Source: Leucoraja erinacea
Taxonomy: Eukaryota
Assembly: GCF_028641065.1 (NCBI RefSeq)
Contig: NC_073380.1
Coordinates: 93,806,001-93,870,000, forward strand
Length of the DNA stretch: 64,000 bases
Reading direction: 5' to 3'
Shown here: in pieces, positions 1 to 64,000 of the stretch
How positions within the stretch are numbered: position 1 is the stretch's first letter
Layout of the letters: each line of letters begins with the position of its first letter
Program-made: the position numbers and the translations under genes
Notes under the pieces: generated by a model
The model's input: only the letters and a program-made list of their open reading frames with translations
Told to the model about the DNA's origin: nothing
Databases searched by the model: none

Positions 1-440
1 CCCAGTGGCAGGTTAACCATCACAGTCCACAGGGTATCTGCACCCCAGTCCAAGCTCAACCAAGTACTGTACCACCAACAGACATGAGTCCAGAGCCCAA
101 CCGGCCACAGTCAGCGGTAGAGAGGAAGATGGAAGGAAAAAAGCCGAATGGAGCAGTCACTGGCTGTGGCTGAAGAGAAAAGATGCTGTCTGGACTGCCA
201 CGTGACCATCTAGAGGCTAATAATAAGACACACACCCAGGGCTGATCACCATGCGGTGGGCCTGCCTCGACTGAGGATGTCTTGTAATAAAAGGCCGAAA
301 CACCCAGTGACGTTGAGGTACACAACTGAAGATGTGTCTGATTGGTAGCAAAATCACCTAGTGGTCACCCCCCACGAATACCAAATGTCAATTGTAGTGA
401 TTAGTAGGACTGGATAGTAACATCCAGTCGTACTAATCAA
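1..440 (+). mobile_element. 3' remnant of a HERO-like (RLE-class) non-LTR retrotransposon, internally deleted
   Basis: 143-205 reads AEWSSHWLWLKRKDAVWTAT*, resembling the conserved AExxSxWLWLKR C-terminus of HERO-type ORFs as I recall it; followed by a structured 3' UTR. Confidence 0.6.
271..339 (+). ncRNA. Putative non-circularly permuted hammerhead ribozyme
   Basis: GTC 279-281, GAAAC 297-301, CTGAAGA 326-332. TTGT(282-285) pairs with ACAA(322-325); AGGCC(292-296) with GTGTCT(334-339, one bulge); 271-280 pairs imperfectly with 300-307. Confidence 0.5.
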
Positions 441-457
441 TATGAATCCATTAACAT

Positions 458-580
458 GTCTTTGTGATCTTGTGGGGAAAAAAATCACTCAGGGAAAACC
501 TATGTAAGTCACAGGCAGCACTGAGGTTCAGGAGCAAACCCAGGTTACTGGAGCGGTGACGTTGACCACCAACTACTGAC
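458..580 (-). mobile_element. Degenerate tRNA-derived V-SINE fragment
   Basis: Eroded similarity to the SINE copies at 8866-9190 and 24905-25182. Confidence 0.4.
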
Positions 581-1825
581 CAGTACTCTGTTTCTGTATA
601 AATTGCAAGGATAAGCAAATTCATAAAAAATATCAGTCCTGAAGCCTGCACATGAAGAACTGTACACACACTTCCTTGATTTCCAATGAAGGGACAGGGA
701 AAACACAGAGCACTGTGCATAATGCAATTCTTAAACTGTTGCGAGAACAATAATGCTTTTGTTGAGCGTAAAGGAAATAATGAATAGTTTATCTGTCCCA
801 TGACGGTCAGCATTCAATCCAACCCTGAAGAAAATTAATGGGGCTGAGTTTCAATTACAACACCACAAGGTTATTGGATACCGATCAAGTATCAGTGAAA
901 TGGACATTTAGTGCAAAGTTCAGAAACCAACTATAGTGCTAATTGATTCATTCCAATGAATGATAATCAATCATCCCTTGTGCTGAAATTCAAACGTTCA
1001 AATTATCAATTCAAACCAAGGCTGTGAATAGACTCTGAGAATGAATTTAGGGCCTGCATTGACATGTGTCTTTTTGTGTTGCAAAGCTGATTGAAATAGA
1101 CCAGTCCATTCACTACTTTTGCTGAATGCCTTGGAAACCTAGGATGTTTTCCGAACATCAATTTGTGCAGAACTATGGACTCTTTATTAAAAATGGCTCA
1201 TTTGCAGCTGTGAATTATTCTACCAATTATGCCAAAATTTAGAAACCACTCTATTAAATAACATGCCTGCAAGCTTTTACAGTTGTTAAAGGAAACTAAT
1301 TTTGCAGTATAGCGTAATGTCTATCCAATGCAGGAAATTGTCATCGGATTTACAGACCCAATTCATTTTCACTATAGTGGCTATAAATGCCAAATAACTA
1401 AGACATTAAAGCCATTTTTGAAGAGCACAGAGGGTTCCTGTTAACAAAAGCCGATCACAAACTACATTTGCAAATGGATAAAATGCACATATACATTTTT
1501 AACAAGGTTAAAATCTGAATATTGCTCTCTTCAGGGGAAACGTATGGAAAATAAATCCTGTGTTATTACAAAAAATTATGCTATGATTTAATCAACATTC
1601 TTCAAGTTTTGAGCATGCATGTCAATAACAATAATTAGATATAAATGTCTTACAAGACCCCTCACTGCAATTTTGTCTACAAAGTAGAAGAGGCAATTAT
1701 TTATCAATAATTACTTAGAAATCACCATAAAACACATCAATGCGTCAATATAGATAGAATATATCAATTTTATCCCATGTAATCTCTCACTATTTGTTGC
1801 TTTAAAATTGATCCTGTTTTATAGC

Positions 1826-1932
1826 AAAACAGTGTTGGAGGAACTCAGTGGGCCAGGCAGCATGGCGGAATGGACAGGTATTTTGGGTTAGGACCTCTCC
1901 TCCAAATCTAGCGTCTGCAATTCCTTATATCT
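1826..1932. mobile_element. Degenerate Penelope-derived short repeat
   Basis: tggaggaactcagtgggccaggcagc...tctgcaattcctt matches the family at 21386, 60126, 63054. Confidence 0.55.
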
Positions 1933-2242
1933 CTGTTTTATAGCAATCTGTTCTAATCACTGTTTAAGATATAAGTGCTCGTGAATCATGGAAGTCATCT
2001 AAATTATCCTGGAGGACAGATTTTGGAATTGGAAGATATAAATATTTAAATTACAAAGACTGAATTTAAGAAATTTGGATTCTATTGTTCAAATACCATC
2101 ATATAACTTAGGGTTTGCGACAGTCCCATAGCACGATACTTCTACGCAAAACATTTGTCAGTCCTCACTACCGACAATAGATCTTTAGGAGAAAGAGATC
2201 CTGCTTTGCATTTATTATGTGAGGTGCAGCCTGATCATTCCA

Positions 2243-3507
2243 TCTATCAACATAAATAAAACACTGATCTTGTGCTCTTCGGGTTTGCGCAAAATATTTT
2301 TAATATTTGCGCAAAAATGGTACACGATAGCGCTAGTATTTTCTGTTCTCACTCACCGTTCTCCTGTGCTGCAAGTGCAACGTTTCTTTCCGATCAGTAG
2401 TATATTGTAAAGGTCAGCGAGGTTTTAAAATAATAAAATAAGCGCGTGCGTAGATCGATCTCCTCTCCTGCCAGTCAGCGCTTCGCGGATTGATCTCTTC
2501 TCCTGTCAATCCCCGGGACGGTCCGCCCCTTCCTGCGCCATCGCGTCTTTACTGGAGCTGAGGATGGCGGCGGGAATCTCCAACCGGACTCTATTTTCGT
2601 AGGGACCAGAAGCGGGCTGGCCCGACATCAGAGATCTCTCTAAACGGAAAGCGGAGAGCATCCAGTGCCCGCTGTGACTCCCAAACACACCGCCATCGCA
2701 ACGCCCCACAGTTCCAGTCCCTTCTCCTCTGGTCCCCCTCGCTGGCTCCTGCCCCCCTCCCCCGTGATACCCCCATCTCCCCCATGGCTCTTCCTCCGAG
2801 CTCCATCCCTCATCCACATACCAGCGCAGCCGTTGTTGCTGGTGCTTCCAGGCCAAGCCGAGGATCCATACCAACGAATGATGCTCCTCCGGGGCATGCA
2901 GGAAGGGAGAGGAGCGGCAACCTCGAGAACCTGGGGAGTGTGGGGAGGAGAGGGGATAGAGGGTGAGGAGGGGAGAGGAGTTATGGAAGAGGAAGTGACT
3001 AGGGGCAGGGCAAAAGAGAGGCGAAGGAAGGATTGGGGGAGGGTAGGAGGAGAGGGAAAAGAACAGGGAGGAGAGTGGGGGAGGGGGAATAGAGGGGGAG
3101 GAGGTGAGAGTAAAGAAGCAGGAGAGGAGAGGAGGGGGAGTGGGGGGACGAAGGGAGTGGGGAATAGAAGGCAGTGTGGAGGTGAGGGGAGGTGAGGAAT
3201 GGGGATATGGCGAATAGAGGGATAGGAGGGGGTTAGAGAGGGGAGAGGAATTATGGAGGGAAGGAGGGAGTGACTGAAGGTAGGGGAAAGAAGAGGGAGA
3301 GAGAAGTGAGAGAGGGATTGGGGAGGGGAGAGGGGAAAGAAGAGGGGAAAGAAGAGGGAGACTGAAGAGGAGGGGGAGAGAGTGCTAGGGATGAGGGGAA
3401 ATGAGCTGCGCCTGTGCAGTTGGGGGCTATGGGTGAGTGGTGGAATATTGCGTTGGGGGACCAAGCCTCTTGTGTGACAGGGACCCAACGGGTCCCACTT
3501 AGTCTAG
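2243..3507 (+). mobile_element. Non-autonomous Helitron
   Basis: Inserted between A(2242) and T(3508); starts TC; ends CTAG (3504-3507) preceded by hairpin GGGACCC-AAC-GGGTCCC (3480-3496); no TSD. Confidence 0.8.
2935..3400 (+). repeat. Polypurine (GA-rich) low-complexity tract inside the Helitron
   Basis: About 470 bp of mostly G/A; explains the Pro/Ser/Leu-rich and Gly/Glu/Arg-rich ORFs. Confidence 0.85.
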
Positions 3508-4115
3508 TTCTGACTAAAAGGGATTATCCCTCGTTGGCACTGGATCGATCATTTAGGAATTGACTGAAATACAGATTTAAAAGTCAATTCAATATGTCAT
3601 ATTTTCCCAGAACAAATGAAACTGGATAACTAATGGCATACTCAAATTTGTATTGGCACATATTTTGTTTTGGCAAGTCAGTGGTCCTGGTATACAATTT
3701 AAGGCCACTTTATGCTGCCATTACAATTTTTAACATTTGCAAATCGCCTTGATCTAGATGCCCTGCGGTTGCGGGGTTGCCTATGAGGGTTTTGATACAT
3801 TAGATTATTTGGACCATAACTTGACTATTATCGAATTAATTACCGATGATCATGAATCACATGCTACCACAATCTAATTTACGCCTGTTACAATGTTGTT
3901 AGAACCTGTAAAATGATCTTGCATTCCAGTGAAAGGATAGTGGAAAAAAAGTGATTTTCAAAATGACTTTATCTGGTCTTAAAATGATCTTGAAATACTA
4001 ATTTCAAATATTTGTGATCTCAATAGGTGAAGCAGGCTCATATTGAATTCAACATCAGTTGACTATCTGAGGCTCCATGTTATTGCATGTACAACCAGGT
4101 CAGAGACAGTGCTTC

Positions 4116-4569
4116 TTAAGGTGGCCAGGGTGGTGAGAGCCAAGAGTGTTTTATTACCATATGTCTCGAAATGGAACATGATATCGGAGTCATTGGTTGC
4201 GGCCTGCGGGCAGCCGTCTGGGTCAACGGTGACGGTGCGGTGCTGTTGGCAGCAGACTTGCCTGGGGTGGCGGTAGCAGGCTCAGTGTTAGTGGCATCGG
4301 GAGTGATTGGGTGATGGTGGCAGACGGAGCTTGGTAACAGCGACAGGCGATGACGGGAGGCGGTGGTGGCAGCAGCAGCAGTGGCGTGCAAACTGCCAGG
4401 GAGTTGGTGGTGACAGGCACGACCAGTTTGTGGTGGCGGACACAGGGGTGTCAGAAGCGGCACGGTCCGGGGTGACATTGGCAGCCTGTCCTGGCAGCGA
4501 AGGGCGGTAGGTCAATCCGCTATAACTAAAATCAGTTATAAAGAGGTCCGTTAAAACAAGAGTTTACTG
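4116..4569. mobile_element. One end of a Tc1-mariner/Tigger-like non-autonomous element with GC-rich interior
   Basis: Ends ...gaggtccgttaaaacaagagtttactg|TA; the same terminus occurs at about 10270-10326. Left boundary uncertain. Confidence 0.55.
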
Positions 4570-4699
4570 TAAAGTGCAGATAGAAACATGTCCCCATTGC
4601 AACCCAGGCAGTTTGTTTAATATATAAAAAGGAACTGTAGCTGCTGATTTATACCAAAGATCGACAAAAGGCTGGCATAACGCAATGGGTCATTAGATT

Positions 4700-4880
4700 A
4701 TTTATAGTTTGTAGTATTTAATAAGCTGATGGTTGGTGGGAAGCAGCTATTCCTGAACCTGGACTTCAGTTTTCGGACTTTTATACCTTCTTCCTGATGA
4801 CGAGTGAAATGAGAGCGTGGCCAGAGTGGTGTGGGTCTTTAATGAAGCTGGCTGCCCATTTGGGTCACTGTGTTATATCG
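4700..4880 (-). mobile_element. Rex1/Babar LINE 3' fragment, preceded by a Penelope-derived tail at about 4625-4692
   Basis: Reverse-strand similarity to the Rex1 copy at 12161-12705 (KDPHH..HALISL region). Confidence 0.55.
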
Positions 4881-5369
4881 ATGGCTTTGAGTTGACTTTG
4901 TTAAAAGTGGGTTTGAGAGGTATGGGGTGGGGTGTGGGAGGGTGAAATGAGATAGAAAAATGACTGGTCAAGGATCAGTGAGAGGCTTCCAGTTAACAAT
5001 AGCCAAGGATTGGGGCAGCCAGAAGTGCCGTGCATGGAGACCAGGGTCCTCATGATTAGCAGAAACACATCGGGGTTATAGGTGGTGGTGATTTGGAAGA
5101 TGGTGGTGGGATAACAAAGTAGGATACTTCCCAAAAGCAGTATGAATTTGTAGAACATCTCTAGACAAACAAGATATTGTACAAGTGCCAATAATGGTCA
5201 CAAATAATCCACCAATACTTCAAAAGGAATGGCATCATCTCATGGAGACCATGTCAGGGGCATAACAACATTTTGCACAAAATATAGGTTAAACAGGATT
5301 AAACCATTGAGTTGAGACTATGTGTTTTAAATGCATACTTCGAAGTGTGACCAGGCACAAAAGGTCAAT

Positions 5370-5540
5370 GGACACACAAGAGAATGCAGATGTTGGAATC
5401 TGGGGCAGCCCCACCGCTCCCTTTCACCCCAATACCGGATACTCTCTTAGTCTGATGCAAAACCCTAACCTGAAACGGCAACTATTCTGCCAACACAGAT
5501 ATTGTTGACCAACACCTTGAGCTCCTTCAGCAATTTTACT
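5370..5540. mobile_element. Old Penelope-derived repeat with eroded ctgatg...gaaac core
   Basis: gaatgcagatgttggaatc and agtctgatgc...ctgaaacggc...gagctccttcagc resemble the family consensus. Confidence 0.45.
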
Positions 5541-5979
5541 CCAGACAATAAATAGTTGTTTTTGCTTGACTTATAATCACTGTCCAATTAAAATCACAAT
5601 TCACTTAAGCATTTAGATTAAATTTTAAATCTCAAGTGTTTCAGAATCATTCTCAGTGCCAAGTCACTTCAGACAACCACATGAATTAAATTGCTTGACT
5701 TAGAAACAGCAACATTTTACTTTTAACTATATTCACTTACTATAGATGCTTTTCACAGCTGCCACATTGATAGAAACATAGCCACAGCCTATCTATTATC
5801 TTCCATCTTACACCATTTTCCTGCCCATGCAACAGTTAATCTATATTCAGTTCATCATACAAGCTTAGCTGAAAGAAGTGAATAAATTAAATTTCATAAT
5901 GACACAAGGTTCTCAGCAAAAAAAGTTTCCAAAGGTGGTAGAAAGACTGGAGGAATGACTAGGTGCTGAGAGTTCTCTT

Positions 5980-6271
5980 ATACCTGCATTAAGGAGGCAA
6001 TTAAACACACCTGATCAATTACAAACGTCTGTGAAGCCATGTGTCCCAAACATTATGGTGCCCTGAAATAGGGGTGGGGGGGAGTATGTATAAACACAGC
6101 TGTAATTTATACATAGTGAAACCAAAATGTATAAAAATACCCTTTAATAAATTCGGACAACGTGCACTTTAACCACATGTGATTTTTTTCTATAATAAAT
6201 CTCAAATTGTGGATTATAGAGGCAAATAGGTAAATGATGGGTCTTTGTCCCAAACATTATGGAGGTCACTG
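5980..6271 (-). mobile_element. Tc1 terminal inverted repeat region
   Basis: Ends cccaaacattatggaggtcactg; internal direct repeat tgtcccaaacattatgg; closely similar to the terminus of the Tc1 at 44335-45360. Confidence 0.75.
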
Positions 6272-7456
6272 TGCATACTGATGAATACAAATGAACTGAC
6301 TTCAAAAAATTACAATGGATTTAATAGGCGGGTATGTAACATCTTCCACTTTAAATAATGATAAAACATTTAAATAATTTGCAACACACTGGTTATTAAA
6401 CACGCATGTACATTAGGAAGTACTGAATACAGTCTAATAGATCTTTCAAATTGCGAACAATTTTGGACGCGTCAACGGTTGAAAATCTATTTAAATTAAC
6501 TGGTTTTGCATAGGCCATATCTGTACATGCTGTGAATGGTCTCATTTGCGCCCACACCAGTCTCCCCACATCAAATCATCTTTAGTCTTATCTTCCCCCC
6601 CTTCAACCTGGCTTGTAACTGCATACAGTACTGGTATGGCTCAACACATCATTTAGATCCTCAAGTATGTTATTTTCTACACTGGAAAATAAAGAAAATA
6701 AATGCTAAAAAGAGATAGAAATAATATAAAGTTAAGAAATCAAAGTTCAGTTTACTAACTAGATTTGGTGCACATTTCTAGCTACAAAATCAATGTGCAT
6801 GTACACGGGTTGAACGGTTTTACTATTTATAGTCATGACGCAGACACACTGCAATGCAGCAGGAAGCATCTCTGATTAGCTTCTTTCAAGCTTTGATGTG
6901 ATAATGCTGTCACTATCTACAAAACATGCACCCACTTTCAGTGGCTAATTAAAAGGCGGGTGCAACAGCAGAGAAACACAAAAGCTAACCTGCACATGTT
7001 TCCAGTTTCTCTTTAAAATTCGAGGAATAATAAAACTGGCCCAAGTCTTATGTTGCTACATCAGTAAATTAACATATTCTCTCACGACTTCCGATTTTAA
7101 GATGACCAACTAAATTCTGTAGTTCTTGCCATCACTGGAAACATGAAATCTACAGTTTCAATACTTAACACGCTGGGCAATATAACAGTGATTTTCTCGA
7201 GAAACAGAAAGTGGCTAAACATACAAAGAGATCTGCTAAAATAGCAACCTCAATTTCTTTCCTCTTTCATACAGATTTAACTAATTTCACACTCCCTGGA
7301 ACCTACGTCGCAAGCCATAATAGGACACAAATAGTATTAGCTTGGTGGAAAACATTAAATGTAGTCATCTGGAATAAATGTCTCTTCACTGAACCAATGG
7401 TAAAACATGAAAACCTTTAAATCAGATCTTAACCGATCAAGGTTAGTGGTCACTTA

Positions 7457-8840
7457 TGGGGCTTTCTCACGGGGCGACTTGACGCAAGAGGTAACCAGAG
7501 TTGAACATCGTGGGAACCTCGTACGATAACCGTACGGCATTCCTGGACCACCGTGGCGCTAACGGCAGGTAATCGTGTAACTTGTTGACTCGGGAGAAAA
7601 TTCAAGCAAGCTTGAATTTCTCCAAGAGTGACTTGTACACTTGTGGTTGAACATTGAAACATTATATGAACGTAGTGGCCAGTGCGATATCCGTAATAAC
7701 TCTTGCGTTTACCGTGGGAACTCCTGAAGTGTGATAAAGCTATTAACTCAGCAGTTTGATTGTCAGTGCTTGCTTACCTCATTGTTTAATAAATATATTT
7801 TTTACTATCAAATTGATGTCTGCAATTCTTCATTAACACATCACTACAAGATGAATGTCTCTAATGTTATAATCCCTCTCATGCTGAAACACAAAATAGT
7901 TGAAGGGAGGTGATATAATCACATTTTCATTCTTTTTCATTTTTGAGTGTTCAGGTCCCTCAATTGCTGAGCTATTTAAACGTTTGAAAGGTTCACCCCT
8001 CAGTAGATAATAAAATAAGACAATCATCACGGTCAATGTGAGACAAAGTCTTTATTCCTATTTGACAATAAAAAAAGATAACCTTGCACATATTGAGAGA
8101 AGGTGCATCACACCAAACAACATTTGTCTAAAAAAGGGCTTCGCAAACATGTAAATCAACAAATGAGGCACACTAGATTTTTTGAAACAGATTCTATTCA
8201 TTAACCTCTGCAACAAGCCTAAACTCGGGCAATAAAAGGGACAATGCAATGTGCTAAATGGCAGGTTTTGCGGACGACCATCTTATAGGAAGCACTTTTC
8301 AGAGGACAACACTTTAAAGTGAAATAAAGAGAAGTAAGCAGGATTACAACGGGACATTATTATCAGCTTATTTTCTATGCATGTCTGCTAACATGCAGCA
8401 GTGTTCCTGTGGTCGGCTACCCATCAATAGAGCTGTCCTGCCACGGCACACTCCCCAATTGTGAATTGTAGTAAGCGCAGAGATGGCCTCTTTGCTCTTT
8501 CCCACTGTATGTACCCGAGTTACCTCTGAAACGCTGCAGTGGGACCATTTCCGCCTCGGTTGCACCACTTCTCCATGTACCTAGTATTTATAGTGTGTGA
8601 AAAAAAAGTTACATCATTTGTGCCACGTAATGATTTAACTACACTTCACAGTTCACAATGTTCATTCAAGATTTAACGGGAAAGCTCGGGAGACGGACAA
8701 GTCACTCGCACAAATAACAGAAATGCCGAGTACCCGTGGGAACTCTTTATCTACCCCCGTTATCGTGTGATATCGTGCTAGACCACGACCACTTCACTCT
8801 GGTTACATCTTGCGTCAAGTCGCCCCGTGAGAAAGCCCCA
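7457..8840. mobile_element. Non-autonomous PIF/Harbinger-like DNA transposon
   Basis: About 45-bp TIRs (tggggctttctcacggggcgacttgacgcaagag/tgtaaccagagt); TTA on both flanks (7454-7456, 8841-8843). Confidence 0.8.
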
Positions 8841-8865
8841 TTAGATGCACCAATAGTATACAGCA

Positions 8866-9190
8866 GTGTTTTAGGTTTAGTTTTAGAGATACAGTGTGGA
8901 AACAGGCCCTTCGGCCCACCAAATCCGTGCCGAGCACCCGCACACCCAACACCGTCCTACACACAATAGGGATAATTCACTTAAAAAAAAATATAGCAAG
9001 CCAATTAACCTACAAATCTGTACGTCTTTGGAGTGTAGGAAGAAACCGAAGATCTCGGAGAAAACCCACGCAGGTCACGGGGAGAACGTACAAACCCCGT
9101 ACAGACAGCACCCGTAGTCGGGATTGAACCCGGGTCTCCGGCGCTGCAAGCACTGTAAGGCAGAAACTCTACTGCTACGCCACCGTGCCG
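8866..9190 (-). mobile_element. Full-length tRNA-derived V-SINE (HE1-like) with CR1-type tail
   Basis: Minus strand: A-box ggtggcgtagcagtag, B-box ggttcaatcc, V-domain gtttgtacgttctccccgtg...cactccaaagac, tail gggccgaagggcctgtttcc and (ctaaa)n. Confidence 0.85.
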
Positions 9191-9584
9191 TTCTAAGTTG
9201 TGACTGTGGAAACTTACTCAAACTTAATATTGCAGTACAACACTATATTCCCTGTACAAAATTGACAGTCGCATAACCTGTTCTTAATAGTATTAGATTG
9301 GCCTACACACCTTCATCTGTATAACTGCTGCACTCATGTTAGGTATGAAACAAAAGTGACTTTGAAATGCTGATTTACCTGTCACCCCTTTTTGTTAAAA
9401 ATAGATGTTGACACATGGAATAAATCCTCACCATTTTATCAGAGTTGCATTAAACCCTCATTATAACAGGGGATTGGGGAGGGGGGGGGGGGGGGGGGGG
9501 GGGGGGGAGGGGTGGAGAGATTGATGCATTATTGCTGATTGCCCATTTAAACTGAGTACAGCATTATCATTGGATGTAGCTGAA

Positions 9585-9720
9585 ATAAAGAACTGCAGAT
9601 GGTGGTTGAAGACCAAAGACCACAGTGCTGGAGTAACTCAGTGGATCAGGCAGCATCTCTGGAAGACATGGATAGGCGAGGTTGGGATACAGTCTGCTGA
9701 GTCATCCAGCACGGTGTCAT
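9585..9720 (-). mobile_element. Penelope-derived short repeat
   Basis: aagaactgcagatg...gctggagtaactcagtggatcaggcagcatctctgg plus a short inverted piece. Confidence 0.65.
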
Positions 9721-9734
9721 TTTACCTTAAACCT

Positions 9735-10326
9735 AGGTGCCGGTGCCTTTGGTCTGTACCATGAGTCCTTCTTCACCGGTTCACGCGGCTGTTGTTGTGG
9801 CTCACATTGCAGCGCGTTCTTCCACATGGCGACGTGCTGTGTCACCATGGGTTTCCCTCTCTTCTAACCAGCTGCCACTTACAAGGTGGCATATATATCG
9901 GCAACTCCAGGGTGGTGGTGGTGGGTGGGGTGATGATGGATTGAGGGGGGGTAGAGGAGAAGAGGCTGAGTGGACAGAGCAACAAGAGGAGGTGGTGGCA
10001 GCTGAGCAGACAAAGCGAAGGAAGAAGCGAGAGCAGGCAAGAGTGGAGGGAGCCTCATGATGACCGAGCGCATGTTGTCGGTGGCGGCAGCCTGAAGAAA
10101 ACATTGTCCCCAGGGGGGTACAACAGGGCTACAACATGATCCGCATCAACAGCCGCTTCAACTAGACCGTGCAGTGAGTGAAGAAGGGCTCGTTGCTGTA
10201 CCTTGTGAGTAGGGCAGGGGTCCTAGAAGCCTGCGCTCTAAGTGACCGGGGAGGCGGTGTGAGTCGGGGTCCATCTGCTATAACCAAAATCTATAAAGTG
10301 GTTTTGTTAAAAAAGAGGATTTACTG
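9735..10326. mobile_element. One end of a Tigger-like element with GC-rich, coding-like interior
   Basis: Ends ...ctgctataaccaaaatc...gaggatttactg|TA, same terminus family as 4510-4569. Confidence 0.55.
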
Positions 10327-12160
10327 TATTTCTAGAATTTTTATAAAAATCTAATTTTGGATATTTTAAGTTATGCAGTTCAATGTGAGTGGCTAAAAAA
10401 AGCAGAGTAGACAGCTAGACAAACCTGTAAATTTGGTAACAATAAAATCACCCCCCAACAAGAAACCATGAGGCCTAATTCAGGCTCACTATCAGCAGTA
10501 GGTGTTATCATGCCATGGAAATTGCAGACGTTTTAGGCAGAGTTTTGGAGCTCAAGAATTAGCGATTAATGCTAGAAATTGGAAGAGGTCTGAGAAGTCC
10601 AGCACCAATTGCAACCTGTAGCTTGCTTACTCCTTTCAAGGGCAATAATTAAAAGTAAATATATATTGATTAATTTAAATGAGAAATATAAATTGACTTT
10701 TGTAACCACTTCTGCCAAATCAAGGATGATTGTATCAGCACTAGTCTCACAAGGAATGGCATCCAACAGATTAAATGTTTCATTCTGCAAATCAGTGGGA
10801 AAGCAATCCAGCCAATTAGCTTGGTTGCAAAATTATTCTATTAGGCTCACTCTCAAGGCTATGACTTAGTGTAAAAGGGTCATTGAATAAAAAAAGACAA
10901 CACGGAGGTATGAACCTACTTCTCCACATTTAGTAAAGTTAATAACATTTAACAATGCATCAAAACGCAACAGATTTATTTGACAACTGAGAAACCTTGA
11001 ACTGCCAAACCCCAATGTGAAAGAATACATCATTAAGATTGAAGGGAGTAAGATGAATGACAACACAAACCAGAATACGACCCTGAAAATACAGTAAAAC
11101 CTTAAAGAATAGAGAAGTAAAGAAAGGGCAAGCAACACAATGTGTCATTTTCCAGACCTCAGAAAAGGGATCAAATTAACCTCTGCAACACAATTTTCTC
11201 TTGCGATTTAGAAAAATCTTTTGTCTAAATTGTATTATTCCGCTTTATATTATGGCCGCACAAAATGGGAAAAATATATTGTTTTGAAATTCATTGCCGA
11301 TATACCTGCGGCCATTCAGTCACTTATAAGAGAAAAGCTCACTGAAACATGACTGGAAGGGTTCTTTGCTTGACTCAATGCCTCCTGCCACGATTCTGAA
11401 ATGGATTTTCAGGCCAAATATAAAGCTGGATTATTATTTCCACATCACAAAGAACCAACTTTGAAGAAGCTGCTGGTCGGGGAATTAAAACGACAACAAT
11501 TCTTAAGGGGATAGAGATACATGCTTTAAGCTACATGGAGTCATACAGCGTGAAAACAGTCCTTTCGGCCAAACTTGCCCATGCCGAACAACATGTCCCA
11601 TCTACACTAGTTCCACCTGCCTGCATTTGGCCCATATCCCTCTAAACCTATCCTTTCCATGTACCTGTCTAAATGTTTCTTAAATGTCGTGATAGTGTCT
11701 GCGTCAATTATCTCCTCCAACAGCTCGTTCCATACAACCACTACCATTAGTATGAAAAAGTTACCAGTCAGGTTCCTATTAAATCTTTCCCCCCTCACCT
11801 TAAATCTATGTCTCTGGTTCTCAATTCCCCTATTCTAGACAAGAGACACTGTGCATTTACACAATTTATTCCTCTCATGGTTTTGGACAACTCTAAGATC
11901 ACCCCTCATCCTTCTGCACTCCATGGAATAGAGTCCAAGCCTCTCCATATAGCCCAGGCCCACAAGTCCTGGCAAATCCTCGAATATCTTTACGGCATCC
12001 TTTCCAGCTTGACAGCATCTTTCCTATAACAAGGAGCCCAAAACTAAACATAATATTCTGAATGTGGCCTCACCAACATTTTATGTAACTGTAGCATGAT
12101 CTCCCAACTTCTATACTCAATACACCGACTGATCATTGCCAATGTGCCAAAACCTTTTAT

Positions 12161-12705
12161 GACCATCCAGGAGCAGAAAAGACTTCAAAAAGTTGTGAAC
12201 ACGGCCCAGTCCATCACCAGTTCAGACCTCCCCACCATCGAAGGGATTTATCGGAGTCGCAGCCTCACAAAGGCAGCCGGCATCATCAGAGACCCACACC
12301 ATCCTTGCCACACACTCATTTCACCCCTGCCATCAGGAAGAAGGTACAGGAGCCATAAAACAGTAACGTCCAGATTCAGGAACAGCTTCTTCTACAGCCA
12401 TCAGGCTATTAAACACTACAACCTCAAATAAGTTCTGAACTACATAATAATTATTATTATTATGATTATTGCACTACTATTGTTTGTTTTTTGAGTATAT
12501 ATGAGTGTGTAAATATATATGTGTGTGTATATGTATATAGATATGTGTGCTAGTGTGTGTGTGTATATACCCATTGAACTTTTTTTCCTCTCTCTCGTTT
12601 ATCATATTGTTTACAGTGTACCATGTTTACATATTCTGTTGTGCTGCAGCAAGTAAGAATTTCATTGTTCTATCTGGGACATATGATAATAAAACACTCT
12701 TGACT
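12161..12705 (+). mobile_element. Rex1/Babar LINE 3' end nested in CR1
   Basis: LQKVVNTAQSIT...IIRDPHHPCHTLISPLPSGRRYRS...SRFRNSFF; 3' UTR ending aataaaacactcttgact. Confidence 0.85.
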
Positions 12706-13048
12706 ACCCTATCGGCCTGTGACACCCACTATCAAGGAACTATGTACCTGCACTCCGTGATCCCTCTGCTCTACAATCGTCCCCAGAGCCCCACCATTCA
12801 CCGTGCAGGTCCTGACCATGATAGACTTCCCAATATGTAATGCCTCACATTTCTCCATCAAATATGATTTCTCCATCATATTACAATTCATCAGCCATTC
12901 CTCAGGCCACCTGCACAACTGAACAAGATCCTGCTACACTCTTTGACAACCATCTACAATACCACCCACTTTTGTGTAATCTACAAACTTGCTAATCATA
13001 CCATGTACGTTCTCATCTAAATAATTGATATAGATGACAAACAGCAAT

Positions 13049-14560
13049 GGATACAAAGGATACAAAGGACATTTATTATCACATACACCAATTGGTGTAG
13101 TGAAATTTGACTTGCCATTGCAGCACACGAATAAAGATAAGACACAACATTAAAGAATTTAACAATAAACATAAAAACATCCCCCCACAATGGTTCCCAC
13201 TGTGAGGGAAGGCAGCAAAGTCCAGTCCCGTCCCCTGTTCACCCATAGTCAGGCCTATTGTGGCCTCCGCAGTCGCCTCTACAGCAGTCCGATGTTTTCA
13301 GGCCCTCTTGCCGGGAAGATGGAACACCGGCGTCGGGTGAACATTCCTCAGCGGCTTGGAATGTCTGGAGCAGCCGCTTCCTCCCCAGAGACTGCGGCAC
13401 CCAAAGTCCTCAGGCCACGTTGGTTGGAGCTCCGACTCTGGCGATCTCAGATCCCAGGCTCCGCGGTGTTTTAAATCCAGCGCTACCCGCGCGCGGCTGG
13501 ACGCTCGCAGCCACAGCTCCTCGATGTTGAGGATGCTCACCGTCGGCGGTCACAACACCCGGCGAGAGGGCCTAACACAAGGCGACCCTGCAGTGCTCGG
13601 AAGGCATCGACTACGGATGGACCGGAGTTGGCTGTCCTAAGGTGCCTTCTCACCTTGGTGCCATTTATGTTATGTTGTGTTGTGGTTTTTGTGTTTGTGC
13701 CGTTAAATTTTTAATTCAATTTCGTTTTATTATTTATTTCCAGTTTCTTGATTTTTTAAACGGCCGCGAAATATTTCGTTGTCTCAAAGTGAGGCAACGA
13801 CAATAAAATTTGAATACAATACAAGAATACAATACAAGAAAAACATCCCCCCACAATGGTTCCCACTGTGAGGGAAGGCAGCAAAGTCCAGTCCCGTCCC
13901 CTGCTCACCCATAGTCAGGCCTATTGTGGCCTCCGCAGTCGCCGCTACAGCAGTCCGATGTTTTCAGGCCCTCTTGCCGGGAAGATGGAACTCCGGCGTC
14001 GGGTGAACATTCTTCAGCGGCTTGGAATGTCTGGAGCGGCCGCTTCCTCCCCAGAGACTGCGGCACCCAAAGTCCTCAGGCCACGTTGGTTGGAGCTCCG
14101 ACTCTGGCGATCTCAGATCCCAGGCTCCGCGGTGTTTTAAATCCAGCGCCACCCGCGCGCGGCTGGACGCTCGCAGCCACAGCTCCTCGATGTTGGAGGC
14201 GGCGGTCACAACACTCTGGAGCTTACCACACGGCGACCCTGGTAGGGCATTGCCCGCTCCGTGTTGGTGTCCCAGCGCTGTGCCGCCGCCGAAGCTGGGG
14301 TTCCGGCCGGTCCCGACAGGAAACGCCGCTCCAGTCGGATGGTAGGCCGCGAGATCGGGGTGATGAAGCAGCTCGGAGGGAAGCCGCCTCTCCGACCAGG
14401 TAGGGACTACGAAATAAAGTTTCACCCTTCCCCTCTCCCCACCCATCACATAAAAGACTAGAAGACTTCCAAATCAAACACTTTTAACTCACTAAAAATA
14501 AAAAAAGGGTGAAAGGACTAACAGCTGCTGGCAGGGCAGCCATACTCGACGGCGCCCCCT
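13049..14560 (-). mobile_element. GC-rich non-autonomous retroposon with (GGATACAAA)2 tail and internal 357-bp duplication
   Basis: Interrupts CR1; minus strand ends aataaatgtcctttgtatcctttgtatcc; 13173-13529 repeated at 13839-14195. Confidence 0.65.
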
Positions 14561-15554
14561 ATGAATGGGGGCCTAGCACCGAATCCTGAGGCACACCACT
14601 AGTCACAGGCCTCCAGTCTGAAAAGCAAACATCGACCATCACCGTCTGCTTCTTTCCATAAAGCCTATTTCCTATCCATTCAGCTATCTCTCCTTGGACC
14701 CTATGCGTTCTAACCTTCCACAGCAGCCTATCATGTGGAAACTTGCAAATATATCTTGAAAGTATTCTGATAAAAATAATCATATTTTAGATCTTGGATG
14801 GAAGAAAAAGCATTTACAAAAATGCTTGTGCAACAAACCTTCTTCAATAATGTATAATTATCAATGGAAAAATGAGCTTCAAAATTACCAAACCATTCAT
14901 GTCAACATCAGAAAACAAAACCTACCTGGCATAAATGCTCATATAATCCATTTCAAGTGAAGTGCTTACATAAGATATGGATAAAATATCTGCATGTAAA
15001 CTAATTTTTGAAATTGAATTGTAGGCCAAGGCACCACTAGCACATTGAATCCATGTCAGGTTTTAAGAAAAAAACCATACCCTGCAAGTTTATTTTCTCA
15101 CTCCCTTTTCATTTTACTTTTAATTGCCTATGCATTGACCAGGCTTGTGGGTGGGGTTCCAGGGCATTATCACTGTGTAAAATAGTCCAATCTCACAAAT
15201 CTGTATCACTTGCCCAAAACCTTAAATCATTTCCTTACTCCTTGAACAATAAGCTAGTGGAAACAGATTTTCTTTGTCCACCTGACCCAAGAGAAAATCT
15301 TGAAAATATCAAATCTCCACTCAATCTCCTTTGTTCTTCTGAAAGCAATTGCCAGTTTCCCTAATCTAATCTTCAAATCTCTCATCTCTGGAACCGTTGG
15401 TGGAACACCTCTGCACTCTAAGAACCATCACATTATATTGACAATGTGATAATTACAACTGAACATCTTTTATCTCACCACTACAGCGAGAGTTCAGCAA
15501 AATACAATACTTTTATTCTCTGTATTCCATTTACAGTAATCTTATTTCCATTTG

Positions 15555-15686
15555 ATAAGTGTGTCAAAGGTTACGGGGTGAAAGCAGAAGAATGAGGTGG
15601 AGGGGAAAAATGGACCAGCCATGATCAAATAGCAGATTAGACATGATGGGCCGAATGTCCTAATTCTGGTCCTATGTCCAATGGTC
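15555..15686 (+). mobile_element. CR1 3' end
   Basis: ggttacggggtgaaagcag...atgggccgaatgtcctaattctg. Confidence 0.7.
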
Positions 15687-15809
15687 CATTTGTTATCTAT
15701 GATCTGCTACGCTTTACTAACTGTTCAATCATGACCTGCCAGCTTGAAAGATGTATGCACATGAAAAAATTGTGCCATTTTATTAATTTTGCTGCTCTGT
15801 TTTGCCACA

Positions 15810-16290
15810 CCTCTTCCATGGCGTACATAGACTGCTTTAGCAAGGACCAGCATCCATGACAATTTGCCTATCGCCACAATAGATCAACAGGTGACGCAAT
15901 CTTGCCGACTCTAGATCACTTAGACAATAATAACACACATCATACCGTTCTTCATCAACTACAACTCAGCGTTTAATTCCCTCCAAACTTATAAAATTCA
16001 GACAATTAGGTATCTTCTTATCCCCATGCGACTGGATCCTCTATATCCTTATTGGCACAACAATCAGTAGAAATTGGCAACACTTCCTCCTTGATAACGA
16101 TCGGCACAGGAGCACCTCAGTGCAGTGCTCTCAGTCCTCTGCTACACTCACTCTCTACCCCTGCATAGCCACAGTTCCAAAGTAGTATAAATTGACCAAC
16201 AATACTACTAATGTTGGACATGCAGTACATCACGAGTGAAAATCTCTTTGAATGGTGCCCAGTAAGACCAAGGAGCCGATTGGCAATTTT
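15810..16290 (+). mobile_element. Degenerate Rex1 reverse-transcriptase fragment
   Basis: Pieces read NRSTGDAI, LDHLDN, FINYNSAFN, PSKL, TGAPQ. Confidence 0.65.
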
Positions 16291-17107
16291 AGAAGGGGAA
16301 ACTTTAAATTCCTCCCATTTTCTACCAATTCCTCCCATCTAAGATGACGTAATGGACACTTGTGCAAAGTTTAACCAAAGATCAAGTTTTTCTCTTGAAT
16401 GGAAATTAAATGGAGCAACTTTATTTCATGAACTTTTAATATTTCTATACCAATGCCAAGAAGCTTGATTGGGCAATGTTTGTTTTCCCACATTATGTGA
16501 ATGATACCCAACTACACCTGAAGACACATTAACCATTTCCATTATTTCTGAACATGAACATCGCCCCGATAGATAGCTGTCCACCAGACATGATTTCTGT
16601 GCAGGCCAGAAATGGCACAATAATTAATCAATGCTCATTTTAGAGCAGTTTGGTGGCGGGCAATAAATATGTGCCTCACTTGACTTTTATCTCTTGACTC
16701 TTGAATATCCCATGCCATCCTCGTGGCACAAAACATTTTCCCCACTTGCTGATGCCATCCACAATCACGCAAGGTCTGGAGGCTAAACTCCTACCTTTGT
16801 TTAGCAAGATCCAGTCCATGACTAATCCAGTGCAGTCACAGTCTCCTATGGTCCCTTCTACTTCTTGCGTATGGCGTGCACATCCTAAAGTTGTAGGACA
16901 ACTTGTTCGATTTGATCTTATTTGATTGTGCACGTTGGGTTGTTTGCATTCGTTGAAAGGGCGGACCACATGAAAGTTGCAATCTTCCCACCCCAAAGTC
17001 CCTAACTGAGGCTTTGACCCAAGGACACTTCTGATATTTTGAAAGAGGTAGTCACAAATTGATCAATGATGGTTAAAAATCTGAAAATCTGAGCAACTTA
17101 AAGGATT

Positions 17108-17222
17108 CATAGAAACATAGAAAATAGGTGCAGGAGCAGGCCATTCGGCCCTTCGAGCCTGCACCGCCATTCAATATGATTATGGCTGATCATCCTAAAT
17201 CAGTACCCGGTTCCTGCTTTCT
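17108..17222 (-). mobile_element. CR1 3' terminus
   Basis: catagaaacatagaaaataggtgcaggagcaggccattcggcccttcgagcc. Confidence 0.8.
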
Positions 17223-17339
17223 TGGGCTCTACTGTGGAATGTAATTTAGTCTAACCTTATTCATAGGTAATCCAACTTAAAGCATATATATTGCCTTCAA
17301 GTGTAAGTTAAAAGACTCACTACAGTATGCACTATATTG

Positions 17340-17495
17340 CACAATTTCAAGGTTAAAAATGCAAAAGCCGCGTACCAATGGGAGTAGGGACACACCCTCC
17401 TCCCAACCCCCACACCCCCTCAGTCGCTATGCTCCCTCAGTCTTGGTCTCTCGCAGTTTCTCACTCCCAACTCTCACCCAATGTTGGCAACCCTG
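17340..17495. mobile_element. hAT-type MITE end
   Basis: Ends tgttggcaaccctg (reverse complement CAGGGTTGCCAAC). Confidence 0.5.
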
Positions 17496-17718
17496 ATGTT
17501 GTGACAGTAAAGTTCCGTTTAATATCTACAAGTTATTGTTAACATGGAGTAATCAAAAATGGGGGGGGGGGGGGGGGGAGAAATAATTCTGCGTTTTTGT
17601 TACTACAAAATTAAACTTTATGGTGCATATTTTTTATCTTTGTAATAAAATATTAAGTGCAGGCTAATTGTAAAATTTCACAAATGCTCTCAAAGCCCCA
17701 TACTAAGTTTTCTTTTAT

Positions 17719-18322
17719 AAACCATATAACCATATAACAATTACAGCACGGAAACAGGCCATCTTGGCCCTTCTAGTCCGTGCCGAACACGTATTCTCCC
17801 CTAGTCCCATCTACCTGCACTCAGACCATAACCCTCCATTCCTTTCCCGTCCATATAACTATCCAATTTATTTTTAAATGATAAAATCCAACCTGCCTCC
17901 ACCACCTTCACTGGAAGCTCATTCCACACAGCTACCACTCTCTGAGTAAAGAAGTTCCCCCTCTTGTTACCCCTAAACTTCTGTCCCTTAATTCTCAGTC
18001 ATGTCCTCGTGTTTGAATCTTCCCTACTCTCAGTGGGAAAAGCTTATCCACGTCAACTCTGTCTATCCCTCTCATCATTTTATAGACCTCTATCAAGTCC
18101 CCCCTTAACCTTCTGCGCTCCAAATAAAGACCTAACGTTCAACCTTTCTCTGTAGCTTAGTTGCTGAAACCCAGGTAACATTCTAGTAATTCGCCTCTGT
18201 ACTCTCTCTATTTTGTTGACATCCTTCCTATAATTGGGTGACCAAAATTGTACACCATATTCCAGAATTGGCCTCACCAATGCCTTGTACAATTTTAACA
18301 TTACATCCCAACTTCTATACTC
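17719..18322 (-). mobile_element. Young CR1 3' fragment with (AACCATAT)n tail
   Basis: LYKALVRPILEYGVQFWSPNYRKD...; very similar to 53217-53890 and 58434-58838. Confidence 0.9.
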
Positions 18323-18344
18323 AAAACAATATTAAAATTACTCC

Positions 18345-18530
18345 AAGAGGATGGGGACTGGACTTTGTGCCTTCCCCCACAGTGGGAACCACTGTGGGGG
18401 GATGTTATGGTGTTGAATTTCTTCTTGAATGCTATGTTGTATTTTTATTAGTGTGCTGCAAGGACATCTGAATTTCCCCTGAATGAGGGGATTAATAAAG
18501 TCTAATCTAATAAAGTCTAATCTAGTAATC
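18345..18530 (+). mobile_element. 3' tail of the GC-rich retroposon family, (TCTAA)n end
   Basis: gccttcccccacagtgggaaccactgtggggggatgtt matches the reverse complement of about 13177-13213; ends aataaagtctaatctaat. Confidence 0.55.
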
Positions 18531-19539
18531 TAAAATTGATCCAAGAGCTGAAAATGCTTTTAATGCTTCTTTAAAACTTTTAATGGGAAAAGTACTGGGA
18601 ATCCGAAAAGGAAAGTGAAGATGTTAGAAATACTCAAAAAAAAATCAGCAGCAGCTTCTGTGGATTTCATGTTTTTATCCAGGAATAGGCATCGATGTAA
18701 AACGTCAAGGTCTCTTTCGACAGATGTGTTTAACTCTATGAATATTTTCTTTATTTAGAAAGACCACATTTTTTTTGCGAATATTGTTCAAATCACTGAG
18801 CGGTTTGATGCGATGGAAAAATTATGGATACCCTACATCAAGCTTTTCTACCCCAAAACATACATTATTATCATTTGCAAATATGTCACCATAGAACAAG
18901 TTGCAGCAAAGTTCATATCAATTTTTTAAAACACTATTTTCATGGCCAAATAGTTCAAAGTACTTTTAAACAAAATAATGTTGTTTCAGGGTGGCATGGC
19001 AACTGGGAAGGGCTTTAAGATGTGGCATTTCTTCAGGTCTTTCTTTAAAATATATGCTTCCTTCATTACATTTGTAAACATAAAACATACCAGCATGTGA
19101 CATTATTATTCCATTTGATTACAATATTATATTAGCCTGATATCAGCTCCCTGACACATTCCATGTTCAATATCCGTCTGAGTGGTTCTTGTGTAGGTTC
19201 CAGTTGGTGTGCAAATGTGAGAGCAGTTTAAAACGTGGCCTTTTATTATACACATCCCTTTTTGTGATTGCACGCATGGACGCAAACCCTGGGTGGGACG
19301 GGGGAAGGCTGTTTTGAGAGGTGGGGGACAACCCCCCCCCCATGTTTTGTGAAACATGTTGCAGCAAACCTGCCTAGGAATTTTACATTTTTAAAAAGCG
19401 AATGATTTGAGTTGTTTTTCACTTGATTACTCTGAGACGAAAACGATTTGTTAACTACTACTGTTAGCTAACTACTGCCAGTAGTTAACAAGTAGTTGTA
19501 CAATGTGTGACCAATACATCGATATGCATTCCTCAGTAA

Positions 19540-20450
19540 ATCCTCATAGGCTCCAAATCCACACTCAGCAAAATTAATACCCCCACTCTCACCATCGACG
19601 GCACCACTGCCTCCCCATCTCCCCAGGCCCGCAACCTTGGCGTGATCTTTGATTCCACCCTCTCCCTTGAGCCTCACATCCGCCATGTCATTAAAACCTC
19701 CTTCTTTCGCCTCCGCAACATCGCCAAAATCAGACCCTCTCTCACACCTCCCGCTGCTGAAAGACTCATCCATGCCTTCATCTCCTCCCGACTGGACTAC
19801 TGCAACTCACTTCTCCTTGGCATCAGCTCCACCTACATCAACCGACTCCAACTGGTCCAGAACGCAGCCGCCCGACTCATCACCCACACCAAATCCTGGC
19901 ATCACATCACTCCAGTCCTCAAACAACTTCACTGGCTTCCCATCTCCCACCGGATCAACTACAAAATCCTGGTCCTCACCTACAAAGCCCTCCACCATCT
20001 GGACCCCCCCATATCTCACTGACCTCCTCTCCCCCTACCAACCCTCACGGTCCCTCAGATCCACATCAGCCGGTCTCCTCTCCATCCACAAATCCAACCT
20101 CCGCAGTTTTGAGGACAGAGCCTTCTCCAGGGCAGCTCCCAAGCTCTGGAACTCCCTCCCCCAACTGATTGCAATTCCGTGTCCCTCACCATCTTCCAGT
20201 CCCGCCTCAAGACCCATCTCTTCACCTCTGCCTATCCTTAGCCCCACGTACCCCTCCCTTTTCATCTGTGCTTGAATTGCCTCATATTGTGTTTTGAATT
20301 GAATTCTGTCTTTAATGTGTGTACTAGTCATGTCTACTATTTATTTCATTCAGCTTACGTGTTTTTCCTCTACTTGCTAAATTTTTGTAAGGTGGCCTTG
20401 AGACTCTTGAAAGGCGCCCATAAATAAAATTTATTATTATTATTATTATT
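19540..20450 (+). mobile_element. L2 LINE 3' end
   Basis: ARNLGVIFDSTLS...LIHAFISSRLDYCNSLL...LQLVQNAAARLIT...LHWLP; frameshift in C-run near 20005; AATAAA followed by (TTA)n tail. Confidence 0.92.
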
Positions 20451-20527
20451 AAATATAATTGTGTTTTGAGAATTTCTTAAAACTGTCATTAAGGGCTCCG
20501 GACCGCGAGCACGGGCTTCTTCCTAGC

Positions 20528-20657
20528 NNNNNNNNNNNNNNNNNNNNNNNNNNNNNNNNNNNNNNNNNNNNNNNNNNNNNNNNNNNNNNNNNNNNNNNNN
20601 NNNNNNNNNNNNNNNNNNNNNNNNNNNNNNNNNNNNNNNNNNNNNNNNNNNNNNNNN
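20528..20657. other. Assembly gap (130 N)
   Basis: Run of N. Confidence 1.
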
Positions 20658-20784
20658 AGGTTGGTTCTTCTGCTTGCCTTTATTTGCTTCAGTTTTATTT
20701 AGTCTTATTTATCACATTGTGGCTGTAGCTTTTGAAACATTTAAAAAGGTATCAGATTTTTAAAATTCATATAACATCCCTAAA

Positions 20785-20870
20785 TGTTGGCAGGTGGGTC
20801 TAGTGTAACTGGGACATGTTGGCCAGTGTGGGCAAGTTGGGTCGAAGTGCCTGTTTCCACACTCTATCAC
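20785..20870 (+). mobile_element. CR1 3' terminus
   Basis: ggcaggtgggtctagtg...gggcaagttgggtcgaagtgcctgtttccac. Confidence 0.65.
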
Positions 20871-21385
20871 CGTGACCTGCTATGTTTATGAGCACGTCTG
20901 CCTCCATGCTGAAAATCTCCAGCGCCAGTGTCAAGAGATACTTTCATGTCTGACTCCATTAATACAGAGCGGCTATGGAAGTAGGGAAAACTGGCACTGA
21001 CTGCGGTCCATGTGAAAGGTCAGCACCTACCAACAATGAAGACACTATGAAACCAGCTGCCGCATGCCCTTCACACAGGACGGGGTTTTAACTAGGCATT
21101 AAAAATCAAAAAAGAGTTACATTGATTTTTTTTTTTATGTTACAGGTATAAATAGTTCTTGCATTCGGGAACCTGATTAATTAAGTGGTGGGATTATTTC
21201 CCTGTCCTAACTATGCCTTTGCTTTAGCCGTTGGTTACATCCATTCCATCCCTCCCTCGCAAAGATGTGAGATTTCATTAAGAGCACACTTGGATGGATA
21301 GATGCAAGCAGCATGTAAACGTCTAGTGTCTCTTCCATGCGCGTAATGCATGAAGCCAATAAAATGAGACAAATGTCACACCAAA

Positions 21386-21622
21386 GATAGACACCAAATG
21401 CTGGAGTGACTCAGTGGGACAGGCAGCATCTCTGGAGAGAAGGAATGGGTGCGTTTCGGGTCAAGACCCTTCAGACTCAGTCTTCAGGTCTGAAGAAGAG
21501 CCTTGACGCGAAACGTCACCCATTCCTTCTCTCCAGTGATGCTGCCTGTTCTGCTGAGTTACTCCAGCTTTTTGTGTCAATTTTCGGTTTAAACCAGCAT
21601 CTGTAGTTCCTTCCGACACAAC
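21386..21622. mobile_element. Penelope-derived element, inverted pair of terminal repeats, 12-bp TSD
   Basis: About 21386-21478 is the reverse complement of about 21488-21585; TGTCACACCAAA at 21374-21385 and 21623-21634; CTGAAGA...GAAACGTC at 21490-21517. Confidence 0.8.
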
Positions 21623-21651
21623 TGTCACACCAAATAATTGTCCAGGTTGGC

Positions 21652-21874
21652 NNNNNNNNNNNNNNNNNNNNNNNNNNNNNNNNNNNNNNNNNNNNNNNNN
21701 NNNNNNNNNNNNNNNNNNNNNNNNNNNNNNNNNNNNNNNNNNNNNNNNNNNNNNNNNNNNNNNNNNNNNNNNNNNNNNNNNNNNNNNNNNNNNNNNNNNN
21801 NNNNNNNNNNNNNNNNNNNNNNNNNNNNNNNNNNNNNNNNNNNNNNNNNNNNNNNNNNNNNNNNNNNNNNNNNN
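21652..21874. other. Assembly gap (223 N)
   Basis: Run of N. Confidence 1.
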
Positions 21875-24800
21875 TGCATATTCGGGAAAAAGATTAAACA
21901 TGTGGCAAATATGTTATTGCTGCCTTTGTATCGGGGAACGGGGAAAGTTGCAATTGAATAATTTGCAATTTCAATTTCATTTTTTTCCACTCTCTGCGAC
22001 GTGGGCTGATCAATACCGCATCACCCAGCTATCTTTCACTACTTGACGTGCTCATGAGATTGATTTCAAGGTGCTCAGATGATCTTCTAATGCGGTCATT
22101 GTTCCGAGCGCCAAATCCCTTCAGCTGTACCTGCAGCTGGAGCTATGGGTGGATTAGTAGACCTTGACGAGGCATTGACACTTTGTTTTTATGTAGAAGA
22201 GTCATAGAGGTAAAGTATGTGATTTGAAAGTAATATATCGTCTGCGGGGTGGAAAGAAAAGTACTCGACTTACTCGACACCGCTGCCAAAATGGCACTGT
22301 TAAATGTGCGAAGATAAAAAAAACTTTTAAAAAACTGCAAATAAACCGAAAAAAATACAGATTATCTGGTGATTTGTGTGTGGGAGTTTGTTGCGTGCGT
22401 TACGCAGGCAACCAGACGGTATTACTGTGTTTAAACAATAAATAAAATGTGCTTCTTGTAGTCGGGGGGGGGGAGGAGTGTGACAAGATAAAATTGTTAG
22501 TTGTCATGCACACTTGTCATCGGGCCACCGATGCATCCTTCAGCATCCAATCCTGGACCTTAAACGTGCCAATTTGCAACATTTGATCACAAACTGGTTC
22601 TTGTACTAGAAGACCACGATGTTTTGGGCAGCTCAAACTGCTCTTTGCACCATGTTGATAATCTTCCAGCTGTAATTAACGTCTGTCTTTGTGCACAGCT
22701 GAGAGAAACCCACAGAGCACAAAGTCCCGTGCAATGCTTTCCAAATCATCTTGGCAAAATGACATATGACAGATGGACAAGTGTGCCTTTGTTGGATCAA
22801 GAGGCAAATTGACAGCAGCCAAGTTAAGTTGTCGCTTCCCCTGTTTTTACTTCCGTCCTGTTGGTTAAAGCAGCCCCTGGTACATTTTTGCTCCATTTTA
22901 CCCAAAGGCCTTGGGTCCTTCTGAACACAGCTCACAATGGAAACAGAAAACTGTTAACATTTCTATAAATCATGAAAGCAGCAGATTATTAATGGCCTCT
23001 TACAAAAATGACCAAAAGCAACGAGTACTTAAATAAAAAGGATAATTCTCCAGGTCGGAATAACACTGCCTCACAGCCAATTCATTCCTTACGCCCCAGT
23101 TGTAATAAAAACTAGTCAAAAGCAATGTAGTAAGCCACACAAAATCAATTGTTTCCCCAAACCAAAAGCAGCACTGGCAGTGTATTTTTAGTTTAAATTA
23201 CAAGAGACAAACTTGCCTTTCAGAGATTTTCTTTACAATAATTGATTGGTTACAGGAAATCTATATAAATGATGTACAGTTCATTGTTGGAATTATTTGG
23301 TTTTCTATTGCTAAGAAAATAGCATTTGATTAGTACTTGTGAAGTCCACATCTACCAAATACTTCCACCATTATTTTGCACAAATATCCCCCCCTCCCAT
23401 AAGAAAATATATGTGGGTACAATTTGAAGATAAAGTATCAGTACATCTATTGTTATTTTGCTGGTTATAATATTAAATGAACTAGGTCAACAGAACATTG
23501 TTATCATCTTTTGCAGAACCATAATTGATATCAAATGGTCTTATCCCTCCCCAAACATGCTACTCGGACAACCTATCTGATGTAGATGTAGTCAGTGGTA
23601 GTGATTATATCCATCCACCAAAAGCAGTCTAACCTTGTATTTGTTAGAGTACACAGCATCAACAATGCATTAAGTGGCCTTTCATTGCTTAGTACTGCAC
23701 ATGGCAGCTGGCTTTTCTGGAAAGTAACTTGGAGCAAAGCAGTATTGACATTGGTTTTTGAATCAACAGGTCATTTTCCCTTGCTCGATCACTGCAGGTC
23801 AAAAGGTATTTGGGCAATGCGCAAGTGAACCACAAAAGCAAGGAGCTCTATTTGCAAAAGCTTCGTCTGTTCAGCCTAATGCTGCTTAGAACATATTTCT
23901 AACCATCTGTGGGATACATCAGCAATCACAACCAGTTTGATTTAAAATGCACAAGGTCATCAACATTTGTTTTGCGGTTGGAGCCTAAATGTTCTTTTTG
24001 TTACACTCTTCAAACAGCTGTTTGGGTCTTTTATTAAGACAAGCAAACCTTGACGAACAGGATAATTCAATTCCAAAACAAAGCACAAAATCTACTGGGA
24101 GACTAAAGTTGCCTTAAAATAAACCATACTGGTGGCAGTCATGTGGCGAAATAATATATGAAATAACTTACTATTTGTGGAATTTAACTGCAAACATTTT
24201 CCAGCTATAAAATATTTGAAAAAAGCTGTTTTTTGTCTCAGAATTAAAATCAAAAAGACAAATGCTCCGAATGTGACACCAAACTCACTTGCATTCAGTC
24301 GTAATTTATTCTGCTGACTAAAATAGCTTTTTTCCGACCAAGAAAACAAGGCCTGTTGATGTCAAAAAGCAATTAACTTCACTTTACATTCGTGGATTAT
24401 TACAATTAGGCAGGTCAGTTAATTATACAAACCAGATCTTGTACTTCAGCACATTCCTAGAGGTCAATTTCTTAACATGAATAATTGTTTATTGGTATTA
24501 TCATTATTTTAATAAATCAACTTTTGACCTTTATGAATAATATTTCTGATTTTTCAGAAATTACAAAAGAAATTTCATGGACCCCTCTCCTCCAGGCTTA
24601 GGATAAATTCTTACCATCATTCTGATCTTTATCATTAGCTAGCCATACATGCATACATGCCCAATGGTAAATCGACTCACAGTAATTGCCCTTATTTCAA
24701 AGTCCCAAGCACAATTAATAAAGTATTTGTACAGAATATATTGTCCTTTCTACAAAGGCCCTGGTACTGCAGATATCCATTTCTAGATACTCATCACCCT

Positions 24801-24904
24801 AGGATTTAGAAATCCTGATTGATTGACATTCTGGTGCCAGTCTATCTTAGAATAATGGGGAGGTTAAAGAACAGCACCTCACAGACATAATGGTCAAAAT
24901 GATT

Positions 24905-25182
24905 GAAAGATACAGCATGGAAATAGGCCCTTTGAGACCACGATCATCAATTGACATTAGTTCTAATATCCCAGTTTCTCATCCATTCTCTACACACACA
25001 GGTCAATTTAGAGGCCAATTAACTTACAAACCCCCATGGATGTGGGAGGAAACCAGAGCATCTGGAGGAAACTCATGCAGTCACAGGAAGAATGTACAAA
25101 CTTCATACAGTTAGCACCCGAGGTCAGGATCGATCACGGGTCTACAGTGCTGTAAGGTAGCAGCTCTACCTTATGTTCCACA
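24905..25182 (-). mobile_element. Degenerate V-SINE
   Basis: tgtgggaggaaaccagagc...gtacaaact...aggtcaggatcga, colinear with 8866-9190. Confidence 0.7.
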
Positions 25183-26267
25183 TGATATTCAGGTTATTAT
25201 CTGACTAATGTTTTAGATGAGGCAGTCAGGCAAACATCTTCACTTATCTGGACCAGATAATTTAAGGACTAGAGACAGAGGTTAACAAACCTCGGCTAAC
25301 ATACCAATCAGATATCATTTGCCTGAATAATACATAACGTTTTCACTATTTCGGTACAAATGGCAGTAACAAACCATGCTTGAACCATGCAGCTTGTGAC
25401 TTTCCAGTTATTAATTCTAACTACTCTAATATCAAGCACATTCTCTTTGGCATAAGACTATTTGACACAAGCTTCTGTTTCACATAGGTCCATTATTTAA
25501 AAGTTCAAAACTGAGTTCTGACAAAAACTGGGGCAATGTACAATGGCATTGATTAAGAGAAGAAGGGGAAGCATACAAGATCGTAATTGTACCTCAACGT
25601 GCTTTACGCTCTGGCTAAACCTGCTTATTTGTGCACTAAATATTTATAATATACCACAAACACATCAAAGTGTGTAATGTGGTTCACCCTGTACCACTGG
25701 AGGTCTGATTATAATTTGACATAACAGCAAGAGGCTGGCTGCAAAGAATGCTGCTTTGGAAAGCGTTTCATACTGAAGCGGAATTTTAAACAGGAATTTG
25801 TTGGAACAAGATTTCTGCACGTAGACAAGGGGCCACGGAAGGGATATCAAAGCAAGTATCAGCAATAAAACCTGTAGCTCTTGAAAATAAATTGGGCAGA
25901 TTTCAAAACAATTTTGCTATTATTGTGAAATAATTCAAAACAAGACCAATATTTGCCTATTTGGAAATATTATGTTTTACACAAATGTTAATATTACAGC
26001 TGATGTTTAGATACATGTAATTACTTTTTAATTATTATGAATGATCAACAATTCATAGTCAGTTGACATTTACAAGACTAGAAATCTGGCACTTTGCATT
26101 CTTCATCCACTAAACCTTTAGACACAATTTAACAAATTTAAGGATGCACAATATTGTATTGAGCTGTGGAAATAAAATGAAGTACAAACAGGAACATCTC
26201 AGAACTGTTGTCTGGCATGGGAGAAGGTGTTTATTAAAAAGATTGAGTGACTCCATATTCAATTAAA

Positions 26268-26718
26268 GGTATAGAAAAATGCTGGAGAAACTCAGCGGGT
26301 GAGGTAGCATCTATGAAGCAAAGGAATAAGTGATGTTTCGTGTCGAGACCCTTCTTCAGACTGATGTGGGGGTGGGGGGGGCGGGAAGAAGAAAGGAAGA
26401 GTCGGAGACAGTGGGCTGAGGGAGAGCTGGGAAGGAGAGGGGAAGAGGGAGAAAGCAAGGACTAACTGAAATTGGAGAAGTCAATGTTCATACGGCTGGG
26501 GTGTAAACTACCCAAGCGAAATATGAGGTGCTGCTCCACCAATTTACAGTGGGACTCACTCTGGCCATGGAGGAGGCCCAGGCCAGAAAGGTCGGATTCA
26601 GAATGGGAGGAGGAGATGAAGTGCTGAGTCACCGGGAGATCAGGTTGGTTATTGCGAACTGAGCAGAGGTGTTGGGCAAAGCGATTGCCAAGCCTATGCT
26701 TGTTCCCACCGATGTAGA
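26268..26718 (-). mobile_element. Penelope-like element 3' fragment: GIY-YIG endonuclease C-terminus and terminal repeat
   Basis: 26716->26462 reads YIGGNKHRLGNRFAQHLCSVRNNQPDLPVTQHF...EQHLIFRLGSLHPSRMNIDFSNFS* without internal stops; followed by a pyrimidine tract and hammerhead core (26330-26364). Confidence 0.9.
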
Positions 26719-27599
26719 ATCTTACTTTAATTTAAAAAAAAATTGAATTGGCAGTAATATTGCACCAATTTTAAATATATAAAGCATGAACAGGAAATAA
26801 AAATGTTTCAGGATGCAGATTGATTTTTATTAAATGCTGGCAGTTCTCCATCTACTTTGTATAGCATAATGGACAATTAAAGTACAGTGCTCAATTTATT
26901 ATATCACCTTACCATTGTTTATCAGCTATATAATTTCCAGCCATTTATCCGGTTTTTGCTGCTGATCTATTCCTAACTGCATCTAAAATTCAACAACTCT
27001 CACAAGCCCAAGGTGCTAGTGCCAAGCAACAAGCCCATGAGACAGGCCAGCTTCCAATTGTGTCACAAGTAGGCAAAGTAAACCATACGCAAACTTCTAT
27101 GAAACCCAGCAAAACCTGGGCCATCAATTCTGGTTATATTGTGCTCACTTATATCCATTATATCCAACTTGCCTGGACAAAAAAAAAAAATTACCAATTT
27201 TAACCTTTTCTAACAAGCATTTTCCCCAAACGTGCTGGTCTGAGGGAGAAATTGGTGAATAGCGCAGCCTTCTAAAAAAAATGATTGTTATAAAACTTTA
27301 ACTGACATACCAAATATGTTAAGAATAGAAACAGAAGGTGAGTTTTCAATGGTATCTCTCAGTTTTAAGACAAAAATTAAAAAACAATTTGTATGACACT
27401 TTGCCAACACAAAAGGTGCAATAGAAACCAATCCTACACAAAGTTCCATGTTTGATACACTTGAAGAATACTTTAAAATTAACAATCTGCAAATATAACC
27501 ATAACTCAATGATTAAAATTAACAATGATGATTCCTTTAAAATATTAAATCACATTTACTTTCATTGCAAGATAAATAGAAATTGGCATGAGAAAAGAA

Positions 27600-27930
27600 A
27601 ATACAGCATTGTGGTGCAGATACTGCCTCATGACTCCAGCAACTTGGGTTCAATCCTGACCTGTGGTGCAGTGCGGAGTTTACAAAACTCTCCTTGCCAC
27701 CATTGAATTTCTTCTGGGAGTTCTAGTTTCCTTTGACATACCAAAGGCATTTGAGTTTGTAGATTAAATTGCCAGTTAAAGCTGCCCCAGTGTATTGGTG
27801 AGTGATAAGGGGAAGGATGGTAGCGAATACATGGGAAAGTGGGAACAAGAAAAAAAGGGATTAGTGTAAATGGGTGCATGATGTTTGGTGTGGACTCGGT
27901 GGGCCAAAGGGATTGTTTACTTGTTGTATG
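27600..27930 (+). mobile_element. Degenerate V-SINE
   Basis: B-box gggttcaatcctgac, tail ggactcggtgggccaaaggg. Confidence 0.7.
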
Positions 27931-29244
27931 AATATTATTCTGAAGGCATAAAAATGAGAGATCTGCCTCAAAATAAATGAAAATTTATTCTGCTAAATTT
28001 GTATAAGAAAATTATAAGCAGTTGAATAAGGGGTGGGAATTATTAAGCATTGGTTTATTCCTGCTCCTTTCGGACATACATGATTCATTTATTTATAAAT
28101 ATTGTTTATGGCGCTTTATAAATATTCTTGTTTTGTTTTTTGTTGTTGTTTGTATGCTGTTTCACACTTGCTTTTTATTTTTTAGTCTGTTTGAAGGATT
28201 TATTATTATTATAAAACTTCAGATATCACTGCTTTGATGCAGCCAATGAGTACTGGGAGCAGGAGGTTCAAATTATAGAGATCAACGTACTGCAATGCAC
28301 TAGCCAGTCTTAATGTGTTTCAATATATGTTAGGTCTGTGGTGAAGCAAGATTTGGAATTAATGTTTGTCAAGACCAGCTTCACTACATTACATACTCAC
28401 AGCAAAGTATGTACAAACCATTCAGCCAAGGATTTGAAACTACACTGACAGACCTCTGGGACTCAAGAATATTCAACAGCTGCAGTTAATATAATGCATT
28501 CTCAGAAGCTTTATTTAATTCACCAAAAATAGCTCTAGTAGCACCAGTTGCCAGCCAAATGTTACATTTCAACTTTGAATGTTTGCTTCACTGTAATTTG
28601 AACAAAAGTGAGACACAAAAGTGGGACCATCTCTAGTAACTTCCTATCTTGTTCAAACACAACTCCAATATGATAGAAGGCAACTTTGGATGAATGTAGA
28701 TTTTGCCCCCAGCATGCACTATGCCGCAAATGATCAAAACATTGTCTCTAAACATGCAACATATCTTTTTGACCAGTAAATACAGTTTCTACTTGCACCA
28801 AGAGCAAAGCATTGCCACATGGATATGGCACAAAATTTAAAATATGATTGCAGCAAAGTTAGTGCACTGGCAATCATTGTTCTCGATTTGGAACTTGTTT
28901 TCAGCCATTGGCAAAATTAGAGGACAGTAACTTGTGTGGTTACAAGCAAATACAGTTTCAAATTAAAATCATGTCCTGAAAAAGATATCAATTTTAATCA
29001 GCTTGTCCTGCTTTTAATGGCCAACTAGTGGCTTTTAGTGGCCACTTGCTCTTTACCTAATATGACTATATCCAAGAGTTAAAGTCTGGCATAAAAGTAC
29101 CAGACATAAAAAACAAGACCAAATACTCAATACCATGCAACAATGTTAAAATAAGTGCATTTGAAGCGGATTACCTGCATTTATAGCATTGTATTATTTT
29201 CAAAATTTCAGTGTCTTAAATATTTAAAGAACATTGAACAGTTT

Positions 29245-30250
29245 AGCACAAGAATTGGTCCTTCGTCCCACAATATCTGTGCCAAACATGATGCAAAGAC
29301 CAACTCTTATATGCCTGCACATAATCCATATCCAAGCATATCCCTACGACTATCAAAAGTCTCTTAAATGCCACTATCGTATCTGCCTCCTCCACCGCAG
29401 CGCGTTCCCAGCACTCATCACTGTAAAAAAACGTTGTCCCTCTCGCCTTAAAGCCATCTCCCTTTGTATATAATTTTTTACGCCCTGTGAAAAGGATTCT
29501 TACTGTCTACCCTATCTATGCCTTTCATAGTTTTATATCCTTCTATCAGTTCTGAATCCATACGGCCAACTCACTATTAATCCCACGCATTTTAATCTTC
29601 TGGATCAGCATACCAGGGGAACCTTATCAAATGCCTTACTAAAATCCATGTAGAACATCCACCACTTTTCCTGCATCGATCACCTTCATCACTTCCTCAA
29701 AAAAATTGATCAAATTAATACAACACGACTTGCTCAGTACAAAGCCATGCTGACGTTGTCTAATTAAAGCATGCTCTTCAAAATGAGAATAAATCCTATC
29801 CTAAAGAATCCTCTCCAGCGGCTTTCCAGGATCTCATGTGAGACTCACCAGCCTATTATTCCCTGAATTCTTTCTACTTCCCTTCTTAAATAAAGGAGCA
29901 CCATTTTGCCTCTCCAGTCATTCGGGACCTTGCCTGTGGCTTCAGGCACGAAGATCTTCATCAGGGCTCCTGCAATCTCATCTCTTGACTCTCTAAATAA
30001 TCTTGGATAGATCCCAATCATGTCCTGGGGATTTACCCACCTTAATGCTCCTTAAAAGCCACACCCCCACCTCCATAATCTCAAAATCCCCTTGCATATT
30101 AGCATTCAATTAAAGTTGAATCTGAATCTGATTCTCCACATTGATCTCCCTGTCTACCAATGTTCTTCTTGGTGAAAAGGGGTGCAAAGTACTAGTTTAG
30201 TACCTTGCCTACATCATAGTCTGAGCATAGACTCCCTCATTTATTCATGA
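29245..30250 (-). mobile_element. Degenerate CR1 fragments
   Basis: accttatcaaatgccttactaaaatccat (MDFSKAFDKV on minus strand) and 3' UTR similarity. Confidence 0.7.
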
Positions 30251-30950
30251 GGTTTTACAGTAAGATTTTTTAACAATGCATCATATGTTCTATAAACACT
30301 TGGCTATAATACTTGGTTTGAATGTGTATAAAGTAAAAACTCCTATACACAAACAAATATATTTGCAGCACTATCTAAAAGCTTTATTGCATATCTACTT
30401 AACCTTGCCCAAGTCCCAAGCGTCTAATTTACAATCAAACTGCACAATTTAGGTTCTGTAGTTATAGTATAAATGTAATCTCAAAGAGCCATCTTGGTCC
30501 ACTTCCCTGTACTGCGATAATGCAATTTGTAGATATATGTGGAACTTCCAAACTAAAAATACATTAGGGTTAAATTTCAACAAAAAAATACATATAGTAT
30601 GAAATAGAATGTTTATACAATGGAATTGCTTTCTTAAAAATAATTTGAAGGTTAAGGGGAACATCCAGATTAGAATAAAAGGCCAAAGATTATATGCTCT
30701 GAGCATCTTCTTGATGTTTGCAGGATCCAAGCCAAAAACCTAAAATAGCATTTTCTCAATGTCTTCTGACAGACTCAAGCTACCAACAAAATCAGAACCT
30801 ATGTGTGCTAGGGAACAAATGTGCAGATCTTGGGGTGGAAATAATACTATAAGCCATGAGAGCCCATGTTACTCCAAAGTACTCCAGAAGCAACATAACT
30901 GTTTCATTAACAGGCACAACAAAGTAGCATGCTGTTCAAACAATGTAGAC

Positions 30951-31165
30951 CAGGGCCGTCTTAACAGCATTATAGGTCCCCGGGCAAAGCAGCGCTCTGG
31001 GGCCCCTACGCTTCCAATTTCTTTATGGCGAATCAAATATGCTGTCATGCACTTGCGATGTTATTCTCCGTTTTCATGTTCTACAATAACATTCTACAAT
31101 ACATAGATTCTGCTCGTGGGGCCCCGGGCAACTGCCCAGCGTGCCCATGCATTAAGACGGCCATG
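30951..31165. mobile_element. hAT MITE
   Basis: TIRs cagggccgtcttaa / ttaagacggccatg; perfect 8-bp TSD ATGTAGAC (30943-30950, 31166-31173). Confidence 0.9.
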
Positions 31166-31304
31166 ATGTAGACAAGTCCGATGAGAGGCTGTAGCATAAG
31201 ATCTTAATTCTGTTTTGTGTTCAATGGATCAAAGAACCACATTCTTGGTGATGATCATTTCCTTGTGGTTCTAAAATTCTCCTACCTACTCAGTAGAATA
31301 ATTT

Positions 31305-31342
31305 ATTTATCTATCTATCTATCCATTTATTTGTGTGTGTGT

Positions 31343-31386
<44 letters not shown>
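31305..31386. repeat. Compound microsatellite (TATC)n-(TG)n
   Basis: Direct reading. Confidence 0.9.
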
Positions 31387-31388
<2 letters not shown>

Positions 31389-32706
31389 CTGTTAGATCTA
31401 TTTTTTCCATTTGAGTTTTTTTCCTCACATCTCATCTTTATCACAACTGCTCCTCCCCCAACATGCAGCTGTTTGTGAACTTGTTTACTGCATTCTAAAT
31501 AGAACATTTATTTTTATAATATTTTATATTTTTATTTTATTTTTATTTTTAGGAAAAGCAACTAGGGAATACAGATCAAGAAGAAATGTTAATTTTTAAA
31601 TATAGTGATAATTATTCATCACATGTCAGCTTCAGTCATCTACAGATTTTACCTGGTACTATAATACTTTTACGGTTTCGTACCTTACTCAAGTGTTCAA
31701 AAATAAATCAAGTAATTGCAACACTTTCATAATGTATGTTGAAATAATGCAAGGTTGTGGTAAAAATATTCCAGTCTTTATTTTAGAAAAGCAGTATCTT
31801 AATTTTATCACATCAACTGCCCTTTACATTGAGACTACATTTTGATTTTAACTCCCAAATCGCCAATATAGTTTCAAAATGCATCAGGGACAGTGTCTGT
31901 CACTTGATCTGTATCAAAACAGTCCATTTTCTCTCAAACAGTCCCTTGAGACTCCAAATTTAAGATGATTGATGAGGCCAATGTGGGACTATGCAAAGTC
32001 TACCACAGGTGGCACAGGAACTACTTGTTGGAAATGGCAGGTGGGTAGTTTGGGAGATGAAGCATGTCTTTCACTGTTTACACTGGGCTACTGTGTGCTC
32101 CTGATGAATGGAGATTAGATCTTCGTCGCCATTCCGATTTCTCCTCTGCCCTTTTGAGTGGTCATTAGCCACGAGCTAGTTGGAATGTTGCACATTTCCA
32201 AGGAGACTGAAAGCACTCTCGAATAGTCTTCAAGTAATTCTCTCACCAGGATAGAGCTCAGAATAGAAAGCAGGCTTCAGAATCTGCAGAATCAAATTGC
32301 CAAAAGCTAAAATTCCAAATTTTAAAAAGCTGAAAATGCATTAGTCAAGCCCTGTAGGTCTTGTCAAGATCCAGTTGTTCTAATGTGATAAATTTGCCTT
32401 TTGAGAATCATTTATAAGTTATCTACCTTTCTCATTTGTTGCTCAGCTGATAGTATCCTTCCCGCAGGGAATTCATATATATTTTCAATTGGATTTGAAT
32501 GAAGTAGTCACTATCTTTTGATACAATGCCACATGCACCAGCAATTGTCAAAATGGCCTGATTTTAACATTGTGCACAGTGTTTTGAATAAAAATTACCT
32601 ACTATCTGGAAGTGGTATTTCAAATGTTGTGTAACAAAGAAAAGGCCAGTCTTCTTTTTAAGACATTAAAAACCTGCAATAAAAATGTTTGTGCAAACAA
32701 AAGTGT

Positions 32707-33792
32707 GAAAAATTAGAGCACATGGTATTGGGGGTAGGGTATTGACATAGATAGGGAACTGGTTGGCAGACAGGAAACAAACATTAACTGGTCCTTTTCA
32801 GAATGACAGGCAGTGACTAGTGGGGTGCCGCAAGGCTGTTATTTACAATATATATTAACGATTAAGATAAAGGAATTAAATGTAACATCTCCAAGTTTGC
32901 GTATGACACAAAGTTGGGTGACAGTGTGAGCTGTGAGAGGATGCTATGAGGCAGCAGGGTGACTTGGATAGGTTGGGTGAGTGAGCAGGTGCAGTATAAT
33001 GTGGATATATGTGAGGTTATCCGCTTTGGTGGCAAGAACAAGGCAACAAATTATCTGAATGATGTCAGAGTAGGAAAAGGGGAGATACAATGATACTGGG
33101 TGTCCTTGTACAGCAGTCACTGAAAGCAAGCATGCAGGCAGGCACAGCAGGCAGTGAACAAAGCAAATGGCATGTTGGCGAGAGGATCAGAATATAGGAG
33201 CAAGGAGGTCCTACTACAGTTGTACAGGGCCCTGGTGAGACCACACCTGTAGTATTGTGTGCAGTTTTGGTCTCCTAATTTGAGGAAGGACATTATTGCG
33301 ATTGAGGGATATCTGCAGCGTAGATTCACCAGGTTAATTCCCGGGACGGCGGGACTGACATATGATGAAAGAATGGATCGAATGGGCTTGTAATTACTGG
33401 AATTTTGAAGGATGAGAGGGCATCTTATAGAAATATACAATTCGTAAGGGATTGGTCAGGCTAGATGCAAGAAAAATATCCCCCATGTTGGGAGAGTCTA
33501 GAACCAGGGGGTCACAGTTTAAGAATAAGGGGTAGGCCATTTAGGTCTGAGAGTTGTGAAACACCCAGAGAGTTGTGAATCTGTGGAATTATCTGCCACA
33601 GATGACAGTGGAGGCCAATTTACTGGTTGTATTCAAGAGATATAGCTCTTTGGGCTAACATAATCAAGGGATATGGGGAAAAAGCAGGAACAGGGTACAG
33701 ATTCTGGATGATCAGCCATGACCATATTGAATGGTGGAGCTGGCTCGAAGGGCCGAATAGCCTACTCCTGCACCTACTTTCTACGTTTCTAT
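32707..33792 (+). mobile_element. CR1 LINE RT C-terminus to 3' end
   Basis: VTSGVPQG, ISKFAYDTKLG, LQLYRALVRPHL.YCVQFWSPNLRKD; tail ggccgaatagcctactcctgcacctac. Confidence 0.9.
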
Positions 33793-34547
33793 GAATACAG
33801 ACCAGCAATACATTTATTTTAATAAAGCACCAATAAGCAAATGTTGGACATGTGAAATTAAAAGTGCTCAGGCGGCTGGGCAGCATTTGTGGAGAAAGGA
33901 CAATATTTCAAATCATGGCACTTCAGGAAGAATGTTCCATTCAACAGTCAGTTCTCCAGTTTTTGTGCTGCTGCACAGGCAAGAACCCATTTTGTGCGCA
34001 ATATTGCAAATTCTGTTACAGCCCTATTCTTTCTGGTTTCCCCATTTCCAATATTTGGACTGGAAACTTATTAAATTGCTGCTAAAAAAGAGATCAAATA
34101 ATGTCACAATCTTGAAGGTTACTGTGAAGACATATCACCAAAGTCTATAAATATAAGCAATTTAACAACTATAAAACAAAGAGGTTTATAGAAAATGGGA
34201 GAAAAAGAGGGCTCATTATAAGTTACTGTCTTACCAAATGGCTAAAAGGACACCTCTTGAAAATAGACATAGCAGGCCTGGACACGAGTTCACACTGCAA
34301 AACTAAATTTGGCAGAAAATCTCATAGGCGAAGTATGAATGATGAGGTAAATAGAAATGTTATACTGGTTTAACGGACCTTGCGGTCAGACACCAAGTTA
34401 CAATTTAGAGCAGAGAGAGAAATATATTGCACCTGTTCCTAAAATGATCGATTTAGTCATAATACACCAACAGCAACATCCTCCATTCTTTCAAGATGAT
34501 AATTCTACATGTTTGGTTTGTTTAAACAAAAAATGCATTCAACGTTC

Positions 34548-35050
34548 ATACGATACGATAGAACTTTATTTATCCAAGGAGGGAAATTGATCTGCCAACA
34601 AAATACGTGAAATTAAAGTGATGAGTGGAAAGGATTGGGGATGTGCAAAGATTGGGGAGGGGCAGGGGGATGGGGAGTCAGTCTCATTCTACTCACGACA
34701 GAAGGGGGAGGAGTTGTACAGTTTGATAGCCGCAGGGAAGAAGGATCTCCTGTCTCTTGGTGGAACCAGCCTGTTGCTGAAACTACTCCTCAGATTAAAC
34801 AGTTAGTCATGGAGGGGGTGAGCTGTATTTTCCAGGATGTTCCGCAGTTTGAGCATCCTCCCCTCCAAGACCACCTCCCATGAATCCAATTGCCCCCAGG
34901 TTGGAGGCAGCCTTCCTGATGAGTTTTGTTGATCCTATTGGTGTCCAAAGCCCTTGCCCAGCTGCCCCAGCACACGGGGCACTGGCTACCACAGATTGGT
35001 AGACATCTACAGTATCGTACTACATACATTGAAGGAGCGGAGCCATCTTA
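34548..35050 (-). mobile_element. Rex1/Babar 3' fragment with (CGATA)n tail
   Basis: Minus-strand VCWGS...DTNRINKLIRKAAS-like frames; tail catacgatacgatagaactttatt. Confidence 0.65.
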
Positions 35051-35373
35051 AAAAGGTGTTTGTTCTCAGCATGCACATATTCAGCATGCATATATTCAGC
35101 ATTCTCAGCATGCATATATCTTGAAATGCAGTTGCTGAACAACCATATTTTCATTCTATTCCTGCCCTTCGGTTGGCCACAAAATCTGGTTTCCTCCAGT
35201 TTTTCTGAAGCACATCTTCTGCAGAGTCTGTGATGTCTCCAAATGATTTACATTAATTGTCTTTCTGGTCAGAGCATTTACCGTATTGCCCGGCAATGAA
35301 GACGCACCCCCACCTTGAGTTGCTAAATTTTGAAGAAAGGCTGGCGGGACAGGATCAAGGGTTTGGCTTATTC

Positions 35374-36160
35374 CAGGGGTCAGCAACCTTGATCTGCATC
35401 GGGGCCAGGACCCATGACTGTGAGCGGATGGCGGGCCACGTCTATCGCCATTATTAATCAAGGGAGGTAATAATAGTCGCAGTTTTGTTTCGAAGGGCGC
35501 TGTACATGGAGGAGGTAGAGGGAGCCCAGTCAAAGTCAACCTCCCCTATCTCCACCGAGCCCACCAGTGAGGGAGGGGGAGGCGGGGGCCAGGAGGGCGG
35601 CTGCCTTTTCGGAGTGCCGGGATTACTAGCGTTGCACAGCCCACCTGCCGCTGCTCACCATCAAACCACCCAGCAACAGCTCGGTGAACATGAGCGACCA
35701 GGTCTGAGCCGCTGCTCTCAAACCCCCAGCAACAGCTCGGAAGAGCTGGTCTGAGCAAGACTCGCCGGCCCAACACCAGAGGCCCCCCACCCCCCCCCCC
35801 CCCCCCCCCCCGCGTCCCTGTCTCCGTCCACCAGGTCCCTCCCTCCCCCTTGCTGCTGGACCGCCCCAGCGAGGCCAGTCGCAACGGTAAGGAGGAGGCC
35901 AAGCTGTCTGATGGGGACAACGAGAGCCTGGACAGCACGCTCAACTCCAATGACACCATCAACTGCAGCATGGGCTCGTCGTCGCGGGACAGCCTGCCCG
36001 AGGCACCCTTCTGCCCACAGACCTACTTGCGGGAAACACGTCACAGCTGGAACTCCCCCACCCTCAACAACGAGTACAACAACAGCCAGTACCACGCAGG
36101 CCGGGCGATTATGGGTTACAGGCCGCATCCGGCCCGTGGGCCGTAGGTTGCCGACCCCTG
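35374..36160. mobile_element. hAT (Charlie-like) non-autonomous element carrying a gene fragment (inner)
   Basis: TIRs CAGGGGTC(A/G)GCAACCT 15/16; 8-bp flanks GCTTATTC / GTTTAGTC (6/8); subterminal ggccgcatccggcccgtgggccgtag. Confidence 0.85.
35642..36073 (+). pseudogene. IQSEC2: Captured, decayed fragment of an IQSEC (BRAG) Arf-GEF exon upstream of the Sec7 domain, most like IQSEC2
   Basis: [19 protein letters not shown] (35642-35698) vs IQSEC HLPLLTIEPPSDSSVDLSD; [30 protein letters not shown]...[18 protein letters not shown] vs IQSEC2 [30 protein letters not shown]...QTYQRETRHSWDSPAFNN (recalled sequences; paralog assignment tentative). Confidence 0.8.
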
Positions 36161-36859
36161 GTTTAGTCAGTAGAAAGGAAGATGTGAAACACCTTCAAGG
36201 AGGCAATGAGGATGGGGAAGCCTTCATCTTCGCCTGTCCCACAATGCACTGTGCGGTTCAGGTCTGTGGGATGGGGACTTCCTGGCACAGAGAGACAGAG
36301 AGACAGGCGTTTACCACTTTGTGCAGCCCAGGCCAGACTCCCCACAAGCTGTGGAAGGAACTCTTCCACCCCTCAGCGGTGCTGTCCTTTTACAGCCGCT
36401 GTATTGAGGGATAGCCAAGTCTATCTTTCTTGGCTAACAATCTAACTTTCGGCCTCCAAGACGCAGGTACATTTTTGGGTCGTATTTTAGGGTAAAAAAT
36501 AGCGTCTTCATTGCTGGGAAATACGGTAAGTAGAAAGTTTTTGTAGACTCGGTTTGTTATTAAGGGTACCGTATTTTAAAAAAGGGGTGCAAAAGCTAGT
36601 GCAGGTGTTAATATATTGCTCGTTCGTAGCCAGAGCAGGGCAAATGGATGCCCATGCTTTTAGGCTATCCTGGACAGCCCATTAAATTGAACAGAACCTC
36701 ACCGATTGCCCATTGGCAACTTCATTTTCCCCTTAATTTCAAAGATTTATCTTTTCCTCAATATTTATGTGAAAAGCCTAATCCATTTACCATTTAAGTT
36801 ATCCAAGCTGTGATAGAGATTTTACATTACAGGTTACATTACAGCTTGATTTGGGAATA

Positions 36860-37205
36860 GCTCTCATCAAGACTGCAATAAATTGCATAGAATTATAGAT
36901 GTAGCCCAGGCCATTACACAGACCACACTTCCCACCCTTGATTCCATCTAGACTTCTCATCACCTCGGAATGGCAGCCAACATAATCAAAGACCATCCCA
37001 CGAGGTCATTCCTTCTCCATTGTGGACATTGGACTTTGTCTATGGAACAGATGCGCTACAATGCTGAGAACTATATTCTGCACCGTATCTTCTCCTTTGC
37101 CCTCTCTATTGCACCAGTTTGACTTGAATGTATTTATAGTATTTTTTATTGGTTTGGATAGCATGCAGAGCTTTTCACTGAACCTTGCTACACTTGACAA
37201 TAAAC
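36860..37205 (+). mobile_element. Degenerate Rex1 3' end
   Basis: gcagccaacataatcaaagacc (AANIIKD); tail gacaataaacctaaacct. Confidence 0.6.
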
Positions 37206-37489
37206 CTAAACCTCCTATAGAGAACCCTATTTAACACTCCAGTCCTGCCCTTGACGGAGTATATGTAAAAATTGATTGCTGATCCTCACACTTTAAATCA
37301 ACCCATCTCCTCCTTTGATATACCCCAATCTTCCTAGTTCCCATTTTCACACTTTTATTTACCTACAGATATGAAATAGTGTTCTCTAAATCTCCTGGCA
37401 CAAACCGTTCAAGATCCTTAAAATTCCAGTCTACCTCATCTAGCCATCCAGAAAAACATAACCAGAGATAGTTTTATATCTCACATTAA

Positions 37490-37715
37490 TGCCCCTGTCC
37501 CACTTAGGAAACCTGAACGGAAACCTCTGGAGACTTTGCGCCCCACCCAAGGTTTCCGTGCGGTTCCCGGAGGTTGCAGGTGGTTGCCGGAGGTTGCAGG
37601 TAGTGGAAGCAGGTAGGGAGACTGACTAAAACCTCCAGGAACCACACGGAAACCTTGGGTGGGTCACAAAGTCTCCAGAGGTTTCCGTTCAGGTTTTCTA
37701 AGTGGGACAGGGGCA
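37490..37715. mobile_element. Palindromic MITE with about 85-bp TIRs, TTAA on both flanks
   Basis: tgcccctgtcccacttaggaaacctgaacggaaacctctggagactttg... and its reverse complement; TTAA at 37486-89 and 37716-19. Superfamily uncertain (Harbinger-like ends). Confidence 0.85.
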
Positions 37716-38639
37716 TTAACTCAAAAATGTTACATTATTTGACAGTGACCCATACTACCTTCTGTGCTTCAGCAGCAACATCAAAACAATGAATGCTGCA
37801 TTAACTATATTAAATATTAATAAACTACATATTCCCCAAATTGTGTGTTATATTGTTCTACGAGAGTACTGCATTGTCAGGGCTCATGAGGTAGTGTACT
37901 GCACAGGGCCCTCAGTTTATCCATCCATTTTACTTCCCCCTCCTAACTTAATTTGGAGATTCGGTGAGGGTTAATCTGAGGATTTTCAGTGTTTTCATCC
38001 AATTTTGCAATACAGGTGCAAATGAATAATAGACTAAAATGCTATATAATATTTTTAAGACATAGACTTCTATATTCCAGGAAATATTTAAATAGCAAAA
38101 ATATACAAAAAGCTAGCAAATGGTTGCAGCCTTAACACACAAAAGCTGTCTGCTTCAGTGGTCATGTCCATTAGCACTTATGCACTTGTCTTACATTAGC
38201 AAAAATAGGTCATCTCCCCACAGAGACGATGGAATTTCATTTTGACCTGTATAATAGTTTAAATTTGAGAGACCAAAATATTTTTGTCACAAATGATTTC
38301 CATCTAATGCAAATATGACGACTTAAGGATTGGGGATTTGATGAGTCTATAATAAATCTTTGCCAATGTAGCAGACTGTTTTGAAGCTGAAATATTTCCT
38401 GACAGACAGAAAAGTAGAATGATTTCATCATCCTGACAGCCATGACAAATTATGTTGAATCTGCCTGAAAGGCAAGCTTGTTCATTTCACTGCAATTATT
38501 GGCATGTTATCTGCAGCCAAGCAGAAGAACATTCAGTCATCTGCACAGTCCAGTATCTCAGTACACTTAATAATAAATAATAAATCAATATCAATCACAT
38601 ATCGCAAATTAACTACATATGCATTCTATTTTGTGGCGA

Positions 38640-39970
38640 TATTAGTATGAGTATTGGTTTATTATAGTTACATGTACCAAGAACATATGAGTACATCAGG
38701 TAGTGCAAGAGAACATTGTTTCAGCTATAGGGAAATTGTGGATAAAAAAGTGCAAAGGCCACAAGGTAGATTGGAAGATCAGGAACTCATTCTTAGCAAA
38801 CCAGAAGTCTGATCAATCATCTGATAAATGTGAGGAAGAAGCTGTTCTTAATCTGAGGTATGTGTTCACAAACTTGTATCCTCTGCCCTACGGGTGAGGA
38901 GAGGAGAGAATGATTGGATGTTGGCCACTTTCCTGAAGCAGCATGAAGTATGGTGGGAGTTGCTGGGATGGAAAAGGGGTGTGGTAGGTTGGTTTGCGTG
39001 ATTGACTGAGCTGCATTTACAACTTTTGGTACTTTTTTGCTATCTTGGTGGAGCAGTTATCATACAAAGCTGTGATGTATCCAGATAGTATGCTTGTGTA
39101 GGGAAGAACTGCAGATGCTGGTTTAAATCAAAGATAGACAAAATGCTAGAGAAACTCAGCAGGACAGGCAGCATCTCTGGAGAGAAGGAATGGGTGATAT
39201 TTTGGGTCGAGACCTTTCATCGGACTCAATGGAGCCTTCTATAGTAGAAAATGGAGAGTTGTTGGACATGCTGAGTTTCCTTAGTCTTCTGAGGAAGAGG
39301 CATTGGTGGACTATCTGGCCATAGCAATAGTGTGATTAAACCAAGATAAATTGTTGGTGATATGTACACCAAGAAACTTGAAGCTCTCAACCATTTCCAC
39401 TTCAGCACCTCCCATTTATGTAGACTAGAGTGTGTACTTCACCCTGTTTCATGAAGTCAGAATCGGTTCCTTCGTTTTATTGACTTTGAGGACTAGGTTG
39501 TTTTCTTTACACCATGCACTTAAGCTCTCCAACTCCTTCCTGTACTCGGTCACATCATTATTTGTGATCTGACCCATTACAAAGGCAGAGGGATTTGTAA
39601 ATGGTTAGAGTAGAATTTGGCCGCTCAGCCATGATTGTACAGGGAATACAGTAAGGGGCCTGAAATTCAGCCTTGCAGAGGACCGGTGTTGAGAATTGTA
39701 GTGGCCGATGCCTTGGTGCCTTACTGATTGTGGTCTATAGGCCAGGAAGTCAAGGGTTCAGTTGCAGGGGAGAAGAGGGTGCCAAGACTTGGGTCTAAGA
39801 GTTTGGAAATTAATTTAGTTGGAATTATAATATTGAACACTGAATTATAGTCAATAAATTGGAATCTGACTGAGGAGTCATCGTTATCCAGATGTTCAAG
39901 GAATGAGACGAGTAACAGTACGCAAACTGCATTGCATCATGAATGGTTGGAGTTGGTGTGCCATGACTTG
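38640..39970 (-). mobile_element. Degenerate Rex1/Babar LINE with nested Penelope-derived repeat
   Basis: Minus strand AEVEMVESFKFLGVHI, IDYNSVFN motifs. Confidence 0.7.
39096..39226 (-). mobile_element. Penelope-derived short repeat
   Basis: gaactgcagatgctggtttaaatc...gggtcgagacctttcatcggact. Confidence 0.75.
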
Positions 39971-40396
39971 CCTCATGGTCATTGATGTTACAACAATTCA
40001 ACAATAAATAACTCCAAATTTATAGCTGTTTATTGTAGAGTCGTATAGGAAGAATAATACTATTTCTGATTGGAATTTGAAGCAGATGGTAGTGTCTAAA
40101 ACATTGTCCTGAAAAAACCTTACAGCAGTGTCCTGAGGACAAAATGATTAACCTCCAGCCACTTTAAAATAATCATTAGTATACTGCAAATTATACTGCT
40201 TTCCTATTTTATGTCAATCTGAGAAGTTATTTTGCTCGATTTATTTTGATGTCCTTTTTTTTGCTACACATCATTCACAGATTAACCAAAAGTATCAATT
40301 TACAGGTATGGTTTACTTCTTCATTAGCTGTTTTTCAGAAGATTATTCTGTTAACTACATTTTACCTCTGAAGTCAAAAGAGTGTATGGTAGCATT

Positions 40397-41135
40397 GGAC
40401 AATAGACAATGGGTGCAGGAGTAGGCCATTCGGCCCTTTGAGCCAGCACCACTATTCACTGTGATCATGGTTGATCATCCACATTCAGTGCCCAGTTCCT
40501 GCCTTCTTACCATATCCCCTGACTCCGCTATATTTAAGAGCTCTACATCTCTCTTGAAATCTTCCAGAGAATTGGCCCTCACTGCCTTCTGAAGCAGAGA
40601 ATTCCACAGATTCACAACTCTCTGAGTGAAACCTTTTTCCTCATCTTCGTTCTAAATGGCCTACCCCTTCTTCTTAAACTGTGGCCCCTGGTTCTGGACT
40701 CCCCCAACATCAGGAACATTTTTCCTGCCTCTAGCATGTCCAATCCCTTAACAATCTTATATGTTTCAATAAGATGCCCTCTCATCCTTCTAAATAAATA
40801 AAAATGCCCAGCCGCTCCATTCTATCAACATATGACAGTCCCGGAAATTAACGCAGTGAACCTACCTCTCTCAATAGCAAGAATGTCCTTCCTCAAATTT
40901 GGAGACAAAAACTACACACAATACTCCAGGTGTGGTCCCACAAGGGCCTTGTACAACTGCAGAAGGACCTCTTTGCTCCTATACTCAACTCCTCTTGTTA
41001 TAAAGGCCAACATGCCATTAGCTTTCTTCGCTGCCTGCTGTACCTGCATGCTCACTTTCAGTGAGTGATGAACAAGGACCCCCCAGATCTCTTTGTACTT
41101 CCCCTTTTCCCAACTTGACACCATTCAGATAATAG
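40397..41135 (-). mobile_element. CR1 3' fragment
   Basis: QVQQAAKKANGMLAFITRGVEYRSKEVLLQLYKALVGPHLEYCV; (gacaata)n tail. Confidence 0.9.
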
Positions 41136-41524
41136 CAGGTAAGACCGAATCGCCATTATGGTACAAAATCAGCAAAAACGTTCTGGACTATTGATCCAGG
41201 AATATATCAAAATCCCACATAGCAGGGAGATTTCAGTTCATGTAATTAAATATGGAATTAATGCTGGTCATAATAACAGCAACCATGAACCTACCAGATT
41301 ATTTCCAAAACTCCTCTGGTTCACAAACGACCTTCAGGGAAGTAAATCTATCATCATGACATACTGTGGGTAAGACTCCAGGCTCTATCATGCCTCTTCA
41401 TTTTAGGAGCACAATGAAGGGAACGATAAATGTAGGCACTGCTAGAGATATCCACATTACACGAATGAATACATTTTTTTAAAACTCATTTCTTGAGAAA
41501 ACGGATAGAGAAGGCAATAATTTA

Positions 41525-42030
41525 TTCGAAGAGCTCTGTATGCAATAAAAAGATTATACAACATCCAAATTCCAATTAAAATCCGGCTTAAAATATTTGA
41601 CAGTGTAATCCAGCATATTGCGCTTTATGGTAGTGAAGTATGGGGTCCGCTCAGTCACCATAGCTATATTAAATGGGAAAAACTTACAACAGAGGCGGAA
41701 TTTTGTCAGAACATTCTCCATAACCAAACAAAACACCAACAAACGTGTGTAGGGCGGAATTAGGCAGATACCCACTGACAATAAATATCCAGAAACAAAC
41801 ACTAAATTTTTGGAATCTCCTTAAATCTAGCCCCCCAGATACCCTCCAGTTTAAAGCCCTTCAAACCCAAGAGGGGAACCCAGAAAAGAGTTCCCCATGT
41901 CAGTTGGTACTGAGATTAACTACCCCTATTCAGTTAAACCCTATCCAATTAAACCCTGAACAGCCTCAGATCAATACTGATCCCCAATCACCAGTTAGAG
42001 CAGTGGCGTAGGGTGGGTTTTTTTGAGCGC

Positions 42031-42064
<34 letters not shown>

Positions 42065-42136
42065 GTTTTTTGGGTTTTTGCGCCTCCGCCTGCGGGAGGC
42101 CTAATGGCGGAGTGGCGGCATTGGAAAAGAGAGGCA

Positions 42137-42190
<54 letters not shown>

Positions 42191-43310
42191 CGGGGGGGGA
42201 GGGGGGCGGGGGGCATGGGCTCGGAGGAAAACGGGGACAGTGACAGTTTTTGGTCTCTTCCTTCGGGGGATACGACTTCTTTTGTCGTATCCCTTGTCCC
42301 GCCTGCGCCGAGGCCTAATGGCGGAGCTGGCGGCCTCGGAGCTGGGGCAGAGGCAGTGGTGGCTGGGACAGCGGCAGCGGCGACCAGAACTCGGAGCTGG
42401 GGCAGCGGCAGTGGCGGCCTGGCCTCAGAGCGGGGACAGCGATAACAGTGACCTGGCCTCGGTACTGGGGCGGCAGCAGCGGCGACCTGGCCTCGGAGCT
42501 GGGGCGGCGGCAGCCAGCTGGCCTCGCAGCTGGGGCGGCCACCTGGCCTCGGAACGGGGACAGTGACAGCGGCCGCTCGGCATCAGAGCTGGGACGGCGG
42601 CAACGGCTGGGACGGTGGTGGTTGACAGCATGGCAGCGGCCTTTGGGGACGGAACGGGCAAGCAGCACATCTTGCGAAAGCGGCGGCCTGGCCACGGAGC
42701 ATGGGGCGGCGCTTACAGCTGGCCGGAGCTGGGACGGACATCTGGGCGGCTGGCCTACAGCAGCGGCTGGGACAGCGGCAGCCTGGTAAGGGGAAAAACT
42801 CGGAGCTGGGCGGGCGATGGCGACCTGGCCTCGGAGGTGGGACGGCGGCGGCAGCGGCTGGGACAGCAGCAGCCCTGGCCTCGGAGCTGGGGCGGCGACC
42901 TGGCCTCGGAGCTGGGACGGCGGCGGCAGCGGCTGGGACAGCGGCAGCAGCAGCGACAGCGACAGTGGCCACACGGCATCGGAGCTGGAGCAGCGGCAGC
43001 GGCGACCTGGCCTCGGAGTTGGGACAACGGCGACCAGTACTCGGAGCTGGTCGGGCCTCTGTAGAAGCAAGCCCCGCGCTGTTTTTATACTCACAGCTCC
43101 AGGTAACTCCTCCTCGCTCCAACGGCTCCCCGGCCTCTTAATTTTATTTTAAAAATTTATCCAGCAATTTTTTTGTGCCCCTAAAAATTTAGCGCCCGGG
43201 GCAAACGCCCCTCTAACCCCCCCCCCTCCCCCACGCTACGTCACTGAGTTAGAGTGAACCAAATTATCAAACAATGTAAAGAAATGTATTTGGAACCACA
43301 TTGGGTTCCA
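41525..43310 (+). mobile_element. RTE-X-like LINE C-terminal fragment interrupted by a hAT element
   Basis: LKIFDSVIQHIALYGSEVWGP...AEFC...TPTNVCRAELGRYPL...SPVR|VNQIIKQCKEMYLE; reading resumes after the TSD. Confidence 0.7.
42001..43246. mobile_element. hAT non-autonomous element filled with poly-G and a GC-rich minisatellite
   Basis: TIRs cagtggcgtag / ctacgtcactg; perfect 8-bp TSD AGTTAGAG (41993-42000, 43247-43254); reiterated ggcctcggagctggg(g/a)cggcggc units. Confidence 0.88.
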
Positions 43311-43850
43311 AATACATGTGGGGGGGGGGGAAGGGGGTATAATAAGTTACCATGTGTTAGCTTTGAAAAACTCCTTTGTTGCTTTAGCAGTATGTTTGGG
43401 ATCATTGTCTTGTTGCAGAATGAACTGCCGGCCAATGAGTTGAGGCATTTGTTTGAACTTGTTTGAACTGTCCAAGATCCAAAGCATGCCACCTCATCTG
43501 TGAAACATGGTGGTGGGCGTGTTATGGCCTGGGCATGTATGGCTGCTAAAGGTACTGGCTCACTTATCTTCATTGCTGATACAACTGCTGATGGTAGTAG
43601 CATAATGAATTCTGACACATCCGATCTGCTCAAGTTCAAACAAGTGCCTCAAAACTCATTGGCCGGCAGTTCATTCTACAGCAAAACAATGATCCCAAAC
43701 ATACTGCTAAGGCAACAAAGAAGTTTTACAACGCTAAAAAATGGTATATTCTTCAGCAGCCAAGTCAATCACCCGATCTGAACCCAATTGAGCATGCCTT
43801 TTATATGCTGAAGAGAAAACTGAAGGGGACTAGCCCCCAAAACAAGCAAA

Positions 43851-44176
43851 TTTTCACCCAGAAAATTGTGCGTCTGTGGAATTTTCTACCTCAGAGGGCA
43901 GTCGAGGCCAGCTTCACTGGATATTTTCAAGAGAGAGCTAGCTAGGGTTCTTAAAGATAGCAGAGTCAGGGGATATGGGGAGAAGGCAGGTACAGGGTAC
44001 TGATTGGGGATGATCCGCCATGCCTACTATATTCTGTTGTGCAGAAGCAAAGCAATAATTTCATTGTCCTATCTGGGACAAATGACAATAAACTCTCTTG
44101 ACTTGACTCTTGATCACATTGAATTCCGGTGCTGGTTTGAAAGGCCAAATGGTCTACTCCTGCACCTATTGTCTAT
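43851..44176 (+). mobile_element. CR1 3' end inside the Tc1, itself interrupted by a Rex1-type tail (about 44020-44110)
   Basis: ttttcacccagaaaattgtg...ctcctgcacctattgtctat; insert ends aataaactctcttgacttgact. Confidence 0.8.
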
Positions 44177-44529
44177 AAGCTAAAGATGGCTGCAATACAG
44201 GCCTGGCAGAGCATCACCAGAGAAGGCACCAGCAACTGATGATGTTCATGAATCACAAACTTCAAGCAATCATTGCATGCAAAGGATGTGCAACAAAATA
44301 CTAAACATGACTATTTTCATTTACATGTCATTGCTGTGTCCCAAACATAGCTGGTTCCCTGAAATGTATAAACACTGCTGTAATTTCTACATGCTGAAAC
44401 CAAAACATATAAAAATGGCCTTTATTAAAATCTGACTATGTACATTTTAACCACATGTGATTTTTTTTTGCATTACAAATCTCAAATTGTGGATTGCCGA
44501 GGCATATAAATAAACGATGGGTCTTTGTG

Positions 44530-45335
44530 TAAAGTATAAAGTATCCTTTATTGTCATTCAGACTTTTCAGTCTGAACGAAATTGCATACCTTGCAGTCAT
44601 AACAGAGAATAAAATAACAGAACACACAATGAACACAGTTTAAGTTCCACCACAGTGAGTCTACCAGGCACCTTCTCACTGTGATGGAAGGCAAAAGTCT
44701 TAAAGTCCTTGTCTCGTCCCTCCTTGTTCTCCCTCTGCGTTGAGGCGATCCAGGCTTCCGATGTTGGGCCCCCTGCCAGGGTGATGGTAAGTCCCACGGT
44801 CGAATCCGAGAGCCGCGAACAGGCCGGTTCAAACGCCGTGGCTCTGGACGGACGAAGCTGCCACCCTCCAGTCCAGTGGCCGAAGCTGTCGTTGCGGGAG
44901 TTCCGGAGAATCGATCACCAACCTGGGACCTACGAGCTCCCAATGTTGTCGTCCACTGGGCCCGCGGCCGAGTCCACTGGGCCCGCGGCCGAGCCTCCGA
45001 AGTCGGGTCGCCGCAGCATCACCACAGCCCCGAAGTTGGCCAGCCCCGCGTCGGAAAGTCCTGGCTCTACCTCCAGAGCCTCGCGGTCGGTCCCAGTTGG
45101 AGGCCGCTAGCTCCACGATTAGGCCTCAGCGCAGACAGAGACGGAGATGGAGACGGGGGATACGACAAGAAAACGTCGCATCCCCCCAAAGGAAGAAACT
45201 AAAAACAAGTTTCTCCCATCCCCCACACATACACAACTAAAATAAACTAAATAAACTAAAACAGGACAAAAGAAAAACAAAAAAAAAGACAGACGGACTG
45301 CAGGTGAGGCGCAGCTGCAGGGCAGTGCCGCCACT
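44530..45335 (-). mobile_element. GC-rich non-autonomous retroposon in the Tc1 TIR
   Basis: Minus strand begins ggcggcactgccctgcagctg and ends aataaaggatactttatacttta; same architecture as 13049-14560. Confidence 0.65.
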
Positions 45336-45379
45336 TCCTGAACATTATGGAGGGCACTGTTTCAGAATCCAAAATGTAA

Positions 45380-46225
45380 GCTTACAAGTCGTGCCTTTTA
45401 CATTCTTGTCCAAAATCATTGATATAGATGACAAACAATGGGCACAACACAGATCTTCGAGGCATACCAGTCATGTGCGTCCTGTTTGAAAAACACCCCA
45501 TGCACTATCAAAGGCAGACAAAAATGCTGGAGAAACTCAGCGGGTGAGGCAGCATCCATGGAGCGAAGGAAATAGGCAACGTTTTGGGCCGAAACCCTTC
45601 TTCACACTTTCAACTTCACACTATCAACTACAATTAAGCCAATTATGTATCCAATTAGCTAGCGCTCCTTAGATTCCATGAGATCTAACCATCCAACGAA
45701 ACATGATTGCCCACAAACAAAGCAGTGTTGACTATCCCTAATTAATCCGCCTTTTCAAATGCATGTGTGTCCATTCCTGAATAATTCCCGCCAGTAATTA
45801 ACCTACTGCAGATGTTAAGGTTTCTGGTCTATAATTCCCAGATTGTTCTTGGCAATGCTTAAATAAAGACACTTTAATCACCCTCCAGTCTTCCTACACC
45901 GCACCGTTGATTAATGATGATACATCTCTTAGTCAGGGCTCCCACAATCTATTCTCCCGTTTTACAGTGTTAGTGGATATACCCGATCAGGCCTTGGAAC
46001 CCATCGATTTACTCCCAGCTTTTTGTGTATCTTGGGAGATTTATCTACCTTCATTTGTCTTAGGACATGCAGCAATTCTTCTAATGTAATATGAACTTTA
46101 CTAAAACATTGATTAACTTTCCCAAGTCTTCATGTCTTTCTCTGACAGAGGAGAGAAATATTAATTGAGAACCTCGCCCATTTCTTGTGCTCAACATGTA
46201 GATTTCCATTTTTGTCGGGACTGAT
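45380..46225 (-). mobile_element. Degenerate CR1 RT region
   Basis: cattgatatagatgacaaacaatggg (PLFVIYIND on minus strand) and upstream RT motifs. Confidence 0.65.
45512..45618 (-). mobile_element. Penelope-derived short repeat with 9-bp TSD
   Basis: CACTATCAA at 45503-45511 and 45619-45627. Confidence 0.75.
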
Positions 46226-46789
46226 GATCAAGTGTGAGAGATGTCGGTCAGCAGGCAATTGGCGCGGGACATGATGATTCAGCGCTATCATTGGAGGAGA
46301 GAGGAGGGGGGGTGGGATTGAGGATAGAGCACGGTGATTGGAGAAGGTATGGCGTGGCACAGACCTGCGCCTCATCCGCAGCCAGGATCGTTCCCGGCTC
46401 TCCGGCACTGTCCCGAGTGGGCCCCCTCCCCCACCCCTCAGGTGGCCAGAGACGTCGGGAGTCAGACGGGAGCAGTGCCCCCAGGCCCACAGCCAGCACA
46501 GAGAAGCAGCGCAAAACCCAGCTCAACTCTGCCTGCCACGCGAGGTTAACCTACAGCTCTGCCCGGACTTGCGGGCAATATGGCCAGCGTGGAGAAGCAG
46601 TGCAGGTGTCCCGTCAGTCCAGACAGGGCTGTAGGTTAACCTGCCGAGACGGGCAGAGTTGAGCTGCATTTAGTGCTGGATTGAGCCTCCGAAGCCGCAT
46701 GCGTGCGTGTGTGAGGGAGTGAGTGCTTGCCCTCCATATTTTTATAGCGATTTCCGTGCCTGTTTCAGGGGGCCTGTTCTCTCACTAGT

Positions 46790-47145
46790 TCCTCTAATTC
46801 TAATATACAAGCATTGCAACCCTCGTATTCCTCCAGGGAATATGTGATCCCAGCTGCCTGCACACAACCCATTACTCCCTTTTACTGCCCAGAGTCTCAA
46901 TATCTCTTGTCAACCAAAGTTCCTTACTTTTGCTGGCCTTTCCCCTCGCTCTCATTGCTGTTGACTTTAAAATCTTGCCATTCAATTTATTTAAATTTTA
47001 AAAGCTTCCTGGATGACCAAGTGTAGCAAACTCCAGGTCCTTCTTGTGGTCAGTCAGAAGTTGCAACTGGCTACACTGCCCACAGGTGAAGTTCCCAGGG
47101 ATACTGGAAGATTCCCAGTCTTCCTCATCCTGGAGGAGGAATACT
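46790..47145 (-). mobile_element. CR1 ORF1-region remnant
   Basis: WESSSIPGNFTCGQCSQLQLLTDH resembles the CR1 ORF1 zinc-finger/leucine-zipper. Confidence 0.55.
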
Positions 47146-47250
47146 ATGAAATAATTTATAATGTGCTCTTTCAAATTTGCAACCACAATGACAGCAAGAT
47201 AGTTGAACATTCAGAGGAAGCAGGCAAAAGCAGGTTCATAGCACTTCTGA

Positions 47251-47536
47251 GGTAGACAAAAATGCTGGAGAAACTCAGCGGGTGAGGCAGCATCCATGGA
47301 GCGAAGGAAATAGTCAACGTTTAGGCTCCTCCTGATTTTCCCTTTTCTTGTCCCCACCCACCCCCACCCCCGATCAGTCTGAAGAAGGGTTTCGGCCCAA
47401 AACGTTGCCTATTTCCTTCGCTCCATAGATGCTGCTGCACTCGCGTTTCTCCAGCTTCTTTGTGTAACCTTCGGGTCGATACCCTTCTTCAGATTCATTC
47501 GATTTTCAGCATCTGCAGTTCCTTCTTAAACATCAT
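47251..47536. mobile_element. Penelope-derived element, inverted pair, 8-bp TSD
   Basis: Inverted arms about 47251-47322 and 47400-47470; ACTTCTGA at 47243-47250 and 47537-47544; CTGAAGA at 47379. Confidence 0.8.
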
Positions 47537-47764
47537 ACTTCTGAATTTGATTGTTTAAAAAAATTCTGAATGATTGACTAGATCAGCAGATTCCAGGCAG
47601 AGCCAGATTTGCCTGCATGTGATCATAGATTTTGTTTCTTATAACTCATCTTCACACAGTACTGATGCTGTATGGTGCTTAAGGTGCAAAGGAACTAGGC
47701 TTTAATTGTTAGGAAAGTAACCATAATGAGATGGCTGACCTGACTTGTTAGGTTGATTTGGCTA

Positions 47765-49175
47765 TTAGGTTTAAGATATTTATAGATAAAGACAGGGCAG
47801 GCAACATTATAATTCTAAATTAAGGCAAGACAAAATTTGAAGGTATTATATAAGAACATTAAGGTAATCCCAAGAGATTTTATGTACATTAAGGGAAAAG
47901 GGTAACCAGGGAGAGAATAGGGAGCCTCAGGAGTCAAAGTAGTCGACTGAGTGGAGACACAGGAGATGGGCGAGGTGCTAAATGAGTGTTCCCCAGAATT
48001 TCAAAATCCTTTGTGCGCACATTGATTTCTCTGTGCGCTAGTTTCAAAAATTGTGTGTGTGTGCGCCCACACGCACAGCTTAGAGGGAACATTGCCTGCG
48101 AGTCATTATTAAATATGGGTGAGGTTCTGGAAGATGGCAAATGTCGTGCCTCCATTTAAGAAGGGCTGCAGGGAAAAGCCTGGGAACCATAGGCCTGTGT
48201 GTCCAACATCTGTGGTCAGAAAATTACTTGTATTTAGGATAAGATATACATGCATTTTAATGGCCTTGGGTTGAATAGGGATAGTCAGCATGGTTTTGTA
48301 TGTGGGAGATCATGTCTTATGAATCTGAGAGGTTATTGAAGATGTGATCAAAAAGGTTGATAGGGGCAGAGCTGTTGACATAAGAGCTGTCTGAAGGGTC
48401 TCGACCTGAAACATCACCTGTTCCTTCTCTCCAGAAATGCGGCCTGTCCCGCTGAGTTACTCCAGCAATTTGTGTCTATCTTCGATTTAAACCAGCATCT
48501 GTAGTTCCTTTGTACACAGAACTGTTGACATTTTATATATGAATTTTAGCAAGACATTTGACAAGGTTTGGCATGGTACGGTGCTGTGGAAGGCTAGTCG
48601 TATGAGATCCAAGGAGATCAAGCCGTCCGAATAGAAAATTGGCTTCATGAAAGGACGCAGAGGGTGATGGTGGAAGATTGTTTTCCGCACTGGAGGCCTG
48701 CAACTAATGGTGTGCCTTAGTGTTTGGTGCTGTGCCCATTGCTGTTTGTCATATATCATTATCAATAATTAAGATGAGAACGTACAAGGAAGTACAATAA
48801 TTAAGATGAGAACAAACAAAATTAACAATTTTGCAGATGGCGTTAAAGTGTGTGGTTTGGAGATAGTAAAGGTGGTTTGCAAAAATTCCAGCAGGATCGT
48901 GATTAATTGGGCTGATGGACTGAGGAATAGTTAATGGAGTTTCATGCAAAAAAAGCAAGGTGTTGCATTTTGTGAAGTCAAATCTGGGCAGGACAGGGCT
49001 CTGGGGAATGATGTAGAGCATAGGGATCTAGGAGAGCAGGTCCATGGAAAGGAAAGGTTTGGAGGGATATGTGCCAGGTGCAGGCAAGTTGGACTAGTGT
49101 AATTCAAAGTAAATGGGGCAAGTTGGTCTGCGTGGGCAAGTTGGCCCGAAAGCCTTGTTTCTACACTGTGTGACT
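47765..49175 (+). mobile_element. Internally deleted CR1 with nested MITE (about 47985-48094) and Penelope-derived repeat
   Basis: WKMANVVPPFKKGCREKPGNHRP, SQHGFV, MNFSKTFDKV; 3' tail near 49170. Confidence 0.8.
48389..48517 (+). mobile_element. Penelope-derived short repeat in CR1
   Basis: gtctgaagggtctcgacctgaaacatcacc...; flanked by aga(g/a)ctgttgacat duplication. Confidence 0.75.
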
Positions 49176-49922
49176 ATTTCCTAGTAGTTTCTGACCTTGA
49201 ATTAAAATTAAATATCGGGCAGATCAAAAAAAACATTGATTAATAGGAAGGGGAAACATCATGGCTATATTCTTAATTTGTAATGTAGAACAATATTTTA
49301 AAAATGATTTCATGTAAATAATTTGGCACAGTTAAATCTCGAAAACCGAAACTCAGATTTTGCCTCAACGCAGTTCCCTGGAGAAGCAAGTTGTGACATT
49401 TTCCAATTTTCACATGCCTGTCACAACAAGCATGTCCAACAAGCGCAAAATCAGGGGGCCTGGTGCCCTAGGGTTGTTAGTGCCGAGGGAAATAAGCCAT
49501 ATTACTGCTTGACATGCTGCATTCCAGACATACAAAAGAAATACATTGTGTAGATAATGCAATCCACAAAAAAACCTCCAATAATGTGCAGCATTTTCAC
49601 TGGTTTGATTTACGGCTCTAGTTGAGAGCAGATGGTTAATAATTCAGTCATCAGAAGTGCTGGCTCCTGGGATGCAGAACCTGTCTTCTCTCAGCATGCA
49701 AATACTACTGTCCAACAGTGCACCAGTTTCACAGAGCAAACATTTTTCATACCAATAAAGGAAAACAAGGTCACTGAATGCAAACTTCATGCATGGATAC
49801 TTAGTTTTGGAAAAGGGCACCATTCTTGTACAAATTTAACAATTGGATAGAAATCACATTAGCTTGGATAGAAATATTACTGAATTAAAGTAAATGTTCA
49901 CAATGGTTTCAAACCATTGTGA

Positions 49923-49972
49923 CTGGAGAAGGAATGGGTGACGTTTCCGATCGAGACCCTTCTTCAGACTGA
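49923..49972 (-). mobile_element. Penelope-derived fragment with hammerhead core
   Basis: Minus strand tcagtCTGAAGAagggtctcgatcgGAAACGTCac. Confidence 0.7.
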
Positions 49973-49989
49973 TGTACAGTACCCACTGT

Positions 49990-50470
49990 ACTCACTTCTA
50001 CCCCAACTCAAATTTCTGGTACATTGTTGATGTCTTTCATCATGAAGACTGTTGCGAAAAACATATTCAGTTAATTTGCCATTCCAGATCTGCACATCAC
50101 AATTGCCCTTTCCCTAGTGGGCTCGACCACAGACTACTCCAAGAAGCCATCTCGCAGATATTCTTCAAATTCCTTCTCTTGGAATCGTACCAACCTCACT
50201 TTCCCAGTTGACTGGCATATTAAAATTCCCCCATGAGCACTGTAATACTCTTTCTTACATGGATTTTTTATTTCCTGATGTAATGTGTGCCCTACACCCT
50301 GACTACTATTCAGAGGACGGTATATAACTCCCATCAGGGTCTTTTCATTCTTGCAGTTTCTTAACTTTACCCACAAGGATTCTACATCTTCTGATCCTAT
50401 GTCGTTTCTTGGTAAGGATTGGATTTCATTCCTCATCAACTGAGTCATTTCAGCCCGTCTGCCCACATAG
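49990..50470 (-). mobile_element. CR1 AP-endonuclease region remnant
   Basis: DIGSEDVESLWVKLRNCKNEKTLMGVIYRPLNS. Confidence 0.75.
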
Positions 50471-50948
50471 GCTCATTTTGATCTGTATCCCAAGAACTAG
50501 GCTTTAATAGCTTTAAAGAAAAGTGGCTTTCAGGAGGGCAAAAATGAAAACCCATTTAGAAGATAAAAAAAAGGCTTAGCAGAGTACTCACATTTTTGTT
50601 CTTTTAAATTTTCTTTTATTAAAATGGGATCTAAATACAGTACACCAATGAAATACAAAATTGGACAAACATCAGAACTATTCCCCCGGGTTTCAAATAA
50701 TCCTAGTACAATTTTAATGCTGCTCAGCAATTTTAACTAAGAATAAGAGCTTAAAAATATTAAGGATCTCTACTGAGTTAGCTGAAAGTATTTAACAATA
50801 AATCATTCATTATTAATAACACGGTGACTATTGAATATCCACCGCACCTTGGGCTGCATCTTAGTTTAGGGCGATAAATAAACCACCAGAAAAATATTGC
50901 AAGAGATACCATCCTGAAAATACAGCAAAAAGAACCTGACAATGTTGA

Positions 50949-51812
50949 TACCATGATAGTAGCTTATGACACTAAACCTGGCAGTGGAGGAGTGCGTTTG
51001 GCGCCGAAACTTTCAGCTTCTCATTGAACCTGGAGCAGATTAAACACAAGTTCAAAGATAGCATTAATTTTAAGAGGAATGGAAGAGATTGGAAACAGAA
51101 ACTTTAATTCTTAGTAAATGACAAAAGAGGAAGGGAAAAGTTGCAGATTCCAGCTGGGGGCTGCGGGCGGCACCGGTTGTAGCTCCAACCCCGGCAACTC
51201 TACCCCTGGTTTCTCCCACAGTGCAGCCCCAGCTCTGCAGTACCAGCCGGTGACCTTACGGGTTCGCTGTGCCCCAGGGCGAGGCTAACATTGGGAGCTG
51301 TCTGTACGGGGTTGGATTTGGAGCGCCTCGCAGCCAGGGGTAGAGTTGCCGGGGTCGGAGCTCCAACCGGCGCCGCCCGCGGCTGGACGGAGCCCCCAGC
51401 TCCGCGATGTTGGGAGTCGCCGACCAGGTAGGGGACTAAGAATTAAAGTTTCCCCCTTCACCCACCCACCACATAAAATCCCTCCAAACTAACTGACTAA
51501 CATTTATGCAATGATTCCCCGGTCAGGTCCAGATTTCAGTTAACCTAATCTACGCTGGTAAATGTTCCATTCGAAATCCGAAAATGTCCGAAAACAAGTT
51601 GTCCCCAAGGAGTTCGGATAAAAGGTTGTGCACCTGTACCATGATAGTAGCTAATGACCCTAAACCTGGCAGTGGAGGAGTGAACTTTCAGCTTCTCATT
51701 GAACCTGGAGCAGATTAAACACATGTTCAAAGATAGCATTAATTTCTAAGAGGAATGGAAGAGATTGGGAACAGAGAACCAGTAAATGACAAAAGAAGAA
51801 AAAAGTTGCAGA
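50949..51812. repeat. Direct duplication (50949-51147 / 51637-51812) around a truncated Tc1-mariner-type element (51148-51636)
   Basis: Both copies start TAccatgatagtagct and end aaagttgcaga; insert ends cggataaaaggttgtgcacctg|TA. Confidence 0.8.
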
Positions 51813-51827
51813 CAAGGTTGCAGACAA

Positions 51828-52133
51828 GGGTGGCACAGCGGTAACGTTTCCACCACAGTGTTTGCAGTGCCGGTGACCCGAGTTCGATCCCGACTATGGG
51901 TGCTGTCTGTATGGAGTTTGTACGTTCTCCCCATGACCACGGTTTTCTGAGAGATCTTCAGTTTCCTCCCACACTCCAAAGACATACAGGTATTTCAGTA
52001 AATTGGCTTGGTAAATGTAAAAATTGTCCCTGGAGTGTGTAGGATAGTGTTACTATGCAGGGATCGTTGGTCAGCGCAGACCTGGTGGGCTGAAGGGCCT
52101 GTTCCCGCGCTGTATCTCTAAAACTAAACTAAA
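51828..52133 (+). mobile_element. V-SINE (HE1-like)
   Basis: ggcacagcggta, B-box agttcgatccc, V-domain, tail ctgtatctctaaaactaaactaaa. Confidence 0.85.
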
Positions 52134-53216
52134 CAATTCCACATTTGCATCTTTTGTTCTTTAAATGTTTTAAACATTAAAACTATTAACAATTATGAGA
52201 TGTCTGCATTAAAATTCCTTGACATTTGATTCAGCCTGGGGCTGTGCCTTCACCAGTTGTCACATGCACTTGTGAAATTTATGATCTGTGGGGCCCAGAG
52301 TTGCTCACAGTTCCTGTTACATCCATGTTCCTTGAGGAAGTTTACATCCCAGGATCCATTCAACACAAAACGTAGATGAGGGAATTCTAGGCTACACAAC
52401 CAGAAACTGTATCAGTTTTTTTTTTTCAAATCTAAAAGTTACCTAGAGAATTGCAGTTGCATATACAGGTGGTTCTGCTATTACGCACGTTTCCATTACG
52501 TGAATTGATCTTGTAGGAAAAATAACTACTATTGAAAGCCTGAAAAGCCCCAGCGCCCAATTTATTTTTCTCATTGGCACAATTATTTTTATAACACTAT
52601 TTTATATCACTGAATTTTCTTATAGGAGACCTACCTGAAAATGGGAAACAGTGAAGACCATTTTATTGGCTACCAACACTGAGGATTGGAAAAACAGATG
52701 CAATGAATCACATTAACAATGAAATTAAAAGCATCAATGGTTCAGAAAAATTACCCAACATAATATAGTTGGAGAAAGTTACACAAAAATAATTTCAGAA
52801 TTTGATGATTTGTCAAAGGATGAAAATATTCTGTCAAAAGAAGGTTGCTGCAATACTAAATGAAAGTTTATTTCCACAGTATAAATCAAATTATCGCCTA
52901 CAAATGTATTTCAGATCCAGGCATTGGAAAGCCCTTAAACGCAAGGAGGACCTTAAAGACAACCATAAGCAATCATATCTTTAAAGTAGCTATCAAAGCT
53001 TTTCATAAATTCTGATTCTAGATATTTAATATACCATATAACTATGAAGGATGATGACTGTGACAATATATGGGAAGACCTCAAGCAAATACCACAGAGT
53101 GGAATGCATGGCATTAAACCACTCCACAGCCACCTGTCACAGTCAGACATATCACATAACTAAATACGCATTCAGGAGAGTCAAGAACAGAAATCTAGGC
53201 TGACATTCCAGTGCAA

Positions 53217-53890
53217 TATAACCATATAACATAACAATTACAGCACGGAAACAGGCCATCACGGCCCTTCAAGTCTGTGCCGAACACTTACTCTCACCTA
53301 GTCCCATCTACCTGCACTCACACCATAACCCTCCATTGCTTTCCCGTCCATATACCTATCCAATTTACTTTTAAATGATAAAATCAAACCTGCCTCCACC
53401 ACTTCCACTGGAAGCTCATTCCACACAGCTACCACTCTCTGAATAAAGAAGTTCCCCCTCATGTTACCCCTAAACTTTTGTCCCTTAATTCTCAAATCAT
53501 GTCCTCTTCTTTGAATCTTCCCTACTCTCAATGGAAAAAGCTTATCCACATCAACTCTGCCTATCCCTCTCATCACTTTAAAGACCTCTATCAAGTTCCC
53601 CCTTAACCTTCTGCGCTCCAAAGAATAAAGACCTATCTTGTTCAACCTTTCTCTGTAACTTAGGTGCTGAAACCCAGGCAACATTCTAGTAAATCTCTTC
53701 TGTACTCTCTCTACTTTGTTGACATCTTTCCTATAATTCCTATAATTTGGCGACCAGAATTGTACACTATATTCCAGAATTGGCCTCACCAATGCCTTGT
53801 ACAATTTTTACATTACATCCCAATTTCTATACTCAATGCTCTGATTTATAAAGGCCAGCACACCAAACGTTTTCTTTACTACCCTATCTA
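53217..53890 (-). mobile_element. Young CR1 3' fragment
   Basis: ORF 53298-53804 YKALVRPILEYSVQFWSP...LYSLERRRLRGNLIEVFK. Confidence 0.92.
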
Positions 53891-54294
53891 CATACAGTTA
53901 TCCACCATTACTCTCTGGTATCTCCCATTCAGCCACTGTTGAATACATCTTGCTACTCCACTATTAATACCCAACAATTGGGGAAGTCATGAGGACTTTG
54001 GAGAATATCAAGAGGGCATTACACTTTTGAAGCCTTTCAAGGATTAAAAAGATTTGGCTACATTATTTTAACAGTGAACCTATTTACAGGATGTCACCCA
54101 GTGGGTTGAATGTGGGAAAAAGATATGACTCATAGAAAAATAAGTTATTTTAATCAGGAAACAACACCCATTTGAGAGGAAACACAGTACAGTAACTTTA
54201 GCAGCAATTTCTCCAGAATACATGGTCATAAAATCCATCTCAGCCAGTCAAAGCAGTGGGGTCTCCAGGCTTGATTGACAGTGCAATGGAAACC

Positions 54295-54478
54295 CATGGA
54301 CTATCTTTAATTGGATTTTACTGGCTTTATCTTGCACAAAACGTTATTCTCTTTATCATGTATCTGTACACCGTGAATGGCTCACTTGTAATCATGATTT
54401 GTCTTTCTGCTGACTGGTTAGCACGCTACAAAAGCTTTACATTGTATCTCAGTATACATGACAATAAATAATCTAAAC
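54295..54478 (+). mobile_element. Rex1-type 3' UTR fragment
   Basis: Matches the reverse complement of about 62095-62255. Confidence 0.65.
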
Positions 54479-54689
54479 CAATTGGCCGATCCAGGTGGCT
54501 ATCACAATATTCAGCCTATTTTGTTATATTGATAACTAAGAGTTGTCCTCCCTTCCTAACCAATATTTGTTCTTCAATCAAGATCCAAGAACTGATTGTG
54601 TATATTGCTCTGAATGAGAGCTTGGTGTGCATTAATTGTCTGTCATATTTCCTACACTGCAAATACTTAAAAAATGCCACTGATAGAAG

Positions 54690-55415
54690 TAGAAACATAG
54701 AAAATAAGTGCAGGAGTAGGCCATTCGGCCCTTAGAGCCTTCACCGCCATTCAATATGATCATGGCTGATCATCCAACTCAGTATCCTGTAGCTGCCTTC
54801 TCTCCATACCCCCTGATCCCTTTAGCCACAAGGGCCACATCTAACTCCCTCTTCAATATAGTCAATGAACTGGCCTCAACTACCTTCTGTGGCATAGTTC
54901 CAGAGATTCGCCACTCTCTGTGTGAAAAAGGTTTTTCTCATCTCGGCCCTAAAGGATTTCCCCTCTATTTAAGCTGTGACCCCTTGTCCTGGACTTCCCC
55001 AACATCGGGAACAATGTTCCTGCATCTAGCCTGTCCAACCCCTTAAGAATTGTGTAAGTTTCTATAAGATCCCCCCTCAATCTCCTAAATTCTAGCGAGT
55101 ACAAGCCTAGTCTATCCAGTCTTTCTTCATATGAAAGTCCTGACATCCCAGGAATCAGTCTGGTGAACCTTCTCTGCACTCCCTCTATGGCAATAATGTC
55201 CTTCCTCAGATTTGGAGACCAAAACTGTACACAATACTCCAGGTGTGGTCTCACCAAGACCCTGTACAACTACAGTAGAACCTACCTGCTCCTATACTCA
55301 AATCCTTTTGCTGTGAATGCTAACATACCATTTGCTTTCTTCACTGCCTGCTGCACCTGCATGCTTACTTTCAATGACTGGTGTACCATGACACCCAGGT
55401 CTCGTTGCATCTCCC
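54690..55415 (-). mobile_element. CR1 3' fragment
   Basis: YRVLVRPHLEYCVQFWSPNLRKDIIAIEGVQRRFTRLIPG. Confidence 0.92.
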
Positions 55416-57199
55416 ATATGTTCCATAGTGCGATATAAACCTCTGCCTTTCACAATAAAGGTGCAATATAAACCTCTGCCTTTCACAACATTAATCACAA
55501 CTACAGATCACGAATTGCAGATTTAGAATATCTACATGCAAAACATTTTGGTGCCAATATATTCCAGCTCAATTCACATTCCATTTAACATGAAGTGGGG
55601 TAAATGGCAATATTGACTCAAATGGGCTGCTGATGAACAAAGTAATTATGGGAATAATTTAGGAATTATGGAACAAGGTTTGGATAAAAGTGCTAGAAGA
55701 GAGAAAAAAAACCCGAGGAGGATCTTGGAGGCGCATTTTACCTCATACTCATGTCAGATATGCAAATTATGTGCCTAGTACAGCAGAGGGACTCGAGCAT
55801 TTAAGACCTCAATTCAATGATGTTAGTCTGGAAAAGATGCACTTCTCCTGTCAGTGAATTTAGAGGCCTTTGGTAAAGACAGCATTGTTAGCATCAATCC
55901 ACTGCTTTAAAATGTTTACTGTGGGTAGAACATGACTTAGAAGGAAAATAAAGGGCACAGATCACTGCTGCTGGACCTTGAACATTGTCATATTTAAGTT
56001 CTCGATCTTCAAACTCTTCCTTAGATGCCAAAAGCCCCGTGAGTCGTCTTAAGGTATTTCATCATTGTATACCACTTTGAAAAATGGCATCTGTAGTGGC
56101 CATTTGGCCTGTTTTGCATGTCATTGATGATGGCATGTGCCTTTAAATTTTAGACTGCCCGTTATATTGTGGGTGGGATTTATGACATGTTTTTCGGCGT
56201 GTTTGGAGCTTAGATGCTTGCGCAGATGTTTAGTTTTTAGATTAGTTTGGAGAGACCATGGAGAAGGTTAACCCTTGTACCATGTGGGATCATGCGGGCC
56301 ATATGCCAGATCATGCCAGTGTTACGGAGACACGAGGAGTTTTCTAATGTCTAAAGTAATAAGCTGGAGTTCGAAGGTGATTGTAGTAACGAGTCGGAAG
56401 AAACTTGGACATATCTCACAGTTTTCTACCAACAATAAAGCATTTACTCATCAAAAGACTGTGTTTAAGCCATATCTGAGAAGAAGCTCTGAAGGTCTCT
56501 GTGAGTGAGCTTGCATGTGTTTGGAAGACACCCCCTTCAACCATTCTCATCCAAATAGCGGCTAAGGTGCTAATTACCTGAAAGATATGAAAATCTGCCG
56601 CTACAGCATCCGAGATATGGAAAATAGTCAATATTTCCCTGAGACTGGTCCTGATCTTCATTGTCAGACAGCAGCGTGGAACAATGACTGATTGGCAGAG
56701 GACTTGTGTTTTGAAAATGCTAACGATAATGTCTGTTCTTTCATGTGTTTCAGTTAGGGAGTCAATGATGACTTGAAGCCAAACCTTTCAATATGCTCAT
56801 ATGCTAGTGTCATCTGCATAAAGCAGCTTGAACAACAAAAACTGAGATGACTTTGCATCTGGTATTCTCGGTGACAGCTTCCAATTTTATGCTGAAGAAC
56901 GCCTCTACTTCAAAGCTTTCTTTAAATAAAAAATTCCTGGAAAATCATTTCTTCATGGACTACTGATAGATTAGCACAACACAAGTGCTGCAGCAGATGA
57001 AAATCAAAAATACTCAAACTCCCTGACATTATGTTTAATTGTGACTAAAAAAAGATTCTACAAGTTCAAGCTAGGTGTCTGGGATCAGACATTCCCCAAT
57101 GCAATATTCCACCACTCACCCATAGCCCCTAAATGCACTGGCTCAGTTCATTTCCCCTCATCCCCCAGCACTCCCTGGGGGAGCGCTTCAGTCACTTAC

Positions 57200-57705
57200 C
57201 TCGACGGAGATGTGATTTTTCTCCGTGTCGTATCTCCACCCCCCCCCCCTGCAGCCTACAACATGGAGTGGTGCGGCGAGACCTAACCGGAGCTTCAAGC
57301 CGCGGTTGCGGCGCGGAGCCTGGGATCTTTTGCCGAGGATCGCCAGTGTTGGAGCTCCGACTGCGGGGCCAGTGGACTTCAACACCGTGAAGTAGCAGTC
57401 TCCGGTAAGAATCGGCCGACTCGGGAGCTCCATGCCGCGTGTTCCAATCCGTCTCGACGCCGGAGTTTCGATCATCCTGACAAGAGGGCTTGAACAGCGG
57501 AACATCAGCAACGGCCCCAACCACGGATGAAAGAGGAGGAAGATGACTGAATTTTATTGCCTTCCATCACAGTGAGGAATGTTGATTCCATTGTGGATGT
57601 TTTTGTTAAACTTTATTTTATGTGCTATGTGTATTATAACTATATGGTATCTCAAATGTCACTGTACCTTAATTGCTACATGTGACAATTAAATTGAATC
57701 TTGAA
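57200..57705 (+). mobile_element. GC-rich non-autonomous retroposon fragment
   Basis: CpG-rich body then gccttccatcacagtgaggaa (shared with 44672-44692, minus strand) and tail aattaaattgaatcttgaa. Confidence 0.6.
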
Positions 57706-57751
57706 ATGGGTACAGTTCAGAAAAACTCCAAGATTTAAATGTTGGATTTTA

Positions 57752-57810
57752 GAAAACATAGAAAAATAGGTGCAGGAGTAGGCCATTCGGCCCTTCGAGC
57801 CTGCACCGCT
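57752..57810 (-). mobile_element. CR1 3' terminus
   Basis: acatagaaaaataggtgcaggagtaggccattcggcccttcgagcc. Confidence 0.8.
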
Positions 57811-58433
57811 TTTGTGCTTGTTTATTTGTAATATGTAAAAATTGCAGTTCCCTCAAGGATCCAAATAAAAATTTCCCGGACAGCTCAAGATTTTAAAAAT
57901 ACATTTAGAACAATTTTAATAACTACAGTTTTGAACTGATCATAGCTATAAATTAAATAAAGGATGGAAATAAACTCGCTCGTTTGAACTGGCTGAATTA
58001 CTTTTGAGGAGAATGCTAACCAAAAAATTTACAACATTACTTTTTGAAAGTAACAATTTTGAGATATCCAAAGAGAAAGTTGTCCACACAAAAACAGTTT
58101 GTGCTAAATAAAGTCAGAATGTTCTATGTTCACGTTGCAACATGATAAATGCATTCAGAGACCTACAAATTCCATCAACTGTCAAATAAACAACTCATTT
58201 TGTGACAAGGCAGTATCAAGGAGGTAATGTTACAGTTCAATTACAACCTAACAGAACAACTTCTGCTTGGCTCAATTCGTTCCCAAGGCAACCCTTTCAT
58301 TGTCATGCTTACATAAGTGGAGTATTTAATTCCTATTAAAGAATTAGTCTACAAATGTAAATTAAAAAGGAAGTCTACTGGCAAAAATGGTATAATAACA
58401 TAACCTGAGGCAGCATTGTCAATTGCCATCAAC

Positions 58434-58838
58434 ATATAACCATATAACAATTACAGCATGGAAACAGGCCATCTCGACCATTCTAGTCCGTGCCGAACAC
58501 TTATTCTCACCTAGTCCCATCTACCTGCACTCAGACCATAACCCCCCATTCCTTTCCTGTCCATATACCTATCCAATTTATTTTTAAATGATAAAATCGA
58601 ACCTTCTTCCACCAATTCCACTGGAAGCTCATTCCACACAGCTACCAGTCTCTTGAGTAAAGAAGTTCCCCCTCATGTTACCTCTAAACTTTTATCCCTT
58701 AATTCTCAAATCATGTCCTCTTGGTTGAATCTTCCCTACTCTCAATGGAAAAAGCTTATCCATGTCAACTCTGTCTATCCCTCTCATCATTTTAAAGACC
58801 TCTAACAAGTCCCCCCCCTTAACCTTCTGTGCTCCAAA
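58434..58838 (-). mobile_element. Young CR1 3' fragment
   Basis: Very similar to 17719-18125. Confidence 0.9.
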
Positions 58839-60125
58839 CATTTTCTGCAATGTAACTTTTATTTTTAAATTACCAACATGTAAACACATTTGTAGTTATA
58901 ATACATCTGTAAATTAGTTTGCCTCAAATTAATCATTGATACAAGATTATTAAATATTCTTGTCTGTAATAGTCATGTGGTTTTTATTATATATCCATTT
59001 CAAAATGTATCCTTAAACCCCAACTTGCACACACTGGTAAAGAATGACTGAAACGCCAAACTCACCAATCCAGAGCGAGGGAGATTGAAGACTTCAGGGA
59101 AACCAATCAAAACTTCAAAGCCAAGCTAGTAGCCAACTAGCTATATCCTGCAATGGTGGAAGTGGGAAAGGCTGAACAACAAAGCAGCAGTAGGCCAGTC
59201 ACTCGCCTGAAACAATCCTCCAGTGCTGCTACTGTCAGTTTATGAAAAGGAGACAGATGACCCTGCTAAACCTTCTGCACTTACCAGTCTGACTTTAAAT
59301 CATGTATTGGCTACCCAAAAAGGATATATGTGCAGGAGATGAGACTATATGATCCAACCCTTTACCACCGAACCGGCGCAAGGACAGCACACCTCAAAAT
59401 CTTGGCCAACCTAGAGACCTGGATATTGTCCTCCATCTAGCTCTCAGGCAGAGGCAAACACTAGCCAGCCAACAAGTAAATAGCCAACATTTAACGAGGA
59501 AAACTAAATCTTCTACTGTTCAATTTCTTCCATATAATTGAATGGTGATGGCTTTAATTTTTTGTTACTGTACAATTTCAGTTATATGGACACCTCATCC
59601 AAAGTCAACACATCCTTCCTAGCAAAGCTCGATTCATCGAACATATTACATCCTGTTGCATGCAAGTACTGTCATGGAAGGAAAGCAGGTTTAAAATCCA
59701 TTTCAGCAACAGTGCCAAAATAGATAGCAAAGCTTAATAGAAACAAATCTTGTGTTACACAGACATTATATCTCAATCCATAAATTGATTTGGCCAAATT
59801 GCTAACTAAAGACCAAGTTAGAATTATTTCCAAAACAATGACCCAATTAATTATCATAGTGGATCATTTAACTGGCTAACAATACTCGGAAACACAATAA
59901 CAGTATTTGAAGTAGTGCATGAAAAACTTCAATTCTTCTGTAGTTATTTATTATTATTATTATTGATCTCAACCACTACCAAATTAATGTTTATAAACCA
60001 ACATAATATTTACAAATTTCTGCTTTATTTACTCGATATTCCACATGACATCAAGAAAATGTAACCATTCTGGTGGTAAAAACACTGCTTTATTATTGCT
60101 AATGAATGTAATCCTTATTTCAACA

Positions 60126-60307
60126 CAAAATGCTGGAATAACTCAGCGGGACAGGCAGCATCTCTAGATAGAAGGAATGGGTGGTGTTTTGGATCAAGAC
60201 CCTTGGGCCATTCCTTCTACCCAGAGATGCTGCCTGTCCCGCTGAGTTAATCCAGCATTTTGTGTCTAACTTTGGTTTAAACCAGCATCTGCAATTCCTT
60301 TCTACCA
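60126..60307. mobile_element. Penelope-derived element, inverted pair, perfect 13-bp TSD
   Basis: CCTTATTTCAACA at 60113-60125 and 60308-60320; arms about 60124-60180 and 60208-60265 are reverse complements. Confidence 0.85.
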
Positions 60308-61027
60308 CCTTATTTCAACAATCGTGCAAGCAGATTTCAGAAGGAACGTGCAGTTTCTGACTGCAAACAGCACTTAACATGAACTGTTCACAAATCAACT
60401 TTACTGGCTACTTATCCAGAGGAAAATCATGATATTCACGCCATGAGGCCTATAATATACCTACACATTGCAACATATGTTGAACAATAATTAACAGATT
60501 GTTTGTCTTTGACTTGAATGGACTTTGCTTTAATAGTCATTGTGTGTTTAGTAAGCAGTCAAGATAATTCACTGACATCAGAAAAACACATTGACATTGC
60601 ACTTTGTGCTCACAATGTATTGCTACAAATAAAATCACCTATGATGGCAGGTCAGGATCCTGGCTCAAATCGTTGCCCACCCCACTGCTGTGCACATCTG
60701 TGCTAGAGCTAGGGACAGGATAATGCCCAGCTCTGCTTCTGCCCCTATAGCAATGAATTTCTCCCCCAGGCATAGTGCGGAGATGCTTCCTGAAATGCCT
60801 GGCAGGTGCAGGCGCTCAGCGCTGATTGCACTGAACCATAAATGATGCTCTGCCACGAGTGCACCCTGTTAGAGCCAGCGTTTGTACAACATTCCTGACA
60901 ACAGCAAGTAAGCCAGGAGTTTGCACCAAGTCCCCAGCATTGAATCAGGAAGGCAAGGGTTCTTGCCAGCAACATGAGGCCCAAAGACGGTGTATTTTTT
61001 AAAGTATATATCTGTGAATGTACCAAA

Positions 61028-61160
61028 TGTGTATTAAGGAACTGCAGATGCTGGTTTAAACTAAAGATAGACACAAAATGCTGGAGTCACTCAGCGGGAT
61101 AGGCAGCATCTCTGGAGAGAAAGAATGGGTAATGTTTCAGGTCGAGACCCTTCTTCAGAC
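61028..61160 (-). mobile_element. Penelope-derived short repeat
   Basis: Minus strand agtCTGAAGAagggtctcgacctGAAACattac. Confidence 0.8.
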
Positions 61161-61500
61161 TAATGGAGTTTAATCTAAACAAGGGTAAGGCGTTGCATTT
61201 TATGAAGTCACATGTAATGGAAAATTATACAATTAATGGCAATTAATTGGTCAATTAACAGATTGATGTGCAGTGGAATCATGGGGTCCTAGGCCACAGC
61301 TCCCTGGAAGTGGCAACGCTAGTAGATAAAGGGGCAACGAATGCTGATGGAATGCTTGCCTTCATAGGTTAGGCCGCATTTGGAGTATTGTGTGCAGTTA
61401 TAGTCGCCGCATTACAGGTAGGATGTGAAGGCTTTGGAGAGGGTGCAGGAGTGGTTTACCCAAATGCTGCTTGGATTAGAGGGTATTAGCTATAAACTGA
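61161..61500 (+). mobile_element. Degenerate CR1 fragment
   Basis: VRPHLEYCVQL, ALERVQ. Confidence 0.75.
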
Positions 61501-61804
61501 GTTATGTTACGTTTATCAACCTTGGTGTCATTAGAGCATCCTGTTCCTGACTTTAGACAATTAGGTTTGAGCTGATAGGAGGGCAAGTCAAAGCACCAAC
61601 CTCTGTAGGCACACAGTTTAAACATCTTATTTAGTCAAGCTTTCAGATATTCTTGATTCTGATGGATCTTTGAAAAAAAAAAAACAGAATGCTGGACACA
61701 TTTTTGGAGCAGTCAGTTGCGCATAGATCTTATATCTGTCTTTCAGCAGCCAAAACTGGCTGCTGTCCAGGTCTTTTTAGAATTTTACTATTAGAATATT
61801 GAGA

Positions 61805-62075
61805 GAAATAGCTTGGCAAATGGACTTTCAGCCCATCAAATGCACGCCAACCATTGGTCACCTGGTCATATTATTTCAATGATATCTCGCTTTTCATCCA
61901 TTCCTACAACTAGGGCAATTTAGATGTCAATTAACCTATAAACCTGCACATCTTTGGAATGGGAGAATGCACAGGGAGAATGCGCAAACTCCACACAGAC
62001 AGCGCCCAAGGTCAGAATTAAAACTGAGTCCCTGGCACTGAGGCAGCAGATGTACCAGCTGTACCACTGTGCTGT
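61805..62075 (-). mobile_element. Degenerate V-SINE
   Basis: gggagaatgcgcaaactccacacagacagcgcccaaggtcagaat. Confidence 0.7.
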
Positions 62076-62094
62076 ACATTTTAGAATGCTTTAG

Positions 62095-62690
62095 CTTACT
62101 TAGTGTCATGTGTACTGAGGCACAGCGAAAAACTTTTGTTGCTTGTTAACCAGTCAGCGGAAAGACAATACATGATAATTGGGCCATCCACAGTGTACAT
62201 GCTAAAGGGAATAATTCTTAGTGCAAGATAAAGTCCGATTAAAGATAGTCCAAGGATCTCCAATGAGATAAATGGTAGCTCAGGAGTAGGTAGGATGGTA
62301 GGATGGTTCACTTCCCTGATAACAGCTGGAAAGAAGCTGTCCCTGAATCTGGAGGTGTGTTTTGACACTCCTATATCTCTTGGCTGATGGGAGAAGGGAG
62401 AAGAGTGAGCGGACGGGATGAGACTCATTCTTAATTATCCCGTGACCTTGCCGAGGCAGCATGAGGTGTAAATGGAGTCCATCGAAGGGAGGTTTGTTTT
62501 ATTATGGTCAAGGCTGCACCCACAATTCTCTGCAAATGTTTGCGGTTTTAGATGGAGTTGTTCCTAAACTATGCTGTAATGTATCCCGATAAAATGCTTT
62601 CTACAGCGCATCTGTAGAAGTTGGTGAGAGTTGTTGAGAACATTCCGAACTTCCTAAGCCTTTAGCAAGTAAAGGCGCTGGTGTGCTTCC
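62095..62690 (-). mobile_element. Rex1/Babar 3' fragment
   Basis: GIIKNESHPVRSLFSLLPSAKRYRSVKT / TSRFRDSFFPAVIR. Confidence 0.85.
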
Positions 62691-63053
62691 CTCTGGCAAC
62701 TAGGTGAAACCTCACGGCACTGTTTGAATCATTTTTATCACCTGTTTGTGAAGGAAATGTTTGGGTTAGACAAAAGTCTGTTATATCCCATCTCACATGC
62801 AACTGAATTTGTTGCAGTTCATTTAGGGTAGAACCTCATGCTTGAGTGTCACTACAAATTCAGGATAAATCTCCACATTCTCTGTACGTATAATATGAAC
62901 GATTAAAAAGCTGGAAATTACAGAATTTTACCAATTGAATACAAGAGTTATGAGTCCAGCACTGTGACACAGATAAACCCAACTTTATTCAAAGAATGCA
63001 TTACATTTCTTCCTGGAACTCCAGATTTTGCACAACAAAATAAAAAGCAATTG

Positions 63054-63306
63054 TGTTCAAGAGGGAACTGCAGATGCTGGAAGATCGAAGCTACACAAAA
63101 TTGCTGGAGAAACTCAGCGGGTGCAGCAGCATCTATGGAGCGAAGGAAATAGGCGACGTTTCGGGCCGAAACCCTTCTTCAGACTGATGGGGGGGTGGGG
63201 AGGGAGAAGGAAGGAAAAGGGGAGGAGGAGGAGCCCGAGGGCGGGCGGATAGGAGGGTGGGAGGAGACAGCTAGAGGGTTAAGGAAGGGGAGGAGACAGC
63301 AAGGGC
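63054..63306 (-). mobile_element. Young Penelope-derived insertion, perfect 13-bp TSD
   Basis: TAAAAAGCAATTG at 63041-63053 and 63307-63319; colinear with the 3' UTR of the GIY-YIG copy at 26268. Confidence 0.88.
63152..63187 (-). ncRNA. Minimal type I hammerhead ribozyme motif
   Basis: Minus strand UCAGU-CUGAAGA-A-GGGU UUCG GCCC-GAAAC-GUC-GCC: full core, stem II with UUCG loop, loopless palindromic stem III. Confidence 0.7.
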
Positions 63307-63603
63307 TAAAAAGCAATTGAGTTTTTATTGACTTCTATAAATACAATTACTCAAAAGTGCATTGACAACTAAGTCTAAAGCATGTTACTGGTATTTTATC
63401 ACTAGAAAGACCAAGGACAACAGCATCCACAAAACGGCAATTCTCTCATCATACCGAACATAAATTATTATGCTAAAAAATCCACAAAGAGAATACAGCA
63501 ACATAATAAGATAACATATGTCAAGTCACTAAAACTAGATTGAATATTAAACAGCTGTCAGAAAGCTCCAAAAACAACAATAAAAAAGTGGTCTTCTTAT
63601 ATA

Positions 63604-64000
63604 CAGTGCAATCAAAAAGTACTCAGACCCCTTCACTTTTTCCACATTTTGTTACTTTACAGCCTTATTTCAAAATGGATTAAATTCATTTTTTATCATC
63701 AATCTACACACAATACTAGTCAGGATTGAGGGAAAGATGAAGGGAGCAAAGTACAGAGAGATCCTTGCTCCACAGCATTCTGCACCACAGACTGGGGCGG
63801 GGTTCACCTTCCAACAGGACAAGGACCCTAAGCACACAGCCATGATAACGCATTAGTGACTTCGTGACAAGTCTGTGAATGTCCTTGAGTGACCCAGCCA
63901 GAGCCCGGACTTGAACCCGATCGAACATGTCTGGAGGGACCTGAAAATAGCTGTGCATCGACGCTCCCATCCAACCTGACAGAGCTTGAGAGGATCTGTA
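63604..64000 (+). mobile_element. Tc1 transposon: left end joined by internal deletion to DDE region, running off the window
   Basis: TA|CAGTGCAATCAAAAAGTACTCAGACCCC; then [48 protein letters not shown]. Confidence 0.9.

Follow-up and report, generated by a model that had tools for sequence, protein, structure and literature searches.

The window, a stretch of 64,000 nucleotides of Leucoraja erinacea DNA (contig NC_073380.1, positions 93,806,001 to 93,870,000, forward strand), opens with a copy of a retroelement, all parts of which lie on the + strand. Positions 1..142 hold the 5' part of this copy, an N-terminal ORF fragment with a C2HC-type zinc finger (ORF ...CICGWEKITSEKGLKIHQGKKKC...); the same zinc-finger motif is present at the N-terminus of the intact 1181-aa ORF of a sister family, family B (see below). 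The final codons of the ancestral ORF (..AEWSSHWLWLKRKDAVWTAT) occupy 143..205 and are closed by the stop TGA at 203-205. The 3' UTR of the element follows at 206..441; its end (..CTACTAATCAAT) was placed at 441 by alignment of 30 copies, whose flanks diverge beyond this point. Alignment of element copies further revealed two types that converge near window position 143. In copies of the first type, the upstream sequence is the end of an ORF with a CCHC motif and a restriction-like endonuclease motif (RPD..E.T), and in copies of the second type, to which the window copy belongs, the first ~150 codons are joined to the last 20 codons. Because this internal deletion fuses the N-terminal ORF fragment to the ORF end, the window copy is an internally deleted, nonautonomous derivative.

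The element is present in high copy number. A first look at its own genome (2.19 Gb) with window positions 200-420 as query yielded 765 candidates, and the 40 copies that were scored among them are 93-95% identical to the query. Copies are dispersed over many contigs and have unrelated flanks. Elements of the HERO clade are described, in the accessible part of the source, as dispersed and without fixed target, with a single ORF that carries a reverse transcriptase (RT), a C-terminal CCHC motif and a restriction-like endonuclease (RLE) (PMC4640811). A single ORF with RT is present here as well (the only Pfam hit, obtained with family B, is RVT_1), and the motifs CPLC..H..C and RPD..E.T were read by eye. 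The host element is thus an RLE-type LINE, and the label HERO-like, proposed in an earlier note made from the sequence of the window, fits it as an assignment by features, not by phylogeny.

Starting ~66 nt after the ORF stop, the 3' UTR contains all three strands of a hammerhead ribozyme core within window positions 279-339, in the order site, GAAA, CUGANGA. In the letters of the window, GUC (279-281) is followed by UUGU (282-285), AGGCC (292-296) by GAAAC (297-301), and ACAA (322-325) by CUGAAGA (326-332), U333 and GUGUCU (334-339). The earlier note had named these strands, located them in the 3' UTR ~65 nt past the stop and remarked that their order is that of none of the hammerhead types I, II and III; every stretch was found where it had been placed and the order is borne out. 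Types I, II and III are three-way junctions without pseudoknots, a feature absent here. With the order site, GAAA, CUGANGA all stems have to cross, and this supports the claim of the same note that a pseudoknotted fold is needed.

The predicted domain can be followed strand by strand. It is closed by a helix, P0, whose 5' strand AGACAC (226..231) pairs with GUGUCU at 334..339. A hairpin delimited by eye, P1 (233..258), fills the interval between the P0 5' strand and G10.1, and is succeeded by the stem II 5' strand GGCCU (259..263, with G259 as G10.1), by CCUCGAC (265..271), the 5' strand of a stem III extension called Px whose partner lies at 312..318, by UGA (272..274), the 5' side of an internal loop between Px and stem III that is k-turn-like by its sequence pattern, and by the stem III 5' strand GGAUGU (275..280, GGGUGU in most copies), in which U280 is U16.1. 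The next nucleotide, C281, represents C17, and by analogy with hammerheads the cut is predicted between C281 and U282. After the cut site come the stem I 5' strand UUGUA (282..286, UUGUG in most copies), the stem II 3' strand AGGCC (292..296, with C296 as C11.1), GAAA (297..300), which stands for G12 A13 A14 A15.1, and the stem III 3' strand ACACCC (300..305). The remaining part consists of the 3' side of the internal loop, AGU-GA-C (306..311), the Px 3' strand GUUGAGG (312..318), separated merely by UA from the stem I 3' strand CACAA (321..325), then CUGAAGA (326..332), equivalent to C3-A9, and finally the P0 3' strand (334..339).

Related sequences were collected at the protein level. A search of the same genome with the last 128 residues of the ORF gave 3120 candidates, and among the 150 matches scored two sister families, B and C, were found, with ~65% amino-acid identity; a protein search with family C disclosed no fourth family among its 150 scored matches. 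In family B, whose unit spans 3981 nt, intact ORFs encode 1181-1183 residues. Family C is older. In all three families the domain can be recognized with different letters in its stems. Stem I is UUGUG/CACAA in family A, that of the window copy, UAGUG/CACUA in family B and GUGGG/CCCAC in family C; stem III is GGGUGU/ACACCC in A and B and GACGU/ACGUC in C; and the strand before GAAA with its upstream complement reads AGGCC/GGCCU, AGGCC/GGCC and UCAGC/GCUGA in A, B and C, respectively. The block around CUGANGA (C block) is CUGAAGA in A, CUGAUGA in B and UUGAUAA, with U3 and A8, in C, N7 being A, U and U and N17 being C, A and C in the same order.

Named protein relatives come from teleosts, lamprey, amphioxus and molluscs (bivalves). 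An alignment of relatives (n=16) led to 72 metagenome contigs that encode further relatives with 32-86% amino-acid identity, and the ORF end could be placed in 43 of them. The motif stands directly after the ORF in 30 of the 40 contigs that extend at least 100 nt past the stop. As for the others, the core is present in L100, L115 and L127, where the scan missed it (scan window too late or one stem mismatch), the contig region ends inside the motif in L110 and L118, the motif lies elsewhere in the locus in L130, L131, L164 and also L110, and it was not found in L122 and L146. A full descriptor that includes the upstream strand of stem II matched 29 of the 43 real 3' regions versus 1 of 12,900 shuffles; applied to whole loci, it matched the plus strand of 35 out of 72, and none of the minus strands of these 72 loci. 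Families A and B were also encountered in contigs from seven other sequencing runs of other organisms, which brought no new core variation.

Short motifs of this kind can match by chance and then be multiplied by a high-copy repeat. When the strand order with its stems was sought in Markov-shuffled copies of the window (38.2 million strand-bases), six matches of the quality of the window copy were obtained, i.e. 0.02 per window, and none of the quality of the commonest family form (stem III of 6 bp, stem I of 5 bp). A rate of 0.02 gives no safety in a scan of many windows, over which many such matches would be expected, and the comparative evidence is therefore decisive: conservation and covariation in three families and 35 metagenome loci, set against a single match in 12,900 shuffles, make a chance origin hardly credible. 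A scan by stems alone, with core letters not required, gave many random matches and was dropped. No hammerhead family of Rfam was matched: the window gave nothing at gathering scores, window positions 150-480, with E up to 10, gave only sR19, and the family B 3' UTR gave only sR52 and SNORA65. Nested folding of the window region, by a method blind to pseudoknots, resulted in an uninformative z-score of -0.99.

The core letters were relaxed one element at a time in 27 distinct sequences. Position 16.1 is U in all 27, and GAAA was recovered in all 27 with its block left free; when the C block was left free, 23 sequences showed CUGANGA and the other 4 UUGAN(A/G)A. With the site left free, N17 was C in 11, U in 8 and A in 8 sequences, and G in none. 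G5, G8, G12, A13 and A14 are kept in these 27 sequences, except for A8 in the few U3/A8 variants. Pairing was counted in 31 distinct sequences anchored on the core. A15.1-U16.1 is A-U in all 31 and 15.2-16.2 is C-G in 29; G10.1 is invariant (31/31), its pair with 11.1 being G-C in 29 cases and G-U in 2; all four nucleotides, U, C, A and G, occur at N7. Four of the 31 sequences, drawn from no more than three lineages, vary at positions 3 and 8. Three of them have U3/A8, a Watson-Crick substitute for C3-G8, and the fourth has U3/G8; this agrees with a pair, though the independent events are few. The C3-G8 tertiary pair is known from hammerhead crystal structures, and U3/A8 is expected to lower hammerhead activity. 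Judged by its letters, the core follows the rules of hammerheads, namely CUGANGA, GAAA, A15.1-U16.1, H17 and G10.1-C11.1.

Pairing in the stems is nearly complete. Positions 1-5 of stem I are paired in 31, 31, 31, 31 and 30 of the 31 sequences, with four pair types at each position, and stem II is exactly 5 bp long, positions 1-4 being paired in all 31 sequences and position 6 in none. Overall, the fraction of paired cells is 0.986, versus 0.637 +/- 0.022 (maximum 0.728 in 1000 trials) when partner strands are swapped among sequences. On an unedited MAFFT alignment of 32 sequences, the covariation score is 0.497; shuffling lowers it to 0.175, with none of 500 shuffles reaching the observed value, and sliding the partners lowers it to 0.07-0.17. 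Pairing amounts to 96% in stem I and 92% in stem III, and the smaller scores of stem II and Px on this alignment arise because the 5' end is misplaced by MAFFT. By this comparison of sequences, stems I, II and III, each of 5-6 bp, all covary, and stem II needs its upstream 5' strand, which in relatives lies 14-19 nt (mostly 15) upstream of stem III.

This position of stem II bears on the reading offered by the earlier note, in which AGGCC pairs with GUGUCU after CUGAAGA and the cut defines the 3' end of the element RNA. Such a molecule would be a type-SGC hammerhead, a class described by Eckert, Friedrich, Weinberg and Weinberg in 2023 (HRIMA-1 and type-SGC variants; PMC10085705). Strand order and letters fit this class, and if one inserted and one bulged U are allowed, a stem of five pairs is possible. 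The pairing fails among relatives, however: the stem II 3' strand forms at least 4 bp with the strand just after A9 in only 1 of 28 sequences, AGGCC covaries instead with its upstream partner (259-263 in the window) in all 31 sequences, and the strand that covaries with GUGUCU is the upstream AGACAC (226-231). Moreover, the 3' end of the element is not defined by the cut, since all copies run ~160 nt beyond C281, up to window position 441. A type-SGC fold with downstream stem II and an end-defining cut is accordingly very improbable.

The helices surrounding the core are variable in sequence. In 20 of 33 distinct domains the first P0 nucleotide is found at A9+0 or A9+1; the length of P0 varies from 5 to 15 bp and its sequence from one domain to another; between family A (AGACAC/GUGUCU) and family B (GGACAC/GUGUCC) both sides have changed. 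The outer pairs of P1, as far as can be judged by eye, are CACC/GGUG in A, CGCUG/CAGCG in B and GGUG/CACC in C. Px is CCUCGAC/GUUGAGG in A, CCCUUG/CAAGGG in B and CCUACU/AGUAGG in C, and its sequence is different in every lineage among the 33 domains. The loop between Px and stem III ends in GA on its 5' side, just before stem III, in 24 of 33 domains, and has the form NNN-GA on the 3' side, after stem III, in ~22 of 33; seven domains are without a 3'-side loop. From this pattern the loop looks like a k-turn. The match of the C/D-box model sR52 to the family B 3' UTR is weak and sub-threshold (E = 0.17).

With P0 starting immediately behind A9 and P1 leading without a gap to G10.1, a four-way junction of P0, P1, stem II and the core is predicted at the A9/G10.1 step. 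We know of no tested precedent for a helix junction between A9 and G10.1. The gap between the end of Px and the distal end of the neighbouring stem is 0-1 nt for stem II and 0-3 nt for stem I. Since the fold closes solely if Px bends toward stems I and II, we infer that Px folds back and ties these two stems side by side, as an active hammerhead requires.

The resulting fold shares several traits with type SGC: the order of the three blocks (S-G-C), the core letters, the presence of several pseudoknots and a short linker between the 5' strand of stem I and the 3' strand of stem II (PMC10085705, in its available part). The differences lie in the wiring. In type SGC, the 5' strand of stem II comes directly after CUGANGA, leaving block C unbroken, whereas the element has this strand upstream of stem III and uses the nucleotides after A9 for a separate closing helix. 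The connection between stems I and II is made in type SGC by a fourth stem, on their other sides, and in the element by the extension of stem III. Examples of type SGC come from metagenomes and metatranscriptomes, and the available text of the paper and its supplement does not mention a retrotransposon context (PMC10085705). The predicted wiring of the element appears to differ from the hammerhead types described in the literature searched, and no mention of an RLE or HERO LINE carrying a hammerhead was met with in this literature, which lies outside subscription journals and includes the accessible parts of PMC10085705 with its supplement, PMC12222951, PMC13580325 and PMC4640811. The element would represent a hammerhead wiring beyond the six block orders that have been considered and would put a self-cleaving ribozyme into the 3' UTR of an autonomous LINE clade. 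With a helical junction between the CUGANGA block and its strand of stem II, the hammerhead core would tolerate more rearrangement than has been assumed.

We propose, with a probability of roughly 0.6, that window positions 226-339 represent a decayed copy of a conserved 3'-UTR RNA domain of an RLE-type (HERO-like) LINE, which contains a complete hammerhead core with the predicted cut between C281 and U282. The window copy retains all core letters, and A277 is opposed to C303 in stem III, A286 is opposed to C321 in stem I and A251 disrupts one pair of P1. The earlier note had rightly stated that this copy has stem mismatches; they are located in stems III and I, not in stem II. A stem III of at least 6 bp together with a stem I of at least 5 bp is seen in 13 of 26 family copies. 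As a predicted ribozyme, the window copy is likely weak or inactive.

Judged from comparison of copies and relatives, the domain likely cuts the element's own RNA. Catalysis is favoured because the letters needed for chemistry, not merely those needed for shape, have been kept, and because G is avoided at position 17 and positions 3 and 8 behave like a pair in the few variants seen. A structural RNA that adopts a hammerhead-like fold, with cutting absent or suppressed, and is recognized by the reverse transcriptase of the element would not need the full set of catalytic letters; it would explain neither why N17 is never G in 27 sequences though C, U and A occur, nor why G5, G8, G12, A13 and A14 are kept, nor why the change at position 3 is accompanied by A8 in three of the four variants (G8 in one), as expected of an active-site pair. 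The 3' UTR is nevertheless where RLE LINEs bind their template (PMC12222951, accessible part), and R2 proteins likewise recognize a pseudoknotted 3' UTR. The sequence on both sides of the site is retained in all copies, too. The 3' UTRs of families A, B and C possess a conserved separate hairpin at the very 3' end of the element, which is a better candidate for the priming signal than the hammerhead domain.

The ends of copies argue in turn against efficient cutting of those RNAs that become copies. No copy among 30 of family A, selected by the last 158 nt, starts at U282, and none of ~23 upstream partial copies of family B starts at the predicted cut site (unit position 3755/3756). Furthermore, CUAAAGA, i.e. 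a change of G5 to A, is common to three of the 30 family A copies (L014, L025 and L028), together with other subfamily markers, and spread may thus have occurred even from a source whose core was dead. Absence of copy ends at the cut site in families A and B and spread of the G5-to-A subfamily are both in line with an RNA that serves recognition; weighing them against the conserved catalytic letters, we regard pure recognition as unlikely and prefer a domain that cuts. One raw RNA run provided 165 reads at 3-10x depth, which is too sparse for a verdict; no pile-up of read ends was visible at the site.

The arrangement of family B copies offers a view of the template. Thirty copies extend to unit position 1, and in 28 of them this position is directly preceded by 20 nt or more from the 3' end of the unit; in one of the other two the 3' piece measures 9 nt, and the last has no such join. 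The upstream pieces vary in length between 9 nt and over 1500 nt, and some units form arrays of 2-4. In metagenomes, two ribozyme motifs stand one unit apart in contigs L133, L158 and L161, and a ribozyme motif lies upstream of the ORF in L096, L110 and L131. From the head-to-tail joins of family B and this layout of metagenome contigs, the template RNA appears to run continuously across the 3'|5' join, which fits a multimeric transcript or a circle. Joins of this kind could also be produced by template jumping of the reverse transcriptase, which is a fair alternative.

If the domain cuts, its product might be linear, with the ribozyme of an upstream partial copy freeing the 5' end of the downstream copy from read-through transcripts. 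Full-length copies of family B are indeed nearly always preceded by a partial copy, which mostly includes the ribozyme, and a precedent exists in the HDV-like ribozyme of R2, likewise a self-cleaving, doubly pseudoknotted RNA in an RLE-type LINE (PMC3774820). That ribozyme, as described in the available part of the source, belongs to another class, sits at the 5' end and frees the element from its rRNA co-transcript (PMC3774820). The cDNA of a linear product should begin at the cut site, yet, as noted above, 0 of ~23 upstream pieces start at unit position 3756. Upstream pieces longer than the distance from the cut site to the 3' end are observed, and the element's own ribozyme would sever its 3' end too. 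We therefore consider release of linear RNA decidedly unlikely.

A circular product may account better for these arrangements. Transcripts that run through two ribozymes would be cut twice, and the released unit-length RNA would be closed into a circle by rejoining. Reverse transcription might then start at an internal 3'-end site and proceed round the circle, the outcome being insertions longer than one unit and tandem arrays. The cut halves would stay attached to each other via ~25 base pairs (P0, stem II, Px and stem III), a circumstance that would favour rejoining, and continuity of the template together with such held cleavage products speaks for cutting at two ribozymes, a circle and an internal start. 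Copying round a circle would also account for the 3' piece of variable length that almost always precedes family B copies extending to unit position 1. That a widespread LINE clade replicates via circular RNA, cut and rejoined by a split, four-way-junction hammerhead, is the role that we favour, as a tentative possibility with the odds at present against it.

Hammerheads of Penelope-like elements were reportedly treated by Cervera and de la Pena in 2014 and by Lunse et al. in 2017. The ribozymes in question are of a minimal type I form, active as dimers, and reside in elements with a GIY-YIG endonuclease. Unlike them, the domain described here would be a monomeric, rewired fold in an RLE LINE. 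Penelope-like elements are likewise hammerhead-carrying retroelements and form partial head-to-tail repeats, with a full copy flanked by two ribozymes (PMC8557442 and PMC11167929, in their available parts). Another parallel is provided by retrozymes, hammerhead-bounded units whose RNA is proposed, in the accessible text of the sources, to circularize and be copied round (PMC12029980, bioRxiv 10.64898/2026.07.22.740005). Retrozymes are nonautonomous and employ ordinary hammerhead types, whereas here an autonomous element carries the predicted ribozyme, and the circle is a proposal. Should cutting and rejoining occur in cells, they would offer a testable explanation for head-to-tail partial repeats and would connect LINEs with retrozymes and Penelope-like elements, for which copying via circles has been proposed. 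The domain is also compact, with a length of 67-84 nt, and may serve RNA engineering.

The family A copy at the start of the window (window 1-205; L031:7727-8173, where L031 is the locus extended by upstream DNA) is an internally deleted, nonautonomous form of its LINE, in whose ORF the N-terminal zinc-finger part is joined, with a shift of reading frame, to the final 20 codons. The same internally deleted form is common to many of the 30 sampled family A copies; therefore, the high copy number of this family may be mostly that of a short derivative, retaining the ribozyme and the 3' end. The 5' flank of the window copy (L031:7544-7750, just upstream of the window) is another repeat; many of the 30 family A loci contain it too, at positions unrelated to one another, in matches at reference positions 144-350. 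Farther upstream, at a distance of 4-6 kb from the window, both strands carry open frames (L031:1517-2011 and 3494-3901) that are similar to the C-terminal part of the ORF of a different LINE (..LEYCIQFWSP..RFTRLIPGM..).

Three family A copies, L014, L025 and L028, have in common CTAAAGA in place of CTGAAGA, a change of the catalytic letter G5 to A, at positions matching window 326-332. It is accompanied by the markers GGTTGG and CCCCCAAGAATATC, and both markers are also present in copies L015 and L016, which retain CTGAAGA. Judged from these shared letters, L014, L025 and L028 look like a sub-lineage that spread after loss of the catalytic letter.

Units of the sister family B are found in head-to-tail arrays of 2-4, with spacing of 3961-3982 nt, and several of them contain open frames of 1083-1182 residues. 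In the window's own genome (G000), such arrays are located at G000:C9:22173322-22185640, C14:26601289/26605267, C11:46295869/46299851, C23:17012553/17016530, C2:95337019/95340999 and C26:14996144/15000105. At another family B locus, L192 (G000:C29:25068420-25071500), the upstream partial copy starts at position 3807 of the family B unit, the first base past A9 of CUGAUGA, and two other upstream partial copies start at 3793. These starts may represent reverse transcription stops at the folded domain, or chance.

The ribozyme domain of an intact family B copy (L077:4883-4944) gives a weak, sub-threshold match to the archaeal C/D-box RNA sR52 of Rfam (E = 0.17; 17.7 bits, the cut-off being 50 bits), driven by UGAUG and CUGA motifs. 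At the level of sequence pattern, this match fits the k-turn-like internal loop between stem III and Px. Downstream (3') of the ribozyme, the family B 3' UTR carries a C-rich run whose length varies between copies from about 6 to 20 letters; it lies at L077:4990-5015 and at the corresponding positions of L078-L085. A hairpin at the extreme 3' end (window 399-441; L077:5080-5120) is common to families A, B and C, with the sequence ..GGACUUUUAACAUCUAGUCC.. in families B and C and a similar version in family A. This hairpin, which is separate from the ribozyme, is a candidate signal for priming or recognition. Two masked N stretches in the window (20528-20657 and 21652-21874) are unrelated to the ribozyme finding.
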